DNA of 64,000 nucleotides, from NCBI GenBank assembly GCA_030536755.1, contig JAUNPJ010000007.1, forward strand, positions 2,115 through 66,114. Direction: 5' to 3'. The position numbers and the translations under genes are program-made. Source of the DNA: Eubacteriales bacterium. Lineage in GTDB: Bacteria > Bacillota > Clostridia > Lachnospirales > Lachnospiraceae. Below the pieces are notes generated by a model. That model had not been told where the DNA came from and did not search any database. It worked only from the letters and a program-made list of their open reading frames with translations. Numbering within the stretch: position 1 is the first letter of the stretch; every line of letters starts with the position of its first letter. Shown in pieces: positions 1-64,000 of the stretch.

Positions 1-1
1 C

Positions 2-634
2 CGCCTCATGGATTATCTTGGTATGACACAGGCAGAATGTGCCAAACAGATGGGCGTCAGCCGTGCCACGGTACAGGCGCTTTATAGCGAAGCACGCAAA
101 AAGATGGCTCGTTTTGTTGTAGAGGGCACCTATATGGAAATCGGCGGGGGCGACTTTCAATTATGCAGCCGCCCATGTCTTGGAACATTCTGCTTTCAGA
201 AACAGACCCAAAACAAAAAAATAAACAAAGGAGATAAAACGATGAAAATTGCAGTCACTTATGAAAACGGAGAAGTATTTCAGCATTTTGGACACACAGA
301 ACAGTTTAAAGTATATGAAGTCGAAGACGGAAAAATTGTTTTCTCTGAAGTCGTAGACACAAACGGACAGGGACATGGTGCACTGGCAGGCTTCCTGTTC
401 AGCAGCGGTATTGATGTACTGATCTGCGGCGGTATCGGCGGCGGCGCAAGAAATGCACTTGCCGAGGCCGGCATCCAGCTTTATCCGGGAGCTATGGGAA
501 ACGCAGACGCTCAGGTAGAATCCTTCCTGAAAGGCACACTTTCCTATGATCCGGATACCATGTGCAGTCATCACAGCCATGCAGAAGGTCATGTGTGCGG
601 CGACCACGGATGCGGCAGCCACTCTTGCCATTAA
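2..634 (+). CDS. DUF134/UPF0251-type HTH domain (5' end cut by the window edge) reading in-frame into a NifX/NifB-C-like (dinitrogenase FeMo-cofactor family) domain with a His/Cys-rich tail
   Basis: One open frame runs from nt 2. The N-terminal part MTQAECAKQMGVSRATVQALYSEARKKMA looks like a sigma-r4-like HTH. The C-terminal part MKIAVTYENGEVFQHFGHTEQFKVYEV...VLICGGIGGGARNAL is typical of the Nitro_FeMo-Co family. An internal ATG at 242 follows AAAGGAGATAAAACG, so 242-634 may be translated separately. The tail is CSHHSHAEGHVCGDHGCGSHSCH. Confidence 0.6.
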   Translation, partial: RLMDYLGMTQAECAKQMGVSRATVQALYSEARKKMARFVVEGTYMEIGGGDFQLCSRPCLGTFCFQKQTQNKKINKGDKTMKIAVTYENGEVFQHFGHTEQFKVYEVEDGKIVFSEVVDTNGQGHGALAGFLFSSGIDVLICGGIGGGARNALAEAGIQLYPGAMGNADAQVESFLKGTLSYDPDTMCSHHSHAEGHVCGDHGCGSHSCH

Positions 635-661
635 TAAATTACGATATCATAAATGATAGAT

Positions 662-690
662 AAAGTCCGGCATTTGCTGGACTTTTCTAC
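662..690 (+). terminator. Putative intrinsic terminator after the NifX-like ORF
   Basis: Stem AAAGTCC (662-668) pairs with GGACTTT (679-685) and is followed by TTCT. Confidence 0.45.
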
Positions 691-781
691 TATTATTTAT
701 CATTTTTTTAAACCCTTTGTTCTGTTTTGTAATATAATAAATACAGAGTTTATGAATGAATACAGAAAGGATAAAGAAAAT

Positions 782-1564
782 ATGTCAATGAAGATTTTTT
801 CTGGAGTATGGATTCCCTTTGTGGGAACGATGTTCGGGGCAGGCTGTGTATTTTTTATGCGTGGGAAGATGAAGCCCGGCATCGAGAAAGCACTGAACGG
901 TTTTGCGGCAGGTGTTATGGTGGCAGCGTCTGTGTGGAGTTTGCTGATTCCTGCCCTGGAACAGTCGGAAGCGATGGGAAAATGGTCTTTCATACCTGCG
1001 GCAGTCGGTTTCTGGTTTGGTGTCCTGTTCTTGCTTCTGCTGGATCATGTAATCCCACATCTGCACAGAAACAGTGAGGAGGCGGAAGGGCCGAGAATCC
1101 ATTTACAGAAAACGACCATGTTGGTACTTGCGGTTACGCTTCACAACATTCCTGAGGGAATGGCAGTTGGTGTTGTCTATGCAGGATGTATGGCAGGAGA
1201 TTCTGGTATCACGCTGATGGGAGCGATGGCGCTTGCTATAGGAATTGCGATTCAGAACTTTCCGGAGGGAGCGATCATCTCTCTGCCTTTGCGGTCTGAA
1301 GGGGTAAGCAAAACGAGAGCCTTCACATATGGTGCTCTTTCGGGGATTGTGGAACCGATCAGTGCGCTGCTGACGATTCTGGCTTCTTCGTTTGTCATTC
1401 CGCTGCTTCCTTATCTGCTGAGCTTTGCAGCCGGTGCCATGCTGTATGTCGTGGTGGAAGAACTGGTTCCGGAGATGGCAGAGGGAGAACATTCCGATGT
1501 TGGAACAATTCTGTTTGCGGCAGGATTTACCATTATGATGATTCTGGATGTGGCACTTGGATAA
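782..1564 (+). CDS. ZIP family (ZupT-like) divalent metal transporter
   Basis: Multi-TM protein with HNIPEGMAVG and QNFPEGAIIS motifs. I chose the ATG at 782 (MSMKIF) over the ORF start at 653, whose extension is not protein-like. Confidence 0.8.
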   Translation: MSMKIFSGVWIPFVGTMFGAGCVFFMRGKMKPGIEKALNGFAAGVMVAASVWSLLIPALEQSEAMGKWSFIPAAVGFWFGVLFLLLLDHVIPHLHRNSEEAEGPRIHLQKTTMLVLAVTLHNIPEGMAVGVVYAGCMAGDSGITLMGAMALAIGIAIQNFPEGAIISLPLRSEGVSKTRAFTYGALSGIVEPISALLTILASSFVIPLLPYLLSFAAGAMLYVVVEELVPEMAEGEHSDVGTILFAAGFTIMMILDVALG

Positions 1565-1571
1565 AACATAG

Positions 1572-1600
1572 GTATATTTTTTTCAAAAACGCACATAGTA
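1572..1600 (+). promoter_or_regulatory. Forespore (sigma-G/F-type) promoter candidate for spoVAD-spoVAE
   Basis: GTATA (1572-1576), a 17-nt spacer, then CATAGTA (1594-1600), about 58 nt upstream of the spoVAD ATG. The same architecture occurs at 5902-5930 and 20910-20938. Confidence 0.5.
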
Positions 1601-1658
1601 AGAATAGATGCCGTGTAGTGTGTATGTTAATGGCAAATATCTTACGGAGGTGCAGAAA

Positions 1659-2684
1659 ATGAGCGGACAGTTGAGAGGAAAACAGAGCATTGAATTGTCC
1701 GGATCTGTTCGGATTTTAAGTGGTGCCAGTGTGGTCGGCTCGAAGGAGGGAGAGGGCCCTCTGGGAAAGTTTTTTGATGCAGTTGGAGAAGATCCTATGT
1801 TTGGGTGTGAAAGCTGGGAAGAGGCGGAGAGTATCCTTCAGAAAGAGGCGGCCACTATGGCTGTTGGAAAGGCTGGGCTTTTGCCCTCCGATATCCGTAT
1901 GATGTTTGCGGGAGATCTGCTGGCACAGTCTATCGCCTCTTCTTTTGGTGTGGTAGATCTGAATATTCCCCTTTATGGATTGTATGGAGCCTGCTCGACG
2001 ATGGGAGAGGCATTGGCGCTGGGATCAATGGCAGTTTCGGCGGGGTACGGGGAATATGTGCTGGCACTGACCTCCAGCCATTTCGGAAGTGCCGAGAAGG
2101 AATTTCGATTTCCCTTGGAATATGGGAATCAAAGGCCCTTATCGGCTTCCTGGACGGTCACGGGAAGTGGTGCCTGTGTACTTGGAACCTCAGGAGGAAA
2201 GGCCAAGATTACCGGCGTGACAACCGGGAAAATCGTGGACTATGGATTTAAGGATTCGCAGAATATGGGAGCCTGTATGGCGCCTGCCGCCTGTGACACA
2301 ATTTACCAGAATCTCATGGATTTTGACCGGCTTCCAAAAGATTACGATAAAATTATTACAGGAGATCTCGGAAGTGTAGGACAGAGAATTTTATTTGACC
2401 TGCTGGCAGAGAAGGGATTTGATATTTCCGTACAACATATGGACTGCGGGATGGAGATTTATGATCCCGAGACACAGGATACCCATGCCGGAGGCAGCGG
2501 CTGCGGCTGTGCCGCCACCGTGTTTGCTTCCTATATTCTTCCACAGCTCGCACTGAAAAAATGGAAGCGGATTCTTTTCGTTCCGACAGGTGCACTGCTG
2601 TCTAAGGTGAGTTTTAACGAAGGACAGAGTGTGCCAGGGATTGCACATGCTGTGGTAGTGGAAGCGCTACAGAAAGGAGAATAA
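1659..2684 (+). CDS. spoVAD: Stage V sporulation protein AD (thiolase-fold SpoVAD)
   Basis: About 340 aa with GSKEGEGPLGKFFD and GACSTMGEAL motifs. GGAGG RBS lies 8 nt upstream of the ATG at 1659. spoVAE follows directly. Confidence 0.9.
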   Translation: MSGQLRGKQSIELSGSVRILSGASVVGSKEGEGPLGKFFDAVGEDPMFGCESWEEAESILQKEAATMAVGKAGLLPSDIRMMFAGDLLAQSIASSFGVVDLNIPLYGLYGACSTMGEALALGSMAVSAGYGEYVLALTSSHFGSAEKEFRFPLEYGNQRPLSASWTVTGSGACVLGTSGGKAKITGVTTGKIVDYGFKDSQNMGACMAPAACDTIYQNLMDFDRLPKDYDKIITGDLGSVGQRILFDLLAEKGFDISVQHMDCGMEIYDPETQDTHAGGSGCGCAATVFASYILPQLALKKWKRILFVPTGALLSKVSFNEGQSVPGIAHAVVVEALQKGE

Positions 2685-2688
2685 TCAG

Positions 2689-3045
2689 ATGGATTACATC
2701 AATGCATTCTGGGTTGGAGGATTGATTTGTGCGCTGGTGCAGATATTGCTGGATCGAACAAAACTGATGCCGGGGCGTGTCATGGTTCTTCTTGTATGTC
2801 TCGGGGCGGTTTTGAGTTCTATTGGATGGTTTCGCCCCATGCAGGAATATGCGGGAGCCGGTGTGAGCGTTCCGCTTCTTGGATTTGGAAATGTATTATT
2901 TGAAGGCGTAAGAAAAGCTGTGGATGAGAATGGATTTATGGGACTTTTTATGGGCGGATTTACGGCAAGTGCCGTGGGAATTTCGGCGGCGCTGATCTTT
3001 TCTTATCTGGCAAGTCTTATTTTTAAACCGAAAATGAAAAGTTAA
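2689..3045 (+). CDS. spoVAE: Stage V sporulation protein AE (SpoVAEB-type membrane protein)
   Basis: 118-aa membrane protein (MDYINAFWVGGLICALVQILLDRTKLMPGRVMV) located 4 nt after spoVAD. Confidence 0.85.
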   Translation: MDYINAFWVGGLICALVQILLDRTKLMPGRVMVLLVCLGAVLSSIGWFRPMQEYAGAGVSVPLLGFGNVLFEGVRKAVDENGFMGLFMGGFTASAVGISAALIFSYLASLIFKPKMKS

Positions 3046-3100
3046 AGAACTACCGCAAAAAAGCAAAGGCAACCATACTTTATTATGAAATAAACACTCA

Positions 3101-3150
3101 AAACGTATATCTCATCCAATGAATCGTTATGAATGAGATATACGTTTTTT
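3101..3150 (+). terminator. Intrinsic terminator after spoVAE
   Basis: 15-bp stem AAACGTATATCTCAT (3101-3115) pairs with ATGAGATATACGTTT (3133-3147), followed by a T-run. Confidence 0.8.
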
Positions 3151-3164
3151 AATATTGTAATTTT

Positions 3165-3243
3165 GTAACTGTTCAGCAGGTAATATCCCGCGAGGTGTTT
3201 TCATGGATTTTGGCTCGTATCTGTGAGGGTACTGAACAGATAC
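3165..3243. mobile_element. Mini-MITE copy 1 (79 bp) with 12-bp imperfect terminal inverted repeats and an 8-bp TSD
   Basis: GTAACTGTTCAG...CTGAACAGATAC, flanked by the perfect direct repeat GTAATTTT at 3157-3164 and 3244-3251. The core matches copy 2 apart from two substitutions in the left arm and a 33-bp internal extra segment. Confidence 0.75.
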
Positions 3244-3343
3244 GTAATTTTATAAATTATTATACAAACTTATAGTTCAAAGTACTATAATATCAATAAT
3301 GAAAAGATACTATTAATCACAAAAAGACGAAAGGATGAATTAT

Positions 3344-4249
3344 ATGAAAAAGAAATTGTTTTTTGTTTCATTTATTTTAGCAATAACTCTAATTTGTTCC
3401 ACACAGGTGTATGCAAAAACAGCAGCTTCGAATAATATTTCTACGTATACCTTGGATACGGTGAAAATATCCCTGAATAAAACCAAGATTTCCGTAAAAG
3501 CTGGATCCAGCATAATCCTGAAAGCAAAAGTATCCGGAACTTCTAACAAGATATCCTGGTCCACCAGCAACAGCACTATTGCTAAAGTAACAAATGGTAA
3601 GGTTACCGGAATAAAAACTGGAGTTGCTAAAATTACAGCAAAAGTCGGCAGTAAAAAAGCAATCTGCATAGTAACTGTTATAAAAGTAAAATATACTCCT
3701 ACACAATTTTCTGATTACAATAAAGTTCATAAACTGATTCGTTATTTTGATGTTCCAATCGGATTTTGCGTAAATCCAGCCATGTCAGTCGGCGAAATAC
3801 CATCTTGTGTAGATAATAAATTCATGACTGTTTGCAGTGCATGGCACGTAAATGAAAAACATTGGAAGGAAATTAATTCTGATGGTTATGGAGAATATGC
3901 CATTGATAAAAAGTATATTGATCCGGAATGTAAAAAAATTTTTGGAAAGATCAGTTCTTTAACAGGGATTCCTGAATATGGTTCTTCAAAGAAGTCATAT
4001 CTTTTTGCTCAGAAATCAGGCAATAAAGTAATCCTTCCACAATGGTCCTCTCCATATGAGGTAACGAGCAAAATCAACTCCATCACCAAAATATCAGTCA
4101 CATCATACCAAGTTCAAATAACATATACTGCCAAAAGTTACTGGACAACTTCTGGATTGCCAACCAGACAGAAACGCGCATTGTTTACATTGAAAAAAGT
4201 AAAATCAGCACCTTATGGATATTATGTAATTGGTTTCAAATTTATTTAA
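3344..4249 (+). CDS. Secreted protein with N-terminal signal peptide, a Big_2 (bacterial Ig-like group 2) domain and an unknown C-terminal domain
   Basis: Signal peptide MKKKLFFVSFILAITLICSTQVYA. The Big_2-like segment is SVKAGSSIILKAKVSG..ISWSTSNSTIAKVTNGKVTGIKTGVAKITAKVG. The gene is visibly AT-rich compared with its neighbours. Confidence 0.65.
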   Translation: MKKKLFFVSFILAITLICSTQVYAKTAASNNISTYTLDTVKISLNKTKISVKAGSSIILKAKVSGTSNKISWSTSNSTIAKVTNGKVTGIKTGVAKITAKVGSKKAICIVTVIKVKYTPTQFSDYNKVHKLIRYFDVPIGFCVNPAMSVGEIPSCVDNKFMTVCSAWHVNEKHWKEINSDGYGEYAIDKKYIDPECKKIFGKISSLTGIPEYGSSKKSYLFAQKSGNKVILPQWSSPYEVTSKINSITKISVTSYQVQITYTAKSYWTTSGLPTRQKRALFTLKKVKSAPYGYYVIGFKFI

Positions 4250-4260
4250 TGCGAAATGAT

Positions 4261-4289
4261 GCCGGGAGCAGCCTACTACCACTCCCGGC
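4261..4289. terminator. Shared hairpin between the convergent Big_2 gene and spoVAC (weak T-runs)
   Basis: GCCGGGAG (4261-4268) pairs with CTCCCGGC (4282-4289). Neither strand has a strong U-tract. Confidence 0.35.
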
Positions 4290-4295
4290 ACTATC

Positions 4296-4748
4296 TCACA
4301 TCATCTGAAACAGCCAATAAATCAACCCCAGTACCCAGGATGTCACAATCCCGTACAAAATCACCGGTCCGGCTATCGTAAAAATCTTACAGCCGATTCC
4401 CATGACCTGCCCTTCCTTCTGATATTCAATGGCTGACGCCGCCACCGAATTCGCAAATCCGGTAATCGGAACAAGAGAACCGGCTCCTGCAAATTTTGCA
4501 AGTTTCGGATAGATATTCAGCCCTGTCAAAATGACACTGGCAAGGATCAAAATCCCCGAACACCAGGCTCCTGCCATCTCTTTATCCAGTCCATATCCCT
4601 TCGCGATATTCAGAATCCACTGCCCGATCACACAGATGATACCTCCCACCAAAAAGGCCTTTGCCATATTTCGGGGAAGACTGTGTACCGGTGTCACTTC
4701 CTTTACATACTGCTCATATTTTTTCTGTTCTTCTTTCTGCTGTGCCAT
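4296..4748 (-). CDS. spoVAC: Stage V sporulation protein AC
   Basis: Membrane protein with LVGGIICVIGQ and GAGSLVPITGFANS motifs. GGAGGAATT RBS precedes ATG (MAQQKEE). Confidence 0.9.
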   Translation of the reverse strand: MAQQKEEQKKYEQYVKEVTPVHSLPRNMAKAFLVGGIICVIGQWILNIAKGYGLDKEMAGAWCSGILILASVILTGLNIYPKLAKFAGAGSLVPITGFANSVAASAIEYQKEGQVMGIGCKIFTIAGPVILYGIVTSWVLGLIYWLFQMM

Positions 4749-4814
4749 AATTCCTCCATGTTTCCCTCGTTCTCTCATCCACTATTTTCTCTCAAAAACA
4801 TGTTTTTATACATA

Positions 4815-5234
4815 TCAGTGATGCATTCCCTGATAGAAATACAGCAGAGAACCACATATTTTCGCAGCCGCAACCGTCACAATAATCAAAGGTACCCCGA
4901 CTTTAATTTTCAAGCGCCGTATCGCAATCGGAAATACATCCACCATTTCTGCCAACGCCAGAATCCATGCTCCAAGAAACATCCCGGCTCCAAGCCCGTA
5001 CACGGCAAGCCCGATTTTTCCAACTGCCAGAGAAGGTTCATACAGCTGCAGAATGTTACCGGCGACTGCGCCAAGCATCGTAAAATCTTCGTACAGCAAA
5101 ATCCGATCTGCCGTGTGCGTGATTCCGGCAAATCTCGGCGTAATCCCAAGTCCAATCAGCAGTGCCACCATTCCGCCCGCCGCGATCATCCCGCCGCCAA
5201 ACCCAATGACGGCCATTCCTATCTGCTGCCACAT
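4815..5234 (-). CDS. spoVAB: Stage V sporulation protein AB
   Basis: 139-aa membrane protein immediately downstream of spoVAA, overlapping it by 16 nt. GGAGGAG RBS. Confidence 0.8.
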   Translation of the reverse strand: MWQQIGMAVIGFGGGMIAAGGMVALLIGLGITPRFAGITHTADRILLYEDFTMLGAVAGNILQLYEPSLAVGKIGLAVYGLGAGMFLGAWILALAEMVDVFPIAIRRLKIKVGVPLIIVTVAAAKICGSLLYFYQGMHH

Positions 5235-5848
5235 TCCTTCTCCTCCTTACGGCAGATTTCCTCGATCACCGTTGTATCTACATCGTCCTCATAAAGACGC
5301 ATCTGCACTTGCATCGGAGTCGGATCCTGTGTGATTTTCACCCTGCCAAAATGATTAAAAAAGAACAGCACGCCAAGACCGATTCCCACCGAATACGACA
5401 GATGAAGAATATTAAATCCTGACGGCTGCTGCCCCATAAACTGGACATAAATCTGATCAAACAGCTTTCCTACATCCACGTCATTATTAAACGTCATAAT
5501 AGAAAAAGCTGTTCCAAAAAACGTGATCAGACAGACCAGCGCGGTTTTCAGATAGCTGAACATTTTGTGTTCGTGTTTTTCTGCCTCATAAGTAATGATA
5601 AAAGTTGGTTCTCCCACATGGGTCACATCCACCGTATGATCTTTTTTCTGTATTTTTTCAATGATATCCGTCACCGTGATCACATATCGTCCCGTTTTTT
5701 TGGAATCAATATTCAAAACAGGAAGTGCCCGAAAACGATCCAGCGTCTTGCTGTCACTACAGGCAAGCTGCGCCACATCCTGCAGATATACATGCGGCCT
5801 GTGAACCTCCACATTTTTATCCGTCTGAATATACAAAGTCTCGCTCAT
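5219..5848 (-). CDS. spoVAA: Stage V sporulation protein AA
   Basis: 209 aa, first gene of the spoVAA-AB-AC run. GGGAGG RBS. Confidence 0.75.
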   Translation of the reverse strand: MSETLYIQTDKNVEVHRPHVYLQDVAQLACSDSKTLDRFRALPVLNIDSKKTGRYVITVTDIIEKIQKKDHTVDVTHVGEPTFIITYEAEKHEHKMFSYLKTALVCLITFFGTAFSIMTFNNDVDVGKLFDQIYVQFMGQQPSGFNILHLSYSVGIGLGVLFFFNHFGRVKITQDPTPMQVQMRLYEDDVDTTVIEEICRKEEKECGSR

Positions 5849-5901
5849 AAAAAGCCTCCCGAAATTATTCTTCAGGATTTACTATATCCAGAAAATCTCA
5901 A

Positions 5902-5930
5902 AACTATGCGCACACTTTCATTTTTTATAC
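5902..5930 (-). promoter_or_regulatory. Forespore (sigma-G-type) promoter candidate for spoVAA-AB-AC
   Basis: Minus-strand sense reads GTATA, 17 nt, CATAGTT. The -35 overlaps the last codons of the AEC transporter gene. Confidence 0.5.
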
Positions 5931-6869
5931 GAGTCCAAGCGTTTTGAGTATATAAAGCCATCCTGTCAGAGTAAGCGCACTGAAAAAGGTTGTCAGCATA
6001 ACTGTGCTGGATGTCAGTGTTCCCTCATGTCCCATATTTTTTGCCATAATATAGCAACTCACCGTGGTCGCAGAACCAAGCATCACAAGAATCGCTACCA
6101 GTTTTTCTCTGGTAAATCCCATATGTACGGCGACAGGCAAGAAGACTGCCGCCAAAACCACCAGCTTGATCAATGTGGCAAGAACTGCCGGACGTATCTT
6201 CTCTGTCGCCTGCTTCGCATCAAAAGAAGCGCCCATAGCCATCAGCCCAAGCGGTGTTGCAAGAACAGCTACATTTTTCACTGTTTTTTCCAGGATAACC
6301 GGCATCGGAATTCCAAGCAGTGACCATGCCATTCCGGCCAGAATTCCTAAAATAATCGGATTCGTGATAATTCCCTTCAGCGTCTTTCCAACCACCTGAC
6401 GACTGATTGGTTCCCGCACAGGTTTCATCACAGAAAGTACCACAACTGCCATCACATTGTATAAAGGAACCGTTCCGATAATCATAAGCGGTGCCATTCC
6501 GGCATTCCCATAAATATTCTGGATAAAAGCAATTCCAAGGATTGCCGCGCTGCTTCTGTATGCAGCCTGGATAAACTCGCCCTGAATCGTCTTATCTTTT
6601 AAAAGATAGGACACGCCAGTAACCGCCAGAATACTGATCAGTGTAGCCAGGAAACAAAACAGTACAAATCTGGTATCCCACACCTTCCGAAAATCCACCG
6701 CAGCCAGATCGTGAAACACAAGAACCGGCAGTGCCGCCTTGAAGACAAACCTGTTCATTTTACTGACAAAGGACTCATCCATCAGTCCTGTTTTTCTGAA
6801 AAGGCCGCCCAATATCATGGTAAAAAAGATAGGCAGCGTCGCATTCAGACTAAAAATTAAATTTTCCAT
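5925..6869 (-). CDS. AEC (auxin efflux carrier / malate permease-like) family transporter
   Basis: About 10-TM protein (MENLIFSLNATLPIFFTMILGGLFRKTG). GGAGAA RBS precedes the ATG at 6869. Confidence 0.75.
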   Translation of the reverse strand: MENLIFSLNATLPIFFTMILGGLFRKTGLMDESFVSKMNRFVFKAALPVLVFHDLAAVDFRKVWDTRFVLFCFLATLISILAVTGVSYLLKDKTIQGEFIQAAYRSSAAILGIAFIQNIYGNAGMAPLMIIGTVPLYNVMAVVVLSVMKPVREPISRQVVGKTLKGIITNPIILGILAGMAWSLLGIPMPVILEKTVKNVAVLATPLGLMAMGASFDAKQATEKIRPAVLATLIKLVVLAAVFLPVAVHMGFTREKLVAILVMLGSATTVSCYIMAKNMGHEGTLTSSTVMLTTFFSALTLTGWLYILKTLGLV

Positions 6870-6918
6870 GATTGTTCTCCTCTGTAAAATCTCCTTTGCC
6901 ATTATACAGAGTATTTTC

Positions 6919-7647
6919 TTATTTTTCCAGACCCAGTGTTCTGTTTTTCATTTTTCGAAGAATCGCCTTCTCCTTTCGTGAAACCTGTACCTGAGAGATT
7001 CCAAGTATCTGTGAAATCTCCGTCTGTGTCATATCCTGAAAATACCGCATATAGATCAGACGTCGTTCCTCCGGTTCCAGACCACCCAGCATTTCTTCCA
7101 AAAGCAGCCGGTTCAGCAGATGCTCCTGCCTGTTTTCTGCTTCGGGGATTTTATCTCCCAGACAGATATCGTTCCCATCTCCCTGATAAATCGTCTTCTG
7201 CAGAGATTCTACATCAGCCGAGGCATCCAGCGCCAGCAAGACATCTTCATAGCAGATACCGATTTCCTCAGAAATCTCCAGAAGTGTCGGCTCTCTTCCC
7301 ATCTGTTTTTCCATTGCTTCTCTTGCCGTATAAACCTTATAGGCAATTTCCTTCATAGAACGGCTAACTTTCAGCGGTCCATCATCTCTCAGAAAACGCT
7401 TGATCTCACCGGAAATCATCGGAACTGCATACGTTGAAAATTTCACATCAAAAGAAAAATCAAAATGATCCACCGCCTTGAGAAGTCCAATACTTCCAAT
7501 CTGAAACAAATCCTCAAGTTCTACCCCTCGATTAGAAAAACGCCGCACAATGCTCCACACAAGTCCCACATTTTCCTGAAAAATTGTATCTCTTGCTTTT
7601 TTATCTCCCTGGTGTGCTTTTTGAATCAAAGCAAGAGTAGAATCCAT
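6919..7647 (-). CDS. sigF: RNA polymerase sporulation sigma factor SigF
   Basis: Full sigma-70 regions 2-4 (FSTYAVPMISGEIKRFLRD; TQTEISQILGISQVQVSRKEKAIL), directly downstream of spoIIAA-spoIIAB. Confidence 0.9.
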   Translation of the reverse strand: MDSTLALIQKAHQGDKKARDTIFQENVGLVWSIVRRFSNRGVELEDLFQIGSIGLLKAVDHFDFSFDVKFSTYAVPMISGEIKRFLRDDGPLKVSRSMKEIAYKVYTAREAMEKQMGREPTLLEISEEIGICYEDVLLALDASADVESLQKTIYQGDGNDICLGDKIPEAENRQEHLLNRLLLEEMLGGLEPEERRLIYMRYFQDMTQTEISQILGISQVQVSRKEKAILRKMKNRTLGLEK

Positions 7648-7649
7648 CG

Positions 7650-8075
7650 TTACCTCCCTATGTTTTTCTTCATAAACACGGTGGTCCCTTCCCCTGGCTT
7701 TGATTCTACCTGAAGTTCATCCATAAATGCCTCCATAAAAGCAAAACCCATACCGGAGCGATCAAGCTCCGGTTTTGTGGTGTACAACGGTTCCATCGCT
7801 TTTTGAATGTTCTCCATTCCTTTTCCCCAGTCCGTCACTTTGATTGAAATACTTCTGTTTTCCACTTTACATTCCAGACGAATCTTATGTACTTCACCCT
7901 CATAGCCATGAATGATTGCGTTGGTAATCGCTTCCGATAAGGCAGTCTTAATGTCTGCCACCTCTTCCAATGTCGGATTCAGCTGTGTGCAAAATGCTGC
8001 CACTGCAACTCTGGCAAAGCCTTCGTTTCCCGGACGGCCGTCAAATTCTATCATCATTTCATTGGTAGCTCCCAT
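7650..8075 (-). CDS. spoIIAB: Anti-sigma F factor (serine kinase SpoIIAB)
   Basis: GHKL kinase motifs (EAITNAIIHGY, DWGKGM, GMGFAFM). AAGGAGA RBS precedes the ATG at 8075. Confidence 0.9.
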   Translation of the reverse strand: MGATNEMMIEFDGRPGNEGFARVAVAAFCTQLNPTLEEVADIKTALSEAITNAIIHGYEGEVHKIRLECKVENRSISIKVTDWGKGMENIQKAMEPLYTTKPELDRSGMGFAFMEAFMDELQVESKPGEGTTVFMKKNIGR

Positions 8076-8092
8076 GCCATTCTCCTTTCCCA

Positions 8093-8407
8093 TTAATAGG
8101 TTTCACTCATTGCAATAATTTTATGCATACCCGACAGACATAAAATTTTTCGAATTCTCTCATTTGCCTTGCAGGCCTCCACACAGTTTTTCCGCATGCC
8201 CAGTGCACGATACCTGCTCATGATCATCCCAATTCCTGAGCTGTCCATAAATACGGTGTCACTAAAATCAAAAACAATCTTTTTCACATGATTCTCGGAC
8301 ATAATTCTGTCCGTCGTCTGTTTGACCTCTTCCCCCATCTCATGATCCAGTTCTGCGGGCATTCTCACATACAGACATGCCCCCTGCAATACATAATTCT
8401 GTTCCAT
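8093..8407 (-). CDS. spoIIAA: Anti-sigma F factor antagonist (STAS domain SpoIIAA)
   Basis: 104-aa STAS domain with DFSDTVFMDSSGIGMI (phospho-serine motif). GGGGGAG RBS. Confidence 0.9.
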   Translation of the reverse strand: MEQNYVLQGACLYVRMPAELDHEMGEEVKQTTDRIMSENHVKKIVFDFSDTVFMDSSGIGMIMSRYRALGMRKNCVEACKANERIRKILCLSGMHKIIAMSETY

Positions 8408-8509
8408 GTCAACTCCCCCTTATCTGCTCTTTGATAAAATAAATAAAAAAAGAAAAGTCTTTAAAATTCTTTTGTTTTAAAAACTTTTCTTATGTATGCT
8501 TTTTCTTTT

Positions 8510-9724
8510 TTAATAATCGTACTCGCCGCTGTCATAACCGCTGTCGTACTCATTTTCCCCACTGTCGATCGGCGCATCTTCCTGCTGCTCCTGCGGTGGA
8601 TTGACGGTATTGTTGACAGTCTGATAAATGGACTTCATCTTCTCTGACAGATCCGCCTCCTGTACATTTTTCAGATACTCTGCGGCGTTTTCCATATCCT
8701 GTGCATCCATTGCCTGGTAAGCCAGCATCAGATTTTCTGCACTGGATGCTTTGGAAGAAGCCTCCGCAAGCTGCGTCTGCAGATCCTGACTCTCATCTGT
8801 CTCCTCCTGATTTGGCTCTTCCTGCACTTCCTGCGTCAGCAATGCGCCGCCGGACGCAAGAACCTCCTGATTCACGGCATCATATGCCTGCTGTGTCTTG
8901 GCTGGAACTACGAGATACCACATGGCAGCCACACCAATGAGCACCCCCACAAGCACATTGAGCACCAATCCCACTGTTGAACTTTCCCGAAAAGGAGGCG
9001 GAATGATCACAAAATCATTTCCGGCTTTCATCATTCTCTTTTTCAGAGGATTTTCCGCCATTTCCGGCGATGCCTTTCGCGTCTTTCCGCTCAGATCGGT
9101 CGCTGTTCCAGTCTGCTCATCCACCTCTCGCAAAAAACGCAGAGAGGTCGTATTTGTTTTATCTATTTTTAATGCTTTTTTCAGTGTTCTTCTGGCTTTT
9201 GTATATTCCCCATCCTTCATCTGCACAAGTGCCAGCAAATGATAGGCCTTAATCAGTTTGGGATTCTGAGAAAGAAGCTTTTTCAGCTGAATGACAGCCA
9301 TGTCCTCATTTCCCTGTCTGCAATAAGACAGCGCCAGATTATATTTGTTGACTGTCCGGTTGATCACCTCCAGCCTGGACGGATTAGCCTGCAGCTTATC
9401 AATATAATAAACAGCCAGATTATCCTTCGGCTGAATATTTTTGCTGATGACCCATTCACAGAGTGCGGCCACCACCTCACCCGTCTCAAAATACACAAGG
9501 CCAAGCAGGTTTCTCGCCTGTATATTCAGTTTGCTGAACTTCAGACTCTGTCTGAGACAGCTGATTGCTCCCGACAAATCCCTGACGCTGGCCTTTTCCA
9601 ACCCCTGGTTATAATACAGCTTGGACAGATAGATTGCTTTTCTCTGTGACAGCACATGAAATCCACATTTCGGACAGTATTCCGTTCCACGGCTGACAGG
9701 TGTCTGGCAATTCAAACAATTCAT
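8510..9724 (-). CDS. Zinc-ribbon / TPR-repeat membrane protein with an acidic low-complexity C-terminus
   Basis: N-terminal CxxC...CxxC (MNCLNCQTPVSRGTEYCPKCG), TPR-like repeats, one TM (VGLVLNVLVGVLIGVAAMWYLVV), and an E/D/Q-rich tail. Confidence 0.6.
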   Translation of the reverse strand: MNCLNCQTPVSRGTEYCPKCGFHVLSQRKAIYLSKLYYNQGLEKASVRDLSGAISCLRQSLKFSKLNIQARNLLGLVYFETGEVVAALCEWVISKNIQPKDNLAVYYIDKLQANPSRLEVINRTVNKYNLALSYCRQGNEDMAVIQLKKLLSQNPKLIKAYHLLALVQMKDGEYTKARRTLKKALKIDKTNTTSLRFLREVDEQTGTATDLSGKTRKASPEMAENPLKKRMMKAGNDFVIIPPPFRESSTVGLVLNVLVGVLIGVAAMWYLVVPAKTQQAYDAVNQEVLASGGALLTQEVQEEPNQEETDESQDLQTQLAEASSKASSAENLMLAYQAMDAQDMENAAEYLKNVQEADLSEKMKSIYQTVNNTVNPPQEQQEDAPIDSGENEYDSGYDSGEYDY

Positions 9725-9899
9725 GTATCTCTCCTACTTTCTTTTGCTGCTGTTGTTTGTATCACGAAGCATCTGTTTCAAAATATCGATCACGTCTGTC
9801 AGCTCTCTGTCATAAATAGCGCCTTCCGCTTCATCCACATCCAGACAGGGTTCAAATTTCTTCAGTTCTTCTTCATAATTAATCATGTACGCTCACCTC

Positions 9900-11204
9900 T
9901 TACTGTTTCTGTGACTGCAAATACGTTTTGATCTCACCCACAAGATACAGCGAACCTGCGCAAAACAGCATTCCATCCTCTCCCTTTTTCGCCACGGCTT
10001 CTTCGTAGGCTTTCGGTATCTGTGAAAAAGCAGAAACGCTCTCACATCCATTCTGACGGAAGATTTCTGCCAGTTCCTCTGCAGGAACTTCCCGATATCC
10101 GCCTACTTCTGTCGTTACCACATGGCGGAATGTGATTGCCTCACACATTTCACGGATCATATCCTGGTAATCCTTGTCGGACACTGCGGAAAACAGCAGC
10201 GTGATTGGATACTGTTTCTGAAAATGAGCCGCTGTCTCCACAAAACGGCGGACACCATCTTCATTGTGCGCCCCGTCCACGATAATTCCCGGTGCGATTG
10301 TCTCCATACGCCCCTGCCATCTGGTATTGGCGATTCCCGCCTTCATCTGCTCCAGAGAAAGCGGCAGCTGCTCTGCCAGAACATTCATACAGGTCAGTGC
10401 CAGTCTTGCATTCATCACCTGATATTTGGCGATAAAAGGAATCTGGAATTTCTGTTTTCCAAAACGTCCGAGTTCCATTTCAAAAGAGATTCCCTGACGG
10501 TCAGCCTCCGATGACGGAGCAGCTTCTGTCAGAGGCCAGGCAGGACTTCCCAGTTCTTTCGCCTTCTTTGCAATCACCTCTGCTGCATCTGAATCATTGG
10601 CATCGTATACCACCGGAATTCCCGGCTGGATAATACCAGCTTTCTCTCCCGCGATCTCGCGCACGGTATTGCCAAGATACTGCATATGATCCAGACTGAT
10701 GGATGTAATGACGCAGGCAAGAGGGTCGTCAATGGAATTCGTCGCATCGAGCCTTCCGCCAAGACCAGTCTCCAGCACGACATAATCCATGCCGGCATCT
10801 GCAAAAATCACCATTCCCATCAAAAACAGCATTTCAAAATAAGTGGGATGATAACTGCCCTCCGCCACCAGATCATCTGCCAGCTTTTTGACCTTCAAAA
10901 AGGCATTGAGAAACGTCTCATCATCCACCATAATCTCATCCATCTGAAATCTCTCATTGATCTTTACCAGATGCGGAGAGGTAAACAGACCACACCGATA
11001 TCCGCCCTCTCTGAGCATGGATGCAAGAAATGCACAGACGCTTCCTTTTCCATTGGTTCCCGCCACATGGATCACACGGAACCGTTCCTGCGGATTGCCC
11101 AGTCTGCGCAGGCACTCCTTTGTGTGGTCAAGAGAATTTTTCGTTGTAAATTTAGGGGTTTCTTCTATATAATCAACTGCTTCTTTGTAATTCAAAACTA
11201 TCAC
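9900..11204 (-). CDS. folC: Bifunctional folylpolyglutamate synthase / dihydrofolate synthase
   Basis: Mur-ligase motifs (HVAGTNGKGS, ETGLGGRLDATN). I chose the GTG at 11204, preceded by AAGGA and 7 nt. The longer ORF to 11333 runs through the leader and MITE and is not protein-like. Confidence 0.8.
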   Translation of the reverse strand: MIVLNYKEAVDYIEETPKFTTKNSLDHTKECLRRLGNPQERFRVIHVAGTNGKGSVCAFLASMLREGGYRCGLFTSPHLVKINERFQMDEIMVDDETFLNAFLKVKKLADDLVAEGSYHPTYFEMLFLMGMVIFADAGMDYVVLETGLGGRLDATNSIDDPLACVITSISLDHMQYLGNTVREIAGEKAGIIQPGIPVVYDANDSDAAEVIAKKAKELGSPAWPLTEAAPSSEADRQGISFEMELGRFGKQKFQIPFIAKYQVMNARLALTCMNVLAEQLPLSLEQMKAGIANTRWQGRMETIAPGIIVDGAHNEDGVRRFVETAAHFQKQYPITLLFSAVSDKDYQDMIREMCEAITFRHVVTTEVGGYREVPAEELAEIFRQNGCESVSAFSQIPKAYEEAVAKKGEDGMLFCAGSLYLVGEIKTYLQSQKQ

Positions 11205-11322
11205 CGCTTTATCCTTTAGTAGTATTTTGAAGATTTCTTCTCGTATCTGTTCAGTACCCTCGCGGGATATTACCTTCCGAACAGTTACTTCTTCTCTACT
11301 ATTGTAATAACAGCGGTGATAG
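11198..11322 (-). promoter_or_regulatory. Long folC leader hairpin that sequesters the SD region and GTG start codon
   Basis: The sense strand pairs CTATCACCGCT (11322-11312) with AGCGGTGATAG (11208-11198), which covers the GTG at 11204-11202. It is extended by TTAT/ATAA next to the AAGGA SD and by TAGTAG/CTACTA (11301-11296 with 11222-11217). The apical part is the inserted mini-MITE. Confidence 0.5.
11243..11288. mobile_element. Mini-MITE copy 2 (46 bp) with an 8-bp TSD
   Basis: Plus strand reads GTATCTGTTCAG...CCGAACAGTTAC, flanked by the perfect direct repeat TTCTTCTC at 11235-11242 and 11289-11296. It is the reverse complement of copy 1 apart from two substitutions and lacks the 33-bp internal segment. 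Confidence 0.75.
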
Positions 11323-11386
11323 TTGTCCAGCACAATCGTAATTTTTTCTCCGACATTTTTTTACAATGTCAAAAAACAAACCATTT

Positions 11387-13384
11387 TTATTCTGTTTTCT
11401 CTTTTACGGCATAATACAGACGTTCATATGTCTTTGTCAATGCCTTTCTGGTGGAACTGTTGCTTCGCTGAACCACACAGATCTTGTCAAATTCTTCAAA
11501 GGTATAGCCACTGATCAGCAGCGTATTCGGATTTACATACGTCGTATCGTACCATTCTCCGTTGATCTGAAGCTGACTGGACGGTGTAAAGTTTGTTCCT
11601 TTGATATAATAACTATCCTCAAGTCCCGGTGCCGCAGTAACCAAATCCAGCGTTGCATCGTAAATTCCCATTCTCATCTTTGTGCGCTTAAAAGGACTCT
11701 CCCCCTGATAAGCGTACTGCTCGCCGTAAAGCAGGTCATACTGAAGCATTTCCAGATCCACCTGATAATTCTTCGTATTCTTTCTTGCCTGATGGTATTT
11801 AAAAACAGTTCCCTCATGAATACCAAGACGATCCATGACCTCTGCGGCAATCTGATAAGAAGACAGATTTTCATCCTTCTTCTTCAGCCCCATATTGTCC
11901 CAAATGACATAGTTTGTCTGGAAAAGATAGCGATTTTTCAAGTCTTCTACCTCAAGTCCCATCGTCGGCAGATGATCTCCATACATCACGAGAACCACAT
12001 CTTCCCCACACTTGCTCAATGCCTCTGTCAGCTCCTGAACAAACTGATCCATCTCATAAATCTGATTGACATAATATTCCCACTTGCAATCCTGTTCTTC
12101 TGTAGGCGAACCGGATACGGTAATCTTCGGATCTTCCAGAATCGGTTCCTCCGGATAATCTCCATGTCCCTGAACAGAAATCGTATAAATATAATCCGGT
12201 TCCTCTGTCGATTCCATCGCCTTGAGAATTTCTTCCGTCAGAACTTCATCCCGCACCCAGCCAAGCGGATTCTGTTCATCCTCTCTTGGCATATACTCTT
12301 CGGATGTAAAACTGTCGAATCCAAGATTCGGGAAAATCGTTCTTCTTCCATAGAAGTTCGCCTCATTGTTATGAATCGCATGTGTGCTGTATCCGAGTTT
12401 TTTCAGTACATAAGGAGCACTCTCACAGGTAGTTTCCCGCAGAATACTTTTGTACGGGTATTCTCCCGGTCCAAAATAATGAAGGCTCATTCCTGTAATG
12501 CTCTCAAACTCGGTATTCGCAGTTCCGGCTCCTACTGACGGAACGCGATAGTAACCGGAAGAATACTCCTTCATCAGTTTCCTGAAATACGGAATCGGAT
12601 CTTCGGAAATGTTCAGATAGTTGACCAGTTCCGGATCAAAAAAGGATTCCAGCTGCAGAAAAATAATATTGGGACGTTTTTCGGTGTCTGTCTCTCCTGC
12701 CTTGTCCTCGTCTTTGAGAATCTGATCAATGCTTGCCTGGGAATAATCCTGTGGACAGCTGATTCCCGTGTTAAAAATCGTCGTTGCAAGACAATAGGGA
12801 TACCCGTAATCCTCATACGCAAACGCAATATTTCCAAAATACTGAGATAACACTCGTTTTTCCAATGCCAGCTTTGTTACGCCTGCAAAGGCAAGAATTC
12901 CTGCCAGAATAAGAGGAACGTTATACTTGTATTTCATAGGCCCCTGGTACTTTGGTGCTTTCAAAAACAATTTGATCAGCCAAAACAACGCCACAACGGC
13001 TGCCGCCACCACCAACACAAATCCCCAGACCGGCAGATAACGATTGGCAATCTTAAAGGCATCTGTGATCAGATGCAGATCCGGTCCCGTAAAAGGCGTG
13101 ACACGCTGCGAGAGCAGCACGCCATTGATGATTCCCAGAACCAGCCAGAATATCGTCAGAAGTACACGCAGAAAAACGCGCCTGCGAAACAGGTATACAA
13201 TGAGCGTTGTCGTAAAGATCAACGCTGCATTGTAGAAAAATACGGCTGGTCTTTCCGTCATATAGAGAAAAGCTTCTCTTGGTGAATGCCTGGATATGGC
13301 TTCAATCACAAAGTAACCGACAATGGAAGCAAGGGCATGAAGAGGCAATGAAAACCGATTCAGCCATTTGATCTTCTTATCCAT
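11387..13384 (-). CDS. LTA synthase family protein (sulfatase-domain phosphoglycerol transferase-like, 5 TM + extracellular domain)
   Basis: N-terminal TM bundle followed by a sulfatase-like domain (NIIFLQLESFFDP, GTANTEFE). AGGAGAA RBS. Confidence 0.75.
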   Translation of the reverse strand: MDKKIKWLNRFSLPLHALASIVGYFVIEAISRHSPREAFLYMTERPAVFFYNAALIFTTTLIVYLFRRRVFLRVLLTIFWLVLGIINGVLLSQRVTPFTGPDLHLITDAFKIANRYLPVWGFVLVVAAAVVALFWLIKLFLKAPKYQGPMKYKYNVPLILAGILAFAGVTKLALEKRVLSQYFGNIAFAYEDYGYPYCLATTIFNTGISCPQDYSQASIDQILKDEDKAGETDTEKRPNIIFLQLESFFDPELVNYLNISEDPIPYFRKLMKEYSSGYYRVPSVGAGTANTEFESITGMSLHYFGPGEYPYKSILRETTCESAPYVLKKLGYSTHAIHNNEANFYGRRTIFPNLGFDSFTSEEYMPREDEQNPLGWVRDEVLTEEILKAMESTEEPDYIYTISVQGHGDYPEEPILEDPKITVSGSPTEEQDCKWEYYVNQIYEMDQFVQELTEALSKCGEDVVLVMYGDHLPTMGLEVEDLKNRYLFQTNYVIWDNMGLKKKDENLSSYQIAAEVMDRLGIHEGTVFKYHQARKNTKNYQVDLEMLQYDLLYGEQYAYQGESPFKRTKMRMGIYDATLDLVTAAPGLEDSYYIKGTNFTPSSQLQINGEWYDTTYVNPNTLLISGYTFEEFDKICVVQRSNSSTRKALTKTYERLYYAVKEKTE

Positions 13385-13398
13385 AATGTTCTCCTGTT

Positions 13399-16050
13399 CT
13401 ATTTCTTCATAGTTTCCAGTTGAACCGTAACCTTTTCCATCATATCTTTATATTTCTGTAATTTTGCTTTTTCTTCCTGAACTTTGCTTGCCGGAGCTTT
13501 GGAAACAAATTTCTCATTGCCAAGCATTCCCTCTGCACGGGCAATTTCCTTTTTCAGTCTTTCCTGCTCTTTGAGAAGACGTTCTTTCTCCTTCTCCATA
13601 TCCACCAGTTCATCCAGCGGCAGATATACAACTGCATTGTGAACAACGATGGATACCGCATCTTCCGGGATTCCCGCCTTGGTAGACTGCACACGTACCT
13701 TTGTCGCATGTACCAGAGAAGCATACGCCTGTTTCTGATACTCATACATTTCGCAGGCTTTCAGATCAGCACCTACGATAAATACTTTTGTCTTCTTATT
13801 CTGAGGAACATTCATTTCCGCACGGGCGTTGCGCACACCTCTTACGACTTCCTTGATTCCTTCCATCATTTCAGCGGCAATCGGGAACTCCCACTCTTTT
13901 TTGTATACCGGCCAGTCTGCGATCATGATGGATTCCTCTTCCGGAAGAAGCGTACAATAAATCTCCTCTGTGATAAACGGCATAAACGGATGCAGAAGTT
14001 TCAAAGCCTCTGTCAGTACGGTACGCAGCGTCCACATTGCATAATCAGCAGAATCCTGATCGTACTCTGCCATACGAATACGAATCTTGGCAATCTCAAT
14101 GTACCAGTCACAGAATTCATCCCAGATGAAATCATAAATTTTCTGTACGGCAATTCCAAGTTCATACTTCTCCATGTTGTCGGTGACATCTTTGATCAGA
14201 GTATTCAGCTTGGACAAGATCCAGCGGTCTGCCGGCTTCAGCTGGAAGCTTTCCGGTGTCTCAAAACTCTTTCCTTCGAGATTCATCATGATAAATCGGG
14301 AAGCGTTCCATACTTTGTTTGCGAAATTACGACTGGACTCCACACGCTCCCAATAGAAACGCATATCGTTTCCAGGTGCATTACCGGTCATCAGAGTCAG
14401 ACGAAGTGCATCTGCGCCGTATTTGTCAATGACCTCCAGCGGATCAATACCATTGCCGAGAGACTTGCTCATCTTGCGTCCCTGGGAATCACGAACAAGA
14501 CCATGAATCAGAACATGCTCAAACGGTGTCTTTCCTGTCTGCTCCAGACCGGAAAATACCATACGGATAACCCAGAAGAAAATAATATCATAACCGGTTA
14601 CCAGAACATTTGTCGGGTAGAAATACTCATACTCCGGTGTTTTTTCCGGCCATCCAAGCGTGGAGAACGGCCACAGTGCAGAAGAGAACCAGGTATCGAG
14701 TGTATCCTCATCCTGTGTCAGATGGGTGCATCCGCACTTCGGACATTTCTCCGGCATTCCTTTCGCTACAACAGTCTCACCGCACTCGTCACAGTAGTAT
14801 GCAGGGATTCTGTGTCCCCACCAGAGCTGACGGGAAATACACCAGTCACGGATATTCTCCAGCCAGTGCAGGTAAGTTTTGTCAAAACGCTCCGGAACAA
14901 ATTTCAGATTGCCATCCTCCAGTGTCTTAATCGCAGCCTTTGCCATCTCATCCATTTTTACAAACCACTGCGGTTTGATCATTGGCTCTACCGTTGTCTT
15001 GCAGCGGTCATGTGTTCCTACGGCATGTGTATGATCGACAACTTTTACCAGCAGTCCCTGTGCATCCAGATCGGCAACCATGGCTTTTCTTGCCTCATAA
15101 CGATCCATACCTGCGTATTTGCCGCCTTTTTCATTGATGGTGGCATCGTCATTCATGATGTTTATTTCTTCCAGATTGTGACGTTTTCCTACCTCAAAGT
15201 CGTTCGGGTCATGTGCCGGTGTGATCTTTACACAGCCGGTTCCGAATTCTTTGTCTACATACGGATCTGCAATCACAGGAATTTCTCTGTCTGTCAGAGG
15301 CAGTTTTAACATTTTTCCAATCAGATGCTGATATCTCTCATCGTCTGGATTTACCGCTACTGCCGTATCTCCAAGCAGAGTCTCCGGACGTGTGGTGGCA
15401 ATCTCTACAAATTCATTTTCACTTCCCACGATCGGATATTTGATGTGCCAGAAATGACCAGCCTGATCCACATGCTCTACCTCGGCATCGGAAATGGAGG
15501 TCTGACATACCGGACACCAGTTGATGATTCTGGATCCTTTGTAAATATAACCTTTTTCGTATAATTTTACAAATACTTCCTCAACAGCCTTGGAGCATCC
15601 CTCGTCCATGGTAAAACGTTCTCTCTCCCAGTCAGCAGAAGAACCGAGTTTTTTCAGCTGATTGATAATACGGCTGCCGTACTCTTCTTTCCATGCCCAT
15701 GCATGTTTTAAGAATTCCTCTCTTCCGATCTCATCCTTGTCAATGCCCTGTTCTTTCAGTTTTTCAATAACCTTTACTTCCGTTGCGATCGCTGCATGGT
15801 CGGTTCCCGGCTGCCACAGTGCCTCATATCCCTGCATTCTCTTAAAACGGATGAGGATATCCTGCATCGTGTTATCAAGTGCATGTCCCATGTGAAGCTG
15901 TCCTGTTACGTTTGGCGGGGGCATAACGATGGTAAATGGTTTCTTGTCCGGATTTACTTTGGCATGGAAATAGCCATTGTCCATCCATTTCTGGTACAAT
16001 CTTTCTTCTATGTCCTTCGGATCATAGGTTTTTGCAAGTTCTTTTGCCAT
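13399..16050 (-). CDS. valS: Valine--tRNA ligase
   Basis: Class I aaRS with the HIGH-type motif PPPNVTGQLHMGHAL, KMSKS, and a C-terminal coiled coil. AAGGAGAA RBS precedes the ATG at 16050. Confidence 0.95.
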   Translation of the reverse strand: MAKELAKTYDPKDIEERLYQKWMDNGYFHAKVNPDKKPFTIVMPPPNVTGQLHMGHALDNTMQDILIRFKRMQGYEALWQPGTDHAAIATEVKVIEKLKEQGIDKDEIGREEFLKHAWAWKEEYGSRIINQLKKLGSSADWERERFTMDEGCSKAVEEVFVKLYEKGYIYKGSRIINWCPVCQTSISDAEVEHVDQAGHFWHIKYPIVGSENEFVEIATTRPETLLGDTAVAVNPDDERYQHLIGKMLKLPLTDREIPVIADPYVDKEFGTGCVKITPAHDPNDFEVGKRHNLEEINIMNDDATINEKGGKYAGMDRYEARKAMVADLDAQGLLVKVVDHTHAVGTHDRCKTTVEPMIKPQWFVKMDEMAKAAIKTLEDGNLKFVPERFDKTYLHWLENIRDWCISRQLWWGHRIPAYYCDECGETVVAKGMPEKCPKCGCTHLTQDEDTLDTWFSSALWPFSTLGWPEKTPEYEYFYPTNVLVTGYDIIFFWVIRMVFSGLEQTGKTPFEHVLIHGLVRDSQGRKMSKSLGNGIDPLEVIDKYGADALRLTLMTGNAPGNDMRFYWERVESSRNFANKVWNASRFIMMNLEGKSFETPESFQLKPADRWILSKLNTLIKDVTDNMEKYELGIAVQKIYDFIWDEFCDWYIEIAKIRIRMAEYDQDSADYAMWTLRTVLTEALKLLHPFMPFITEEIYCTLLPEEESIMIADWPVYKKEWEFPIAAEMMEGIKEVVRGVRNARAEMNVPQNKKTKVFIVGADLKACEMYEYQKQAYASLVHATKVRVQSTKAGIPEDAVSIVVHNAVVYLPLDELVDMEKEKERLLKEQERLKKEIARAEGMLGNEKFVSKAPASKVQEEKAKLQKYKDMMEKVTVQLETMKK

Positions 16051-16083
16051 GATTTTCTCCTTTTCTTCATTAAAATAAAGTGT

Positions 16084-16330
16084 AAAAAACGCCCTCACAG
16101 CCATGCGGCTGCAAAGGGCGTATAATCGCGGTACCACCTTTGTTATGTACAAACTGTACACATCTTTCGCATCCTGTAACGGGGATGATTCGTGAAAGCC
16201 TACTATGCAGTTCAGCCTTCCGGTTCAAAAGCTACCTTCTATTCACACTGCCTGGAATATCTTACAGCCGATGAATATTCCTCTCTGTGAGGGTTATGAA
16301 TATACTCCTCTTTCTCCCAACCTTTTTCTG
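16084..16330 (-). promoter_or_regulatory. T-box leader (tRNA-Val-sensing riboswitch) upstream of valS
   Basis: Sense strand carries an AGAGAG bulge plus a GGCUGUAA distal loop. The T-box core is AAGGUGGUACCGCG. The terminator is CGCCCUUUGCAGCCGCAUGGCUGUGAGGGCG followed by UUUUUU. The UGGU in the T-box bulge predicts discriminator A73, which fits tRNA-Val. The specifier region reads GAAGGUAGC, so GUA is likely. Confidence 0.85.
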
Positions 16331-16337
16331 ATACTTT

Positions 16338-16366
16338 ATCATAGTAGGAATTTCTTCGTTTGTCAA
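16338..16366 (-). promoter_or_regulatory. Sigma-A promoter for the valS T-box leader
   Basis: Sense strand reads TTGACA, 17 nt, TATGAT. Confidence 0.7.
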
Positions 16367-16389
16367 GGTGAAAATTCTGGATTTTCCTT

Positions 16390-19300
16390 TTATTCCACGC
16401 TCTTTAAGCTCTCCACCATGTCAATTTTTTTCAGTTTAAAATGCATCATCCCATTGACGAAAGCTGAGAAACCTGCAGTAAAAACAGCGCTGATACAGTA
16501 GCTGACTATCGTGATGACACGTCCGAACATAATCGTGTCCGTCTCCACCGTCACGATGATAAACCGATGAAGAACCGTTCCAAGTCCAATTCCGAGAATG
16601 ACACCGAAAATTGTCAGCAGTACATTTTCCCGGAAAACATAAGCCGATACTTCTGCGTCATAAAATCCAAGAACCTTGAGTGTTGCCAGCTCCCGCCTTC
16701 GCTCTGTGATGCTGATGTTATTCAGGTTATACAAAACGACAAAGGCCAGAAGTCCTGCCGAAGCGATCAGCACGACAATGACCATATCCAGCGTTTTGAG
16801 CATATCGTCGAGCTGGGCACGGATAGCACTGGTATAGCTGATACTGAGTGCGGCTTCGTTCTGGAGGATTTCCTCTCCAACTGTCTGTTCCTGCTCTTTA
16901 TACTCTTCTGTGATGGTAAAAAGGATGTCCTGATATTGTGGCTGTACACCAAAACATTGTTCATACAATTTCGGTGTCATATAGATATAGTGATGCATAT
17001 AATTTTCACAAACAGCAGCGATTGTCACCGTTCTGCCCTTCTTATCACCTTCCTTGAGTACAATCTCATCACCAGCCTGAACCTCCAGCAAACTGGCAAT
17101 TTTCTCGGTAATAATCACACCACCATCTTCCATCGTAAACGTTTCCTGTGTGATCCGGTCACGAAGCGTCACAAAATCACGAAAAGCTTCTGTATTCTCC
17201 GGCACGTACAGGTATGCATCCTGTTTCTTCTCACCGTTCTTTACTTCCATCTTGTGGAAGTATACCGGCGTATATGCCTGCACCCCTTCCATCTGCTCCA
17301 TCGACTCCTTCAACTGCTTTTTCTCACTTCCGCTGGCATCTTCATCCGCCAGTACAAGGCCATCATAGCGTTGAATATCTCCATACTGGAGATTTCCGAT
17401 ATCCATGATGGAATCCCGGATTCCAAATCCCACGATCAGAAGTGCCATACAGCCGCCGATTCCGAATACCGTCATCAGAAAACGTTTTTTGTAGCGAACC
17501 AGATTTCGAATGGTCGATTTCCAGGTAAAGCTTAACGGTTTCCACAAAAACGGAATGTGCTCCAACAGTACGCGCTTTCCTGCTTTCGGAGCAGGAGGAC
17601 GCATCAGCGCTGCCGGTGTATCCAGAAGTTCCCTAAAACACGATGCAATCGTTGCAGCCATCGTACAGAAAAGAGCTGCTCCCGATGCCAGAAGCGCATA
17701 CTTTGTCTCATAAGGAATGACGACATCCGGCATATGAATATACAAAATCTTATACGCAATTACAATGATATAAGGAATCAGTTTCTCACCCACCAAAATA
17801 CCAAGAATGCTTCCTCCAATCGTTGCAAATGCAGCATACAGAATATATTTGGCGGCAATACTCGCCTTGCTGTAACCAAGCGCCTTCATCGTGCCGATCT
17901 GTGTTCTTTGTTCCTCCACCATTCTTGTCATTGTCGTCAGACTGATCAGTGCAGCCACCAAGAAAAACAATACTGGAAAGACTTTTCCAATATTATGGAT
18001 ACGCTGGGCATTGTCGCCGTAACCCGTGTACTCCGGCAAGTCATCTCTTGTCGAGATCATCCATTCGGGATCCTTAAGATCTTCAAGCTCCTGTCTGGCA
18101 TCCGCAAGTTTTCGCTCTCCATCTGCGATTTCTTCCTCTGCATCGGCCTTTCCGTCCTCATATTCTTTCCAGCCGTCTTTTAGTTCTTTGCGTCCTTTTT
18201 TGAGATCTTTTGCTGCCTGTTTCAGCTTTTCTTCATTTTCTTCAATCTCTTTTTCTGCATCCTCCAGCTTTTTCTCATTTTCTGCAATTTCTCTGGCGGC
18301 ATCATTGAGTGTCATCTGACTCGACAGAATTTCACTCCATCCACGGTTGATCTGTGCCTGTCCATTGTCAATCTGGCTCTGGGCATCGTTAATCTCCTGC
18401 TGTTTCTTCTCCAGTTCCTGTCTTGCATGAGCAAGCTCTGTCTGCCCTGCATCCAGTTTTGCCTGATTGGTGTTGATTTCCTCCTGGCTGTCGTTCAGTT
18501 TTTGTCTGTTTGCATCAATCTGCGCCTGCCCTGCGTCAATCTGCTGCTGATAAGGCGCAAACTGTGCCTGAATGGCTGCGATCATACTTTCATCTGTCAC
18601 GCCGTTTAAGGCCTCATTGATCTGCTGCTGAAGGTCGGCACTTTGTTGGTTTAGTTCCTCCTGTTTCTCTTCGAGCTGTGCTCTCCCGCTGTCGAGTTCC
18701 TGCTGCGCATCCGCAAGCTTCTGTACAGATGCATCCAGCTCAGATTGTTTCTCATTGAGCTGAAGAATCCCCTCATTGAGCTGCATCTGTCCATCGTTCA
18801 ATTCCCGCTGAGAGTCATCCAGTTTCTCCTGCTGCGCATTCAGCTCATCTCTGGCGCTGTTCAGCTGCGAAAGTCCATCCTCGTACTCTGCCTTTCCATC
18901 GGAAAGCTGTTTTTTTCCGTCCGCAACTTCCTGTCTGGCATCGGCCAGCTTCTGTTTGCCATCGTCGTATTCCTGCTGCCCCTCTTCGAGTTCTTTCTCC
19001 GCATCCTCCAGCTTCTGTCTGGCATCGGCAAGTTCCTCTTCTGCCTCCTGTTTACCATCCGCAAGTTCTTTTTCCGCATCTGCAATTTTCTCATTCGCTT
19101 CTTCCATGACTTCATCGTAGCGAAGCTGACACTGTACATCCTGAATGCCTTCCAGGCGTTCTTCGATCTGTGCAACCAAATGGTCATACGCATCGGAATA
19201 GCTTTCCATCTCTCTTGCACCTTCAGCCTCCATGTAAATCTCGGTATAGACATCGGACTCAAAGCTTTCCTCTGTCACATACGCAAATGCATCGACTTCG

Positions 19301-19860
19301 CCGGAACCAAGCGTGCTGTTGCCTCTATCGAACGATATGTACATAGGCGAAGAAGCCGTTCCCACAATCTCAAATTTCTTTGTGCGAAGCATCCCGTCTC
19401 CGTCTTCCTTCCACACCAGTGTATCTCCAATCTGATGATCATGCTCTTTCATATAATCTTCATCGATGACACACTCTCCCTTTTTCTTCGGAAGGCGTCC
19501 CTCGGATACTTCCAGTGCATTGAGTGAATCCGTCAAGCTTTCCACATGAAGAACCGTCTGCACATCTTCCTCACTGCATAAAACATCTGTGAAATATGCA
19601 GGTTCCGCGAGACTGACGTCTTCCAATGCTTCGATTGCCTCCACATCCTCATCAGTCAGTCCCATTGTACTGATGACTTTCAAATCCATCAGTTTGTATC
19701 TGTCGTAATAGGCATCGGCCGAATAGCGCATATCCGGTGCGGATGCCTGTATTCCTGAATAAAAAGCTACCCCCAGCGCCACAATAAAAAAGATAGAAAT
19801 AAAACGGGTGAAGCTTTTTCTGATTTCCATAAGAAAATCTTTTCTGAGTGCTTTTTTCAT
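16390..19860 (-). CDS. MacB/FtsX-type ABC transporter permease (two FtsX modules) with a ~350-aa coiled-coil insert in the first extracytoplasmic domain
   Basis: N-terminal TM (FISIFFIVALGVAFYSGI) and two FtsX-like 3-TM blocks. A long heptad, low-complexity segment reads ADAEKELADGKQEAEEELADARQKLEDAEKELEEGQQEY... Confidence 0.8.
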   Translation of the reverse strand: MKKALRKDFLMEIRKSFTRFISIFFIVALGVAFYSGIQASAPDMRYSADAYYDRYKLMDLKVISTMGLTDEDVEAIEALEDVSLAEPAYFTDVLCSEEDVQTVLHVESLTDSLNALEVSEGRLPKKKGECVIDEDYMKEHDHQIGDTLVWKEDGDGMLRTKKFEIVGTASSPMYISFDRGNSTLGSGEVDAFAYVTEESFESDVYTEIYMEAEGAREMESYSDAYDHLVAQIEERLEGIQDVQCQLRYDEVMEEANEKIADAEKELADGKQEAEEELADARQKLEDAEKELEEGQQEYDDGKQKLADARQEVADGKKQLSDGKAEYEDGLSQLNSARDELNAQQEKLDDSQRELNDGQMQLNEGILQLNEKQSELDASVQKLADAQQELDSGRAQLEEKQEELNQQSADLQQQINEALNGVTDESMIAAIQAQFAPYQQQIDAGQAQIDANRQKLNDSQEEINTNQAKLDAGQTELAHARQELEKKQQEINDAQSQIDNGQAQINRGWSEILSSQMTLNDAAREIAENEKKLEDAEKEIEENEEKLKQAAKDLKKGRKELKDGWKEYEDGKADAEEEIADGERKLADARQELEDLKDPEWMISTRDDLPEYTGYGDNAQRIHNIGKVFPVLFFLVAALISLTTMTRMVEEQRTQIGTMKALGYSKASIAAKYILYAAFATIGGSILGILVGEKLIPYIIVIAYKILYIHMPDVVIPYETKYALLASGAALFCTMAATIASCFRELLDTPAALMRPPAPKAGKRVLLEHIPFLWKPLSFTWKSTIRNLVRYKKRFLMTVFGIGGCMALLIVGFGIRDSIMDIGNLQYGDIQRYDGLVLADEDASGSEKKQLKESMEQMEGVQAYTPVYFHKMEVKNGEKKQDAYLYVPENTEAFRDFVTLRDRITQETFTMEDGGVIITEKIASLLEVQAGDEIVLKEGDKKGRTVTIAAVCENYMHHYIYMTPKLYEQCFGVQPQYQDILFTITEEYKEQEQTVGEEILQNEAALSISYTSAIRAQLDDMLKTLDMVIVVLIASAGLLAFVVLYNLNNISITERRRELATLKVLGFYDAEVSAYVFRENVLLTIFGVILGIGLGTVLHRFIIVTVETDTIMFGRVITIVSYCISAVFTAGFSAFVNGMMHFKLKKIDMVESLKSVE

Positions 19861-19868
19861 ACACATCC

Positions 19869-20585
19869 CTACCATTCTATCTGTTCTACCGGCATTGGAT
19901 GCTCATTCATATGCATGGAAGATACTTTTCCATTTTTAATCTTGATCACCCGGTCTGCCATCGGTGTCAACGCCGAGTTGTGTGTGATGACTATAACAGT
20001 CATCCCTCTTTGGCGGCACATATCCTGAAGCAATTTCAGAATTGCCTTTCCTGTCTGATAATCGAGCGCACCGGTAGGCTCATCACACAGCAAAAGCTTT
20101 GGATTTTTCGCCAGTGCTCTGGCAATCGACACGCGCTGCTGCTCGCCTCCAGACAATTGCGCCGGAAAATTTCCCAGACGATCCGACAATCCCACATCAC
20201 GCATCACCGTCTCCGCATCCAGCGGATTTTTGCAGATCTGCAGTGCCAATTCCACGTTTTCCAGAGCCGTCAGATTTGGTACAAGATTATAAAACTGAAA
20301 CACAAACCCAATGTCTTCTCTTCGGTATGCCGTCAGCTGTTTTTGCGAAAAACGTGCAATGTCTTTTCCGTCCACCCATGCAGAACCGCTGGTGGCCGTA
20401 TCCATTCCTCCCAAAATATTAAGAACGGTTGTCTTGCCGGCTCCACTCGGACCGACAATCACCACAAATTCTCCCTTATCAATGGAAAAATCGATTCCAT
20501 CCACCGCCTTGATCTGCACTTCCCCTTTGCCATATATCTTTGTGATACCTTCCAGCTTCACAAAATCTTTTGTCCCATCCACCAT
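19869..20585 (-). CDS. ABC transporter ATP-binding protein (MacB/LolD-like)
   Basis: Walker [10 protein letters not shown], signature LSGGEQQR, Walker [21 protein letters not shown] precedes the ATG at 20585. Confidence 0.9.
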
Positions 20586-20622
20586 AGCAACACTCCTGTT
20601 TATTGTCAGTTTTCTTATCACA

Positions 20623-20651
20623 ATTATACTGAAATTCAAAAAAATTGACAA
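20623..20651 (-). promoter_or_regulatory. Sigma-A-type promoter candidate for the ABC operon
   Basis: Sense strand reads TTGTCA, 17 nt, TATAAT. Confidence 0.5.
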
Positions 20652-20674
20652 TACACAATCTTGTGAAAATAAAA

Positions 20675-20878
20675 TCACAACTTGTTGAGCTCTTTTTTTC
20701 GTTTTGTCATCAATCCACCGATACGGCCTGTTTCTTTCGCGGACAGGCTCTTCCATCCTTTCTGTAAAACCTGATCCAGCAGCCCCAGTTCCTCCGCTAT
20801 TTCATATTTCAGTTGTTCCTGCGGTGTCAACTGATGAAGTTTAAGCTTCTCCAGCTCTTTTTTCTTACTTTTTCCCAT
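20675..20878 (-). CDS. Alpha/beta-type small acid-soluble spore protein
   Basis: 67 aa with KYEIAEELGL and GRIGGLMTKR motifs. GGAGG RBS. Confidence 0.8.
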   Translation of the reverse strand: MGKSKKKELEKLKLHQLTPQEQLKYEIAEELGLLDQVLQKGWKSLSAKETGRIGGLMTKRKKELNKL

Positions 20879-20909
20879 ATCATACTCCTCCATATCAAAT
20901 GATTACCAA

Positions 20910-20938
20910 GAGTATGAACCTTTTTTTCAAATCTATAC
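20910..20938 (-). promoter_or_regulatory. Forespore (sigma-G-type) promoter candidate for the SASP gene
   Basis: Sense strand reads GTATA, 17 nt, CATACTC, about 30 nt upstream of the ATG. Confidence 0.55.
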
Positions 20939-20990
20939 ACAAAAGACCTGACAAAAGGACGGATTCCTGTCTTTACCTATCCTTAACCTG

Positions 20991-21575
20991 TGCACCATTT
21001 TCCTGGTCAACGGAACACTTCCAAACGGCAAGGTTTGGCTTGAGGACTTCCGAACAGCCATTTGCGCAGGGGAGACTTTCCACATCAAGTGCAGGTTTGT
21101 CTGCTTGTTCCGGCAGACAAACCTGCACTTTGATTCCGGAAGGTGATGGTTCTGTGCAAATTGGCTGTTCTACACGAATGGCAGTTGCCTTTACAGGTGC
21201 TACGTGGGCGAAGCGGCCAAAAAATTTTGTGTTATTTATAGTAAGGCTGGAAAATATCACAAAGTATAGAAAAAAGTAGGAGTTTTCCGCATGACCGTGC
21301 TCGTCCGGGAGGGATACCACCGCACAGGCATTTGGAGAAATTTTCGCAGATTTTTCGAGCATAGCGATTGCTCGCGACGCACTGTTTGAGCACTGTGTGC
21401 GAGTTTGCGTCAAGAGCAATCCATAAGCGGCGCAGAAAAAGCAAGAAAATCGACATGCCTGTGCGGTGATATCCCTCCCGGGCGAGTGGCGGTCATGTGA
21501 AAAACTCCGAAAGAAAATGACCCGAAAACTATGCCATTGGGAAGTGTTCCGTTGACCAGGAAAGTGGTGCACATA
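20991..21575. other. 585-bp non-coding element built of nested inverted repeats (candidate large structured RNA, inverton, or palindromic mobile DNA)
   Basis: Outer arms 20991-21032 / 21534-21575. Inner helices 21054-21070/21155-21172, 21091-21106/21115-21130, 21281-21333/21457-21510, 21368-21375/21416-21423 and 21378-21383/21408-21413. No credible CDS. Confidence 0.6.
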
Positions 21576-21591
21576 CAGCACATACAATTCC

Positions 21592-21620
21592 GGCCAGAGA
21601 GTTTTGCTCCCTGGCCGGTC
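21592..21620 (-). terminator. Hairpin downstream of the PspC-domain gene (poor U-tract)
   Basis: CCGGCCAG (21592-21599) pairs with CTGGCCGG (21613-21620), 4 nt after the stop codon. Confidence 0.4.
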
Positions 21621-21624
21621 GTCT

Positions 21625-21810
21625 TTAGCTTGGAATAATGATAGCAGCGATGATATAGGCGATGATGCCCGTTCCCAGACTGGCACAGGTGAGAAGTACC
21701 CACACTAACCGCACCAGCGTCGGATCTACATTAAAATATTCTGCAATGCCTCCGCACACACCACAAACCATAGAATTCACAGATGACTTGTATAATCTTT
21801 TATCGCTCAT
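21625..21810 (-). CDS. PspC-domain membrane protein
   Basis: 61 aa (LYKSSVNSMVCGVCGGIAEYFNVDPTLVRLVWVLL). AAGGAGGA RBS. Confidence 0.85.
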   Translation of the reverse strand: MSDKRLYKSSVNSMVCGVCGGIAEYFNVDPTLVRLVWVLLTCASLGTGIIAYIIAAIIIPS

Positions 21811-21825
21811 AAGAAATCCTCCTTA

Positions 21826-22683
21826 CTACTGTTCAAAACTCAATTGTATCTCACCGATTCCGCAGGAAATTTCAATCTCACGGTTCTGCCCGTTGTTGAT
21901 AGTCTTATCAAATGCAACGCCGCCGTATTCTTCGTTTCCAATCTTCACACTTCCGATGCCGCATTCCAGATCATAGTTAAAGTCCTGCTGATTTCCGGCA
22001 ATTTTTGCCTCGATGCTTCCTGTTCCACAGTCAAAATCCAAATTACGGCTCTCAATGCGTCCGAGAACCATCTCCCCCGCACCGACTTCCCAACTGGATT
22101 CTGTCGCCTCAATTCCCTCTGCATGGAATGCGCCTGCGCCAAGCTCTGCGTCAAATTCATCTGCTTTGATACTTCCTTTGACTGTTGTTTCGCCGCCTCC
22201 CATCGAGATACTGATTTCCCGGAAATTCATGTTTTCCGGATAATATACCGTAACACTTCCTTTGTGATTGCGAAAATCGTTATATATTTCAAGTTCATCG
22301 CCTCTCTGTCTTACCGTCGTTTCTTTGCCGTCGCTGCCATTGACTGACACGTTCAGTTTTCCATCTGTTGACGGTTCGAAATACAGCCCGCCGCTTTGCA
22401 TATCAACCTCAATCTTCTGCACGCTTGAATATAATGCAGCATTAGAGGTCTTGTCTTCCGGAGTGGAAGATGCTTTGTTCGATGATGAAGAATCATCCGA
22501 TTTCTCCGTCATATAAATTCCATAAGCTCCATCAGAACCGCCAATCGAATAATCTCCGTTGTCAATACTTTCCTTCAATCCCTGCCAGGTTCCCCCCAGA
22601 GCCAGACCGCCAATGAACACACCAAGACCAAACACCAGACATACCAACGCAGAAATCAACGCAATTTTTGTAAATTTCTTCAT
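21826..22683 (-). CDS. DUF4097 (LiaG-like beta-helical putative adhesin) membrane-anchored protein
   Basis: N-terminal TM followed by repetitive beta-strand modules (GSVTVYYPEN, SMGGGETTVKG, ELGAGAFHAEG, DCGTGSIEAK, ECGIGSVKIG, SCGIGEIQL). Confidence 0.7.
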   Translation of the reverse strand: MKKFTKIALISALVCLVFGLGVFIGGLALGGTWQGLKESIDNGDYSIGGSDGAYGIYMTEKSDDSSSSNKASSTPEDKTSNAALYSSVQKIEVDMQSGGLYFEPSTDGKLNVSVNGSDGKETTVRQRGDELEIYNDFRNHKGSVTVYYPENMNFREISISMGGGETTVKGSIKADEFDAELGAGAFHAEGIEATESSWEVGAGEMVLGRIESRNLDFDCGTGSIEAKIAGNQQDFNYDLECGIGSVKIGNEEYGGVAFDKTINNGQNREIEISCGIGEIQLSFEQ

Positions 22684-23402
22684 ACAGACACTCCTTCCTT
22701 CTTTCCGGTTCTATGCAAAAGCTTCTGACATACTTCTGCAATCTTTCTGACAAACCATGGCAGAAACTTCACAGCAATCCACACAAACAACAGAGTGAGC
22801 AGTACACCAAGTGCTGCCATAACAAACCCTCCTGCTGCTGCCAAAAGTCCTACACCTGGGTTGGAAAAGCATTTGATCATTCCCATTACAACCACCGCGA
22901 TGCCTCCAATGACAAAAGCGGCTCCGCAGATGCCTGCCGCAAATACAACTGCAACGATTGCAATAATAATTCCAAGTGCCGCCCCCAGAATTCCAATCAA
23001 AATCGGGCCCCACAACCAGCAGGAAAGCACCAGAATAATCAGGATTAAAATCAGATTTCCCTTATTATTCCTTTTTGCAGGAGGCTGATAGCCCCTCTGT
23101 GCACGGCTCTGGCTTCCGCCGCCATATTCATAAACTTCCGGCATCTCTGTTTTCTGTTGACGACTGTCCTGATAACCCTGCTCTGTATACTCTGCATATT
23201 CCTCTGCACTGCCCGCCAGATCTGCCTTGATAATCGCCGCTATCTTTCCCGGACTGCCCAGTTCCTGAATCACTTTTGACTCATTCTCTGCACCCGCATC
23301 ATCAAAGTAACTGTTATAATACTCAAGCGCTTCCTGCCGTTCACTCTCCGAGATATCGCGCAGCAGATGCTCCAATTGCCTCATAAACTCTGCTCGATTC
23401 AT
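22680..23402 (-). CDS. DUF1700 (HAAS-type) membrane protein, partner of the PadR regulator
   Basis: N-terminus MNRAEFMRQLEHLLRDISESERQEALEYYNSYFDDAG with C-terminal multi-TM glycine-rich helices. Confidence 0.7.
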   Translation of the reverse strand: MNRAEFMRQLEHLLRDISESERQEALEYYNSYFDDAGAENESKVIQELGSPGKIAAIIKADLAGSAEEYAEYTEQGYQDSRQQKTEMPEVYEYGGGSQSRAQRGYQPPAKRNNKGNLILILIILVLSCWLWGPILIGILGAALGIIIAIVAVVFAAGICGAAFVIGGIAVVVMGMIKCFSNPGVGLLAAAGGFVMAALGVLLTLLFVWIAVKFLPWFVRKIAEVCQKLLHRTGKKEGVSV

Positions 23403-23404
23403 AC

Positions 23405-23722
23405 TTATATCCCCCCTTCAAAAAGTTTTGTGATCTTTGATGTATAGTTTTTCCATTCGACTTTGTATAAATTCAGCTGTGCTGCTCCTTTGTCTGTCAA
23501 TTTATAATATCTGCGGTTTCTCCCTCCGTATTCCATATCGTAAACTTCCAGGCAATCATCTTTCTGCAGCCTTCGCAGTACCGGATACAAAGTCGATTCT
23601 GATATTTGAAGCACCTGCCTGACATCCTGCGTGATCTTGTATCCATAAGTTCCTTCTTTTTCCTTAGATACAACTGCCAGAACGATTGCATCCAGCAGGG
23701 CTGCGCCTGTATTAAAAATCAT
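23405..23722 (-). CDS. PadR family transcriptional regulator
   Basis: 105-aa winged HTH (GYKITQDV...STLYPVLRRLQKDDCLE...RRYYKLTDKG). Confidence 0.9.
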   Translation of the reverse strand: MIFNTGAALLDAIVLAVVSKEKEGTYGYKITQDVRQVLQISESTLYPVLRRLQKDDCLEVYDMEYGGRNRRYYKLTDKGAAQLNLYKVEWKNYTSKITKLFEGGI

Positions 23723-23770
23723 TGATCCACTCCTTTATTAGATTTTGTGTAATATTATTTCTTTATTAAT

Positions 23771-23799
23771 ACTATATATCATATAATATTATTTGTCAA
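23771..23799 (-). promoter_or_regulatory. Sigma-A promoter of the padR operon, bracketed by two ATAATATTAT palindromes
   Basis: Sense strand reads TTGACA, 17 nt, TATAGT. Identical 10-bp palindromes lie at 23783-23792 and 23801-23810. Confidence 0.6.
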
Positions 23800-26700
23800 T
23801 ATAATATTATGGTTTTGGGACACAGTAATTTCTTTCCCCAGCGCAAATGAATAAATGATTTTCTCTTCCACCGGCATTCCCGTCAATCGTTCCAATGCCT
23901 GCGCATAATATACAAGCTGGACATGATATCGATTCACCAGTTCCTTCGCCGACCGCACGCGGTCTGTCTTATAATCGACAAGAATGATTTTCCCATTTTC
24001 CACAAAATATGCATCAATGATTCCCTGCACCAGAATGGATTCTTCTTCTCCCCACTCTTTTTTGATTTCTGACGCTTTTTGCGAGATTACAAAAGGCTGC
24101 TCTCTTCGAATCGTACCTGCCTTTTGCGCCGCCGCCATCCGCTTTCCAAGTGTACTCTGTGCCATCCTGAAAATCTGCATAGGATTGATATAGTGTGCAG
24201 TCTGTTCGTCTATCTTTCCTGTTTCTTTAAGCTGACTGATCTGTTCCTGAATTTCTTCAGCAGAAGCTGTTTTTGAGAAATCCAGACATTCCATCATGCG
24301 GTGGTAGGCAGTTCCCCTCACCGGACCGCCGCTTCTTTCTTCTTTTTCCTGCATAAATGAAGGAATGACCGGTACAATTTCCTCATCCTCATACAACAGG
24401 TAGCTGTCCTCCGTCTCCAGGGAAGCCTGGTGTTTCAATTCCGATACGGTAACCTTGACCGGTATATCCGAAAGCTTCTCATACGGATACTGGTAGGAAA
24501 AACGTTCCTGCAGCTGCTTGCGCAGTTCCCCGTCATAAACTTTGCTGCTGTCCCAATGAAGAAATTCTTCTTTGCCAATCTGCGTCATCACCTGCTTTTC
24601 CACCTGTGCCTCCAGAAGCTGACGCGGCCGGATCAAGCGAATTGCAATCGGTCCTTCCTCACAGATTGGAGCTGTGACCTGTCCAATCATGTCATATTCC
24701 TCATACAGACTGCAAAAAGCCGGATGCCGGGCCAGCGCCGGAAGAATCCAGTCCAGATAGTTTCGGGCACGTTCCAGCAGCTCATAAGAAAATTTCACCT
24801 TTTTTCTGGCACTGAGTCGCTGGCAGTCCGAAACTGCCATTTCCAGTTTGGAAATGCATCCCGACAAAATCAGTTTTTCCTTCGCACGCGTCATTGCCAC
24901 ATAAAGCACACGCAGTTCTTCTCCAAGATTCTCCACCTTACTTTGCTGGCGAATCACCTGCTTCATAACAGTCGGGAATTTGACGCGCAGCTTCGGATCG
25001 ATACAATCTGCCCCGATTCCCAAATCCTGGTGAATCACAAGACTGGCATTGATATCCTGCTGGTTAAATCGTTTTCCCAATCCAGCCACAATGACGATTG
25101 GAAATTCCAGACCTTTACTCTTGTGGATACTCATAATCTGAACCACATTGTCATTGCTTCCCGAAAGATTGACCTCACCATAATCCACACTGTATTTCTG
25201 CAGCTGCTCGATATAACGGATAAAATTAAACAATCCCCGATAACTGGTCTGTTCAAATTCCATTGCTTTTTCCACCAGCATCCGCAGATTTGCCTCCCGC
25301 TGCTCCCCGGCCGGCATCGCCGACACAAAAAGCTGATATCCTGTCTCCTTCAAAAGCAGCAGGATCAATTCATGAATCGGCGTGTATGGCACACAGTCTC
25401 TGAGTTTTTCGTACTGATTCCAGAAATCCTGCAATTTCTCACGCAATACCTCATCCTGTCCTTCCCGCAGATACGTCTGCACACTCTCATACAGACTTCC
25501 ACTTTTATCACAGATACGGATTTTGGCCATTTCTTCACTGGAACACCCCCCGATTGGCGAATGTAAAATCGCTCCGAGAGGAATATCCTGTCTCGGATTG
25601 TCCAGAATATGAAGGTAATTCAGCACCGTCACGACCTCCAGTGCTGAAAAATACCCCGTTTTGGAGGCACTGTAAGACGGAATTCCCTGAGAGGCCAGCA
25701 CCTGCCCAAACGTCTCCGCCCATCCGGATATCGTGCGCAGCAAAATCACAATGTCACTGTAACGCGCTTTACGATATATCTTCTCTTTTTTATCGTACAC
25801 CATCTCCTGCTCCACCAGTTCTGCAATCCGCCCCGCTACGGCGAGCGCTTCCACTTCTTTGTCCGTCTGTACGCCCCTCTCTTCTTCCAGTCCCTCTCCA
25901 TCTGTCTCAATCAGAAGAAGCTCTGTCTCATGGGAATTTTCCTGTGCCTCCTCCGGGAATTGCGCCCCCGGATAAAGCGCCGCCTCATCATCATACTCCA
26001 CTTTTCCAAGCTCTTCTCCCATAATCTGACGGAACATATAATTGACACCGCCAAGCACCTGCTCACGGCTTCGAAAATTCTTGTGCAGATCAATTCTCTG
26101 CGTAAGGCTATCCTCCGTAGAATACGAATGAAACTTTTCCATAAAAAGCTCCGGCCTTGCCAGACGAAAACGGTAAATACTCTGCTTGACATCTCCTACC
26201 ATGAAAATATTATGCCCGCCCTGTGGAATTTTTGACACAGCGGTCAAAATCGTCTCCTGCACCAGATTGCTGTCCTGGTATTCATCAATAAAAATCTCGG
26301 CAAAACGCTCAGAAAATTCTTCCGCAGCCTGCGTATAAACAAGCGCTCTATCCTGCTTTCTGACAAGAACATCCAATGCAAAATGTTCCATGTCGGCAAA
26401 GTCAACCAGATTCTTCTCCCTCTTTCTCGCCGAAAATGCATCCATAAACGTCAGCGTCAGATCGATCAGCGCACACACCGGCTTTTTGCAGTTCTGGATG
26501 CTCTCCAGAATTTCCTCCCGGCTCATATAGAAATAGGAATCCCTCAGATAATTCAGCATATTCTTCAGTTCTGCACGGCCACCCTGCACCTGCATTCTGG
26601 CACGTTCCGATACATTTTCATCTTTTTTGGAAGAAAGACGCGCATATTTTATGGAAACAAGTGCATCCACAAGTGCATTGTAGTCTTCTGCCCCCAGCAG

Positions 26701-27480
26701 CTTCTCAATCATAGCAAAATCGCTTTCCAATGCATCCGCATACATATAAGGCCCATCCTCACTGCGGCAGAGTTCGAGAAGTTCCAATGCCATCTCTCTG
26801 GCATCACGCAGGATTTTTTTACTCTCCTCCATCAGAAGCTGCATCCACGGTGTTTCCATCAACTCCTTTGTCGATTCCAGTTCATAAAACTTTTTGCAGT
26901 CCAAGAGCCACTCCTTCGGCCACGGGTAGCTCATGGAATATTCATACAATTTCATGATCTGCTGCCCGATATTGTCATCGTTTTTGCCGGACGCATAGCA
27001 TTCCACGCAGCTGTGAAACTCCTCTGTTCCCTCCTCATAAGCCTCCTCAATCACCTTTCGCATGACATCCTGTTTCATCAGACGGAGTTCTCCATCTTCT
27101 GCCGTGCGAAAACCGGGATCCAGATCGATCATGTGAAAATAATTGCGGATGATATAGGAACAGAATCCATCAATCGTGTTGATCTGTGCATTGTGAATCA
27201 GCGTGCTTTGTCTTTGCAGATGCTCATTGTCCGGCTCCTTCTCCAACCGTTCTTCCACAGCCGCCCGGATTCGCTCCTTCATCTCTGCCGCTGCCGCCCT
27301 TGTAAAAGTAACGATCAAAAGCTGGTCAATATCCAGCGGGTGGTCTCCCTCTGTGATCATCGTCAAAATACGCTCCACCAGAACTGCTGTCTTTCCGGAT
27401 CCGGCGGCTGCGCTGACCAGAATATTTCTATTTCGCAGATCAATCACTTTCTGCTGTTCTTTGGTCCATGTTACTTCCAT
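23779..27480 (-). CDS. addA: ATP-dependent helicase/nuclease subunit A (AddA)
   Basis: 1233-aa UvrD-like helicase (SAAAGSGKT Walker A) with a C-terminal PD-(D/E)XK nuclease (GIIDAYF..VDYKTD). Confidence 0.9.
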   Translation of the reverse strand: MEVTWTKEQQKVIDLRNRNILVSAAAGSGKTAVLVERILTMITEGDHPLDIDQLLIVTFTRAAAAEMKERIRAAVEERLEKEPDNEHLQRQSTLIHNAQINTIDGFCSYIIRNYFHMIDLDPGFRTAEDGELRLMKQDVMRKVIEEAYEEGTEEFHSCVECYASGKNDDNIGQQIMKLYEYSMSYPWPKEWLLDCKKFYELESTKELMETPWMQLLMEESKKILRDAREMALELLELCRSEDGPYMYADALESDFAMIEKLLGAEDYNALVDALVSIKYARLSSKKDENVSERARMQVQGGRAELKNMLNYLRDSYFYMSREEILESIQNCKKPVCALIDLTLTFMDAFSARKREKNLVDFADMEHFALDVLVRKQDRALVYTQAAEEFSERFAEIFIDEYQDSNLVQETILTAVSKIPQGGHNIFMVGDVKQSIYRFRLARPELFMEKFHSYSTEDSLTQRIDLHKNFRSREQVLGGVNYMFRQIMGEELGKVEYDDEAALYPGAQFPEEAQENSHETELLLIETDGEGLEEERGVQTDKEVEALAVAGRIAELVEQEMVYDKKEKIYRKARYSDIVILLRTISGWAETFGQVLASQGIPSYSASKTGYFSALEVVTVLNYLHILDNPRQDIPLGAILHSPIGGCSSEEMAKIRICDKSGSLYESVQTYLREGQDEVLREKLQDFWNQYEKLRDCVPYTPIHELILLLLKETGYQLFVSAMPAGEQREANLRMLVEKAMEFEQTSYRGLFNFIRYIEQLQKYSVDYGEVNLSGSNDNVVQIMSIHKSKGLEFPIVIVAGLGKRFNQQDINASLVIHQDLGIGADCIDPKLRVKFPTVMKQVIRQQSKVENLGEELRVLYVAMTRAKEKLILSGCISKLEMAVSDCQRLSARKKVKFSYELLERARNYLDWILPALARHPAFCSLYEEYDMIGQVTAPICEEGPIAIRLIRPRQLLEAQVEKQVMTQIGKEEFLHWDSSKVYDGELRKQLQERFSYQYPYEKLSDIPVKVTVSELKHQASLETEDSYLLYEDEEIVPVIPSFMQEKEERSGGPVRGTAYHRMMECLDFSKTASAEEIQEQISQLKETGKIDEQTAHYINPMQIFRMAQSTLGKRMAAAQKAGTIRREQPFVISQKASEIKKEWGEEESILVQGIIDAYFVENGKIILVDYKTDRVRSAKELVNRYHVQLVYYAQALERLTGMPVEEKIIYSFALGKEITVSQNHNIILTNNII

Positions 27481-30400
27481 CCTTCTTCTCCTCCTGTCTG
27501 CCTTGCGATTTCTCTCCAGATCTCTTCGTTCGAAAACTGCTTCAACCGACGAAATTCATAGCCTGGTATCTTCGGATCAAAACCACAGATACCGCTGTAC
27601 GGACAATACGTACAGCCATTTTGACTGCCCAGCTCATAAGGCTGAATATGGACTTCTCCGTCCAGAATTTCCTGCCGGATGTTGCTTATTTTCTGATTTA
27701 CAAAACGGCGAAGGTCTTCAAACTGCTTTGCATCGGCAACCTGCGACTTCTTCGACAGACTTCCGTTTTTGTTTCGGGTCACCGGAAGACTCTCCAGTGT
27801 CTGATCCAGCTTGTCAAGTATCGCTTCATTGGAAGAAACCAGCCCGTTCATCTTTAATTTTTTCAAAAGCTCCATAGTGATCGTTTCCACATCCTCAGCT
27901 GCCTTGCTCTGAATCATCGGATCCTTAATGTTATAATAAAATACTCCGGCAGGAACCACCTCTTTGTCCGGATGGTTTCGCTTCTCAACCGCCAGAGCCC
28001 CGTCCAGATACACCATCAGCTGAAGCTGCAGTCCATGATAGACCGCCAGAAGATCAAACGTCGTTCCGCCTGTCTTGTAATCAATCACCTTTACCAGCAC
28101 TTCCCGGTCAGTCTCGCAGATATCCAGACGGTCAATACGCCCTCCTCCGATGGATACCTCGAATCCTTCCGGCTCAAACTCGCCATTCATCAACTGATTC
28201 TGCAATGCCCAGACAGTCCTGTTCAGAATTCTCTCTGCGCGCTGAATCATATATTCATTGCGGGCAGAACTATGCAGGATCGTGTTGCCGTAATCATCCG
28301 TAACACTGCGCAGCGCTTCCTTCACAAACTGTTCCCTCTGCTCTTTCGTCAGATTCTTCCAGTTCAGCTTTTCTGTGCGAATCCTTCCGGAAAATGATTC
28401 CAGTGCATTGTGCATGACATTTCCCATATCCACAGGTGTGAACTCATACTCGATTCTGGACGAAAGCGCAAGACCATACTGCAGAAAATGCGCGAATGCG
28501 CAGGCGGCAAAACGTTCCAGACGCGTTGCGCTGTGGGCAGAGACGTCGCCATACAGCGCTTTTGCCACACTGGCACTGATCCTGTCCTTTGGCTTTTGGA
28601 AAAAAGCTGCTTCTACAAGCTGCTTCATCAGTTTTTCATACTCCGGCTGCGATACAAACCAGCTGTACAGTTCCTTCCATGTTTCTTCCGGCTCTTTTTG
28701 CGGCAGCTGACGCATGCCCTCCACAAGACAATCCATGCTGTCCTGGACACGCTCAAACTGGCAGATTTCCACTTCCGTCTCTATATTTTCCACATCAATC
28801 TCAGGAAACATCTGTCCGACCGTTCCAATCAGATAAGCAGGCCCCATCGCTTTTCCGGCTGCATCTGCAAGCGCATAAGAAAGATACAGATGCAAAGATG
28901 GCTTCGTCAGATTCAGATACAGATAAAACCGCTGCCGATACATCGCCTCTCTCGGCGTCGGCGCCAGACTGATTCCCTGCCCGGCAAAAAATTCCCGGTC
29001 AGACTCTGACAAAATGCCTCCCCGTCCGCTGTTTTTTGGAATAATTCCATCATTGACGCCGACAAAAAACAACGCTTTGATATCCTTCAGACGTGTTCTC
29101 TCCATATCACCAACCAGGACCTGATCTGTACTCGGCGGGATAATTCCCACAGAAGCTTCCGACAATCCAGCTTCCATCAGCTGTACAAACTCACGCTGCG
29201 TCACCTTTTCGTCTCCGAGAATTTCCACAAGTTTATCCAGAAGCTCCATCACAATTCCATAAATCTGCGCATACTCCTTCTCCATCGCCGCATCTCCCTG
29301 ACGGCCAAACTGCATTTCCTGCATCTGAAGCTTTTGCTGAATGTTTCCGTGTGCAATATAATGATAAAGCGCTCTGGCATCGTCCTCCACACGATTGCCT
29401 CGTTTCTTAAATTCATCCGCAAAGACAGAAAGCCCCTCCATCACCCGCTCCCGTATTTCATTGATTGTCTGAATCGAATCGGGATCCATTCCACGATACA
29501 GCCGCACCCACTTTTCCTTCCAGCAATTCCATCCGCGAATACCAAGTGCCACCACATATTCCTCCAGAAGATCAATCTCCTCCCTGCTCAGATCCGTCAG
29601 ACCGCATCGCAGATGGCGAAAGACACTCTCATAAGAAAAATTCTGTATCATCACATCCAGTGCGGAACGGATATACTCCACAAAGGGATTCATCAGCACC
29701 GAATGTTTTCTATCAAGAAAGTACGGAATCTGCGCATGCTCAAACACCTGCTCAGCATAATTTCCATAAGTCTCAAGATCTCCGGTAATCACCGCAATCT
29801 CTCCATAACGATACCCCTCTTCCCGAATCAGGCGGGCAATCCGTCTGGACACTTCCGTCATCTCACGAAGCGGATTGGCGGCGGAAAACATCTGAATTTC
29901 CTCTGTCTTTTTGCGGTATATATGCTTTCCATAGCGAAACAGATGCTGTTCCAGATGAAGAAGAGCCGGACTTTGTGAAAATCGCGAAGGCTCTGTATCC
30001 CGAATCCGACATGGTTCCTGCAGCTTCGTCCTGGTTTTCACGGTCAGCTCCCGAACAGACTGTATCATCTGTTTACTCATCGCAAACAACTCAAACGGTT
30101 TGCAGATTCCAAATGGCTTCTCCTGCTCTCCCAAAGTCACGGTAATATAAATCTGCGGACAAAGCTCCATCATCTCTTCCAGTACCTGATACTGAATCGG
30201 CGTAAAGCCGGTAAATCCATCAAAAACAACCGTCGAATTTCTGATTTTTTCCGACTCTCCAAGCCTGCTGCACAAAACATCCAGCACTTCCTCCGCCGTC
30301 AGAAATTTATCCTTCAAATACGAACGAAACTCCTGATAAAGAAGCCTGACATCCTCCAGTTTCTGAAACAGCAGTGCCTTGTCCTTTGCATCTGCCAGCA

Positions 30401-30824
30401 TTTCCTCTATTTTGTCTTCCTGAATATCATACTGCATCAATTCGGAAATCAGTGATTTCATCTCCTGGATATAACCGGGCTTTTTCATCTGAGAAGCCAG
30501 ATAACCGAGCTGACTTTGTTTTCTCTGCACCACCTTTTGAAGTACCAGCGTCTTGCCCGTCTCCTCCAGAAGTTTTCTGGAATCACCGCCCACTTCCTCA
30601 AAAACACGGTACGCGAGACGGTCAAAACTCAGCACATCAATATTGAGGATGCCGCCGCCCGGATGCATGCGCACCAGCTCCTTCTGCGTCTGCATGGTAA
30701 ACTGTTCCGGCACGATCACCAGATATTCCTGGTCTGGATGTGCCATGGATTCTTCTATTACTTTATGATAAATATACCAGGATTTTCCGGCTCCGGAGCT
30801 TCCCAGAATAAACTGTACTGCCAT
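27471..30824 (-). CDS. addB: ATP-dependent helicase/nuclease subunit B (AddB)
   Basis: N-terminal GSSGAGKS P-loop, C-terminal nuclease (VIDYKTG), and Fe-S cysteines (CTYCPYSGICGFD). AGGAGG RBS precedes the ATG at 30824. Confidence 0.9.
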   Translation of the reverse strand: MAVQFILGSSGAGKSWYIYHKVIEESMAHPDQEYLVIVPEQFTMQTQKELVRMHPGGGILNIDVLSFDRLAYRVFEEVGGDSRKLLEETGKTLVLQKVVQRKQSQLGYLASQMKKPGYIQEMKSLISELMQYDIQEDKIEEMLADAKDKALLFQKLEDVRLLYQEFRSYLKDKFLTAEEVLDVLCSRLGESEKIRNSTVVFDGFTGFTPIQYQVLEEMMELCPQIYITVTLGEQEKPFGICKPFELFAMSKQMIQSVRELTVKTRTKLQEPCRIRDTEPSRFSQSPALLHLEQHLFRYGKHIYRKKTEEIQMFSAANPLREMTEVSRRIARLIREEGYRYGEIAVITGDLETYGNYAEQVFEHAQIPYFLDRKHSVLMNPFVEYIRSALDVMIQNFSYESVFRHLRCGLTDLSREEIDLLEEYVVALGIRGWNCWKEKWVRLYRGMDPDSIQTINEIRERVMEGLSVFADEFKKRGNRVEDDARALYHYIAHGNIQQKLQMQEMQFGRQGDAAMEKEYAQIYGIVMELLDKLVEILGDEKVTQREFVQLMEAGLSEASVGIIPPSTDQVLVGDMERTRLKDIKALFFVGVNDGIIPKNSGRGGILSESDREFFAGQGISLAPTPREAMYRQRFYLYLNLTKPSLHLYLSYALADAAGKAMGPAYLIGTVGQMFPEIDVENIETEVEICQFERVQDSMDCLVEGMRQLPQKEPEETWKELYSWFVSQPEYEKLMKQLVEAAFFQKPKDRISASVAKALYGDVSAHSATRLERFAACAFAHFLQYGLALSSRIEYEFTPVDMGNVMHNALESFSGRIRTEKLNWKNLTKEQREQFVKEALRSVTDDYGNTILHSSARNEYMIQRAERILNRTVWALQNQLMNGEFEPEGFEVSIGGGRIDRLDICETDREVLVKVIDYKTGGTTFDLLAVYHGLQLQLMVYLDGALAVEKRNHPDKEVVPAGVFYYNIKDPMIQSKAAEDVETITMELLKKLKMNGLVSSNEAILDKLDQTLESLPVTRNKNGSLSKKSQVADAKQFEDLRRFVNQKISNIRQEILDGEVHIQPYELGSQNGCTYCPYSGICGFDPKIPGYEFRRLKQFSNEEIWREIARQTGGEEGWK

Positions 30825-30973
30825 AAATGCCTCCTGTCTTTTTTCAAAAATAACTGTATCGAAAAGTATCTCTGTTCTCCAGTGTATCACAGATTTACAT
30901 TTCTTGAAAGCAAGGCATATTTTCCATTTGGCACTAATAGGATGATATAGAAAGAAAAACAGGAGGCGTGACC

Positions 30974-31411
30974 ATGAGCGGGAAAACAAAAATTGTTGTA
31001 TTACATATGAAGGAAGTGGTGTACACCATCATTTTTCTGATTCTGGCCATTATTATGGCTGTGCTTCTCTATGTTATGTTCGGGCAGAAAAAGGACGAGA
31101 GTGCAGCAGCATCCTCTTCTTCCCTCTACATCCCCGGGGTCTACACCTCTTCCATTCACCTCAATGACAACACATTCAATATGGAAGTCACCGTAGACGC
31201 AGACTGCATCAAACAGGTGCGCCTGGTCAACCTAAGTGAGAGCACCACCGCAATGTTTCCTCTGATGGAGCCAACGCTGGATGGACTCGCCGAGCAGCTC
31301 TGCGATACCCAGTCACTGGATGACATCACGTATTCCGAGGACAACAAATATACCTCCCTGCTTCTGATCAATGCGATTTCCGAAGCTCTGGACAAAGCAA
31401 AGGCAAATTAA
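30974..31411 (+). CDS. Hypothetical membrane-anchored protein
   Basis: AGGAGG RBS, one N-terminal TM (VVYTIIFLILAIIMAVLLYVMF), and an extracytoplasmic domain of unknown family. Confidence 0.55.
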   Translation: MSGKTKIVVLHMKEVVYTIIFLILAIIMAVLLYVMFGQKKDESAAASSSSLYIPGVYTSSIHLNDNTFNMEVTVDADCIKQVRLVNLSESTTAMFPLMEPTLDGLAEQLCDTQSLDDITYSEDNKYTSLLLINAISEALDKAKAN

Positions 31412-31418
31412 AACGCCA

Positions 31419-31458
31419 AAAACAGAGGGCAGTCCGCAATGGATCTGCCCTCTGTTTT
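31419..31458. terminator. Bidirectional terminator between convergent genes
   Basis: AAAACAGAGGGCAG (31419-31432) pairs with CTGCCCTCTGTTTT (31445-31458). Confidence 0.75.
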
Positions 31459-32242
31459 ACATAAACTTATAAATATTATAAATGTTAATCACGATCATCA
31501 CAACCATTAACGCAATAAATAATTGATCAACGGTCTTTTCATCAATCTTTTTATTAATAGCACGTCCACAGATTCCTCCGGTAATTCCTCCGGCAACCAT
31601 AAGCACCAGCACACCAATCTGGAATTCCGGTACACTTCCTGTCACAATTGTAGAAATCAGACTGGCAATCTGTGAAAAGAAAATAATGTATAGTGAATTT
31701 TCTGCTGCAATCTTTGTTGTCATCGAGAAGAAGAAAAATAACACAACCAGATTGATCGGACCTCCCCCGATTCCAAGAAAGGATGACATAACTCCAAGAA
31801 ATATGCCGATCAGGATGCAAACGATCGCACTGTCCACCTGATAAGTCTTAATCTTTTCCTTGTAAATCGTATAAATAAGCGTTCCAATTGTCACGATCAA
31901 AAGACATAACGCCTGTACTGCTCCTACTTTATTCGGATCACTGCTTAACGATTTTACATAGGAAAATAACCACTTTCCAATCAATCCGCCTGCTGCCGCC
32001 CCGACTGCAAGCGGAAATCCTGTTTTCATTGTAACATGGGATTCCCCACTGATTTTATTCTTTACAACAGAATACGTTGCCATCGAAAGTACTGTACAAC
32101 CTGATAAAAAGCTGATCACGGTCACATCCAGCACGCCAAAAGAATCCAGTACAGGCTTGATGATCACTCCGCCGCCAATTCCACAGATTGCACCGACAAC
32201 AGACGCACCAAAACAGACAATTAAAAATACAAAGTAAATCAT
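31457..32242 (-). CDS. TauE/SafE (DUF81) family sulfite/anion exporter-like permease
   Basis: 261-aa multi-TM protein (FGASVVGAICGIGGGVIIKPVL; second half GIGGGPINLVVLFF). Confidence 0.8.
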   Translation of the reverse strand: MIYFVFLIVCFGASVVGAICGIGGGVIIKPVLDSFGVLDVTVISFLSGCTVLSMATYSVVKNKISGESHVTMKTGFPLAVGAAAGGLIGKWLFSYVKSLSSDPNKVGAVQALCLLIVTIGTLIYTIYKEKIKTYQVDSAIVCILIGIFLGVMSSFLGIGGGPINLVVLFFFFSMTTKIAAENSLYIIFFSQIASLISTIVTGSVPEFQIGVLVLMVAGGITGGICGRAINKKIDEKTVDQLFIALMVVMIVINIYNIYKFM

Positions 32243-32264
32243 CGTTCTCCTTTAAGCGCTTTCA

Positions 32265-33752
32265 TTAACAGCATCCGCCGTGACGATGTCCGTATGCATC
32301 CATACAGTCATCTTCCGGATTCTTCATGCAAAGATGTACAGATGCTTTCTTAAATGTCATAGGAAGAGCCAAAATATTCGGGTTCTTTCCAACAAATTTC
32401 TTCTCTGCATCTGCCAATGCTTCTTCGAATGTAGCTCTTGTCTTTAAGCCCATTCCTCTCGCATATCCAGGTTCCTCAGCACCTACAATATAAATGGCAC
32501 TTGTATTCATCTCAGCAATATGTCCGCAGGACATCATAGAAAATCCATGGAATGGATGGAATGCATTACAGAAACGATATTTGCGGATATATTCTTCATT
32601 TGTCGCGAAATACTCACCATAACGGTTCATATCCGGCAAAGTATCCATATGGTCATGCTGGAACATGGTATACGCCTCTCTTAAATATGGCCATAATTCA
32701 TCATGGAAATATCCGTTGCAGGTAGAAGAGCAGATGATCACACAATTGTCACTCATGACACGTTTGAATCTTAATACCTGCGCACTTAATGCCTGCATCA
32801 TCATGATCGGGTTTGTTCCCATACCATCACCATAATGGAATTTCTGAGGCATACCAAATACCAGTACATCATACTTTTTCTCTGCCCAGTGCACATACGT
32901 TCTCTTATCTGCAAGTTTCCAGCTGATCGGCATCATCTCTTTTGCATAACCGGAATAAATTGCGATCTGTCTTGAGCTGGTATCCAGCACCGCATCACAG
33001 CAGAAGAATGGATGTCCCATCTTCTCCTCCATATGCATACTGATCTCATCAAATTTGTTGCGCATCAGACTTGCACCGTTTACCGGTGTGAAATCATCTC
33101 TGTGCATAACGGATGGTACATGATGACTTGCAATACATTTCCAGTTGGTGATGCCAGTTGCACTGTGTTTGTATCCGCCTGAATATCCGCCATAAGGATT
33201 TCCCTGTACATGACCGATCAGAATTGGAATATCACAGTCAAATACATACTTGTTCATGTATACAGGGTCACCTCTGTGAGTCGTTCCAAGGTATACCATA
33301 TGCTCCTGGTCTTCACTGTCATGGCTGATAATCTGACCTGTATGCCAGAATTCATTGAACAGCTCTTCTCCAAAAATTGCCTTTGCATCAGACTCTTTGC
33401 TTCTTGGATGCAAACCATTGGAAATAATAAAAAGAATATCTTTCTTCTCAACGCCTGCCGCATATAACTCTTTTAAGATATATTTAATGCTTAATTTTCT
33501 GTGACTGGTAGGCTGCTCTCCACCCTTTACTCTGTCCGGAACAATAATCGTAACGGTAGAGCCCTTATGGGCAAGTTCAGTCAAAGTAGGCATTCCGATC
33601 GGATGAGCCAGGCTCTCCAGGTATGCTTCCTCCAGTTTATCTTCCGGGATATAATCCGGATCTTTTACTGTTTCACCAGGAATAAAAATATCTGTATTAT
33701 CCGGCAGTTCTGCTGCCATAGTTCCGTGACCATATTCGAAATCAATTTTCAT
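32265..33752 (-). CDS. LarA-family (lactate racemase-like, nickel-pincer-nucleotide dependent) racemase/epimerase homolog
   Basis: DUF2088-type N-terminal domain. The motif GGYSGGYKH matches the LarA GFSGGxK loop that carries the NPN-tethering Lys. NGLHPR resembles the LarA TGxHR motif. Confidence 0.7.
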   Translation of the reverse strand: MKIDFEYGHGTMAAELPDNTDIFIPGETVKDPDYIPEDKLEEAYLESLAHPIGMPTLTELAHKGSTVTIIVPDRVKGGEQPTSHRKLSIKYILKELYAAGVEKKDILFIISNGLHPRSKESDAKAIFGEELFNEFWHTGQIISHDSEDQEHMVYLGTTHRGDPVYMNKYVFDCDIPILIGHVQGNPYGGYSGGYKHSATGITNWKCIASHHVPSVMHRDDFTPVNGASLMRNKFDEISMHMEEKMGHPFFCCDAVLDTSSRQIAIYSGYAKEMMPISWKLADKRTYVHWAEKKYDVLVFGMPQKFHYGDGMGTNPIMMMQALSAQVLRFKRVMSDNCVIICSSTCNGYFHDELWPYLREAYTMFQHDHMDTLPDMNRYGEYFATNEEYIRKYRFCNAFHPFHGFSMMSCGHIAEMNTSAIYIVGAEEPGYARGMGLKTRATFEEALADAEKKFVGKNPNILALPMTFKKASVHLCMKNPEDDCMDAYGHRHGGCC

Positions 33753-33772
33753 AGTTGTTTTCCCCTTTCTTA

Positions 33773-34609
33773 TTAACCTTCTATATAAAGACGAATAATC
33801 TCTAAATACTCCTCAGGATAGTATCCAATCTCACCCTGGAAACGTGTGAGCGCGATCAGTCCGCCGTCAATCTCATCAATAGAGGCAAGCATTGCTGCAT
33901 TATCCTGTTTTAATCCACCACCGTAGACAATATCCATACCGCCAGTCTTCTCTTTCACAAAACGGGCAATCTTGGTAATATACTCTTTTCCAGCCGGTGT
34001 TTTTCCCGGTCCAATAGACCAGATCGGTTCATATGCAATCACAACTTTAGAAGTATCGACATCTTTTAATCCAATCTCTAACTGTTTTCCAAGTACTTCC
34101 TGCCACTGCTCCTGCTCTTCGCTCTTCTCACCAATACAGTAAAGAACTGTCATTCCTCTGTCAATGGCGCATTTAATTTCCTGATTCAACAGACGATTAA
34201 CAGCGTCTGTATCGGTGACTCCTGCCTCAGCAAGAATCCCAGCTTTGTCATTTCTCTCTTCACAGTGACCAATGATCGTTGTCTCACAGCCTGCAGACAC
34301 CATAGCAGAAGCCGGTCTGTTGGTTGTGAATGCACCAAAATTTCCGCCAACTGCTGTGTCAGCTCTGTAGACACTCTGGCATCCGACTTTGATCGGACTT
34401 TCCTCTGTTTTTGCCTTCACAGCACTCAGCAGATGAGCCTCTGGAAAATACATACCGAATTCTACCTGGGAAGAATCGTATTTTTTCAGTTCTTCCTGTG
34501 TGTTCTTTACAATGAGCTCAGCCCATTCAGCAACCGGCGCAATGCGATTGACACCACCGAACTCTGTTGGAACATCAAATCTTTTTAAGTTCAGATAAAT
34601 ATGTTTCAT
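33773..34609 (-). CDS. Triose-phosphate isomerase family paralog (divergent, 278 aa)
   Basis: Catalytic-type motifs NLKRF (Lys), GHCEERN (His) and AYEPIWSIGPG (Glu). Confidence 0.7.
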   Translation of the reverse strand: MKHIYLNLKRFDVPTEFGGVNRIAPVAEWAELIVKNTQEELKKYDSSQVEFGMYFPEAHLLSAVKAKTEESPIKVGCQSVYRADTAVGGNFGAFTTNRPASAMVSAGCETTIIGHCEERNDKAGILAEAGVTDTDAVNRLLNQEIKCAIDRGMTVLYCIGEKSEEQEQWQEVLGKQLEIGLKDVDTSKVVIAYEPIWSIGPGKTPAGKEYITKIARFVKEKTGGMDIVYGGGLKQDNAAMLASIDEIDGGLIALTRFQGEIGYYPEEYLEIIRLYIEG

Positions 34610-34621
34610 AGAAATTCCTCA

Positions 34622-35773
34622 CTATTCTGCTTTTTTATAACGTTCTGCCATCTCATCTAAAGTAACAAGTTCTACCTTTGGTGCTTTTCCAAAGCTGCCA
34701 AATCTGACAATCAAAGTACCGACAACTTCTTTCACACCATCCTCAATGCACTTACAGATTCTTGCAACATCATCATCCGGCACATTTCCGTACATCACAG
34801 TATCCATGATTGGAGTGATGAACACACGAGGATCAAATGCAGATTTATTCTTCTCTAATAACTCGTAAATCTGACCAACCGATGCACTGTTTCTAAGCGC
34901 TGCGTCTTTTGCAAAGAGTTCTTTCATGTTTCTTGTAACTGCAAGGCGGATGTCCGTATCGACGTTAATCTTATTAATTCCGCAGTGGCTGACCTCGACT
35001 AACTGGTCTACATTGATACCAAATGCATTTGTAATCTCTCCGCCAAGCGCATTGATTTCCTCAACGATATACTGTGGAACAGTAGAAGAACCATGACTTA
35101 CAAGGTAACCTTCGATTCCCTCATGTCTCATGCACTCTTTGATCGCGATCGCAATTTCTTTGCGGATCACTGCATTTTTTCCTTTATTGGCACCATGCAT
35201 GGTGCCGTAACTGATTGCCAGTGCATCTACTCCTGTCTTTTTGAAGAACTCAATTGCATTTAATGGATTTGTATAAGTGCTTGTTGCTGCAAATACATGA
35301 TCTTCCACACCTGCCAGAACACCAAGCTCACCTTCTACGGTGATACCACGCGCATGTGCATACTTTACAACTTCACGTGTCAGCTCTACATTTTCCTCAA
35401 ATGGAAGGGAACTTCCGTCAATCATGACGCTTGTGTATCCGCCTTCAATAGCAGCAACGCAGGAATCAAAATTTTTGCCATGATCTAAGTGAAGCGCAAC
35501 TGGAATTTCACTATCTGTTCCGTATTTCTTTACAGCGTCTGCGATATTTTTCGCTCCGACTTTTTTATCTTCCAACGTAGCATTTGCAAAATCGGTGCGT
35601 CCGCCCATAAATCCATTTGCGAGATCCGCTCCCTGCAAGATTGCCGGACTTCTGAACATCTCATGAACATTGATAACAGCCTTTGCCTGGCATACAGCAT
35701 TTACATTAAATGCACCCTGTGCATAATCATTTTTGTCTGCTGCATCCAGAATCGCTCTCATTGGTACTAACAT
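34622..35773 (-). CDS. Class II ketose-bisphosphate (fructose/tagatose-1,6-bisphosphate) aldolase family protein
   Basis: Motifs VALHLDHG, EGELG, ISYGTMHG and SHGSS. Confidence 0.8.
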   Translation of the reverse strand: MLVPMRAILDAADKNDYAQGAFNVNAVCQAKAVINVHEMFRSPAILQGADLANGFMGGRTDFANATLEDKKVGAKNIADAVKKYGTDSEIPVALHLDHGKNFDSCVAAIEGGYTSVMIDGSSLPFEENVELTREVVKYAHARGITVEGELGVLAGVEDHVFAATSTYTNPLNAIEFFKKTGVDALAISYGTMHGANKGKNAVIRKEIAIAIKECMRHEGIEGYLVSHGSSTVPQYIVEEINALGGEITNAFGINVDQLVEVSHCGINKINVDTDIRLAVTRNMKELFAKDAALRNSASVGQIYELLEKNKSAFDPRVFITPIMDTVMYGNVPDDDVARICKCIEDGVKEVVGTLIVRFGSFGKAPKVELVTLDEMAERYKKAE

Positions 35774-35804
35774 AATTATCCTCCTGTTTTTCCTTTATGA
35801 TTGA

Positions 35805-36968
35805 TTAGTTAAATGAAATCATCTTTGGCAACTCTTCCCCGATGAGTGGTCTGCACCACTCCTTAAATGCCTCTGTCACTCCATTGCCTTCCTCATTGAT
35901 ATATTCATCCGGAATCGTTCTCTCATACATCATCACTTCATCGATATCTACGAAAAACGGTTCCATCACATATGGCTCTGTCGATACTCTTTGGAAAGCA
36001 ACCATCTTGCCGCTCTCACCGCGCATGACTGCCTCACATGCCATCCTGCCGGCAAGTTCCGCCTCCTCTCTGTCCACTTTGCTTTGAAGCGGAATGGATG
36101 CTCGTCCGAGCAGTCCCGGTTTTTCACTTCTGGCTTTGTATCCGAGTTTCTTGATGACAAGGTTTGCCAGATGTGCACTGACATCTCCAAAGTAGGTAGC
36201 ACGCCCAATCTCAAAGATTGGCTCAACAATTGGTTTCCCTTCTTTATCTTTTAATCCTTCACTTGCCACTACAACAATCCCGGATTTCTTCTCTAACAAT
36301 TTCTTGATATCCTGAATATACTGCTCTTCATCAAAAGGTCTCTCAGGAAGATAAATCAAATCAGGACCGACGCCATCTTCATCCATGGCCATTGCACTGG
36401 CTGCCGTGATCCATCCTGCATTTCTTCCGGATGCCTCAATGACAACTACATGAATGGGCAATCCTTTTACATCTGCACACACTTCTTTGACGCTCTGTGC
36501 AAGATAACGGGCTGCACTTCCAAATCCGGGACTGTGGTCTGTGATCGCAATATCATTGTCCATTGTTTTGGGAATTCCCATCACTTTAATATCCAGTCCC
36601 TGTGCCTGACATGTCTTATACAGTTTTCCACAGGTATCCATGGTTCCGTTTCCACCATTAAAAAGAACATACTTAATATTCTTTTTCTTCAAAACTTCCA
36701 CCATTTTTTCATATTCCGGCTGCTCCAGCTGATCTCTGGATGTCCCGATGGCACTTCCCGGTGTCTGAAGCAGTAACTCTAATTTTTCTTCCGGCACCTT
36801 CTCCATCTCGATCAGTTCTTCTCTCATCAGCCCGCCAGTACCATTCTTTGCTGCATAAATATGATCTAACTGGCTGTATTTCTTTGCCTCAGTAATTGCA
36901 CCATATAAAGAAGCATTGATTACAGCTGTAGGTCCGCCGCCATGCACGATTAAAATATTTTCCCCCAT
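35805..36968 (-). CDS. 6-phosphofructokinase family protein (atypical GGNG in place of the GGDG motif)
   Basis: Motifs ILIVHGGGPTAVINAS, VLFNGGNGTMDT and MGIPKTMDNDI. AGGAGG RBS precedes the ATG at 36968. Confidence 0.8.
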   Translation of the reverse strand: MGENILIVHGGGPTAVINASLYGAITEAKKYSQLDHIYAAKNGTGGLMREELIEMEKVPEEKLELLLQTPGSAIGTSRDQLEQPEYEKMVEVLKKKNIKYVLFNGGNGTMDTCGKLYKTCQAQGLDIKVMGIPKTMDNDIAITDHSPGFGSAARYLAQSVKEVCADVKGLPIHVVVIEASGRNAGWITAASAMAMDEDGVGPDLIYLPERPFDEEQYIQDIKKLLEKKSGIVVVASEGLKDKEGKPIVEPIFEIGRATYFGDVSAHLANLVIKKLGYKARSEKPGLLGRASIPLQSKVDREEAELAGRMACEAVMRGESGKMVAFQRVSTEPYVMEPFFVDIDEVMMYERTIPDEYINEEGNGVTEAFKEWCRPLIGEELPKMISFN

Positions 36969-37044
36969 AGCATCCTCCTGTTTTGTACTTCTCATTTCTA
37001 TAATTCGATTATACCCTTTTCCTCAAACAATTGACGCAATATTT

Positions 37045-37060
37045 ACGCAAACGTTTGTTA
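37045..37060. promoter_or_regulatory. Candidate LacI-type operator half-palindrome ACGCAAACGTTTG upstream of pfk
   Basis: ACGCAAACGTTTGTTA, with an adjacent TTGACGCAA box at 37031-37039. This mirrors the site at 53476-53504. Confidence 0.4.
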
Positions 37061-37070
37061 TACTTTTTCT

Positions 37071-38324
37071 TTATTTTCCAAGTGCATCAAACATCCATTT
37101 TTTATATGCCTCTACTCCCGGCTGGTCGAATGCATTTACTCCCATGATTTTGCAGGATAAATAACATGCAAACTGGAAGAAGTAAAATAACTGTCCAAAA
37201 TGATAAGCATCCAGTGCCCCAACTTCAAAGGTGAGACATGGGATTTTTTGACTGTGAGCTGCCACCGTTGCATGATATGCCGCTTTGTTAATATCCCAGA
37301 AATCTTTTCCGTCAAGATAATCAAAATAATCTTCTTTCGCATCCGACTCTACAACAAGAGACGCATTTTTCTGTACAACATCCAAAAATGTCTCAAACAT
37401 AATTTGTGATCCATCCTGAATAAACTGACCTACAGAATGCAGTTCCTCTGAAAATTCACTGGCTACCGGAAAGATTCCCTTATTGTCTTTTCCTTCACTC
37501 TCAGCAAAAAGCTGAATCCACCATTTGTAGAAATAACGGAACTGAGGCTCAAAACTTGCCAGCATCTCAACCCGATAGCCTTCTTCATAATAAAGATTGC
37601 GCAGACACGCGTACTGATACGCAATGTTTTCTTTTGCTTCCTGCGTATGCACAAGCTTCTGCATATCATTTGCCCCTTCCACCAGTGCCCGAATATCAAT
37701 TCCGGCAACTGCCATTGGAAGCAGACCAACATTCGTCATCGCTGTATATCTTCCCCCGACATTTAATGGAAATTCCAGAAATGTGTATCCGTACTTTGTG
37801 CAAAGTTGGTCCAGCGAACTTCCAACGGTTCCGGTTGCAATGATTCTTTTATGAGCTTCCTCTCCATAAGTTTTTTCCATATATTTTCTCAAAACACGAA
37901 AAGAGGATCCCGGCTCCAATGTCTCAAAATTCTTAGCAATGCAGTCAATATAAACAGATTTTCCCTCAAGTTTTTTCAGCATCCGTTTCATTGCATCGGG
38001 AGAAAGCGTATTACCTGCATAAATAATCTCCGGCGTGCCCTCGGGTTTGAGTGCCTCAATCACAGAACGAGCTGCATTGTTAGAACCGCCCACACCAATC
38101 AGTACAAAGGCATCTGCATTTTCTCTGATTTCATTTGCCAGTGTTTCCAGACGACAGAGTTTCTGCTCATCAGCCCACTCCTTCGTATCAAGCCATCCCT
38201 GACTGTCCGCATAACAGTTTTCTCCTGCCTTTGCTTCCTCAAGCAGTTTTTCATTTTTTTCAATCATGCGATCCAGTTTATTTTTCTGTTCTTTATTTTC
38301 GTTATGAATAATTAAATTTAACAT
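37071..38324 (-). CDS. pgi: Glucose-6-phosphate isomerase (short Firmicute type)
   Basis: 417-aa SIS-domain protein (FVLIGVGGSNNAARSV, GGRYTAMTNVGLLP). Confidence 0.8.
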   Translation of the reverse strand: MLNLIIHNENKEQKNKLDRMIEKNEKLLEEAKAGENCYADSQGWLDTKEWADEQKLCRLETLANEIRENADAFVLIGVGGSNNAARSVIEALKPEGTPEIIYAGNTLSPDAMKRMLKKLEGKSVYIDCIAKNFETLEPGSSFRVLRKYMEKTYGEEAHKRIIATGTVGSSLDQLCTKYGYTFLEFPLNVGGRYTAMTNVGLLPMAVAGIDIRALVEGANDMQKLVHTQEAKENIAYQYACLRNLYYEEGYRVEMLASFEPQFRYFYKWWIQLFAESEGKDNKGIFPVASEFSEELHSVGQFIQDGSQIMFETFLDVVQKNASLVVESDAKEDYFDYLDGKDFWDINKAAYHATVAAHSQKIPCLTFEVGALDAYHFGQLFYFFQFACYLSCKIMGVNAFDQPGVEAYKKWMFDALGK

Positions 38325-38406
38325 TTCTTATTGCCTCATTTCCTTTTCTATCTTTTCAGAAAAAAGGGGCCATCTATGCCCCTCCTTCTTTTTGTCATAT
38401 CTATGA

Positions 38407-39828
38407 TTAAAGGATCAGATCACTCTCTGAATTCTGAATGGACATCTGATCAAGTTTCTCCTGCATCTCAATTTCACCTTTGCGGGATAATGGGTAGAAA
38501 TACATAGCAATGATGGATGCGATATAACCAATGATCGGACCTATCGTACAAAGCAGTAAAATAGCTTTTAAGCATCCCGGTGTCTGTTGTGTCAGTTCAG
38601 CATTGTAACCTGTTGCGGAAAGGATTGCTCCTCCGAAAAACATGGAAAACGCCTGACAGCATTTATTCACAAACGTGAATGTTGAATTTACCAATGCCGT
38701 TCCGTCTACTCCCAATGTGATTTGTGCATAGTTTGCAGAGTCAAGTACTGCTGAACGGCTTAACATATTATTGAAGGTCCATGTAAATGTAACTGCAATG
38801 TAAGTAAACATGACAGCTGAAATTGCGTAAGATCCTTTCAATCCTGTAATGAGCATCGGAAGTGTCACTACGACAGCAAGTAACTCAATGAGAATGATTC
38901 CCATTTTTTTACCGGTCTTCTTTACAAACGGCTGAATAAATACAACCAAAGCAAAACCAATAATCGTAGATGCATATCCAATATATGTAATCAAATCTGT
39001 TCTTCCGCCCATGTTGTATTTAAAGAAATACATTCTTAAAGAATTGGAAATCTGATATGCAAACATATCCGTACCATATGCGATCAATACACATAAAAGT
39101 GCTTTGTTTTTGGTGATAACGGAAAATGTCTCTTTCAATGAGAATGCTTTTTTCTGTCCCTGTGTAGCTTTCGGCTGTGGATTGTAAACATCTACATCCT
39201 TTACAGACATTGCTGATAAAATAAAAATCACCGCACTGATCACACCAAAAATCAATGTGAATTTAAACCATGCACCTGCGTCATCCTGTCCGCCCAGTCT
39301 GTCAAGAATCGGAAGTGCCCATGCTGAAATAATCAGAGATGCAACAGATCCAAATGCCTGAAAAATTGCCTGGATTCTGGTACGTTTTGCAAGGTCATTT
39401 GTTAAGACTGCCGGCAGTGCAAGCTGCGGAATCTGAACAATTGTCCATGCCAGAGAGTAAATAATATAAGTTACGAATGCATATACGATTTTTCCGTTCA
39501 GGGAAAAATTCGGTGCCGTAAACAATAGCACAAACATGATTCCCAGAAATGGTGCACCCGCAATAATCCATGGACGGTATTTACCTATTTTTGTATTTGT
39601 CTTATCAACGATGATACCCATCAGAGGATCTGTAAATGCATCTACCAGTCTTGCCACCATGAAAATCAAGCCAGCCATAACTGCCGGGATTCCAAGAATG
39701 TTGGTGTAAAAATAAGTGATATAAGTTCCTACCATCAAAAAGATGATATTGTTCGCAAAGTTACCTGTACTGTAAAGCCAGTACTGCGCTTCTGTTGCCT
39801 TTTTCGTTGTCTGATTGTTTGTTGACAT
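38407..39828 (-). CDS. GPH family (glycoside-pentoside-hexuronide:cation symporter) MFS transporter
   Basis: 12-TM protein (FYTNILGIPAVMAGLIFMVARLVDAFTDPLMGIIVDKT). GAGGAGGG RBS precedes the ATG at 39828. Confidence 0.8.
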   Translation of the reverse strand: MSTNNQTTKKATEAQYWLYSTGNFANNIIFLMVGTYITYFYTNILGIPAVMAGLIFMVARLVDAFTDPLMGIIVDKTNTKIGKYRPWIIAGAPFLGIMFVLLFTAPNFSLNGKIVYAFVTYIIYSLAWTIVQIPQLALPAVLTNDLAKRTRIQAIFQAFGSVASLIISAWALPILDRLGGQDDAGAWFKFTLIFGVISAVIFILSAMSVKDVDVYNPQPKATQGQKKAFSLKETFSVITKNKALLCVLIAYGTDMFAYQISNSLRMYFFKYNMGGRTDLITYIGYASTIIGFALVVFIQPFVKKTGKKMGIILIELLAVVVTLPMLITGLKGSYAISAVMFTYIAVTFTWTFNNMLSRSAVLDSANYAQITLGVDGTALVNSTFTFVNKCCQAFSMFFGGAILSATGYNAELTQQTPGCLKAILLLCTIGPIIGYIASIIAMYFYPLSRKGEIEMQEKLDQMSIQNSESDLIL

Positions 39829-39851
39829 TATCTTTGCCCTCCTCTTATTAT

Positions 39852-39864
39852 TTAAAACTTTTAA
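39852..39864. promoter_or_regulatory. Palindromic box TTAAAACTTTTAA (copy 1) in the GPH transporter 5' UTR
   Basis: Exact 13-bp palindrome. Identical copies lie at 39936-39948 and 44818-44830. Confidence 0.4.
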
Positions 39865-39935
39865 GTATGTAGTTTTAAAAAAAGTACCTCCGTCCCTATT
39901 CAAAAGTACAATCTGTGTTTAAAACCTCTATTTTG

Positions 39936-39948
39936 TTAAAACTTTTAA
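39936..39948. promoter_or_regulatory. Palindromic box TTAAAACTTTTAA (copy 2) upstream of the GPH transporter
   Basis: Exact repeat of the 13-bp palindrome, 84 bp from copy 1. Confidence 0.4.
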
Positions 39949-39960
39949 TAATTATATTAT

Positions 39961-40011
39961 AAAGAAAATGCTCATATTTATCAATTGACAAATATTACAA
40001 ATATGAGCATT
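39961..40011 (-). terminator. Intrinsic terminator after the ROK regulator gene
   Basis: 13-bp stem AATGCTCATATTT (39967-39979) pairs with AAATATGAGCATT (39999-40011). The minus-sense hairpin is followed by TTTTCTTT. Confidence 0.7.
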
Positions 40012-40039
40012 CATTTTTGTCGCTATTTACTTAAATTTT

Positions 40040-41242
40040 TTAACTATCTAAGAATTTTTCACGAATCACGAAGTATCCTGCTCCTTTTGCACCTCTGAGC
40101 GGGCTGTATTTCTCAAAAACAATCTGCACCTCTTCTTCGTTCAATCCAAAAAAACAGCTTTTTGCTGACTGAATCAATGTGAGGCAATTCTTCTCATTGC
40201 AAAATAAACAGCTGTCCACCACAACATATCCGGGATTGATTAGATTGACCACATTTGCCAGTGCGATTCCCAGATATTCGATTGCCTGGTCAATAATCTG
40301 ATTGACCTCCTTCTGTCCAGTTTCCTGAATCGCCAAAATCTGCTGCATGGTCAGATGCCCTTCCTTTCGCATCATCTCCTGCAATTCCGGCAGCCTTCCA
40401 TTCAGCATTGCTTCCTGACATTTTTCAAAAATTGCCCGTTCACTGCCCAGGTCATCTACACATTTCTGTTCTTCTTTTCCATCTGTGCACACACGAATGA
40501 CCGTATGCCCGATTTCCCCTGCTCCTGCTGTATATCCCGCAACCACATCCTCTTTCAGCATCAGTGGGCAGGCTACACCTTTCGATACAAAAAAATATGC
40601 AAAGGAATCCGGCTTTGTTCCACGCATACTCATCTCATGTCCAACAGCACGCAGGCGGACGTTATTATCAATCAGAACAGGAAGCCCTACTCTCTCCTGA
40701 AGATCCTTTGCCAGATTTTTTCCAATCCAGTCTTTTCTCATATTGCTGCGAACAATTCCATTCTCACGATCAATAAATCCCGGCAAGCCCACGCCAACCC
40801 CAAGCAATGTTCTTCCCTCTGCCTTTCTCATCTGACCTTCGATGATATTCGTAACTTTTTCCAGCATCCCTTCATAGTTTTCAGCAGCCCGCTCATGTTC
40901 TGAAGATTCCAAGACTTCTCCTTTTAAATCCATCAGTACTGCGCGTGTTGCATATGGTCCAAGTTCCACGCCAATCACATACGCCGCATCCGCACGAAAT
41001 GCAATCGCATTCGGCCTGCGTCCCATACTGTTCATCAACTGCCCCTCGGCGATGGGGATTTCCTCTAAAATCCCCTCCCCAAGCATCTCGTTTACACTTG
41101 TTGTGATTGTAGGAAGTGTCAGTCCAAGTTCCTCTGCAATTGCAGTTCGTGTAGCATTTTCCATACGAAAAATCATATTTTTTATCAATACACGATTCCT
41201 TCTCCGTGTCTCTAATAAACTATTGCCTTTTTTCCCCGCCAT
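40040..41242 (-). CDS. ROK family transcriptional regulator (NagC/XylR type, N-terminal HTH + sugar-kinase fold)
   Basis: 400 aa. HTH region RTAIAEELGLTLPTITTSVNEML and ROK core GVGVGLPGFID...GEIGH. Confidence 0.8.
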   Translation of the reverse strand: MAGKKGNSLLETRRRNRVLIKNMIFRMENATRTAIAEELGLTLPTITTSVNEMLGEGILEEIPIAEGQLMNSMGRRPNAIAFRADAAYVIGVELGPYATRAVLMDLKGEVLESSEHERAAENYEGMLEKVTNIIEGQMRKAEGRTLLGVGVGLPGFIDRENGIVRSNMRKDWIGKNLAKDLQERVGLPVLIDNNVRLRAVGHEMSMRGTKPDSFAYFFVSKGVACPLMLKEDVVAGYTAGAGEIGHTVIRVCTDGKEEQKCVDDLGSERAIFEKCQEAMLNGRLPELQEMMRKEGHLTMQQILAIQETGQKEVNQIIDQAIEYLGIALANVVNLINPGYVVVDSCLFCNEKNCLTLIQSAKSCFFGLNEEEVQIVFEKYSPLRGAKGAGYFVIREKFLDS

Positions 41243-41332
41243 ACGATTTTCTCCATTATCTTAAAACATTTTATAATTATAATCGTCTGATAAATATTAT
41301 AATACATTTCATGGCGTTTCGACAAACTATTT

Positions 41333-42193
41333 TTAGCTCTGTTCGATCAGCATTGCACGCAAAACTCCAACACATGCATATTCACGCTTTCCTGCACCCA
41401 TGCCGATTTTTTTGATCGTAAACGTTTCAGGAAGTTCTTTGTCCGTGCATAAAGCCGCCGCAATGGCTGCTCCTGTTGGTGTCACAAGCTCTCCTTCAAC
41501 CTGGGTGATATGCAGAGGAAGCTGATGTGCTGACACAACATTGGCTACTGCCGGAACCGGGATCGGAAGCAGGCCATGCTGACACCGTACCATACCTCTT
41601 CCCTCATTCAGCTGTGTGACATAGACTTTTGAAAGATTAAGATTATCTGCACACACTGCTGCCGCTGCAATATCTACAATAGAATCCACCGCACCCACTT
41701 CATGAAAATGTACCTGTTCCAGTGATACTCCATGCGCTTTTGCCTCCGCCTCAGACAAAATCCGGATGATTTTTTGCGCAATTTCCTTTGCATGCTCACT
41801 CATACAAGAATGTTCGATGATATGCAGGATGTCTTTTGGCCCGCGATGTTCATGAGAATGATGCGTATGTCCGTGGTCATGAAGATGTTTTTTTGTCTGG
41901 TTGTGTTCATGTCCATGAGGATGATTTTCTTCGCTGTGCGCATGTGCCTGTCCATGCAGATATTCCATATCATGATCATGATTCTCATGCTCAGCATCCA
42001 GAATCACAGCAAAGTCACAGGCATCCAGCCCGGATTTTTTGACTCTGCTGATTTTTGTTGTAAAACCTTTGACAGGAAGACTCTCAAGCACTTCCTTTAA
42101 TTTCTTTTCATCTGCACCGAGATCCAGCATAGCTGCTACAAACATATCTCCACTGATTCCAGATCCGCACTCCAAATATAAACTGTTTCCCAT
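41333..42193 (-). CDS. larC: LarC N-terminal (LarC1-like, DUF111) nickel insertion protein with a His-rich insert; C-terminal domain absent
   Basis: N-terminus MGNSLYLECGSGISGDMFVAAMLDLGAD, a His-rich run HENHDHDMEYLHGQAHAHSEENHPHGHEHNQTKKHLHDHGHTHHSHEH, and HFHEVGAVDSIVD. It stops after GVLRAMLIEQS at 286 aa. Confidence 0.7.
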   Translation of the reverse strand: MGNSLYLECGSGISGDMFVAAMLDLGADEKKLKEVLESLPVKGFTTKISRVKKSGLDACDFAVILDAEHENHDHDMEYLHGQAHAHSEENHPHGHEHNQTKKHLHDHGHTHHSHEHRGPKDILHIIEHSCMSEHAKEIAQKIIRILSEAEAKAHGVSLEQVHFHEVGAVDSIVDIAAAAVCADNLNLSKVYVTQLNEGRGMVRCQHGLLPIPVPAVANVVSAHQLPLHITQVEGELVTPTGAAIAAALCTDKELPETFTIKKIGMGAGKREYACVGVLRAMLIEQS

Positions 42194-42251
42194 TTCCTGT
42201 ATTCTCCTGTCTGTTTTCTATATTCTCTGTTCATTATACTATATTTTACGC

Positions 42252-42288
42252 AAAAAAGGACGCAAACTATACTCAAACGTTTGCGTCC
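42252..42288 (-). terminator. Intrinsic terminator after the GH3 gene (bidirectional shape)
   Basis: GGACGCAAAC (42258-42267) pairs with GTTTGCGTCC (42279-42288). T-runs are present on both strands. Confidence 0.75.
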
Positions 42289-42302
42289 TTTTCTCTTTTT
42301 TA

Positions 42303-44753
42303 TTATTTGACTACCTCTACCGGACATGTGTAGACTCTTCTGCCCATCACGTTTACTTTTTTCCCTGTCAATGCAACCGTATCTCTTAACGGAAGATCTT
42401 CAGAAGAAGTTCCAACCATAATATCCAGCTTGCCCGGCTCTACCACAAATTCCATGTCCTCATCGTAATAACCAAGCTGTGCGGTATCTAACCGAAAGAT
42501 CAACTGTTTTGTCTCACCCGGATTTAAATGAACTCTCTTAAATCCGGCAAGCTGTTTATTCGGCCTTACCACATGTGCTCCGTGGAAAGCCTGATAAAGC
42601 TGAACAACTTCATCACCTGCTGCGTCTCCTGTGTTGCTTACGCTGCAGGAAATCTCAATCTGTCCATCTGTCGGAATTTCTCTGTCTTTGATTTTCAGAT
42701 TTTCTACAGCAAACTCTGTATAGCTCAGACCATAACCAAATGGATATAACGGTGTACCAGGACCATCTGTATAACCACCGCTAAAGATCGTTGCACTCGT
42801 CACATCACTTCCTGATGCATATCCGGATCCATTTTTATGATTATAAAAGATCGGAATCTGTCCTGCGCTTCTTGGAACAGTCACCGTAAGTTTTCCACCC
42901 GGATTTTCCGTTCCATCCAATACGTTGGCAATAACCTCACCCGCTTCCGGTCCCGGCATCCATGCCTGCACAATACCAGAAACATGTTCAGCTGCCCAGT
43001 TTACAGAAAAAATTCCCGGTCCGTATAATACGATTACAACTGGCTTTCCTGTTGCTGCAACAGTCTCGAGCAGCTTTTCCTGCACTCCCGGAAGTTCTAA
43101 AGACTGACGATCTTTTCCCTCACCTCCAGTAACATTGACCCATCCGCAGTTTCCGCCTAAGGCCATAACCACAACATCACTTTCTTCCGCCGCTTTCACA
43201 GCGTCTGCGAATCCTTCTTCTGAACGGTCTATAATATCGCATCCCTCTGCATATACAGTCTCAAAACGCTCTGAAAGAACTTCCCTGAGACTTCTCGCAT
43301 GCAGTTTTCTCAAAACACCGTTCATATCATCCAATTTCCTGATATCTTGCTCATCAAACATTTCAAACATCGTATCAAACGGCCCTTTTGGTGCTTCATT
43401 TTCTGCTTCAGCCTTAGCCTGCTCATCAATCATTCCATTAAATGTTACATCAGCATTTTTCTTTCTCGCTGCATCCATCATTTCAATATAGGCAGGATAC
43501 GTATATCCACTGACCGGATAACGGAGACTGTCTGCATGCGGTCCGATCACAGCCACTTTCGATCCCTTCTTCAAAGGAAGTACCCCATCGTTTTTCAGCA
43601 AAATAATCGAATCCTGTGCAATCTTTTTGCTGACTTCTTCTTTCTTTGGATTACTCAATACCTCATTTAATTTTTCAATTTCACAATAAGGATTCTCAAA
43701 CAGTCCACGCTTAAATTTAATCGTCAGGATTCTTCTGACTGATTCATCCAAAAGAGCTTCATCCAATTCACCGCTTCTCACATAATTCGGCAGATTACGG
43801 AAGGATTCTCCTACGGGAATCTCTGTATCACATCCAGCTTTCTTTGCAAGAAGGCCTGCTTCCATATAAGAATCAGCAACTTTAAAATAATTAAAAGATT
43901 TCAACACTGCTGCACCATCGGATGTCAGCATACCTTCAAATCCCATTGTACCCCGCAGCAAGTCTCTCGCTATTTTTTTATTGTCAATAATCGGAAGACC
44001 ATCAATCTCCGCATAATTTGCCATCATTGCATCCAGCCCAGCCTCTTTGTCAGCAGCTTCAAACGGAGTCGCAAATACCTCATATAATTCACGGTCATTT
44101 AATCTTGTTGTAGCTGTATTAAGCCCCGCCTGTGTCTCCGCGTAACCCAGAAAATGCTTTGCAATACAGCTGACACCCTGATTTTGCATGCCGCGTACAT
44201 AATGAATTCCCATCTGACTGATCAGATACTGATCTTCGCCATAAGTCTCATATGTACGTCCCCATCTCGGATCTCTGGATACATCAATAACCGGACTCAT
44301 GGCAGATGTGATACCGACTGCCCTTGATTCCTGTCCGATAATGGAACTCATCTCTTCTGCCAATTCAGGTTCCCAGGTGGATCCTACATTCATTTGAGAA
44401 GGAAATAAAGTTCCGCCTGCTCCCGGATATCCACATAAATTTTCTGACTGCAATGCCACCGGAATACCAAGTCTTGTCTCGTTTACAAAGAAATCCTGAA
44501 GCTGATTGGTGATCTCTGCAATCTGCTTTGGATCCACAAGGCCGACCAGGGAATACTGTGTGATTCTTCCATGGCCATCTTTGAATTTTTCTACTAATGC
44601 ATCATGGCTTAATTTACCGTCTTCAATAAAGGATGCTGCCAAATCTCCACATAACTGTGCTGCCTTTTCCTCCAATGTCATTCTGGAAAGTAAATCTTCC
44701 ACACGCACTTCCACCGGTTGACTGGCATCTTTGTATAACATCTTATGTTCCAT
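42303..44753 (-). CDS. Glycoside hydrolase family 3 beta-glucosidase-like enzyme
   Basis: 816 aa, cytoplasmic (no signal peptide). GH3 N- and C-terminal domains plus an FnIII-like tail (MLTSDGAAV, GFGLSYTEF). AAGGAGAA RBS. Confidence 0.85.
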   Translation of the reverse strand: MEHKMLYKDASQPVEVRVEDLLSRMTLEEKAAQLCGDLAASFIEDGKLSHDALVEKFKDGHGRITQYSLVGLVDPKQIAEITNQLQDFFVNETRLGIPVALQSENLCGYPGAGGTLFPSQMNVGSTWEPELAEEMSSIIGQESRAVGITSAMSPVIDVSRDPRWGRTYETYGEDQYLISQMGIHYVRGMQNQGVSCIAKHFLGYAETQAGLNTATTRLNDRELYEVFATPFEAADKEAGLDAMMANYAEIDGLPIIDNKKIARDLLRGTMGFEGMLTSDGAAVLKSFNYFKVADSYMEAGLLAKKAGCDTEIPVGESFRNLPNYVRSGELDEALLDESVRRILTIKFKRGLFENPYCEIEKLNEVLSNPKKEEVSKKIAQDSIILLKNDGVLPLKKGSKVAVIGPHADSLRYPVSGYTYPAYIEMMDAARKKNADVTFNGMIDEQAKAEAENEAPKGPFDTMFEMFDEQDIRKLDDMNGVLRKLHARSLREVLSERFETVYAEGCDIIDRSEEGFADAVKAAEESDVVVMALGGNCGWVNVTGGEGKDRQSLELPGVQEKLLETVAATGKPVVIVLYGPGIFSVNWAAEHVSGIVQAWMPGPEAGEVIANVLDGTENPGGKLTVTVPRSAGQIPIFYNHKNGSGYASGSDVTSATIFSGGYTDGPGTPLYPFGYGLSYTEFAVENLKIKDREIPTDGQIEISCSVSNTGDAAGDEVVQLYQAFHGAHVVRPNKQLAGFKRVHLNPGETKQLIFRLDTAQLGYYDEDMEFVVEPGKLDIMVGTSSEDLPLRDTVALTGKKVNVMGRRVYTCPVEVVK

Positions 44754-44817
44754 TATTTTCTCCTTTTTAATAAAAAATTACGACAATAGGGAGTGTCTGG
44801 TTGCTCATAGCAATTTA

Positions 44818-44830
44818 TTAAAAGTTTTAA
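44818..44830. promoter_or_regulatory. Palindromic box TTAAAAGTTTTAA (copy 3) upstream of the GH3 gene
   Basis: Same 13-bp palindrome as 39852 and 39936 (identical when read on the minus strand), about 65 nt upstream of the GH3 ATG. Confidence 0.4.
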
Positions 44831-44957
44831 CTTAATGGTTAATTTATTATATACACGAAATAGAAAAAAAGTCCATACAAAAATATTTTTTCCACATATG
44901 TTCTAAATTTTCATCTTAAAATTTATATAAAATCACGATTTTTTAATAAAATTTCTG

Positions 44958-44982
44958 CAAAAAAAGAGGAATCGCTTCCTCT
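44958..44982 (-). terminator. Intrinsic terminator directly after the response regulator gene
   Basis: AGAGGAA (44965-44971) pairs with TTCCTCT (44976-44982). The minus-sense hairpin is followed by TTTTTTT. Confidence 0.7.
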
Positions 44983-44984
44983 TT

Positions 44985-45659
44985 TTAAAACAAATGCTCA
45001 ATTTTCAGTTCTCTTATAATCTGCACAATTTCTTTCGTCCTGCTGCATCCAAATTTCCTCAGCAGTCCTTTGATCTGTGTCTTAATTGTACTTGGCTCTA
45101 CACAGCGGATTCCGGCAATTTCATTTACCTTGTATCCCTGCAGCAGAAGCTTTGTCATCTCACGCTCCGTAGATGTAAGTTTTGAAATATTATTGATAAA
45201 AAAAAGAAGGCTCCTCTCACTTTTCTGTAATCTTGCATACTCCTGCATCACTGTCTCGTGGATTTTATTCGACATAACAGGATTTCCGCTCAATGCACAT
45301 CGTATATGATAAAGCATCTCTTCATCCTCACATCCCTTTACGATATAGTCCAGCGCACCTGCCCCCATTGCAGTAACAATCATCTCTTTCGTCTCATGAG
45401 CAGTCAGAAATATCACTTCCGCCTGCGGATTTTCATCTCTGATTTTTTCCGTTGCAGCAATTCCTGCATTCATTGTCTCCATCTCGATGTCCATTAAAAT
45501 CAGATTATACGATATCGTTTTTGCCAGATTCACAATTTCTTTTCCGGAAGATGCAGTTCCAACAACCTCCATATCGTGCTGATTATTGATTAAATCCGTC
45601 AGATCCTCTCTTAACAGCTGAAAATCATCCGCAATCAATATTTTCTTTTTCTCCGACAT
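44985..45659 (-). CDS. NarL/LuxR-family response regulator
   Basis: Receiver domain (ILIADD...LILMDIEM) plus a C-terminal LuxR HTH (TEREMTKLLLQGYKVNEIAGIRCVEPSTIKTQIKGLLRKF). Confidence 0.9.
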   Translation of the reverse strand: MSEKKKILIADDFQLLREDLTDLINNQHDMEVVGTASSGKEIVNLAKTISYNLILMDIEMETMNAGIAATEKIRDENPQAEVIFLTAHETKEMIVTAMGAGALDYIVKGCEDEEMLYHIRCALSGNPVMSNKIHETVMQEYARLQKSERSLLFFINNISKLTSTEREMTKLLLQGYKVNEIAGIRCVEPSTIKTQIKGLLRKFGCSRTKEIVQIIRELKIEHLF

Positions 45660-45677
45660 AATCGTTCATCCTTCTTC

Positions 45678-47168
45678 CTACTGATACTTCGGCAGTAAAA
45701 TATAAAAACTGCTTCCCTTACCTGTTTCACTTTCTACATGCATACTGCCAAGATGACTTTTTACAGTCTCTCTCACATAATATAAACCCATTCCCCAGTT
45801 AAAATTTGAATTTTTACTGGAGTAAAACGGATCAAAAATTTTCTTAATCTGGCTCTTTGTCATGCCTTTTCCATTATCCTTTACTTCAATCACGGTATAA
45901 AGCCGTTCATTTTTACAGTTCAGACAGATTTTTCCCTCCGTTCTCTCTGCAAGCAAAACAGCCTCCTGCGCATTGATCAAAAGATTGTATAACGCTTCAC
46001 AAAAATGCAGCTTGTCCGCGAGAACCATGGTTACTCCGTCAATATTTATCTCTACGGACACATCCGGATACTTTCCGTGAAACCTCTCTAATGCAGTATC
46101 CACAATCTCCTCTATGGGCACCGGCACCATGGTAATTGAATTGGATTTTACGCTGCGGTACAGTTCCTCAATTCTCGTAAGCATAACATCGTTTACATTA
46201 TGGAGAGAATCTATGTACTGCTTTAATTTTTCCGTGTCAAGTTCCGGCTGTTCATAGAGCTGATCAATCCTTTTATAGATTACTCTCGTTGACAATAGCT
46301 GATTTTTCATGCTATGTACAAACATGGATACTCCGATTCTCACAGTATCAAACTTTCGCTCCATGACAACATCTTCCATATTTGCTTCATAATTGCCATG
46401 CGTGAAACGAAACAGGCTGTAAAAGCCGAGAATCGCACCAATAATATTTACAATCACCAGTACCATATAACTAAAAACAGACGGATGAATCTGCAAATAA
46501 CCGATTCCTTTGTTCCAGGCGCTGGAAGAACTGTAAAAGCGATATACCTGTCCCGGATCCTGCTGATAATACAAAATATAAATTCCGGTAATGGAGATCA
46601 GAAAAATCATAATCTGAATAAACTGCCTTTTACAGAACTTGATTGTAATGGAAAAAAACTCTACCAGCAAAATAATCACTGCCAAAACCAGATAAATCGT
46701 AATCCAGATCAGATTAAAATCTGCGATTCCCTTCTGGATTACTTCCTCTCCAGATACCACTTTCCGATAAATGGCCGGATAGTATAAAATCAACATGGCA
46801 AACGGAAGGATTCCTGCCATTTTGTGACAAAATCTGTTCTTGCGAACCACCGGGATCATCGAATACCCAAGTGCCATTTCTAATAAAAAAAATGGAAACA
46901 GGATACGACCAATTGCAATCAGATATCCCAGCTGGCCCAGTGTGATCAGAAAATAGCGGATCTGATCCTGTATCCCTTTTGAAAAATACAGAAATTGTAT
47001 TACTTCCGGGGAAAGCCCGCCTTTTTTTGCGATAAAAATCATGACACCGCCGATCTCAAGCATCAAGCTGACACACAAGCCAAGCAGTAAAATCGATTCT
47101 CTCTTTTTCTGCAAAAAAATCAAAAGAATTGACGCAATAACTAAACCAAATGTCAAAATGAGTAACAT
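45678..47168 (-). CDS. Multi-TM sensor histidine kinase
   Basis: About 7 N-terminal TM helices, an H-box-like FVHSMKNQLL, and HATPase_c motifs (LINAQEA, DNGKGM, GMGLYYV). AGGAGAG RBS precedes the ATG at 47168. Confidence 0.8.
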   Translation of the reverse strand: MLLILTFGLVIASILLIFLQKKRESILLLGLCVSLMLEIGGVMIFIAKKGGLSPEVIQFLYFSKGIQDQIRYFLITLGQLGYLIAIGRILFPFFLLEMALGYSMIPVVRKNRFCHKMAGILPFAMLILYYPAIYRKVVSGEEVIQKGIADFNLIWITIYLVLAVIILLVEFFSITIKFCKRQFIQIMIFLISITGIYILYYQQDPGQVYRFYSSSSAWNKGIGYLQIHPSVFSYMVLVIVNIIGAILGFYSLFRFTHGNYEANMEDVVMERKFDTVRIGVSMFVHSMKNQLLSTRVIYKRIDQLYEQPELDTEKLKQYIDSLHNVNDVMLTRIEELYRSVKSNSITMVPVPIEEIVDTALERFHGKYPDVSVEINIDGVTMVLADKLHFCEALYNLLINAQEAVLLAERTEGKICLNCKNERLYTVIEVKDNGKGMTKSQIKKIFDPFYSSKNSNFNWGMGLYYVRETVKSHLGSMHVESETGKGSSFYILLPKYQ

Positions 47169-47241
47169 GTCTTTCTCTCCTGTTTCCATTTTCATCATGG
47201 CCGTTCAGCCGATAAAATACTTATCCATATTCTATCACGTT

Positions 47242-48399
47242 TTATTTACTTTTCAACTTTATTTTCTTTCCGCCTACAAACACATCTGCAATGTCATTCT
47301 TTTCATCCAACAGGACAAGGTCTGCATCTTTTCCATTTGCAATCGAGCCTTTTTTATCAAATACTTTGATTAATTTCGCCGGATTTTCTGTAAAAAGTGG
47401 AAGAATCTCCTCGAGTCCCTTTCCTGTAAATGCAAGCAAATTCTTTAAAGCAACATCCTGTGTCAGTGTGCTCCCTGCACGCACTCCATTTTCTGCAAGT
47501 TTCGCATCTCCATCTTCTACAATGACATCATTGACGCCCAGCTTATATTTTCCATCCGGAAGTCCAGCCGCCATGATGGAGTCCGTGATTGCCACGACTT
47601 TATCCAAACCTTTGACTTTCAGCAAAAGTCTTACCGTTCCCGGATGCAGATGTCGTCCATCACAGATTGCCTCACAGTAAATATCCGATTCTAACGCAGC
47701 TCCCATAATTGCTGGAAAATGCTGATGCAGTAACTTCATCGCATTCAATGTATGGGTACAGCACTCTGCTCCTTTGCGGATGGCAGCCCAGCTTGTGTCG
47801 TAGTCTGCGCCGGAGTGCCCGATTGCAACGGTAATTCCGAGTGCTTTCATTGCCGGGATATCATCCACAATTCCCTCAACCTCCGGTGAAACAGTGATAT
47901 AACGGATATTGCCTTTCGCTCTTTCCTGGTATTCTTTTAATAATGGCATGTTCGCCTTCTGCAAAAGAGATTCCGGCATGGCTCCTTTGTACTCCGGTGC
48001 GAGGAATGGTCCCTCCAAATGGATTCCAAGAAGATTGGCTCCTCCATGTTCCATTTTCTGATGCTTTTTAAACTCATCAATACACCATTCCGTCTGCTCC
48101 TTTGTATCGGTTAAAACAGAACATAACCAGGATGTTGTTCCTTTTTCAGCCGCAAAACGACAGATTTTCTCGTAATCCTCTGCAGTTGCCGCATTGACAT
48201 CCACACCGACTGCCCCATGTGTATGTACATCAATAAAACCGGGAACTACTTTTTTTCCTGCCGCATGATAAATCTCTGCATCCTGTTCCATCTCAACATC
48301 CGGCGGAAGAACCGTAATCTTTTCATCTTCTATTTTTATTGTTTTCTTTACAAATCTACGCTCAATATAAACCTCGCCATCTACAATATACTGACTCAT
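47242..48399 (-). CDS. nagA: N-acetylglucosamine-6-phosphate deacetylase
   Basis: Amidohydrolase motifs GFIDVHTHG, GIHLEGPFL, IGHSGA and HTLNAM. Confidence 0.85.
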   Translation of the reverse strand: MSQYIVDGEVYIERRFVKKTIKIEDEKITVLPPDVEMEQDAEIYHAAGKKVVPGFIDVHTHGAVGVDVNAATAEDYEKICRFAAEKGTTSWLCSVLTDTKEQTEWCIDEFKKHQKMEHGGANLLGIHLEGPFLAPEYKGAMPESLLQKANMPLLKEYQERAKGNIRYITVSPEVEGIVDDIPAMKALGITVAIGHSGADYDTSWAAIRKGAECCTHTLNAMKLLHQHFPAIMGAALESDIYCEAICDGRHLHPGTVRLLLKVKGLDKVVAITDSIMAAGLPDGKYKLGVNDVIVEDGDAKLAENGVRAGSTLTQDVALKNLLAFTGKGLEEILPLFTENPAKLIKVFDKKGSIANGKDADLVLLDEKNDIADVFVGGKKIKLKSK

Positions 48400-48440
48400 G
48401 TTCTGCCCCCTTGCACTTTCAGGTAAATGTCCATTACCTT

Positions 48441-49262
48441 TTATTCTGGAAGATTCGCTACAAATTCTGAAAATTTAATATTAATGTCCGGGTGATCCTG
48501 CAGGAGAGTCACTGGAAAATGTGCAGACTTTTCGCCATAAGCAGCATGTCTGACTACGCTTCTGTGCCAGTCGCGGAAACAGCCAAGTCTGATTTTTCTT
48601 GCATGGGCAATCTCATAAATGCCGATCGTAATACAATACTGCGGCATATCATCCAATGCACCATTTAAATCACCGATGGAATTTACAGCTCTTGTCTCCT
48701 TTGAAATCTCAAGAACCCTTGTATGCTGTGCCAAAAATTCATCCGGACTCATGCTATCAGAAGCTTCATTGAAGGCAACATGTCCATTGATTCCGATTCC
48801 GCCAAAGCAGATGTCTACACCGCCTAATTTTTCAATCACTTCCTGGATATGTGCTGTATTCTCCGGATCCGGGAAAATTCTCTGCTCTTTTGGCATAACA
48901 AGTTCCGGTTTTATTTTTGTATAAACTTCGCGGTCCATAAATCCACGGAAACTTAATTTTTCCTCTTTGGAAATCCATTTCTGATCATCTGTCAGATACT
49001 CATCCATATTGATAAACCATACATTTTTCAGGCTGATATTCTGCTCATTTACCATATCTACAAAATATGGATACTGTCCGACCGGTCCAACCGGACAAAT
49101 AAAAACAGTAGTTTCACCAAGTGCATTCTTTCTCTTGATTTCCTCCACCATTTCCTCTGCCATGGATTTGAATATCGTCGCATTGTCTTCCATAACAATT
49201 AAAGGAATCTTCGGATTTTTTAAAAGTTCTTCTTTATTGTAGTAATAATAATCATGTTTCAT
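48441..49262 (-). CDS. nagB: Glucosamine-6-phosphate deaminase/isomerase family protein (NagB-like)
   Basis: Motifs FICPVGPVGQY, INMDEY and GGIGINGHVAFNE. RBS precedes the ATG at 49262. Confidence 0.7.
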   Translation of the reverse strand: MKHDYYYYNKEELLKNPKIPLIVMEDNATIFKSMAEEMVEEIKRKNALGETTVFICPVGPVGQYPYFVDMVNEQNISLKNVWFINMDEYLTDDQKWISKEEKLSFRGFMDREVYTKIKPELVMPKEQRIFPDPENTAHIQEVIEKLGGVDICFGGIGINGHVAFNEASDSMSPDEFLAQHTRVLEISKETRAVNSIGDLNGALDDMPQYCITIGIYEIAHARKIRLGCFRDWHRSVVRHAAYGEKSAHFPVTLLQDHPDINIKFSEFVANLPE

Positions 49263-49407
49263 TGTCTCTACTCCGATCTTTCTTTTCACATATTTTTATG
49301 TAATAGTAACCAATTGTGAAACAAGGCAGCCACACAGACACAGGTACAATCCTGCATCGTGTGACAGCCTTTGTTTTCACTTAATGAACGCTGCTGCGTT
49401 CTCTTTT

Positions 49408-50472
49408 TTAGTATTCGCCAGCTTCTTTCATGACATCTAATAATACATAATCAGATACTGGAGGATCCACTTCAACAGATCCTGCATCAATGAAGTTCTG
49501 TTTCTGTAATTCGTAGTAACCTTCTACGGTTCCGTCTGCTGCACCTTCAGAAACCTGTTTGCCAGTTAACCACTCCGCATCACCATGCTGTTCATAAACG
49601 GTTTCCTGATCGCTTGCAATCTGTTTTGCAACTAAAGCAGCGGTCTCTTCCTGATGTTCGGTTGCAGCGTAATCCATAGCCTTAAATAATGCTCTTGTGA
49701 AACGAACTAATACATCTTTGTTTTCTTCTGCATAGTCTGGCATGCAGATCCAGCTTGCAAGAGAAACTGTCTTATCTGAGAATGTAAGGTTATCTGTTAA
49801 TTTTGTTGAGTTTGGAACTTCTTCTAAGATCTTTAAGCTGTTTGGTGACCATGTAGCTGCTGCATCCACACCACCGGAAAGCATAGCGGTAACAATTGCA
49901 GACGCGTCCATATCAACTGCTTCAATATCATCCATTGTCATTCCGGCACTTTCCAGAGAATTCACAAGAATATCCTGGCTGGATGTTCCGGAAGAATAAG
50001 CAACTTTTTTACCTTTCAAATCTTCCACCTTTGTGATTCCCTCACCGCCGATCAGGGCATCACCATTGGAAATATGAGATAATGCAAAAATCGTCGCCTG
50101 TCCTTTGATACAAAGTGTGTGCGCACCCTGTCCGATATATCCGGCATCAATACTTCCGGATTCCATAGCTGCAATGATCGTCGGTCCATCCTGGAACTCT
50201 GTAAGATTTACTGTAATGCCTTCCTCTTCAAAATATCCCTGTTCAATTGCGTTCTCAATTGACCAAAGACTTCCATAGTTCGGCATATAAGCTACATTTA
50301 ACGTGACAGGCTCTGCATCTGCTGCAGGAGCTTCTGTATCCTCTGCCGCAGCTTCTGTTGTTTTTGTATCTTTTGCAGTATCTGCTGCCTGATCGGATGA
50401 TCCGCCGCATCCTACCAGCATACCTGCCGCCATTGTTGCAACCATTAACAAGCTTAAAAATTTTCTTTTCAT
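49408..50472 (-). CDS. ABC transporter substrate-binding lipoprotein (NMT1/THI5-like, NitT/TauT family)
   Basis: Lipobox MLVGCGG, an acidic linker, then an NMT1-type domain (LNVAYMPNYGSLW). AAGGAGG RBS. Confidence 0.8.
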   Translation of the reverse strand: MKRKFLSLLMVATMAAGMLVGCGGSSDQAADTAKDTKTTEAAAEDTEAPAADAEPVTLNVAYMPNYGSLWSIENAIEQGYFEEEGITVNLTEFQDGPTIIAAMESGSIDAGYIGQGAHTLCIKGQATIFALSHISNGDALIGGEGITKVEDLKGKKVAYSSGTSSQDILVNSLESAGMTMDDIEAVDMDASAIVTAMLSGGVDAAATWSPNSLKILEEVPNSTKLTDNLTFSDKTVSLASWICMPDYAEENKDVLVRFTRALFKAMDYAATEHQEETAALVAKQIASDQETVYEQHGDAEWLTGKQVSEGAADGTVEGYYELQKQNFIDAGSVEVDPPVSDYVLLDVMKEAGEY

Positions 50473-50486
50473 ATCAAATTACCTCC

Positions 50487-51305
50487 TTATTTTCTAACTT
50501 CCAGATATTCCTGATATACTTCACTCCAGATCTGATTCTTAAGATCCATGAATTCTTTTGTCATCTTTGTCTCCTGTGTACGAGGATAAGGAATATTAAT
50601 TTTTACAATATCTTTGATTCTTCCAGGACGCGCACTCATGATGATAACAGTCTGTGCAAGAATGATTGCCTCTTCGACATCATGTGTGATAAAGAAGCAT
50701 GTTTTCTTTTCTCTCTGCCATGTCTCCAGCAGCTCTGTCTGTAACTGTGTACGTGTCTGTGCATCCAAAGCACCAAATGGTTCGTCCATCAAAAGAACTT
50801 CCGGTTCTGCTGCATATGCACGGGCAATAGCAACTCGCTGTTTCATACCACCAGATAACTCTTTTGGATAATGATCTGCAAATTTTTCCAACTGAACCAT
50901 CTGCAGATATTTCATTGCTTCCTCTTCTGCCTGCTTTCCTTTGATGCCGCGCATCTCAAGAGCAAACATAACATTCTTTCTTACTGTTAACCATGGAAAT
51001 AATGCATACTGCTGGAATACAACCCCTCGATCCGTTCCGGTTCCCTTTACTTCTTTTCCATCGCAGTAAACCGCTCCGCTTGTTGGCTCTAACAAGCCCG
51101 CAATAATATTTAGTAATGTAGATTTTCCACATCCGGATGGTCCAACGACGCAGATAAATTCGTTGTCATGAATGTCCAGGTCAACGCCGTTTAACGCTAC
51201 CATCTCCCCGTTTCTTGTATTGTATACTTTCTTTACATTATCAACCTTTACACGAACCGGTCTGCTGTCGTCACGATTAGTTAAATCTCTCTTTTCTCCT
51301 GCCAT
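50487..51305 (-). CDS. ABC transporter ATP-binding protein (NitT/TauT family)
   Basis: Motifs GPSGCGKST, LSGGMKQR and LLMDEPFGALD. Confidence 0.9.
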   Translation of the reverse strand: MAGEKRDLTNRDDSRPVRVKVDNVKKVYNTRNGEMVALNGVDLDIHDNEFICVVGPSGCGKSTLLNIIAGLLEPTSGAVYCDGKEVKGTGTDRGVVFQQYALFPWLTVRKNVMFALEMRGIKGKQAEEEAMKYLQMVQLEKFADHYPKELSGGMKQRVAIARAYAAEPEVLLMDEPFGALDAQTRTQLQTELLETWQREKKTCFFITHDVEEAIILAQTVIIMSARPGRIKDIVKINIPYPRTQETKMTKEFMDLKNQIWSEVYQEYLEVRK

Positions 51306-52066
51306 GATGTCAGTCTCCTTTCAAGATATTTAATCAATTTTTCAATAGTAATACCAAGAATACCAATAATAATGATGTATAAGAGCATTGGTGCTGATTC
51401 AAAACTGTTGTTTAAGGAACGGATTCTCATTCCCAAACCTGCAATCGCTCCCGTTGACTCTGCCGCAATCAGTGTTGTTAACGCTACAGAAGCGCCAAGT
51501 CTTACTGCTGTCAAAATAAATGGTAAAGTTGCCGGAGCAATGACTCTGGTAAAAATGTCTTTATCAGTCGCTCCAAGTACTCTTGCTGCCTTGATCAATG
51601 TCTCATCTACGTTGATAACACCCTGGTAGATTGTGATACACATTGTCAGGAAACATGCAATTGTGATAACGATCACCTGTGGTTTTCTGCCGACACCGGC
51701 TGCAATTACGATCAGCGGAACGTATGCCAGTGGCGGGATGTTACGAATGAACTGAATCCATGGTTCAATAATAAAACGAACGGGTTTGTACCAGGCCATC
51801 ATAATCGCAACCGGAAGTGCAATGACAAAGCCTAATACATATCCCAATACTACAGAGATTAAACTGGAGGAAATATCCTGCCATAAAACCCCTCTTTCAA
51901 TCATTGTCTGAATACTCTTCAGCACAACCACTACATTTGGAAATGCTCGGCTTGTTGCCGGAATAATCGACAATATGTACCAAAGTACCATAGCTGCCGC
52001 AAATGAAATTAACAGCCATACTTTTTTTGGTATTCTGTCTGCAAGTGACTTTCCTTTCTTATTCAT
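51281..52066 (-). CDS. ABC transporter permease (NitT/TauT family, BPD_transp_1)
   Basis: 6-TM permease with an EAA-like loop (IKAARVLGATDKDIFTRVIAPATLP). AAAGGAGA RBS precedes the ATG at 52066. Confidence 0.85.
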   Translation of the reverse strand: MNKKGKSLADRIPKKVWLLISFAAAMVLWYILSIIPATSRAFPNVVVVLKSIQTMIERGVLWQDISSSLISVVLGYVLGFVIALPVAIMMAWYKPVRFIIEPWIQFIRNIPPLAYVPLIVIAAGVGRKPQVIVITIACFLTMCITIYQGVINVDETLIKAARVLGATDKDIFTRVIAPATLPFILTAVRLGASVALTTLIAAESTGAIAGLGMRIRSLNNSFESAPMLLYIIIIGILGITIEKLIKYLERRLTSWQEKREI

Positions 52067-52162
52067 GATACCGTCTCCTTTCACATCGTTGCTTCGTTCT
52101 TGTCTCCAAGTATAAGGTACATTTCTGTTCTTGATAAGGATGAACTTTTTTCATACTTTTTC

Positions 52163-52198
52163 AAAAACAAAAAGCGCCTGGTTGTTTGAACCAGACGC
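52163..52198 (-). terminator. Intrinsic terminator after the P-loop kinase gene
   Basis: GCGTCTGGTT pairs with AACCAGGCGC (plus coordinates 52174-52198). The minus-sense hairpin is followed by TTTTTGTTTTT. Confidence 0.7.
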
Positions 52199-52218
52199 CC
52201 TTGTCGGAATCAGATTAT

Positions 52219-52824
52219 CTACATAAGATGCCACTTAATCTCAAGTGTACCTTCCTGAATGTGAAATTCCTCAAAATAAGCTTCTTCCTTTGGAATCCAT
52301 TTTTCCGCAAAATCCTTTGCCTTTTCCACGCCATTTCGTTTTATAATGTTTTTCATCTGAGCCTCTTTAGAAATATTCATAAAAATCCGCAGATCATATG
52401 GATTTTTAAAATAGGGATGCATGCTGTATGATCCTTCTATAACATTCAACTTTTTATATGGAATCTGATACGCTCCCATAAGCTTCCATTCGCTGCAGCT
52501 AAACGGCTGATATACAATATCTTCTTTTTTTTGAATTGTCTGCAGCACTGTCTGAAAAAAGCGTTCATAGTCCACATTTCCGCCAATCTCTTTCATTCTT
52601 TCCGGTGTTCGCTGCTCCTGTCTTAAGAAAAAATCATCCATATGAAACAGATTGCAGTCAAATACCTGATGCAGATACTCTCCCAGCGTTGTTTTTCCGC
52701 TTCCGCATCTGCCGTCAATGGCAACCAGTATCGGCGTATCGGTGTTCCTTTGTTTTTCCAGAAGCAGCTTTATGGCATCCAACGCTGGTTGAAATCTCTC
52801 CCTGCACGTTTTTTTTAATTCCAT
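52219..52824 (-). CDS. P-loop nucleoside/nucleotide kinase family protein (uridine-kinase-like)
   Basis: Walker A IDGRCGSGKTT. GGAGAGAGG RBS precedes the ATG at 52824 (the ORF start at 52839 is a TTG). Confidence 0.65.
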   Translation of the reverse strand: MELKKTCRERFQPALDAIKLLLEKQRNTDTPILVAIDGRCGSGKTTLGEYLHQVFDCNLFHMDDFFLRQEQRTPERMKEIGGNVDYERFFQTVLQTIQKKEDIVYQPFSCSEWKLMGAYQIPYKKLNVIEGSYSMHPYFKNPYDLRIFMNISKEAQMKNIIKRNGVEKAKDFAEKWIPKEEAYFEEFHIQEGTLEIKWHLM

Positions 52825-52845
52825 ATTTCCTCTCTCCAATCACGA

Positions 52846-53397
52846 TCATCCTTCTGCATATGCTGCCTCAATCACTCCTGCCGCATATAAACGATTCACT
52901 AATACAGGAATCAGAACAAGCTGAATCACGATTCCAGGAACTGCATTTACAAATCCTGCCATGAAAAAAATCTTCCACGTAAATTCTGCTCCCATTAATC
53001 CATACACAGCCGCTGAAACAAGTCCCCATATACCTCTTCCAGCCAACATTGCTGCGATCAAAGAAATATATAACGATTTCATATCTTTGTATATTTTCTT
53101 TGACAGAAAGCCAGCCACAAATCCATATGCTGCCAGTTCAAATGCCATGCAAACTGCATTCGGCATCATCACAGGCATCCCAAATGTTACACTTCGAAGC
53201 AGCGGTGTAATAAATCCAACGATCAATCCATATGGCCATCCACAGATAAATCCACATAACAAAACCGGAATATGCATTGGACAGAGCATCTTTCCAACTG
53301 TCGGAATATTCATTGTGACACATGGAAGCAACAGCCCGATTGCCAAAAATATCGCTGACAAAATTGTCATTTGTAAATTCATTTTCCTCTTCATCAT
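52846..53397 (-). CDS. ECF transporter S component (substrate unknown)
   Basis: About 6-TM small membrane protein (LLPCVTMNIPTVGKMLCPMHIPVLLCGFICGWPYG). GGAGGG RBS precedes the ATG at 53397. Confidence 0.65.
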   Translation of the reverse strand: MMKRKMNLQMTILSAIFLAIGLLLPCVTMNIPTVGKMLCPMHIPVLLCGFICGWPYGLIVGFITPLLRSVTFGMPVMMPNAVCMAFELAAYGFVAGFLSKKIYKDMKSLYISLIAAMLAGRGIWGLVSAAVYGLMGAEFTWKIFFMAGFVNAVPGIVIQLVLIPVLVNRLYAAGVIEAAYAEG

Positions 53398-53475
53398 AAA
53401 ACCCTCCATAATTTTTGTCTTGCTTTTATTTTTTCACATTATAGCATAATTCCTCTTTCTGCATACAAATTTTTC

Positions 53476-53491
53476 ATCAAACGTTTGCGTA
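53476..53491. promoter_or_regulatory. Candidate LacI-family operator ATCAAACGTTTGCGTA in the divergent lacI / ECF-S intergenic region
   Basis: Palindromic core CAAACGTTTG plus GCGT, with a second palindrome TTGCGCAA at 53497-53504. Related sites lie at 37045-37060 and 42274-42286. Confidence 0.45.
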
Positions 53492-53586
53492 GTTTTTTGC
53501 GCAATTTTTGTGTATACTATGATAAGATATAGACAAATAAAAACAAGGTATTCTATAACAAAATCAGAAAGGCAAGGTGCCACGCT

Positions 53587-54591
53587 ATGACATTAAAAGA
53601 TATCGCAAAGGAAGCCGGCGTATCCATTTCCACCGTCTCCAGGGTCATTAATGGAAATTCATCCAACGCTGCAAGCAAACAGATGCAGGATAAAATATGG
53701 AAAATCGCACGTGCCGGCGGTTATGTTCCAAATGTCTCTGCCCAGGCATTAAAACAAAAAACTTCCAAACATACACGCCATCACTCTATCGCCTGTGTAT
53801 ATGCCCGCACACAGGATGCACAAAACGATGCTTTTTTTTCCACGCTCACAAGAAGTATGGAACAGGAAGCCCTAAAAGAAGGATATATCGTAAAATATTC
53901 TTTCTCGGCAATCGATATCCACAATCCTGTCACACAGAACCAGATTATGAACAACGAAGTAGATGGCGCCGCTATTTTGGGCCGATGTGACAAGGAAACT
54001 TTAAAGTTTATGAAAAATCATTTCCGCAAAGTTATTTATACCGGATTAAATCCACTTGATGCTGACTATGACCAGGTCATCTGCGATGGCAATGCAGTTG
54101 CTTCCGATGCTGTCAACCACTTAATCTCGCTTGGTCATTCAAAAATCGGCTATATCGGTGAAACAAAAAATGAAATTCGTTATGAAGCCTACTGCAACAC
54201 CCTAAAAAAACACAGGATTCCTTTTGACAAAAATGTCATTGCAAATGTGACTGGCTGCTCCGAGGGTGGATATGAAGGTGCCAAGCGCGTGCTGGAGCGT
54301 TCTTCCGAAGTAACTGCGTTTTTCTGTATGAACGATATTACTGCGATTGGTGCAATCCGTGCAATCCATGAATGCGGTTATCAGATTCCATCTGACATTG
54401 CAGTGATCAGCATGGATGACATTGAGATTGCCCAGTATATCTCACCAATGCTTACCACGATGCATATTCCGATTGAAGAAATGGGAAAAATGACTGCTAA
54501 AATACTAATCGACCGCATTAATAATGGGCACACGCTCCCATTAAAGATGTCACTGCCTTATTATATGGCAAAAAGAGAAAGCTGCCCGTAA
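53587..54591 (+). CDS. LacI family transcriptional regulator
   Basis: N-terminal HTH MTLKDIAKEAGVSISTVSRVING and a periplasmic-binding-fold effector domain. Confidence 0.9.
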   Translation: MTLKDIAKEAGVSISTVSRVINGNSSNAASKQMQDKIWKIARAGGYVPNVSAQALKQKTSKHTRHHSIACVYARTQDAQNDAFFSTLTRSMEQEALKEGYIVKYSFSAIDIHNPVTQNQIMNNEVDGAAILGRCDKETLKFMKNHFRKVIYTGLNPLDADYDQVICDGNAVASDAVNHLISLGHSKIGYIGETKNEIRYEAYCNTLKKHRIPFDKNVIANVTGCSEGGYEGAKRVLERSSEVTAFFCMNDITAIGAIRAIHECGYQIPSDIAVISMDDIEIAQYISPMLTTMHIPIEEMGKMTAKILIDRINNGHTLPLKMSLPYYMAKRESCP

Positions 54592-54640
54592 GACAACTTT
54601 CTCTTTTCCTATTCATGAGATTTTTTCATCCAGCTTGCTT

Positions 54641-56647
54641 TTATTGCGTAATTTCTTCGATCTCTCTCATCCAGAGTGTGGAGCATGCATCACTCGGCAT
54701 ACGCAGATCGCCTCTCGGAGATACCGCAACGCTTCCCACTTTCGGGCCATCCGGCAGACAGGAGCGTTTGAAATGCTGCATAAAGAAACGGCGATAGAAC
54801 GTTTTCAGCCACTTCAAAATGGTCTCATCGTCATACTCTCCCCCAAATGCAATCTTCGCCATCCGGTAAATCTTCTTCGGCGGGAAGGTCCAGCGGAGCA
54901 TATAGTATAAGAAGAAATCATGAAGCTCATACGGTCCCACCAGATCTTCTGTCTTCTGAGAAATCACACCATCCTTCGGAGGCAGAAGTTCCGGACTTAC
55001 CGGTGTATCCAGAATGTCCAGAAGGACACTCTCCAGCTGCTCATCTTCACAGGTGTCCGCATAATATTTTACAAGGTGACGTACCAGTGTCTTCGGAACA
55101 GAAGCGTTCACCCCATACATGGACATATGGTCGCCATTGTAGGTTGCCCATCCAAGTGCCAGTTCAGACAGATCTCCCGTTCCGATTACGATGCCGCCCG
55201 TCTGGTTTGCCACATCCATCAGAATCTGTGTCCGCTCTCTTGCCTGAGAATTTTCATAAGTAACATCATGTTTCTCCGGGTCATGTCCGATATCACGAAA
55301 ATGCACATGGACTGCTTCTTTGATATTGACCTCGCGCAGCGTTGCGCCAAGCTTTTCGCTCAGCAGGCAGGCATTGTTATACGTTCTGTCTGTTGTTCCG
55401 AAACATGGCATCGTGACTGCTGTAATCTTTTTCCTCGGGATTCCGAGCATATCAAATGCTCTTGCCGTTACCAGCAGTGCCAGCGTGGAGTCAAGTCCGC
55501 CGGAAAGTCCAATGACAGCACTCTGCCCGTGAATGTGTGCCAGACGAGTTTTCAGTCCCATCGCCTGAATATTCAGGATTTCATCGCATCTTCTGTCTCG
55601 CTCTTCTTTCACGCCCGGTACGAAAGGTTTTGGATCAAAGGTTCTGTCAAGCTTTGTCTCCTCTTTCTCAATCTGGAACTCTGCTTCATCATAAAAAATG
55701 TTATTTTCATCCTTGTCCCCCGTAAACAGATACGTGGTCATTCTGCGCCGCTCGTTAACAAGACGCTGCAGATCCAGATCTGCATAAACGGCTCCGGAAG
55801 TAAAACGTTTGCTCTCAGCCAGAAGCACACCATTTTCTGCAATCAGGTTATGTCCGCCATAAACAACATCCTGCGTGGATTCTCCTTCGCCGGCAGAAGC
55901 ATAGATATAGCCGCAGAGCAGTCTTGCCGACTGGTTGCTGATCAGACTTCTGCGATAGGAATCCTTACCGACTACTTCATCGCTGGCAGACAGATTGACA
56001 ATGAGTGTCGCACCGTTTAACGCATGCTGTACACTTGGCGGATTCGGTGCCCACAAGTCCTCGCAGATTTCCACAGCAACCTTCAGAGACGGCATCTGTG
56101 AACAGGTAAACAGCATGGTGGAGCAAATCGGTACTTCACAGTTGCGGAACTCATCTTCATCCACATCTTCTTCCTCATTCTCCATATCGAAGAAAGAGAT
56201 CTCTTCAAATGGTTCTGGCTTCAGCTGCACCATACCGTCAACATCTGCACCGGATGTAAAATAGCGTCCTTCATAAAATTCATTGTAATTGGGAAGGTGA
56301 ATCTTCGGCACCAGTCCAAGAATCTCACCGCGGTTGATTCCCGCTGCCGCATTGTATAACTTGCCCTTATACTCGATTGGCAGTCCCACAAAAATCAGCG
56401 CATCCAAATTCGCCGTCTCATCAGCAATGCGCAGAAGCTGTGCTTTTGCCTCCTCCAGAAGCAATTCCTGCCAGAACAGATCTCCGCAGGTGTATGCAGT
56501 GATACAAAGCTCCGGCATCACAATGACCTTTGCGCCCTTTGCAGCCATTTTCTTTGCAAGGCTGATAATCTCCGTGGCATTGTACTCACAGTCTGCCACT
56601 TTTACCTTCGGTGTTCCGGCACCGACTTTCACAAATCCATCTTTCAT
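54641..56647 (-). CDS. nadE: Glutamine-dependent NAD+ synthetase (long form, CN-hydrolase + synthetase domains)
   Basis: 668 aa. N-terminal nitrilase-like domain (ELCITAY...EICEDLW) and a C-terminal PP-loop (GLSGGLDS). Confidence 0.9.
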   Translation of the reverse strand: MKDGFVKVGAGTPKVKVADCEYNATEIISLAKKMAAKGAKVIVMPELCITAYTCGDLFWQELLLEEAKAQLLRIADETANLDALIFVGLPIEYKGKLYNAAAGINRGEILGLVPKIHLPNYNEFYEGRYFTSGADVDGMVQLKPEPFEEISFFDMENEEEDVDEDEFRNCEVPICSTMLFTCSQMPSLKVAVEICEDLWAPNPPSVQHALNGATLIVNLSASDEVVGKDSYRRSLISNQSARLLCGYIYASAGEGESTQDVVYGGHNLIAENGVLLAESKRFTSGAVYADLDLQRLVNERRRMTTYLFTGDKDENNIFYDEAEFQIEKEETKLDRTFDPKPFVPGVKEERDRRCDEILNIQAMGLKTRLAHIHGQSAVIGLSGGLDSTLALLVTARAFDMLGIPRKKITAVTMPCFGTTDRTYNNACLLSEKLGATLREVNIKEAVHVHFRDIGHDPEKHDVTYENSQARERTQILMDVANQTGGIVIGTGDLSELALGWATYNGDHMSMYGVNASVPKTLVRHLVKYYADTCEDEQLESVLLDILDTPVSPELLPPKDGVISQKTEDLVGPYELHDFFLYYMLRWTFPPKKIYRMAKIAFGGEYDDETILKWLKTFYRRFFMQHFKRSCLPDGPKVGSVAVSPRGDLRMPSDACSTLWMREIEEITQ

Positions 56648-56683
56648 CTCTTCCTCCGTTCTGTGTGCTCGTTTCTCACACGA

Positions 56684-57562
56684 TTATCTGCATCGTTTTA
56701 AGATTGCCTTTAATTCTTCGATGGTAAATACATAATTGGTATTGCAGAAATGGCAGTTGAGCTCTACCGGCTTGCCATCTGCGATCATCTGTTTGATTTC
56801 CTGTTTTCCAATGCTGATGAGTGCTTTTTCGACTCTCGCCTTGTCGCAGTTACAGTAAAACTCCACTGGAAGCGTATCATTCATCTCCACGCCGAGATTG
56901 CCCAGAAGACGCTGCAGCAGGTCCTCCGGTGACATTCCCTCATCCAGAAGAGCCGTCACAGACGTAATCTCTTTGAGATTTTCTTCCAGTGCAGAAATCA
57001 CAGACTCCTCCGCAAACGGCATCAGCTGAATGATCCATCCGCCCGCCTGGCGAACCGTATTGTCCCGGTTCATCAGTACACCGAGACCTACCGTGGACGG
57101 CACCTGCTCACTTGCCGCAAAATAATACGTCAGGTCATCTCCGATCTCACCAGTCTTTAATTCTGTCTGACCCAGATAAGGCTCTTTCAATCCCATGTCT
57201 TTGATGACATTCAAAAATCCGATTCCAACGGCAGAACCAACGTCAAGCTTTCCTTTGTCATTCGGAGGCAGGATGACGGATGGGTTTCCCACATAGCCTT
57301 TTACATGTCCCTGAGAATCTGCCGTCACGGTCAGACCGTTTAACGGACCGCTGGCATGAATCTGCAAAGTCAGAAGATCCTTCTCCCCTTTCATCATCGC
57401 GCCCATCATCGCACCGGCAGACAGCAGCCGTCCCAATGCTGCCGTTGCCACAGGGCTTGTGTCATGCGCCTTTCTGGCAGCCTCCACCGTATCTCTTGAA
57501 GTAATGGCAAACGCCCGGATCTGACTGTTTGCCGCCGTTGCTCGAACAATATAATCTCCCAT
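56684..57562 (-). CDS. hslO: Hsp33 family redox-regulated chaperone
   Basis: N-terminus MGDYIVRATAANSQIRAFA and the C-terminal zinc motif CNCDK...CHFCN. GGAGA RBS precedes the ATG at 57562; the long upstream extension was rejected. Confidence 0.85.
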   Translation of the reverse strand: MGDYIVRATAANSQIRAFAITSRDTVEAARKAHDTSPVATAALGRLLSAGAMMGAMMKGEKDLLTLQIHASGPLNGLTVTADSQGHVKGYVGNPSVILPPNDKGKLDVGSAVGIGFLNVIKDMGLKEPYLGQTELKTGEIGDDLTYYFAASEQVPSTVGLGVLMNRDNTVRQAGGWIIQLMPFAEESVISALEENLKEITSVTALLDEGMSPEDLLQRLLGNLGVEMNDTLPVEFYCNCDKARVEKALISIGKQEIKQMIADGKPVELNCHFCNTNYVFTIEELKAILKRCR

Positions 57563-57575
57563 GTTAATCTCCATT

Positions 57576-58343
57576 CTATTTTCTCTTTTTTCCTTTTTCC
57601 CGCGCCACCACATATATGCGCTCGCTGTCCTTGCGCGGTGCATCATGGGTAAACGCATCATAAGCAGTGATATATTCCATTCCTGCCTCTTCAAGCAGTG
57701 TCTGAATCTCTTCCAGCGTATATGCCTGCTGATAATGAATCTCTTCGTATTTGCGGCACAGATCGTCCTCCACCGGAATAAAAAGAGCAAGCTGGTATAC
57801 ATTCAATCCAGTCTCTTCGTCATACTGATTCTCCCAGATAAAGCTTCCCTCATCCCGGTTCTCCGCAATGGTATTATCTCCAAGAAGATGCTCATATTTG
57901 TAAACCGTATTCAGATCAAAAATAAAAATTCCGCCCGGATCCAGATAGTTGTTCACCAGCCGGAACACCTCCAAAAGGTCTTCTTCCTCTGTGATATAAT
58001 TTATGGAATCGCAGATGCTGACAACCGCTTTCACCGTTCCATACAATTCAAATTCCCGCATATCCTGCAGCAGATACAGAATATCATGACCGGATTCCTG
58101 TTTTTTATCCATAGCCTTTTGCAGCATCTGAGGTGCATTGTCAATTCCAATCATATCATATCCTCTGGCAGCCAAAAGCTCTGTCATGCTTCCTGTTCCG
58201 CAGCCAAGTTCCAGCACCAGTCCGTCCTGCACACCGTATTCTCTTAAGAGTCCTGTCAGATACTCACACCACTGTTCATACGGGATGTTGTCCATGAACA
58301 TATCATAGACCCTGGCAAAATCACCATATGCTTCCATTTTCAC
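57576..58343 (-). CDS. Class I SAM-dependent methyltransferase
   Basis: Motif I VLELGCGTGS. The start is either the GTG at 58343 or the ATG at 58337. Confidence 0.8.
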   Translation of the reverse strand: MKMEAYGDFARVYDMFMDNIPYEQWCEYLTGLLREYGVQDGLVLELGCGTGSMTELLAARGYDMIGIDNAPQMLQKAMDKKQESGHDILYLLQDMREFELYGTVKAVVSICDSINYITEEEDLLEVFRLVNNYLDPGGIFIFDLNTVYKYEHLLGDNTIAENRDEGSFIWENQYDEETGLNVYQLALFIPVEDDLCRKYEEIHYQQAYTLEEIQTLLEEAGMEYITAYDAFTHDAPRKDSERIYVVAREKGKKRK

Positions 58344-58450
58344 ATAAATCCTTTCTTTCTGAATCGTTGTTTCCCCGAAAATAATTATACTATTATCGAT
58401 GAAAAATGTACAGTTCTGCTTTCAAATCTGGCTTATTTCAAATTCGTATC

Positions 58451-58468
58451 GTTACTGTTCACAGTAAC
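58451..58468. mobile_element. 18-bp palindromic remnant (paired TIR cores) of the mini-MITE family with an 8-bp TSD
   Basis: GTTACTGT-TC-ACAGTAAC, flanked by the perfect direct repeat TTCGTATC at 58443-58450 and 58469-58476. Confidence 0.5.
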
Positions 58469-58507
58469 TTCGTATCACATTTACACTTTTTCTGTCCGAT
58501 ATCCATA

Positions 58508-58536
58508 TTGACATAAAAATGCATATGCTATAGAAT
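58508..58536 (+). promoter_or_regulatory. Sigma-A promoter for the MATE transporter gene
   Basis: TTGACA, 17 nt, TAGAAT. Confidence 0.6.
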
Positions 58537-58603
58537 GTTTTCTGCTTTTCGTATATAATTTTTTTATATATCATTTTTATCAATCACACAAAGGAGAACA
58601 ATT

Positions 58604-59962
58604 ATGAGTCAACCTCAAGCTGTCGAAAACAAAATGGGCACGATGCCCATCCCAAAACTTCTTTTTAGTATGTCTCTGCCGCTTATGCTTTCCATGCTGG
58701 TACAGGCACTCTATAACATCGTGGACAGTATTTTTGTATCCATGATCAATGAAAATGCACTGACTGCTGTATCTTTGATCTTTCCTGTTCAAAACCTGAT
58801 GATTGCTCTTGCCGCCGGCACTTCTGTCGGTGTCAATGCACTTCTGTCACGAAATCTTGGAGAGCAGGATTTTGAGGGTGCCAACAAAGCTGCCATCAAC
58901 GGACTGTTTCTGTCACTGCTCAGTTATATCGCCGTTGCCGTTCTTGGCGGTTCTCTGTCACACTGTTTCCTTTCGGTTCAGACAAACGATCCGCAGATTG
59001 TCACTTACGGAACTACCTATATGCGCATCATCACCGTCTGCAGCTTCGGATGTTTCCTTCAGATCATGCTGGAGCGTCTCCTGCAGTCCACCGGGCGCAC
59101 CGTCTGCACCATGGTCACACAGGCTACCGGAGCCATCATCAATATTATCATGGATCCGATTCTGATCTTCGGTATTGGCATTTTCCCGAAAATGGGCGTT
59201 GCCGGCGCTGCCATTGCCACCGTATTCGGACAGATCGTAGCCATGATCCTGGCACTGATCATGAACCTCAAGGTAAACAAAGACATTCAGCTGCATTTTC
59301 GAAGCTTCCGCCCCTGTGCATCGACCATCGGACGTATCTATGAGGTAGGTGTACCGAGTATTGTCATGCAGTCCATCGGCTCTGTCATGACCTTTGGTTT
59401 TAACAAAATCCTTCTTATGTTCACGCCGACAGCTACCGCCGTATTCGGTGTTTACTTCAAACTCAACAGTTTTATTTTCATGCCGATTTTTGGTCTGAAT
59501 AACGGAATGGTGCCGATTGTCGCTTACAACTACGGAGCCCGCAACAAAAGACGTATCATTCAGACAGTCAAACTCAGTGTCGCTTCTGCAGTCAGCCTGA
59601 TGCTGATCGGACTTGCACTGTTTATCCTGATTCCAGACAAGCTTCTTGGACTGTTTCACGCTTCTTCCGAAATGCTTGCCATCGGCGTTCCGGCGCTGCG
59701 GATCATCTGCCTGAGTTTCCTGTTTGCCGGCTACTGTATCATCGTCGGTTCGGTCTTCCAGGCTCTTGGAAACGGTGTGTACAGTCTGATCGTCTCTCTG
59801 GCAAGACAGATCTTTGCTATCCTGCCATCCGCCTATATTCTCGCCAAGATTTTTGGTCTTCATGCGGTATGGTGGTCCTTCCCGATTGCCGAACTGGTAT
59901 CGGTAGCCATGACAACCATTTTCTTTCGCAGGATTTACCGCGAAAAACTGGAACATCTTTAA
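58604..59962 (+). CDS. MATE family efflux transporter
   Basis: 452 aa, 12 TM (PIPKLLFSMSLPLMLSMLVQALYNIVDSIFV). AAGGAGAA RBS. Confidence 0.9.
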   Translation: MSQPQAVENKMGTMPIPKLLFSMSLPLMLSMLVQALYNIVDSIFVSMINENALTAVSLIFPVQNLMIALAAGTSVGVNALLSRNLGEQDFEGANKAAINGLFLSLLSYIAVAVLGGSLSHCFLSVQTNDPQIVTYGTTYMRIITVCSFGCFLQIMLERLLQSTGRTVCTMVTQATGAIINIIMDPILIFGIGIFPKMGVAGAAIATVFGQIVAMILALIMNLKVNKDIQLHFRSFRPCASTIGRIYEVGVPSIVMQSIGSVMTFGFNKILLMFTPTATAVFGVYFKLNSFIFMPIFGLNNGMVPIVAYNYGARNKRRIIQTVKLSVASAVSLMLIGLALFILIPDKLLGLFHASSEMLAIGVPALRIICLSFLFAGYCIIVGSVFQALGNGVYSLIVSLARQIFAILPSAYILAKIFGLHAVWWSFPIAELVSVAMTTIFFRRIYREKLEHL

Positions 59963-59974
59963 TCACACAAATGC

Positions 59975-60014
59975 CGAAAGGCTGTTGTACCAAACGTTGT
60001 ACAACAGCCTTTCG
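59975..60014. terminator. Bidirectional hairpin between the convergent MATE and membrane-protein genes
   Basis: CGAAAGGCTGTTGTAC (59975-59990) pairs with GTACAACAGCCTTTCG (59999-60014). U-tracts are modest. Confidence 0.6.
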
Positions 60015-60017
60015 TAT

Positions 60018-60677
60018 TTACTCGCCTCGTTTTTCTTTCAACTTTTTCTGTCTTTTTTCCACATCGGGATCTTTCTTCATATTTCCATACTGGAAACGGA
60101 TACCAAGTGCTGCAGTCACCGCACCGGCTACAACCGCAATAAAAGGATTCCCCACCTTCAAAAGCATGCAGACAACTTTTGCAGCCCCCAGACCGCCGCA
60201 GATACCGGTCACCCAGGTAACCAGCAGATCCTCGTAGGTAAACGCAGCAATTCCTGCCACGATTCCAAGCGCAACAAATCCCATATGTACTGCCATCGAT
60301 GCCATCGGGAACAAAACCTCAAACGTCAGAAATACAACGCCGCCGCACAGAATCACCAGCCCCAGCCGATAGACAAGATTCGCCAGCATGGCTACTGCCA
60401 TACCGCATCCTACTGCAATGATAAAAATCGTATTCTTATCACGAAACGTCTTCAAAGCAAACGCGCCTCCGGCAATACCGCCGATCACCAGTGCGATAAT
60501 GCTCATCCACAGACGCATCATCTGGTATCCCCAAAAGCAGTTTAAAATGGCAAATACAACAGCCGCAGCCATCACTGCCGTCATAATCATATTCCAATTG
60601 CTCTCAATCTTATCCCAGTATCCCATGTACATCAGGCGTTCCCGGAATATATCCAGCTTACTCAAATATTGTTCCAT
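60018..60677 (-). CDS. Multi-TM membrane protein (DUF4203/TMEM198-like), lysine-rich C-terminal tail
   Basis: About 7 glycine/alanine-rich TM helices. GGAGGAGG RBS. Confidence 0.6.
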   Translation of the reverse strand: MEQYLSKLDIFRERLMYMGYWDKIESNWNMIMTAVMAAAVVFAILNCFWGYQMMRLWMSIIALVIGGIAGGAFALKTFRDKNTIFIIAVGCGMAVAMLANLVYRLGLVILCGGVVFLTFEVLFPMASMAVHMGFVALGIVAGIAAFTYEDLLVTWVTGICGGLGAAKVVCMLLKVGNPFIAVVAGAVTAALGIRFQYGNMKKDPDVEKRQKKLKEKRGE

Positions 60678-60744
60678 AATCTTCCTCCTCCCTGTTTTTC
60701 AAGGCGGTTTCATTATAGCACATTTTCCTGTTCCGTCAAAACCT

Positions 60745-61320
60745 TTATCTGCGAATCAGAAAATGCTGCCGATAAGCCTCCGGTTTTACCAGCACCTGAT
60801 AAATCTCTTTTAACTTCTGCGCAGCCAAAGCGGAATCGGCTTTTGCCTTACATCCTTTCGCCATGATCACATATTCCACCCCAAACAGTCTCGTGGTAAA
60901 ATCACATTTTGTCATTCCACATTTTTCTTCATAAAATCTGACACGGCGCAGTTTTTTCTGATGATCTTGCTCATTCTCAAAAAACTCCGGATTTTCTGAC
61001 TCCAAAATCACCATCTCGTACTCCTGATAGATCTGCCACAGCATCGCCAGAGCCTTCTGTCCGTAACCTTTTCCCCGCATATCAGAGGCTACTGCAAAAT
61101 AATCCAGCAGCACAGCATCTCTGTTCCTGTTCTCAGAACACAATGCATATCCGATAAAACGACCTTCCTCATGAAAGGCAAAGCTATCATACAGTCCCAG
61201 ATTCATCATCCGCTCAATGTGACTGAATGGTTTTAATTCGATTGGCGGAAAATCCTTTCTCATATACGTTTCATAAATCTCCAGTGTTTCCTCCACTGTC
61301 AATCTCTTATAATTACACAT
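60745..61320 (-). CDS. GNAT family N-acetyltransferase
   Basis: Acetyl-CoA motif MRGKGYGQKALAML. GGGAGG RBS precedes the ATG at 61320. Confidence 0.8.
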   Translation of the reverse strand: MCNYKRLTVEETLEIYETYMRKDFPPIELKPFSHIERMMNLGLYDSFAFHEEGRFIGYALCSENRNRDAVLLDYFAVASDMRGKGYGQKALAMLWQIYQEYEMVILESENPEFFENEQDHQKKLRRVRFYEEKCGMTKCDFTTRLFGVEYVIMAKGCKAKADSALAAQKLKEIYQVLVKPEAYRQHFLIRR

Positions 61321-61604
61321 AAGACCTCCCAAATTTTCAACAATGTTAGAGTTGTCCACTATCCTATCACAAATCCTGCTCTTTTTCCACCAATATTTTT
61401 CCAATTTCCACAAAATCTTATTTATAAAATTCTTTTTATAGTTATTCACGTTTCTTTAACTTTTTAATCACAATTTGAACACAATTGAACGGTATATTAA
61501 TACTTGTAAAAGCCGTAAGGACTTTTTCATATAATTTTTCTTTTTCATATGCCGGGTCGCGAGGCCCGGCTCTTCCTTCAAAGTTTTACCATTTTATATG
61601 TAAA

Positions 61605-61637
61605 CATAAAAACGCTGCAGACTTTTTCATCTGCAGC
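61605..61637 (-). terminator. Intrinsic terminator after the sigma-like gene
   Basis: GCTGCAGA pairs with TCTGCAGC (61614-61637). The minus-sense hairpin is followed by GTTTTTATGTTT. Confidence 0.7.
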
Positions 61638-61646
61638 ACTTCTTTT

Positions 61647-62402
61647 TTAAATATTATTTTCTCCTACCAATCGAAGCACATCTTCAATCTCTTCCTTTGG
61701 CATATCCAGGAAAATAGATAGCTCATCCACAGAAAACTCCAAATCGTCATCCCCATCCGTCAGATCTTTCACGGCTTTCTCCAGCCTGGTCACCTTGTCT
61801 ACCATCGTATCATCCCGGCGTTTCTGCTCTGTCTGTTCTTCAATCATATAGAGAATTCCGTCACGGATTCCCTTTTCCATCTGTAAGTCAACATGCTCCG
61901 TTGATTCGATGCGGTTGAGCGCCATCATCAGATGTACATTTCCCTCTGCGATCGTATCAGCCAAGGGAACCTGCGCATGGTGAAGCTCCACGGCAATGTC
62001 CGCCACAAGCGGCATATAAAACTCAACCGCCTTCTGCAGGGCGTCAGCATCCCCTTTCTGTACTTTCTCAATCAGTACCTCAATCGGCTCATCTGCTTTC
62101 GGAAGCTGCTTCAATGTCTCCTGGTACTTTTTGAGATAAGACTTTTCTTCTTCACTCAGCGGCGCTGTCTGGTACTGTACACTGTCCGAAGCTTCCTGCG
62201 CAGAATCCGTCTTCTCCTCTCCACGGCCTGTCACCTGAATCTTCTGGACAGCCAGATACTCATATACCTTACCAAGCTGTTCTTCAGACAAGGCATCGTC
62301 ACGAAACAATTCTTCCACCTGTAAAGCGTCAATGCAATTGCCGCCGGCTTTTCCCGCTTCCACTATCTGAACCAGTTTTTTCTGAAATTCCTTAATATCC
62401 AT
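61647..62402 (-). CDS. SigA-like protein retaining regions 1.1-2.2 and 3.0 but lacking regions 2.3-2.4 and 4 (pseudo-sigma)
   Basis: Three segments align by eye with primary sigma. AGKAGGNCIDALQVEELF...EEQLGKVYEYL resembles region 1.1. KGDADALQKAVEFYMPLVADIAVEL...TIAEGNVHLMMAL resembles region 2.1-2.2. FSVDELSIFLDMPKEEIEDVLRL resembles region 3.0. The protein ends there. Confidence 0.55.
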   Translation of the reverse strand: MDIKEFQKKLVQIVEAGKAGGNCIDALQVEELFRDDALSEEQLGKVYEYLAVQKIQVTGRGEEKTDSAQEASDSVQYQTAPLSEEEKSYLKKYQETLKQLPKADEPIEVLIEKVQKGDADALQKAVEFYMPLVADIAVELHHAQVPLADTIAEGNVHLMMALNRIESTEHVDLQMEKGIRDGILYMIEEQTEQKRRDDTMVDKVTRLEKAVKDLTDGDDDLEFSVDELSIFLDMPKEEIEDVLRLVGENNI

Positions 62403-62413
62403 ACGGTCTCCTT

Positions 62414-63031
62414 CTATTTGCTTTTTTTATCCTTCTTGCCGGGATGAGGCATCTGATCGATCAGCTTCTCTACCAACATTTTTTTCACATAGACGTCGAA
62501 GCACAGCAGACAGATAAACGTGAAATTCTGCAAAAATTCCTTTTCCTCTTCCTCTGCATCCGGAAACGACTGCTCTGCCGTATGAAAACGCTTGGCAATG
62601 TCTTTCATAATCGGCTCAATCTGCTCCATCTCCAACTTCATAATCTCATCATAAACCTCTGTCATTTCCATACTGTCATCACTCACGTCAAAATGTTTCT
62701 CTGTGATCGGCTTCAGAAGCGTCTGAATATCATTAATCGATAAAATATTTTTGAAATAATAAATAAACGTTAACAGCAATATATGCTCTTTCGAATATTT
62801 CTTCTTCACCGGAGGCGGCAGCAAATCGTTTTTGGCGTAATTGTTGATCATCGTTTTTGTCAGCACTTTATCTTCCGGATATCGTTTGCAGGATTTTAAT
62901 TTGGATTCCATAAATGTGGTGACCTGATCCATATACAAATCAATTCCAGGTATCTCTTCCGGTTTGATATAATCGATTCTCGAAAGGCTGGACAAAATAC
63001 TATTCAGCAAGTCGTTTTTATCTATGGTCAT
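62414..63031 (-). CDS. DUF1836 domain protein
   Basis: Motif LYMDQVTTFMESKL...LTKTMINNYAKNDLLPPPVKKKYSKEHILLLTFIYYFK. The start is uncertain: ATG at 63031 or 63055, or GTG at 63070. Confidence 0.65.
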   Translation of the reverse strand: MTIDKNDLLNSILSSLSRIDYIKPEEIPGIDLYMDQVTTFMESKLKSCKRYPEDKVLTKTMINNYAKNDLLPPPVKKKYSKEHILLLTFIYYFKNILSINDIQTLLKPITEKHFDVSDDSMEMTEVYDEIMKLEMEQIEPIMKDIAKRFHTAEQSFPDAEEEEKEFLQNFTFICLLCFDVYVKKMLVEKLIDQMPHPGKKDKKSK

Positions 63032-63115
63032 TTCTCTCCCCCATTTTCTAAGCATCTCTGTTTGTTCCACTTCATTATATAGTTTTCAAAACTACATGTA
63101 AAGAAATTTTTTGAA

Positions 63116-63186
63116 GGAAAAAGACTGCCGCAGAAACTCTTCGAGATATCCGGCACACTCCGTATATCCTGTCATCTGCGGCAGTC
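63116..63186 (-). terminator. Terminator-like long-loop hairpin after the yerC-like gene
   Basis: 12-bp stem GACTGCCGCAGA (63123-63134) pairs with TCTGCGGCAGTC (63175-63186) around a 40-nt loop. The minus-sense hairpin is followed by TTTTTCC. Confidence 0.5.
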
Positions 63187-63197
63187 CTGGGCTCATT

Positions 63198-63506
63198 TTA
63201 AGATTCCTTTTCTTCCATTTCGATTCCCATACGTTCAAATACCATACGATAGCCATCACATCCATAATTCAGAGATCGATTCACACGGCTGATCGTTGCT
63301 GTGGAAGCTCCTGTCTTATCGGAAATATCCAGATATGTCTTCTTCTCCACGAGCATCTTCGCTACCTCGAATCGCTGTGACAATGAAAGAATCTCATTGA
63401 TGGTACAGACATCTTCAAAAAAAGCGTAGCATTCTTCTTTATCTTTCAGATGCAGGATGGCTTCAAACAAATGATCCACTGCCTCTGTTCTTATTTTCTT
63501 ACCCAT
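63198..63506 (-). CDS. YerC/YecD (TrpR-like) DNA-binding protein
   Basis: 102 aa (ECYAFFEDVCTINEILSLSQRFEVAKML...TGASTATISRVNRSLNYG). Confidence 0.85.
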   Translation of the reverse strand: MGKKIRTEAVDHLFEAILHLKDKEECYAFFEDVCTINEILSLSQRFEVAKMLVEKKTYLDISDKTGASTATISRVNRSLNYGCDGYRMVFERMGIEMEEKES

Positions 63507-63591
63507 ATACTTTCCTCCATGGAATCAACGTTATTTTTATTTTAACATATTAACGCTGTAGATTCAAGAATTGTAAGTATATTTCACAATC

Positions 63592-64000
63592 TTATTTCCA
63601 TTTTGCGTACAAAACAACGCCTCTTCCGGCTGTACGCGGAATCGAAGTCACTTTCTTGGTATATTTCTGATCGGTATACCATCCGGCGAATTTGTACCCC
63701 TCCCTGACAGGATTGGCAAGAACCGTTCCCCGCTGATAAAAATAATATGGATTGGTGTCTGCATTTTTTCCGCCGTTTAACTGATACTTCACCACATATC
63801 CGCTGATTGCTTTCGAATATTTGCTGAATATCTTCTTATCCGTCGAGTCATAGCGATATGCCTGGATCCTCACGTAATATCTGCGCTGACAGTCTTTTTC
63901 CCGAATCAGCTTCGCATCCTTGTCAGAATCTACATATACATACTTAACTGTTCCCGCCGCAAAAGAAGAGGAATGCGAATAGGCGATGCGATATCCGTCC
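63592..64000 (-). CDS. C-terminal part of a surface protein with a Listeria-Bacteroides (InlB B / Flg_new) repeat; 5' end beyond the window
   Basis: Repeat YQLNGGKNADTNPYYFYQRGTVLANPVREGYKFAGWYTDQKYTKKVTSI. The frame stays open to nt 64000. Confidence 0.65.
   Translation of the reverse strand, partial: DGYRIAYSHSSSFAAGTVKYVYVDSDKDAKLIREKDCQRRYYVRIQAYRYDSTDKKIFSKYSKAISGYVVKYQLNGGKNADTNPYYFYQRGTVLANPVREGYKFAGWYTDQKYTKKVTSIPRTAGRGVVLYAKWK

Follow-up and report, generated by a model that had tools for sequence, protein, structure and literature searches.

Three short palindromic inserts in a gut Lachnospiraceae contig

What are the three small palindromic inserts found in the window (the whole stretch of 64 kb analysed here), each bracketed by a direct repeat of 8 bp, and which system could have placed them there? 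An earlier note, made from the sequence alone, had taken them for an ultra-short family of MITEs with ends recalling the IS66 family. The analysis reported here indicates that the three inserts are very probably decayed copies of one non-autonomous MITE of pig-gut Lachnospiraceae, which carries ends of the ISBst12 type (IS66 family).

Copy 1 (79 bp, positions 3165-3243, plus strand) has terminal repeats at both ends and the layout GTAATTTT / GTAACTGTTCAG...CTGAACAGATAC / GTAATTTT; as read in the sequence, the left target-site duplication (3157-3164) is perfectly matched by the right one (3244-3251). Its left terminal inverted repeat, GTAACTGTTCAG, is of the ISBst12 type and occupies 3165-3176 on the plus strand, and the right one (3232-3243) corresponds to GTATCTGTTCAG on the minus strand. 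Copy 2 (46 bp, 11243-11288, minus strand) is inverted relative to copy 1 and has the layout TTCTTCTC / GTATCTGTTCAG...GAACAGTTAC / TTCTTCTC, the duplication (11235-11242 and 11289-11296) being GAGAAGAA in the orientation of the element. Copy 3, GTTACTGTTCACAGTAAC (58451-58468), is an 18-bp remnant or footprint set between two copies of TTCGTATC (58443-58450 and 58469-58476); it forms a perfect mini-palindrome, GTTACTGT-TC-ACAGTAAC, made of two terminal-repeat halves comprising the outermost end bases only.

All three inserts and their perfect flanking duplications are thus read exactly where the earlier note had placed them, and so are the imperfect 12-bp terminal inverted repeats it described for copy 1: GTAACTGTTCAG and GTATCTGTTCAG, which are present in all full copies, match at 11 of 12 positions. 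The core said to be common to copies 1 and 2 stands in part. The two copies do share an unbroken stretch of 17 nt, followed in copy 1 by a 30-nt segment before GGGTA, but the 20-mer GGTAATATCCCGCGAGGGTA is contiguous in copy 2 only.

The recurrence of these motifs exceeds what is expected by chance. GTWWCTGTTC occurs five times in the window against 0.38 expected, a count reached by none of 100 shuffles, and the 17-mer GGTAATATCCCGCGAGG twice against 0.03 expected. A generic search for the duplication structure, namely an 8-mer followed by GTWWC...GWWAC and by the same 8-mer, with a spacer of up to 400 nt and over 666 kb (the window plus the fetched loci), returned the three window copies and other copies of the same element, with no false positives.

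A full-length family in a related genome

A scan of one genome per bacterial species with a strict 23-base left-end pattern, CTGTTCNNNNGGTAATATCCCGCGAGG, returned eight loci on eight contigs, all of them belonging to a single MAG, Lachnospiraceae bacterium SUG1049. The count of copies across genomes that the earlier note had proposed therefore yields at least eight further copies in this MAG, besides the three in the 64-kb window. At seven of the eight loci the element is complete, has the same ends and measures 137-143 bp; it is flanked by 8-bp duplications which are perfect in five cases (GAATAATG, GTTTATTC, GTATATGT, GAGAAGAA and GAGGAAAT) and matched at 7 of 8 positions in two. The full form has no ORF, its interior consisting of hairpins only, and its ends are GTAACTGTTCAGCAGG on the left and GTATCTGTTCAGTACC on the right, with terminal inverted repeats of 12-16 bp; the left end starts with GTAAC, the right one with GTATC or GTAAC in the window copies. 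The seven full copies are 93-99% identical to one another, a degree of likeness that suggests a fairly recent spread of the element within the SUG1049 genome.

The eighth locus (L006) is a truncated left end of 56 bp, within which a 251-aa ORF comes to its end: at 4834-4848 (minus strand) the element contributes its four final codons (VTVQ) and its TAG stop. In place of the remainder of the element stand a terminator and, downstream, a large gene, presumably glutamate synthase-like as judged by eye. L006 was considered as an autonomous copy and rejected on account of this truncation and of these neighbours.

The window does not come from SUG1049, to which it is 86-90% identical where the two overlap; contigs identical or nearly identical to it originate from pig-gut-type metagenome series. 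All three copies in the window are of the decayed kind. The description of the family as ultra-short holds for the window copies (79, 46 and 18 bp) and for forms of about 70-80 bp, which recur, but not for the full form of 143 bp. Altogether, 8-bp duplications, mostly perfect, are found at the three window sites, at seven SUG1049 sites and at the locus L136, described next.

Shorter relatives and another MITE occur in viral contigs. A viral scan with GTAACTGTTCAGNACC gave 91 loci, three of which are MITE-like after filtering for an inverted partner. L136, in a gut viral contig, is a short relative of 81 bp with a perfect 8-bp duplication, and L153, at a different site in another gut viral contig, measures 69 bp. 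The third, L101 (IMGVR_UViG_3300029573_000354, minus strand, 5451-5594), is a different MITE of 144 bp whose interior is unrelated to the window family; its ends, GTAACTGTTCAGAACC and GTAACTGTTCAGAGCC, have the same terminal 12 bp and are flanked by a perfect AATTTATC duplication. As these three lie in gut viral contigs, MITEs of the ISBst12 type are not confined to the window lineage.

History and decay of the window copies

The window copies were mapped with nhmmer on a 143-bp model built from the seven full copies, and copies 1 and 2 both prove colinear with its consensus. Copy 1 corresponds to consensus positions 1-44 joined to 99-143, the absent 64 bp lying between two TTTTCATG(N)ATTTTG direct repeats, and copy 2 to positions 1-31 joined to 125-143, with 97 bp absent at a GAGG microhomology. 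Of copy 3 (GTTAC...GTAAC) only 18 bp are left, three of which depart from the consensus termini.

The three copies have different ages. The site of copy 2, between a sulfatase-domain (LtaS-like) gene and a folC-like gene, is occupied in all three lineages in which it was seen: SUG1049 (L005, with flanks 86-90% identical to the window) and a second relative (L078) both carry the full 143 bp within the same GAGAAGAA duplication. Since these two keep the full element at the same site, the insertion of copy 2 predates the split of the three lineages, and its deletion, judging from these orthologous sites, is specific to the window lineage. The 79-bp form of copy 1 is identical in ten conspecific contigs and is therefore fixed in the species; a look-up of SpoVAE, the upstream protein, retrieved conspecific contigs only, each with an identical 79-bp copy, and in a relative of 93-94% identity the end of the contig lies 14 nt left of the 8-mer.

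The window strain shares copy 3 with one identical contig only. Ten contigs of the closest group do not have it, nor do a 95% group, a further lineage at 95% and a 94% group. At this site the relatives are without exactly 26 bp, that is, the 18 bp plus one 8-mer, so that the empty site that the earlier note had asked for, bearing a single 8-mer, is clean in four related lineages. Because of this clean empty site copy 3 is, as far as the comparison of relatives can date it, the youngest insertion, though the shortest copy. The same empty site, together with the eight further copies in a related genome with 8-bp duplications of their own, upholds the claim that transposition and not chance produced these structures. 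An ISBst12-type element, L056, also has a GTTAC end, and copy 3 may derive from a sister element. The youth and the shortness of copy 3 fit both a rapid hairpin-driven collapse and an excision footprint. In practical terms the three copies provide strain markers of different depth, copy 3 being strain-specific, copy 1 species-wide and copy 2 common to at least three related lineages.

Terminal repeats of the ISBst12 type

Insertion sequences of the IS66 family have ends that start with GTAA and generate an 8-bp duplication (PMC11946415). The resemblance to this family suggested by the earlier note can be refined, for the MITE ends match those of the single-ORF ISBst12 group at 11-15 of 16 positions, with duplications of 8 bp in both. 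ISDge4 of Deinococcus geothermalis, an element of this group with a single 449-aa transposase, has the ends GTGACTACTCAGCA and GTAACTGCTCAGCA and an 8-bp repeat (PMC12898284). ISGka4, on the Geobacillus plasmid pHTA426, ends in GTAACTATTCAGCC and GTATCTATTCAGCC and has the 8-bp duplication AACTCGTC; elements of Geobacillus thermoleovorans, Bacillus thuringiensis and B. cereus have ends of the GTAACTA(T/C)TCAG type and a duplication that is perfect where intact. The end GTAACTGCTCAGCAGG of a Deinococcus wulumuqiensis element, whose duplication is not intact, matches the MITE at 15 of 16 positions, and six elements in viral contigs show the same end type (the right end of L057 being GTAACTGTTCAGTCGG) along with perfect duplications. 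Two further elements come from gut or Lachnospiraceae sources, namely a 1814-bp IS of Anaerostipes sp. 494a (Lachnospiraceae), with ends GTAACTATTCAGCACC and GTATCTATTCAGGACA and perfect duplications in five of eight contigs (four distinct sites), and an IS of 1804 bp, found in the pig-gut sample sets that also contain the window species, with ends GTAACTATTCAGCACC and GTAACTATTCAGAACC and a perfect duplication at two distinct sites.

When the MITE terminal repeat is compared with the GTAACTRYTCAG consensus of the group, it matches the right end of L057 at 12 of 12 positions, and ISGka4 and the Anaerostipes IS at 11 of 12. The asymmetry between a left GTAAC and a right GTATC is common to the MITE, ISGka4 and the Anaerostipes IS. 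Within single ISs (L057, the D. wulumuqiensis element and ISDge4) base 7 differs from one end to the other, as A or G, so the G that the MITE has at this base is within natural variation. The likeness between the MITE and these ISs ends after about 12-17 bp, their interiors being unrelated; the assignment to the IS group hence rests on the terminal repeat and on the length of the duplication. Accordingly, the search for a full-length IS with the same ends, which the earlier note had advised, succeeds in that ISBst12-type ISs match the ends, and fails in that none of those found has the subterminal sequence of the MITE.

Search for a partner transposase

As had been stated beforehand, the window holds no IS66-type gene: tblastn with five ISBst12-type transposases (that of ISGka4 and four from Clostridia) found no gene for such a transposase in the window, at the eight SUG1049 loci or at the relatives' loci examined. 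There is no DDE_Tnp_IS66 (PF03050) transposase between the MITE ends either, and since the element encodes none it is a derivative that shares the ends, not the IS itself. No autonomous element combining GTAACTGTTCAG ends with the MITE subterminal sequence was present in the genome, viral, metagenome and plasmid collections scanned. The absence of the transposase is weak evidence, because MAGs and short-read assemblies often lose IS copies.

Several candidates were discarded along the way. Two protein-pattern scans of viral contigs for a partner gave only ISs with ends of the GTAACTATTCAG type, and two Lachnospiraceae transposases that were looked up belong to ISs which match at 11 of 12 end positions and are unrelated in subterminal sequence. 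The four matches of a metagenome scan with GTAACTGTTCNNNNGGTAATATCC were all due to chance, in unrelated sequence; a viral scan with GTAACTGTTCAGNAGGTAAT hit a conserved phage coding region only, and one with GTGAGGGTACTGAACAG gave a single extra match, again by chance. BLASTN of the 143-bp element against PLSDB plasmids returned no match. As a side observation, in two pig-gut contigs (L071 and L074, locus positions 1-127) an ISBst12-type IS adjoins a DDE_Tnp_1 (PF01609) transposase gene, a neighbourhood which suggests a cluster of ISs.

From the ends and the duplications a plausible course of events can be drawn. A DDE transposase of the ISBst12 group (PF03050), encoded elsewhere in the genome or formerly present in it, would bind both ends and mobilise the MITE in trans; insertion into AT-rich intergenic targets would proceed via 8-bp staggered cuts, the repair of which would give rise to the 8-bp duplication. 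Once inserted, the copies would decay by internal deletion at short direct repeats, a process probably aided by hairpins. The forms at hand make up a series running from 143 bp to about 80, 69, 46 and 18 bp.

Alternative explanations

The decay series could also be read in reverse, the form of about 80 bp being ancestral and still mobile, the 143-bp form of SUG1049 a derived expansion, and copy 1 no deletion derivative at all. This order would account for the colinear short forms at independent sites in unrelated contigs (L136 and L153), and for the identity of copy 1 throughout its conspecific contigs. I nevertheless regard it as unlikely, for an imperfect 15-bp direct repeat (TTTTCATGCATTTTG / TTTTCATGGATTTTG) flanks the extra 64 bp of the long form, so that one deletion step leads from long to short, and the junctions of copy 1 and of L136 fall on different sides of the single mismatch (C/G) in this repeat, as expected of independent deletions. 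Moreover, a simple inverted duplication of the short form would not give the order in which the extra arms stand in the long form. The short form is without the pairing partners of the two hairpins, and its fold is not better than that of shuffles (z = -1.6). At the site of copy 2, 143 bp are kept in two species, the 46-bp form being found in the window only. The forms of about 70-80 bp are thus better read as putative products of repeated deletions at the 15-bp internal direct repeat. A comparable degree of doubt attaches to the idea that copy 3 is an excision footprint, left when a full MITE or IS was cut out and 8-10 nt of each end stayed behind between an intact duplication. Its being the youngest insertion (absent from four related lineages) yet the shortest, and a perfect palindrome of nothing but outermost end bases, would suit a footprint; on the other hand, a full element at this site was not found in any strain looked up, a hairpin-promoted deletion yields the same product, and in the work on Deinococcus geothermalis the transposition of the ISBst12 group is described as copy-and-paste, which would leave no footprint (PMC12898284). 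The bolder proposition, that copy 3 is such a footprint and ISBst12-type transposases therefore excise, or else that it represents a minimal mobile substrate far below any described MITE, earns somewhat less credence still, although a true footprint would bear on the poorly known chemistry of IS66-family transposition.

Decay of one ISBst12-type MITE remains the preferred reading when two more distant accounts are considered. Several other families also make 8-bp duplications, and one of them, for example IS6, ISL3, IS256 or IS1595, might have mobilised the element; IS6 ends, GGTTCTGTTGCAAAGT, even share CTGTT with it. This is very improbable given that the IS6 consensus matches the MITE at about 8 of 16 positions only, whereas all the ISBst12-group elements inspected have GTAACTRYTCAG ends and 8-bp duplications and match it at 11-12 of 12. 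It is hardly credible that the inserts never moved, being structured intergenic repeats (REP-like sequences, terminators or a small RNA) with 8-mers beside them by coincidence: such a nature would agree with the strong structure of the full element and with its intergenic location, often just after stop codons or terminators, but it has to face perfect or near-perfect 8-bp duplications at ten different sites, the presence/absence polymorphism of copy 3 with its clean empty site, the lack of an Rfam match and the likeness of the ends to a known IS group.

Relation to known elements

The MITE resembles the ISBst12 group (ISBst12, ISGka4, ISDge4 and the unnamed 1.8-kb elements of Anaerostipes and of pig-gut Clostridia) in its GTAACTRYTCAG(C) ends, its 8-bp duplications and its preference for AT-rich targets, as well as in the GTAAC/GTATC asymmetry that several of these ISs display. 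It differs from them in size and content, the ISs measuring 1.6-1.8 kb and encoding a transposase of ~480 aa (PF20042 + PF03050), whereas the MITE is at most 143 bp long and has no ORF. IS66 proper, that is, the multi-ORF IS66, IS679 and ISEc8 type, has the GTAA starts and the 8-bp duplication of the MITE (PMC11946415). Its repeats, however, are of 20-30 bp and start with GTAAGCG, while those of the MITE start with GTAACTG, the variant of the ISBst12 group.

The classical bacterial MITEs, such as Correia/NEMIS, RUP, ERIC, Nezha and Chunjie, are like the present family non-coding elements of about 100-250 bp with terminal inverted repeats and target duplications, and share with it the stable hairpins, the intergenic location and the size variants arising by internal deletion (PMC3184786, PMC10969869). 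They differ from it in end sequence and in the IS family that serves as partner. Chunjie, an element of Geobacter with 21-bp repeats and 9-bp duplications, is unlike this family, and for its host and the length of these duplications it was rejected as an ISBst12-related MITE. REP and REPIN sequences are short palindromic intergenic repeats, as are the window inserts. REPs go with RAYT (IS200-like) transposases and have no target duplication, unlike the MITE copies with their 8-bp duplications and the ends of a DDE-type IS.

In the literature searched, the coverage of which was incomplete, no published MITE attributed to IS66 or ISBst12 was found. The family therefore appears to be undescribed, although the element is of an ordinary sort, typical of bacterial MITEs in all the respects tested, and reveals no new kind of system. 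Its interest lies in providing a concrete example of a non-autonomous element linked to the ISBst12 group, the mechanism of which has received little study; the 143-bp element, along with the natural deletion series of about 80, 69, 46 and 18 bp, offers a substrate for questions on end requirements. For annotation, the family accounts for small palindromes inserted in the genomes of uncultured gut Lachnospiraceae, and for repeats there that matter to assembly.

Fold, target sites and gene context

In the full element the terminal repeats close a long hairpin, inside which two further stems form. The folding energy of the element is -27.6 kcal/mol for DNA (z = -5.5 against shuffles), and -52.6 and -58.1 kcal/mol for RNA (z = -6.6 and -8.5). 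Most of this fold is lost in the window copies, copy 1 included. The 143-bp element has no significant match in Rfam.

The target 8-mers are AT-rich and, in the orientation of the element, start with G at eight of nine sites (P about 1e-4), and also at L136; counted over the window sites (3157, 11289 and 58469), L001-L008 and L136, a G start occurs at 9 of 11. No such G start was observed at the target duplications of the ISBst12-type ISs inspected. With a symmetric duplication, a target bias tied to orientation would not ordinarily be expected.

A strong terminator-like hairpin 3' of spoVAE precedes copy 1 by 14 nt, and the following gene (Big_2) comes about 100 nt beyond this copy. Copy 2 is set between two co-directional genes, and copy 3 in the divergent promoter region that separates a methyltransferase gene from a MatE gene. 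Several of the SUG1049 copies directly adjoin stop codons, and the element at L002 stands between a stop codon and a terminator. At L007 the GAGGAAAT duplication was considered as a duplicated ribosome-binding site, an interpretation rejected since a separate site, belonging to the downstream gene, is present further along.

Some features of the surrounding sequence deserve mention in their own right. The hairpin upstream of copy 1 (window 3100-3150, plus strand) has a 16-bp stem followed by a T-run and ends the spoVAD-spoVAE unit (-19.7 kcal/mol as RNA, z = -5.2); a simple terminator scan missed it because of its long loop and few G-C pairs. A perfect 13-bp inverted repeat of the host, AACTATCACCGCT / AGCGGTGATAGTT, at 11196-11208 and 11312-11324, brackets copy 2. 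The GTG start of the folC-like gene (11204-11202, minus strand) falls within its downstream arm, and the repeat could therefore occlude this start codon; in L078 and L005 it is kept with one mismatch and without a compensating change. The sole Rfam family to reach its gathering score in the window is a T-box leader (RF00230, 113 bits) at 16111-16327 on the minus strand.

Near the gene flanking copy 3, relatives with a 94%-identical MatE have an insert of ~230 bp just upstream of the MatE start, and within it a Clostridiales-1 RNA (Rfam RF01699, 127 bits; L020, 9741-9904, plus strand, and also L021-L023). This insert is absent from the window (about 58560-58600), from the closest group (L024-L033) and from L092, and at L097 only its last ~40 nt are kept.

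Follow-up and report, generated by a model that had tools for sequence, protein, structure and literature searches.

A probable decayed copy of a MITE-like foldback repeat between the pspC and SASP genes of an uncultured Lachnospiraceae

Results

The Locus and Its Neighbours

The window, by which we mean the whole stretch of 64,000 nucleotides that was analysed (contig JAUNPJ010000007.1 of assembly GCA_030536755.1), contains a 585-bp spacer between an alpha/beta SASP gene at 20675-20893 and a PspC-domain gene, pspC, at 21625-21810, both on the minus strand and both as named in the initial annotation. On the side of pspC the neighbouring genes encode PadR, HAAS and DUF4097 proteins, while on the other side the SASP gene is accompanied by an ABC transporter. 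Two pieces of sequence frame the spacer in all alleles of the locus that are considered here, and both lie outside the element that fills it. One is the region upstream of the SASP gene at 20894-20960 (minus strand), which we take, from the known consensus, to be a promoter of the forespore type; the flank shared on this side begins at ...CTTTTGTGTATAGATTTG on the minus strand. The other is a terminator-like hairpin of the pspC operon at 21590-21618 (minus strand). Relatives for comparison of the locus were taken as contigs with identical SASP or PspC proteins, or with close DUF4097 homologues; among them L029, a contiguous 67-kb scaffold, carries the orthologous copy of the element between pspC and the SASP gene.

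Some further features of the neighbourhood may be recorded here. The gene at 16390-19875 (minus strand) encodes a 1161-aa ABC permease of the MacB/FtsX type with a very long, Q/E/K-rich coiled-coil insert. It adjoins its ATPase gene and the SASP gene, and its orthologue in L029 has Pfam matches to MacB_PCD and FtsX together with weak matches to coiled-coil families. A 920-aa ORF at 13399-16161 (minus strand), whose L029 orthologue has Pfam domains of the valyl-tRNA synthetase type, is preceded by a T-box leader at 16111-16327 (minus strand; 113 bits against an Rfam gathering score of 93). Three consecutive ORFs at 6919-8407 (minus strand), with translations inspected by eye only, resemble a spoIIAA-spoIIAB-sigF operon, in keeping with the SASP gene and with a host that forms spores.

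Inverted Repeats of the Window Copy

The nested inverted repeats of the 585-bp spacer are real, and all the pairings that had been proposed for it are confirmed, some of them with changed dimensions. When the window copy is compared with other copies of the same element, its span becomes ~20961 to ~21589, with the outer boundary approximate, so that the core of the span first given, 20991-21575, stands while both ends are placed further out. The parts are described here from left to right. The left tip at 20961-20988 is eroded. When the ends of different copies are compared, its sequence (GGATTCCTGTC...TTAACC) corresponds in degenerate form to the terminal consensus AAyTTCCTGTTTGT(n)GGTCGTA. 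The tip is followed by the left arm of the terminal inverted repeat at 20989-21036, which is 90% complementary to the right arm at 21526-21573; the outer repeat is therefore present as annotated, with a length of 48 nt in place of 42 bp. The left arm is conserved at ~88-98% across all copies.

Inward of the left arm lies domain D1 at 21052-21172, which repeat scan and folding define as the hairpin of the left unit with its apex lost. Its outer helix (21052-21063 / 21159-21170) was recovered as expected, and it encloses a perfect hairpin at 21087-21130 with a loop of 8 nt and a stem of 18 bp (21087-21104 / 21113-21130), not 16 bp. From copy alignments, an AT-rich centre at 21173-21278 separates the two units, and it differs in length and sequence among copies and holds cargo genes in other alleles. 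The second unit has the D2 stem, with its 5' strand at 21279-21336 and its 3' strand at 21450-21510; the helix described at this place is indeed found, as a two-part pairing (21279-21297 / 21490-21508 plus 21300-21336 / 21450-21486) of ~55 bp, and the stem is defined by repeat scan, by RNA and DNA folding and by compensated stem haplotypes between copies. The stem encloses the core of what we call module M, at 21340-21450, which has six short helices according to alignments and pairing statistics. Among them are the inner helices GATTGCTC/GAGCAATC and GACGCA/TGCGTC, both of which had been noticed before and were found by the repeat scan. The right arm, located by repeat scan and copy comparison, is followed by an eroded right tip at 21574-21589, which lacks the ...CTACAAACAGGA segment of the family and into which a tandem duplication of GCACATACA (21569-21577, 21578-21586) extends; L029 has the same junction.

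The predicted folds are correspondingly strong. With RNA parameters the plus strand of the window copy folds at -319.9 kcal/mol (z = -22.2) and the minus strand at -295.9 kcal/mol (z = -19.9), with DNA parameters the copy has z = -18.8, and in none of the three runs did any shuffled sequence fold equally well. Searches of the window copy and of a full-length copy against Rfam, at gathering and at relaxed thresholds, returned only sub-threshold hairpin noise of the microRNA type, a scan for tRNA and tmRNA returned nothing, and no sigma-70-like promoter was found within the element. The spacer was said to have no credible coding sequence, and this holds: a protein-coding reading of its ORFs of 237 and 126 aa was rejected, since they have no Pfam match and are absent from other copies.

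Copies at Unrelated Loci

The window contains one copy only, and the element had been described as an orphan. When one genome per species was scanned for an exact 20-mer of the arm, six contigs of the Lachnospiraceae bacterium SUG1049 MAG matched, as did one contig of another MAG, and the homology of these copies was confirmed by BLAST and by profile search. Identity among copies, with the window copy included, is 84-93%. The copies adjoin unrelated housekeeping genes and lie nearly always at contig ends, the contigs breaking inside the element. Since homologous copies are thus dispersed over other contigs, the window element is no orphan and belongs to a repeat family.

A complete copy is found at L018:~290-1100, and its orthologue is carried by a contiguous scaffold, L040, between a pyrophosphatase and a glyoxalase gene; the two are 95.7% identical at the nucleotide level. 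Just outside the consensus tips of this copy, ~18 nt on either side are inverted repeats of each other (GTGAAAGAAATAGTACAC / GTAAAAGAAATAGTATAT, at L018:265-290 and 1088-1106 and at L040:5054-5072 and 5915-5932), which would be accounted for either by insertion into a palindromic target or by an inverted duplication that took in some of the flank. No clear direct repeat that could be a target-site duplication was seen at the L018/L040 copy, at allele C (described below) or at the window copy, for all of which the boundaries are approximate. Neither was an empty site recovered among relatives: at the pyrophosphatase locus these have the element or a different synteny, and at the pspC-SASP locus they have the element or a different gene after pspC, so that the more distant relative with such a different gene yields no empty site.

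The scans of sequence collections were exact matches to patterns of 20-26 nt and missed diverged copies, and the distribution and copy number given here are therefore lower bounds. BLASTN of the element against plasmid and phage collections gave no match, and neither did arm and M patterns in viral contigs. A degenerate 24-mer of the arm gave five matches in a scan of JGI metagenomes; these were rejected as family members and are treated as chance, because BLAST shows no similarity to the element beyond the 24-mer. In the loci examined, no copy has a transposase gene next to it or a linked integrase or HUH gene, and no autonomous partner or parent insertion sequence with matching ends was found in the fetched loci, in the plasmid and phage collections or in the viral contigs. 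Full-text literature searches on MITEs and Lachnospiraceae, and on three sequence strings, gave nothing relevant, and the family has apparently not been described so far.

Hairpin inserts also occur in the spacer between addA and padR. In the window this spacer is short (23722-23779). In L029 it contains, at 5770-5850, a remnant of a D2 stem without arms, and in L007 and L033 it contains a different perfect hairpin with a stem of ~27 bp (GGGACAGGGGACAGGTTTGTGTCCGG...). The insert alters the C-terminus of AddA. From the differing inserts at this place it follows that small hairpin inserts come and go in such genomes.

Architecture of the Intact Element

Alignments of copies give the intact element a size of ~730-880 bp. 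It is built from two units of ~350 bp that are inverted relative to each other, with an AT-rich centre of varying length between them, and each unit consists, going inward, of a terminal arm of ~80 bp, a variable spacer of ~20-40 nt, a stem of ~50 bp and module M of ~110-130 nt. The terminal consensus, read outward, is ...GTGTTCCGTTGACCAGGAAAgTGGTGCACATACGACC(n)CTACAAACAGGAAnTTG, beyond which the flanks are unrelated; the form ...GGTGCACATACGACC(n)CTACAAACAGGAAnTTG is common to copies, and the end sequences of the family are AAyTTCCTGTTTGT...GTATGTGCACC. Just beyond the tip, bases like ..A(C/T)C or T(A/G)AAAG are frequent, though not constant. While the arm is conserved in sequence, the stem is free in sequence and keeps its pairing: the stems of D1 and D2 have unrelated sequences, and both pair.

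A second module M, here called M', is present in the intact D1 of L018, L029 and L040. M and M' are ~78% identical, lie on opposite strands of one element and differ by compensatory changes in four helices. The core helices include, beside the two inner ones already mentioned, an apex GCAC-TGT-GTGC, and between M and M' unpaired stretches such as CACTGTTTGAGC and CCATArGCGGCGCAG are kept invariant. The pairing was quantified over 14 distinct sequences of the M core (window 21340-21450). Its 33 pairs are formed in 98.9% of cells, and seven pairs have changes on both sides; when the 3' partner is slid by 1-3 columns, only 32-55% of cells are paired, and the covariation score was reached by no shuffle. 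G-U pairs occur in 1 of the 462 cells.

Decay of the Window Copy

Alignment of the window copy with the orthologous copy in L029 shows that 144 bp are missing from the window at the apex of D1, with module M' and the inner stem included. From this alignment, the perfect 18-bp hairpin is the scar of the 144-bp deletion. An origin of the deletion between CAGAC direct repeats was considered and rejected, since no clear repeat is seen at its ends in the same alignment. With both tips eroded and one M gone, the window copy is a relic and probably immobile; in L029 the left tip is shorter still. The SASP upstream region is intact just outside the window copy. The copy most likely has no specific role here, and at most it would separate the pspC operon from the SASP gene as a long hairpin barrier.

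Alleles of the pspC-SASP Locus in Relatives

Three alleles are found at the locus. Allele A (window, L006/L009, L029-L032) has the order pspC - arm - D2 - centre - D1 - arm - SASP, and in L029-L031 it occurs in the full-length form, with the second M in D1, on contiguous scaffolds. Allele C (L001, L004, L005, L007, L011-L013, L015) has the reverse orientation, intact inverted repeats of ~80 bp and added flank on both sides. In allele B (L002, L008, L010, L014, L016, L036) a D2-type unit stands at each end, pointing outward, with cargo between them. This cargo comprises a DUF3784 gene together with a nitroreductase-like gene, and the latter is split by an IS607-type tnpA/tnpB pair. The tandem duplication of GCACATACA at 21569-21586 is shared by L009 and L029 and is absent from allele B (L008: ...GCACATACGATT).

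The element can accordingly carry cargo genes between its units, and its interior is inverted between lineages. Within a given lineage, independent samples all have the same orientation. In sublineages of allele C both arms of a copy carry common derived substitutions; the two arms of one copy thus evolve in concert, which implies that they exchange information, and such exchange can also flip the interior.

The IS607-type pair, located at L002:441-1888 and L008:3454-4906 between the units of allele B, consists of a TnpA with a MerR-type HTH and a serine recombinase domain and of an OrfB_IS605 TnpB that carries a frameshift in L002. A link of the pair to the repeat was rejected, since the two share no sequence, and because the pair lies inside a broken nitroreductase-like gene it is treated as an independent insertion.

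Pairing at the Level of DNA or RNA

The initial annotation had seen in the G-U positions a weak hint of a plus-strand RNA. In a census of the predicted stem pairs in ten units across copies there are 593 Watson-Crick pairs, 16 G-T and 11 A-C, and the hint disappears: the mismatches have no strand bias. This, together with the near lack of wobble pairs, points to hairpins at the DNA level. Between L018 and L040, three mid-stem positions of D2 differ, and all three are compensated on the other strand, while L019 has a chimeric, mismatched stem; the two observations fit an exchange of hairpin haplotypes between copies and a correction from arm to arm. The sequence comparisons indicate that the palindrome is maintained at the DNA level, with which an RNA role for M would still be compatible, since covariation and conserved unpaired stretches such as those in M are also expected of a functional RNA.

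Discussion

The family described here is dispersed in multiple copies that have a common architecture, variants with cargo and with inverted interior, and constrained pairing, and its member in the window is decayed. We consider it probable that the stretch ~20961-21589 of the window is a decayed copy of a non-autonomous, MITE-like mobile foldback repeat, from a family that occurs in uncultured, spore-forming Lachnospiraceae. In such an element the arms would be the recognition sites of an enzyme that is supplied in trans, and the stem with M would work as a folded single strand, of DNA more likely than of RNA. Three explanations had been offered at the outset, a large structured RNA, an invertible switch and nested palindromic mobile DNA, and the last comes closest and is partly supported: mobility is borne out by the dispersed family, while the idea of nesting by separate insertions is not, as all intact copies have one fixed two-unit build.

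The constraint on M is what a functional structured RNA would also produce. M with its long stem could be such an RNA, for example a regulatory or guide RNA encoded by a transposon and freed from the ~50-bp stem by RNase III, with the arms merely as its vehicle. The almost complete pairing of the M core with its two-sided changes and failing slid controls, the invariant unpaired stretches that M and M' have in common, the wholly different stems that still pair, and the fold of the plus strand of the window copy, which is more stable by 24 kcal/mol than that of the minus strand, all speak for this. Against it stand the unbiased stem mismatches and the single G-U cell in M, a scarcity that is unusual in an RNA under selection. 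Since the two M modules lie on opposite strands, moreover, no single transcript has both in the same sense; a sigma-70-like promoter inside the element and a match to an Rfam family were both looked for and not found, the window copy has lost one M with the locus retained, and the compensation between close orthologues resembles haplotype exchange rather than selection. An RNA carried in this way is unlikely, and the proposal of a large ncRNA in the class of ROOL, GOLLD or OLE, on which the missing Rfam match, the unbiased mismatches, the scarce G-U pairs and the promoter search also bear, is not supported. A related and rather unlikely possibility is that M on its ~50-bp stem would do the work in a mobile element of a new kind, and this reading could take either of two forms. 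M might be an encoded structured RNA, for example the guide or regulator of a trans-acting enzyme, or else a large single-stranded DNA site that folds for a hairpin-dependent transposition or recombination able to move cargo genes. Rfam and the collections searched contain neither form.

Two other explanations concern the inverted build. A programmed switch, in which a site-specific recombinase flips the segment of ~490 bp between the 48-bp arms and thereby controls either the SASP gene or transcripts that read through from the pspC operon, is suggested by the long inverted repeats that bound the segment, by homogenised arms of one copy, which show arm-to-arm exchange, and by the occurrence at the same locus of pspC-arm-D2 in some assemblies and pspC-arm-D1 in others, among them megahit k141 contigs with a k-mer that spans the 48-nt arm. 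Orientation is, however, fixed by lineage, with the window and L029-L032 one way and L005, L007, L012 and L013 the other, and the two groups differ too in flank sequence and arm length. The same element also sits at unrelated loci in another genome, the window has no recombinase gene nearby, no promoter-like site lies inside the element, and the SASP upstream region is outside it in all alleles. Both orientations thus exist at the locus, and that a programme sets them is very improbable. The units might also be cassette-type recombination sites, similar to integron attC sites or dif modules, that act as folded single strands on which a tyrosine or HUH enzyme works; they would then bracket exchangeable cargo, and the window copy, which has none, would be a cassette site left empty. 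Two inverted units do surround different cargo in L008/L002 and in L036, the stems, like attC sites, keep their pairing with a free choice of sequence, no duplicated target was seen, and either strand can fold equally well. But known sites of the kind are all much smaller than these units, most copies are single, scattered and without cargo, and the loci read contain no linked integrase or HUH gene, the only nearby recombinase being the IS607-type TnpA, which looks like a separate insertion. We regard cassette sites as quite improbable and retain the non-autonomous foldback repeat as the preferred reading.

Bacterial MITEs are exemplified by Correia/NEMIS elements in Neisseria, by RUP and BOX in Streptococcus pneumoniae and by ERIC. 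The repeat resembles them in that it is small, non-coding, intergenic and multi-copy, with dispersed copies, long hairpins and terminal inverted repeats (48 nt in the window, ~80 nt when intact), and in that it breaks short-read assemblies and its copies decay in place. It differs in being several times larger, so that 585 bp, or 730-880 bp when intact, falls at the upper end of the class, in its two inverted units of ~350 bp with a conserved and covarying module, and in that it can hold cargo genes; in addition, neither a target-site duplication nor a parent insertion sequence was found for it. REPINs, of ~70-100 nt, are pairs of inverted REP palindromes of ~20-40 nt with a conserved tetranucleotide, a GTAG-type motif, and are moved by a RAYT, which is a Y1 HUH transposase encoded by a single linked gene. 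The inverted doublet, the single-strand hairpin and the compensated pairing are common to both, and as in REPINs no target duplication was seen here, but the present units are ~350 bp with long arms, and no RAYT-like or HUH-type gene occurs in the loci read.

The palindrome-associated elements of IS200/IS605 and the attC sites of integrons are likewise similar, in that structure is kept while sequence is free, no duplicated target is seen and a folded single strand is likely the active form. IS200/IS605-type elements have subterminal hairpins and insert 3' of a fixed target of 4-5 nt, and both the elements derived from them and attC sites have small hairpins and no long terminal inverted repeats. 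The presence of such repeats here argues against membership of the IS200/IS605 type, and neither a Y1 transposase nor an integron integrase is linked to the element. The bcr repeats of the Bacillus cereus group are also a chromosomal family of Firmicutes, of a few hundred bp and with a stable predicted fold, some members having compensatory changes; there is, however, no sequence relation, bcr repeats have no two-unit inverted build, and several of them have defined target duplications. The large RNAs ROOL, GOLLD, OLE, raiA and HEARO are of the same size class and are heavily structured by prediction, but no covariance model matched at the relaxed threshold, and those RNAs are not near-perfect palindromes. 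With invertible promoter switches (fimS, and those of the Bacteroides and C. difficile types), finally, the element shares bounding inverted repeats, and neither a sigma-70-like promoter inside it nor a recombinase gene near it in the window was found.

If the spacer is a relic of selfish DNA, as we think probable, a false lead is removed, in that the locus would contain neither an RNA gene of the ROOL/GOLLD class nor a phase switch that acts on a spore gene. The family itself is of mild interest, as an unusually large two-unit foldback repeat of gut Lachnospiraceae with a covarying core, with cargo variants and with no mobiliser found. It breaks metagenome assemblies at many loci. The mobilising enzyme, if found, could show by what means hairpin-dependent elements are moved in these gut bacteria, which have been little studied.
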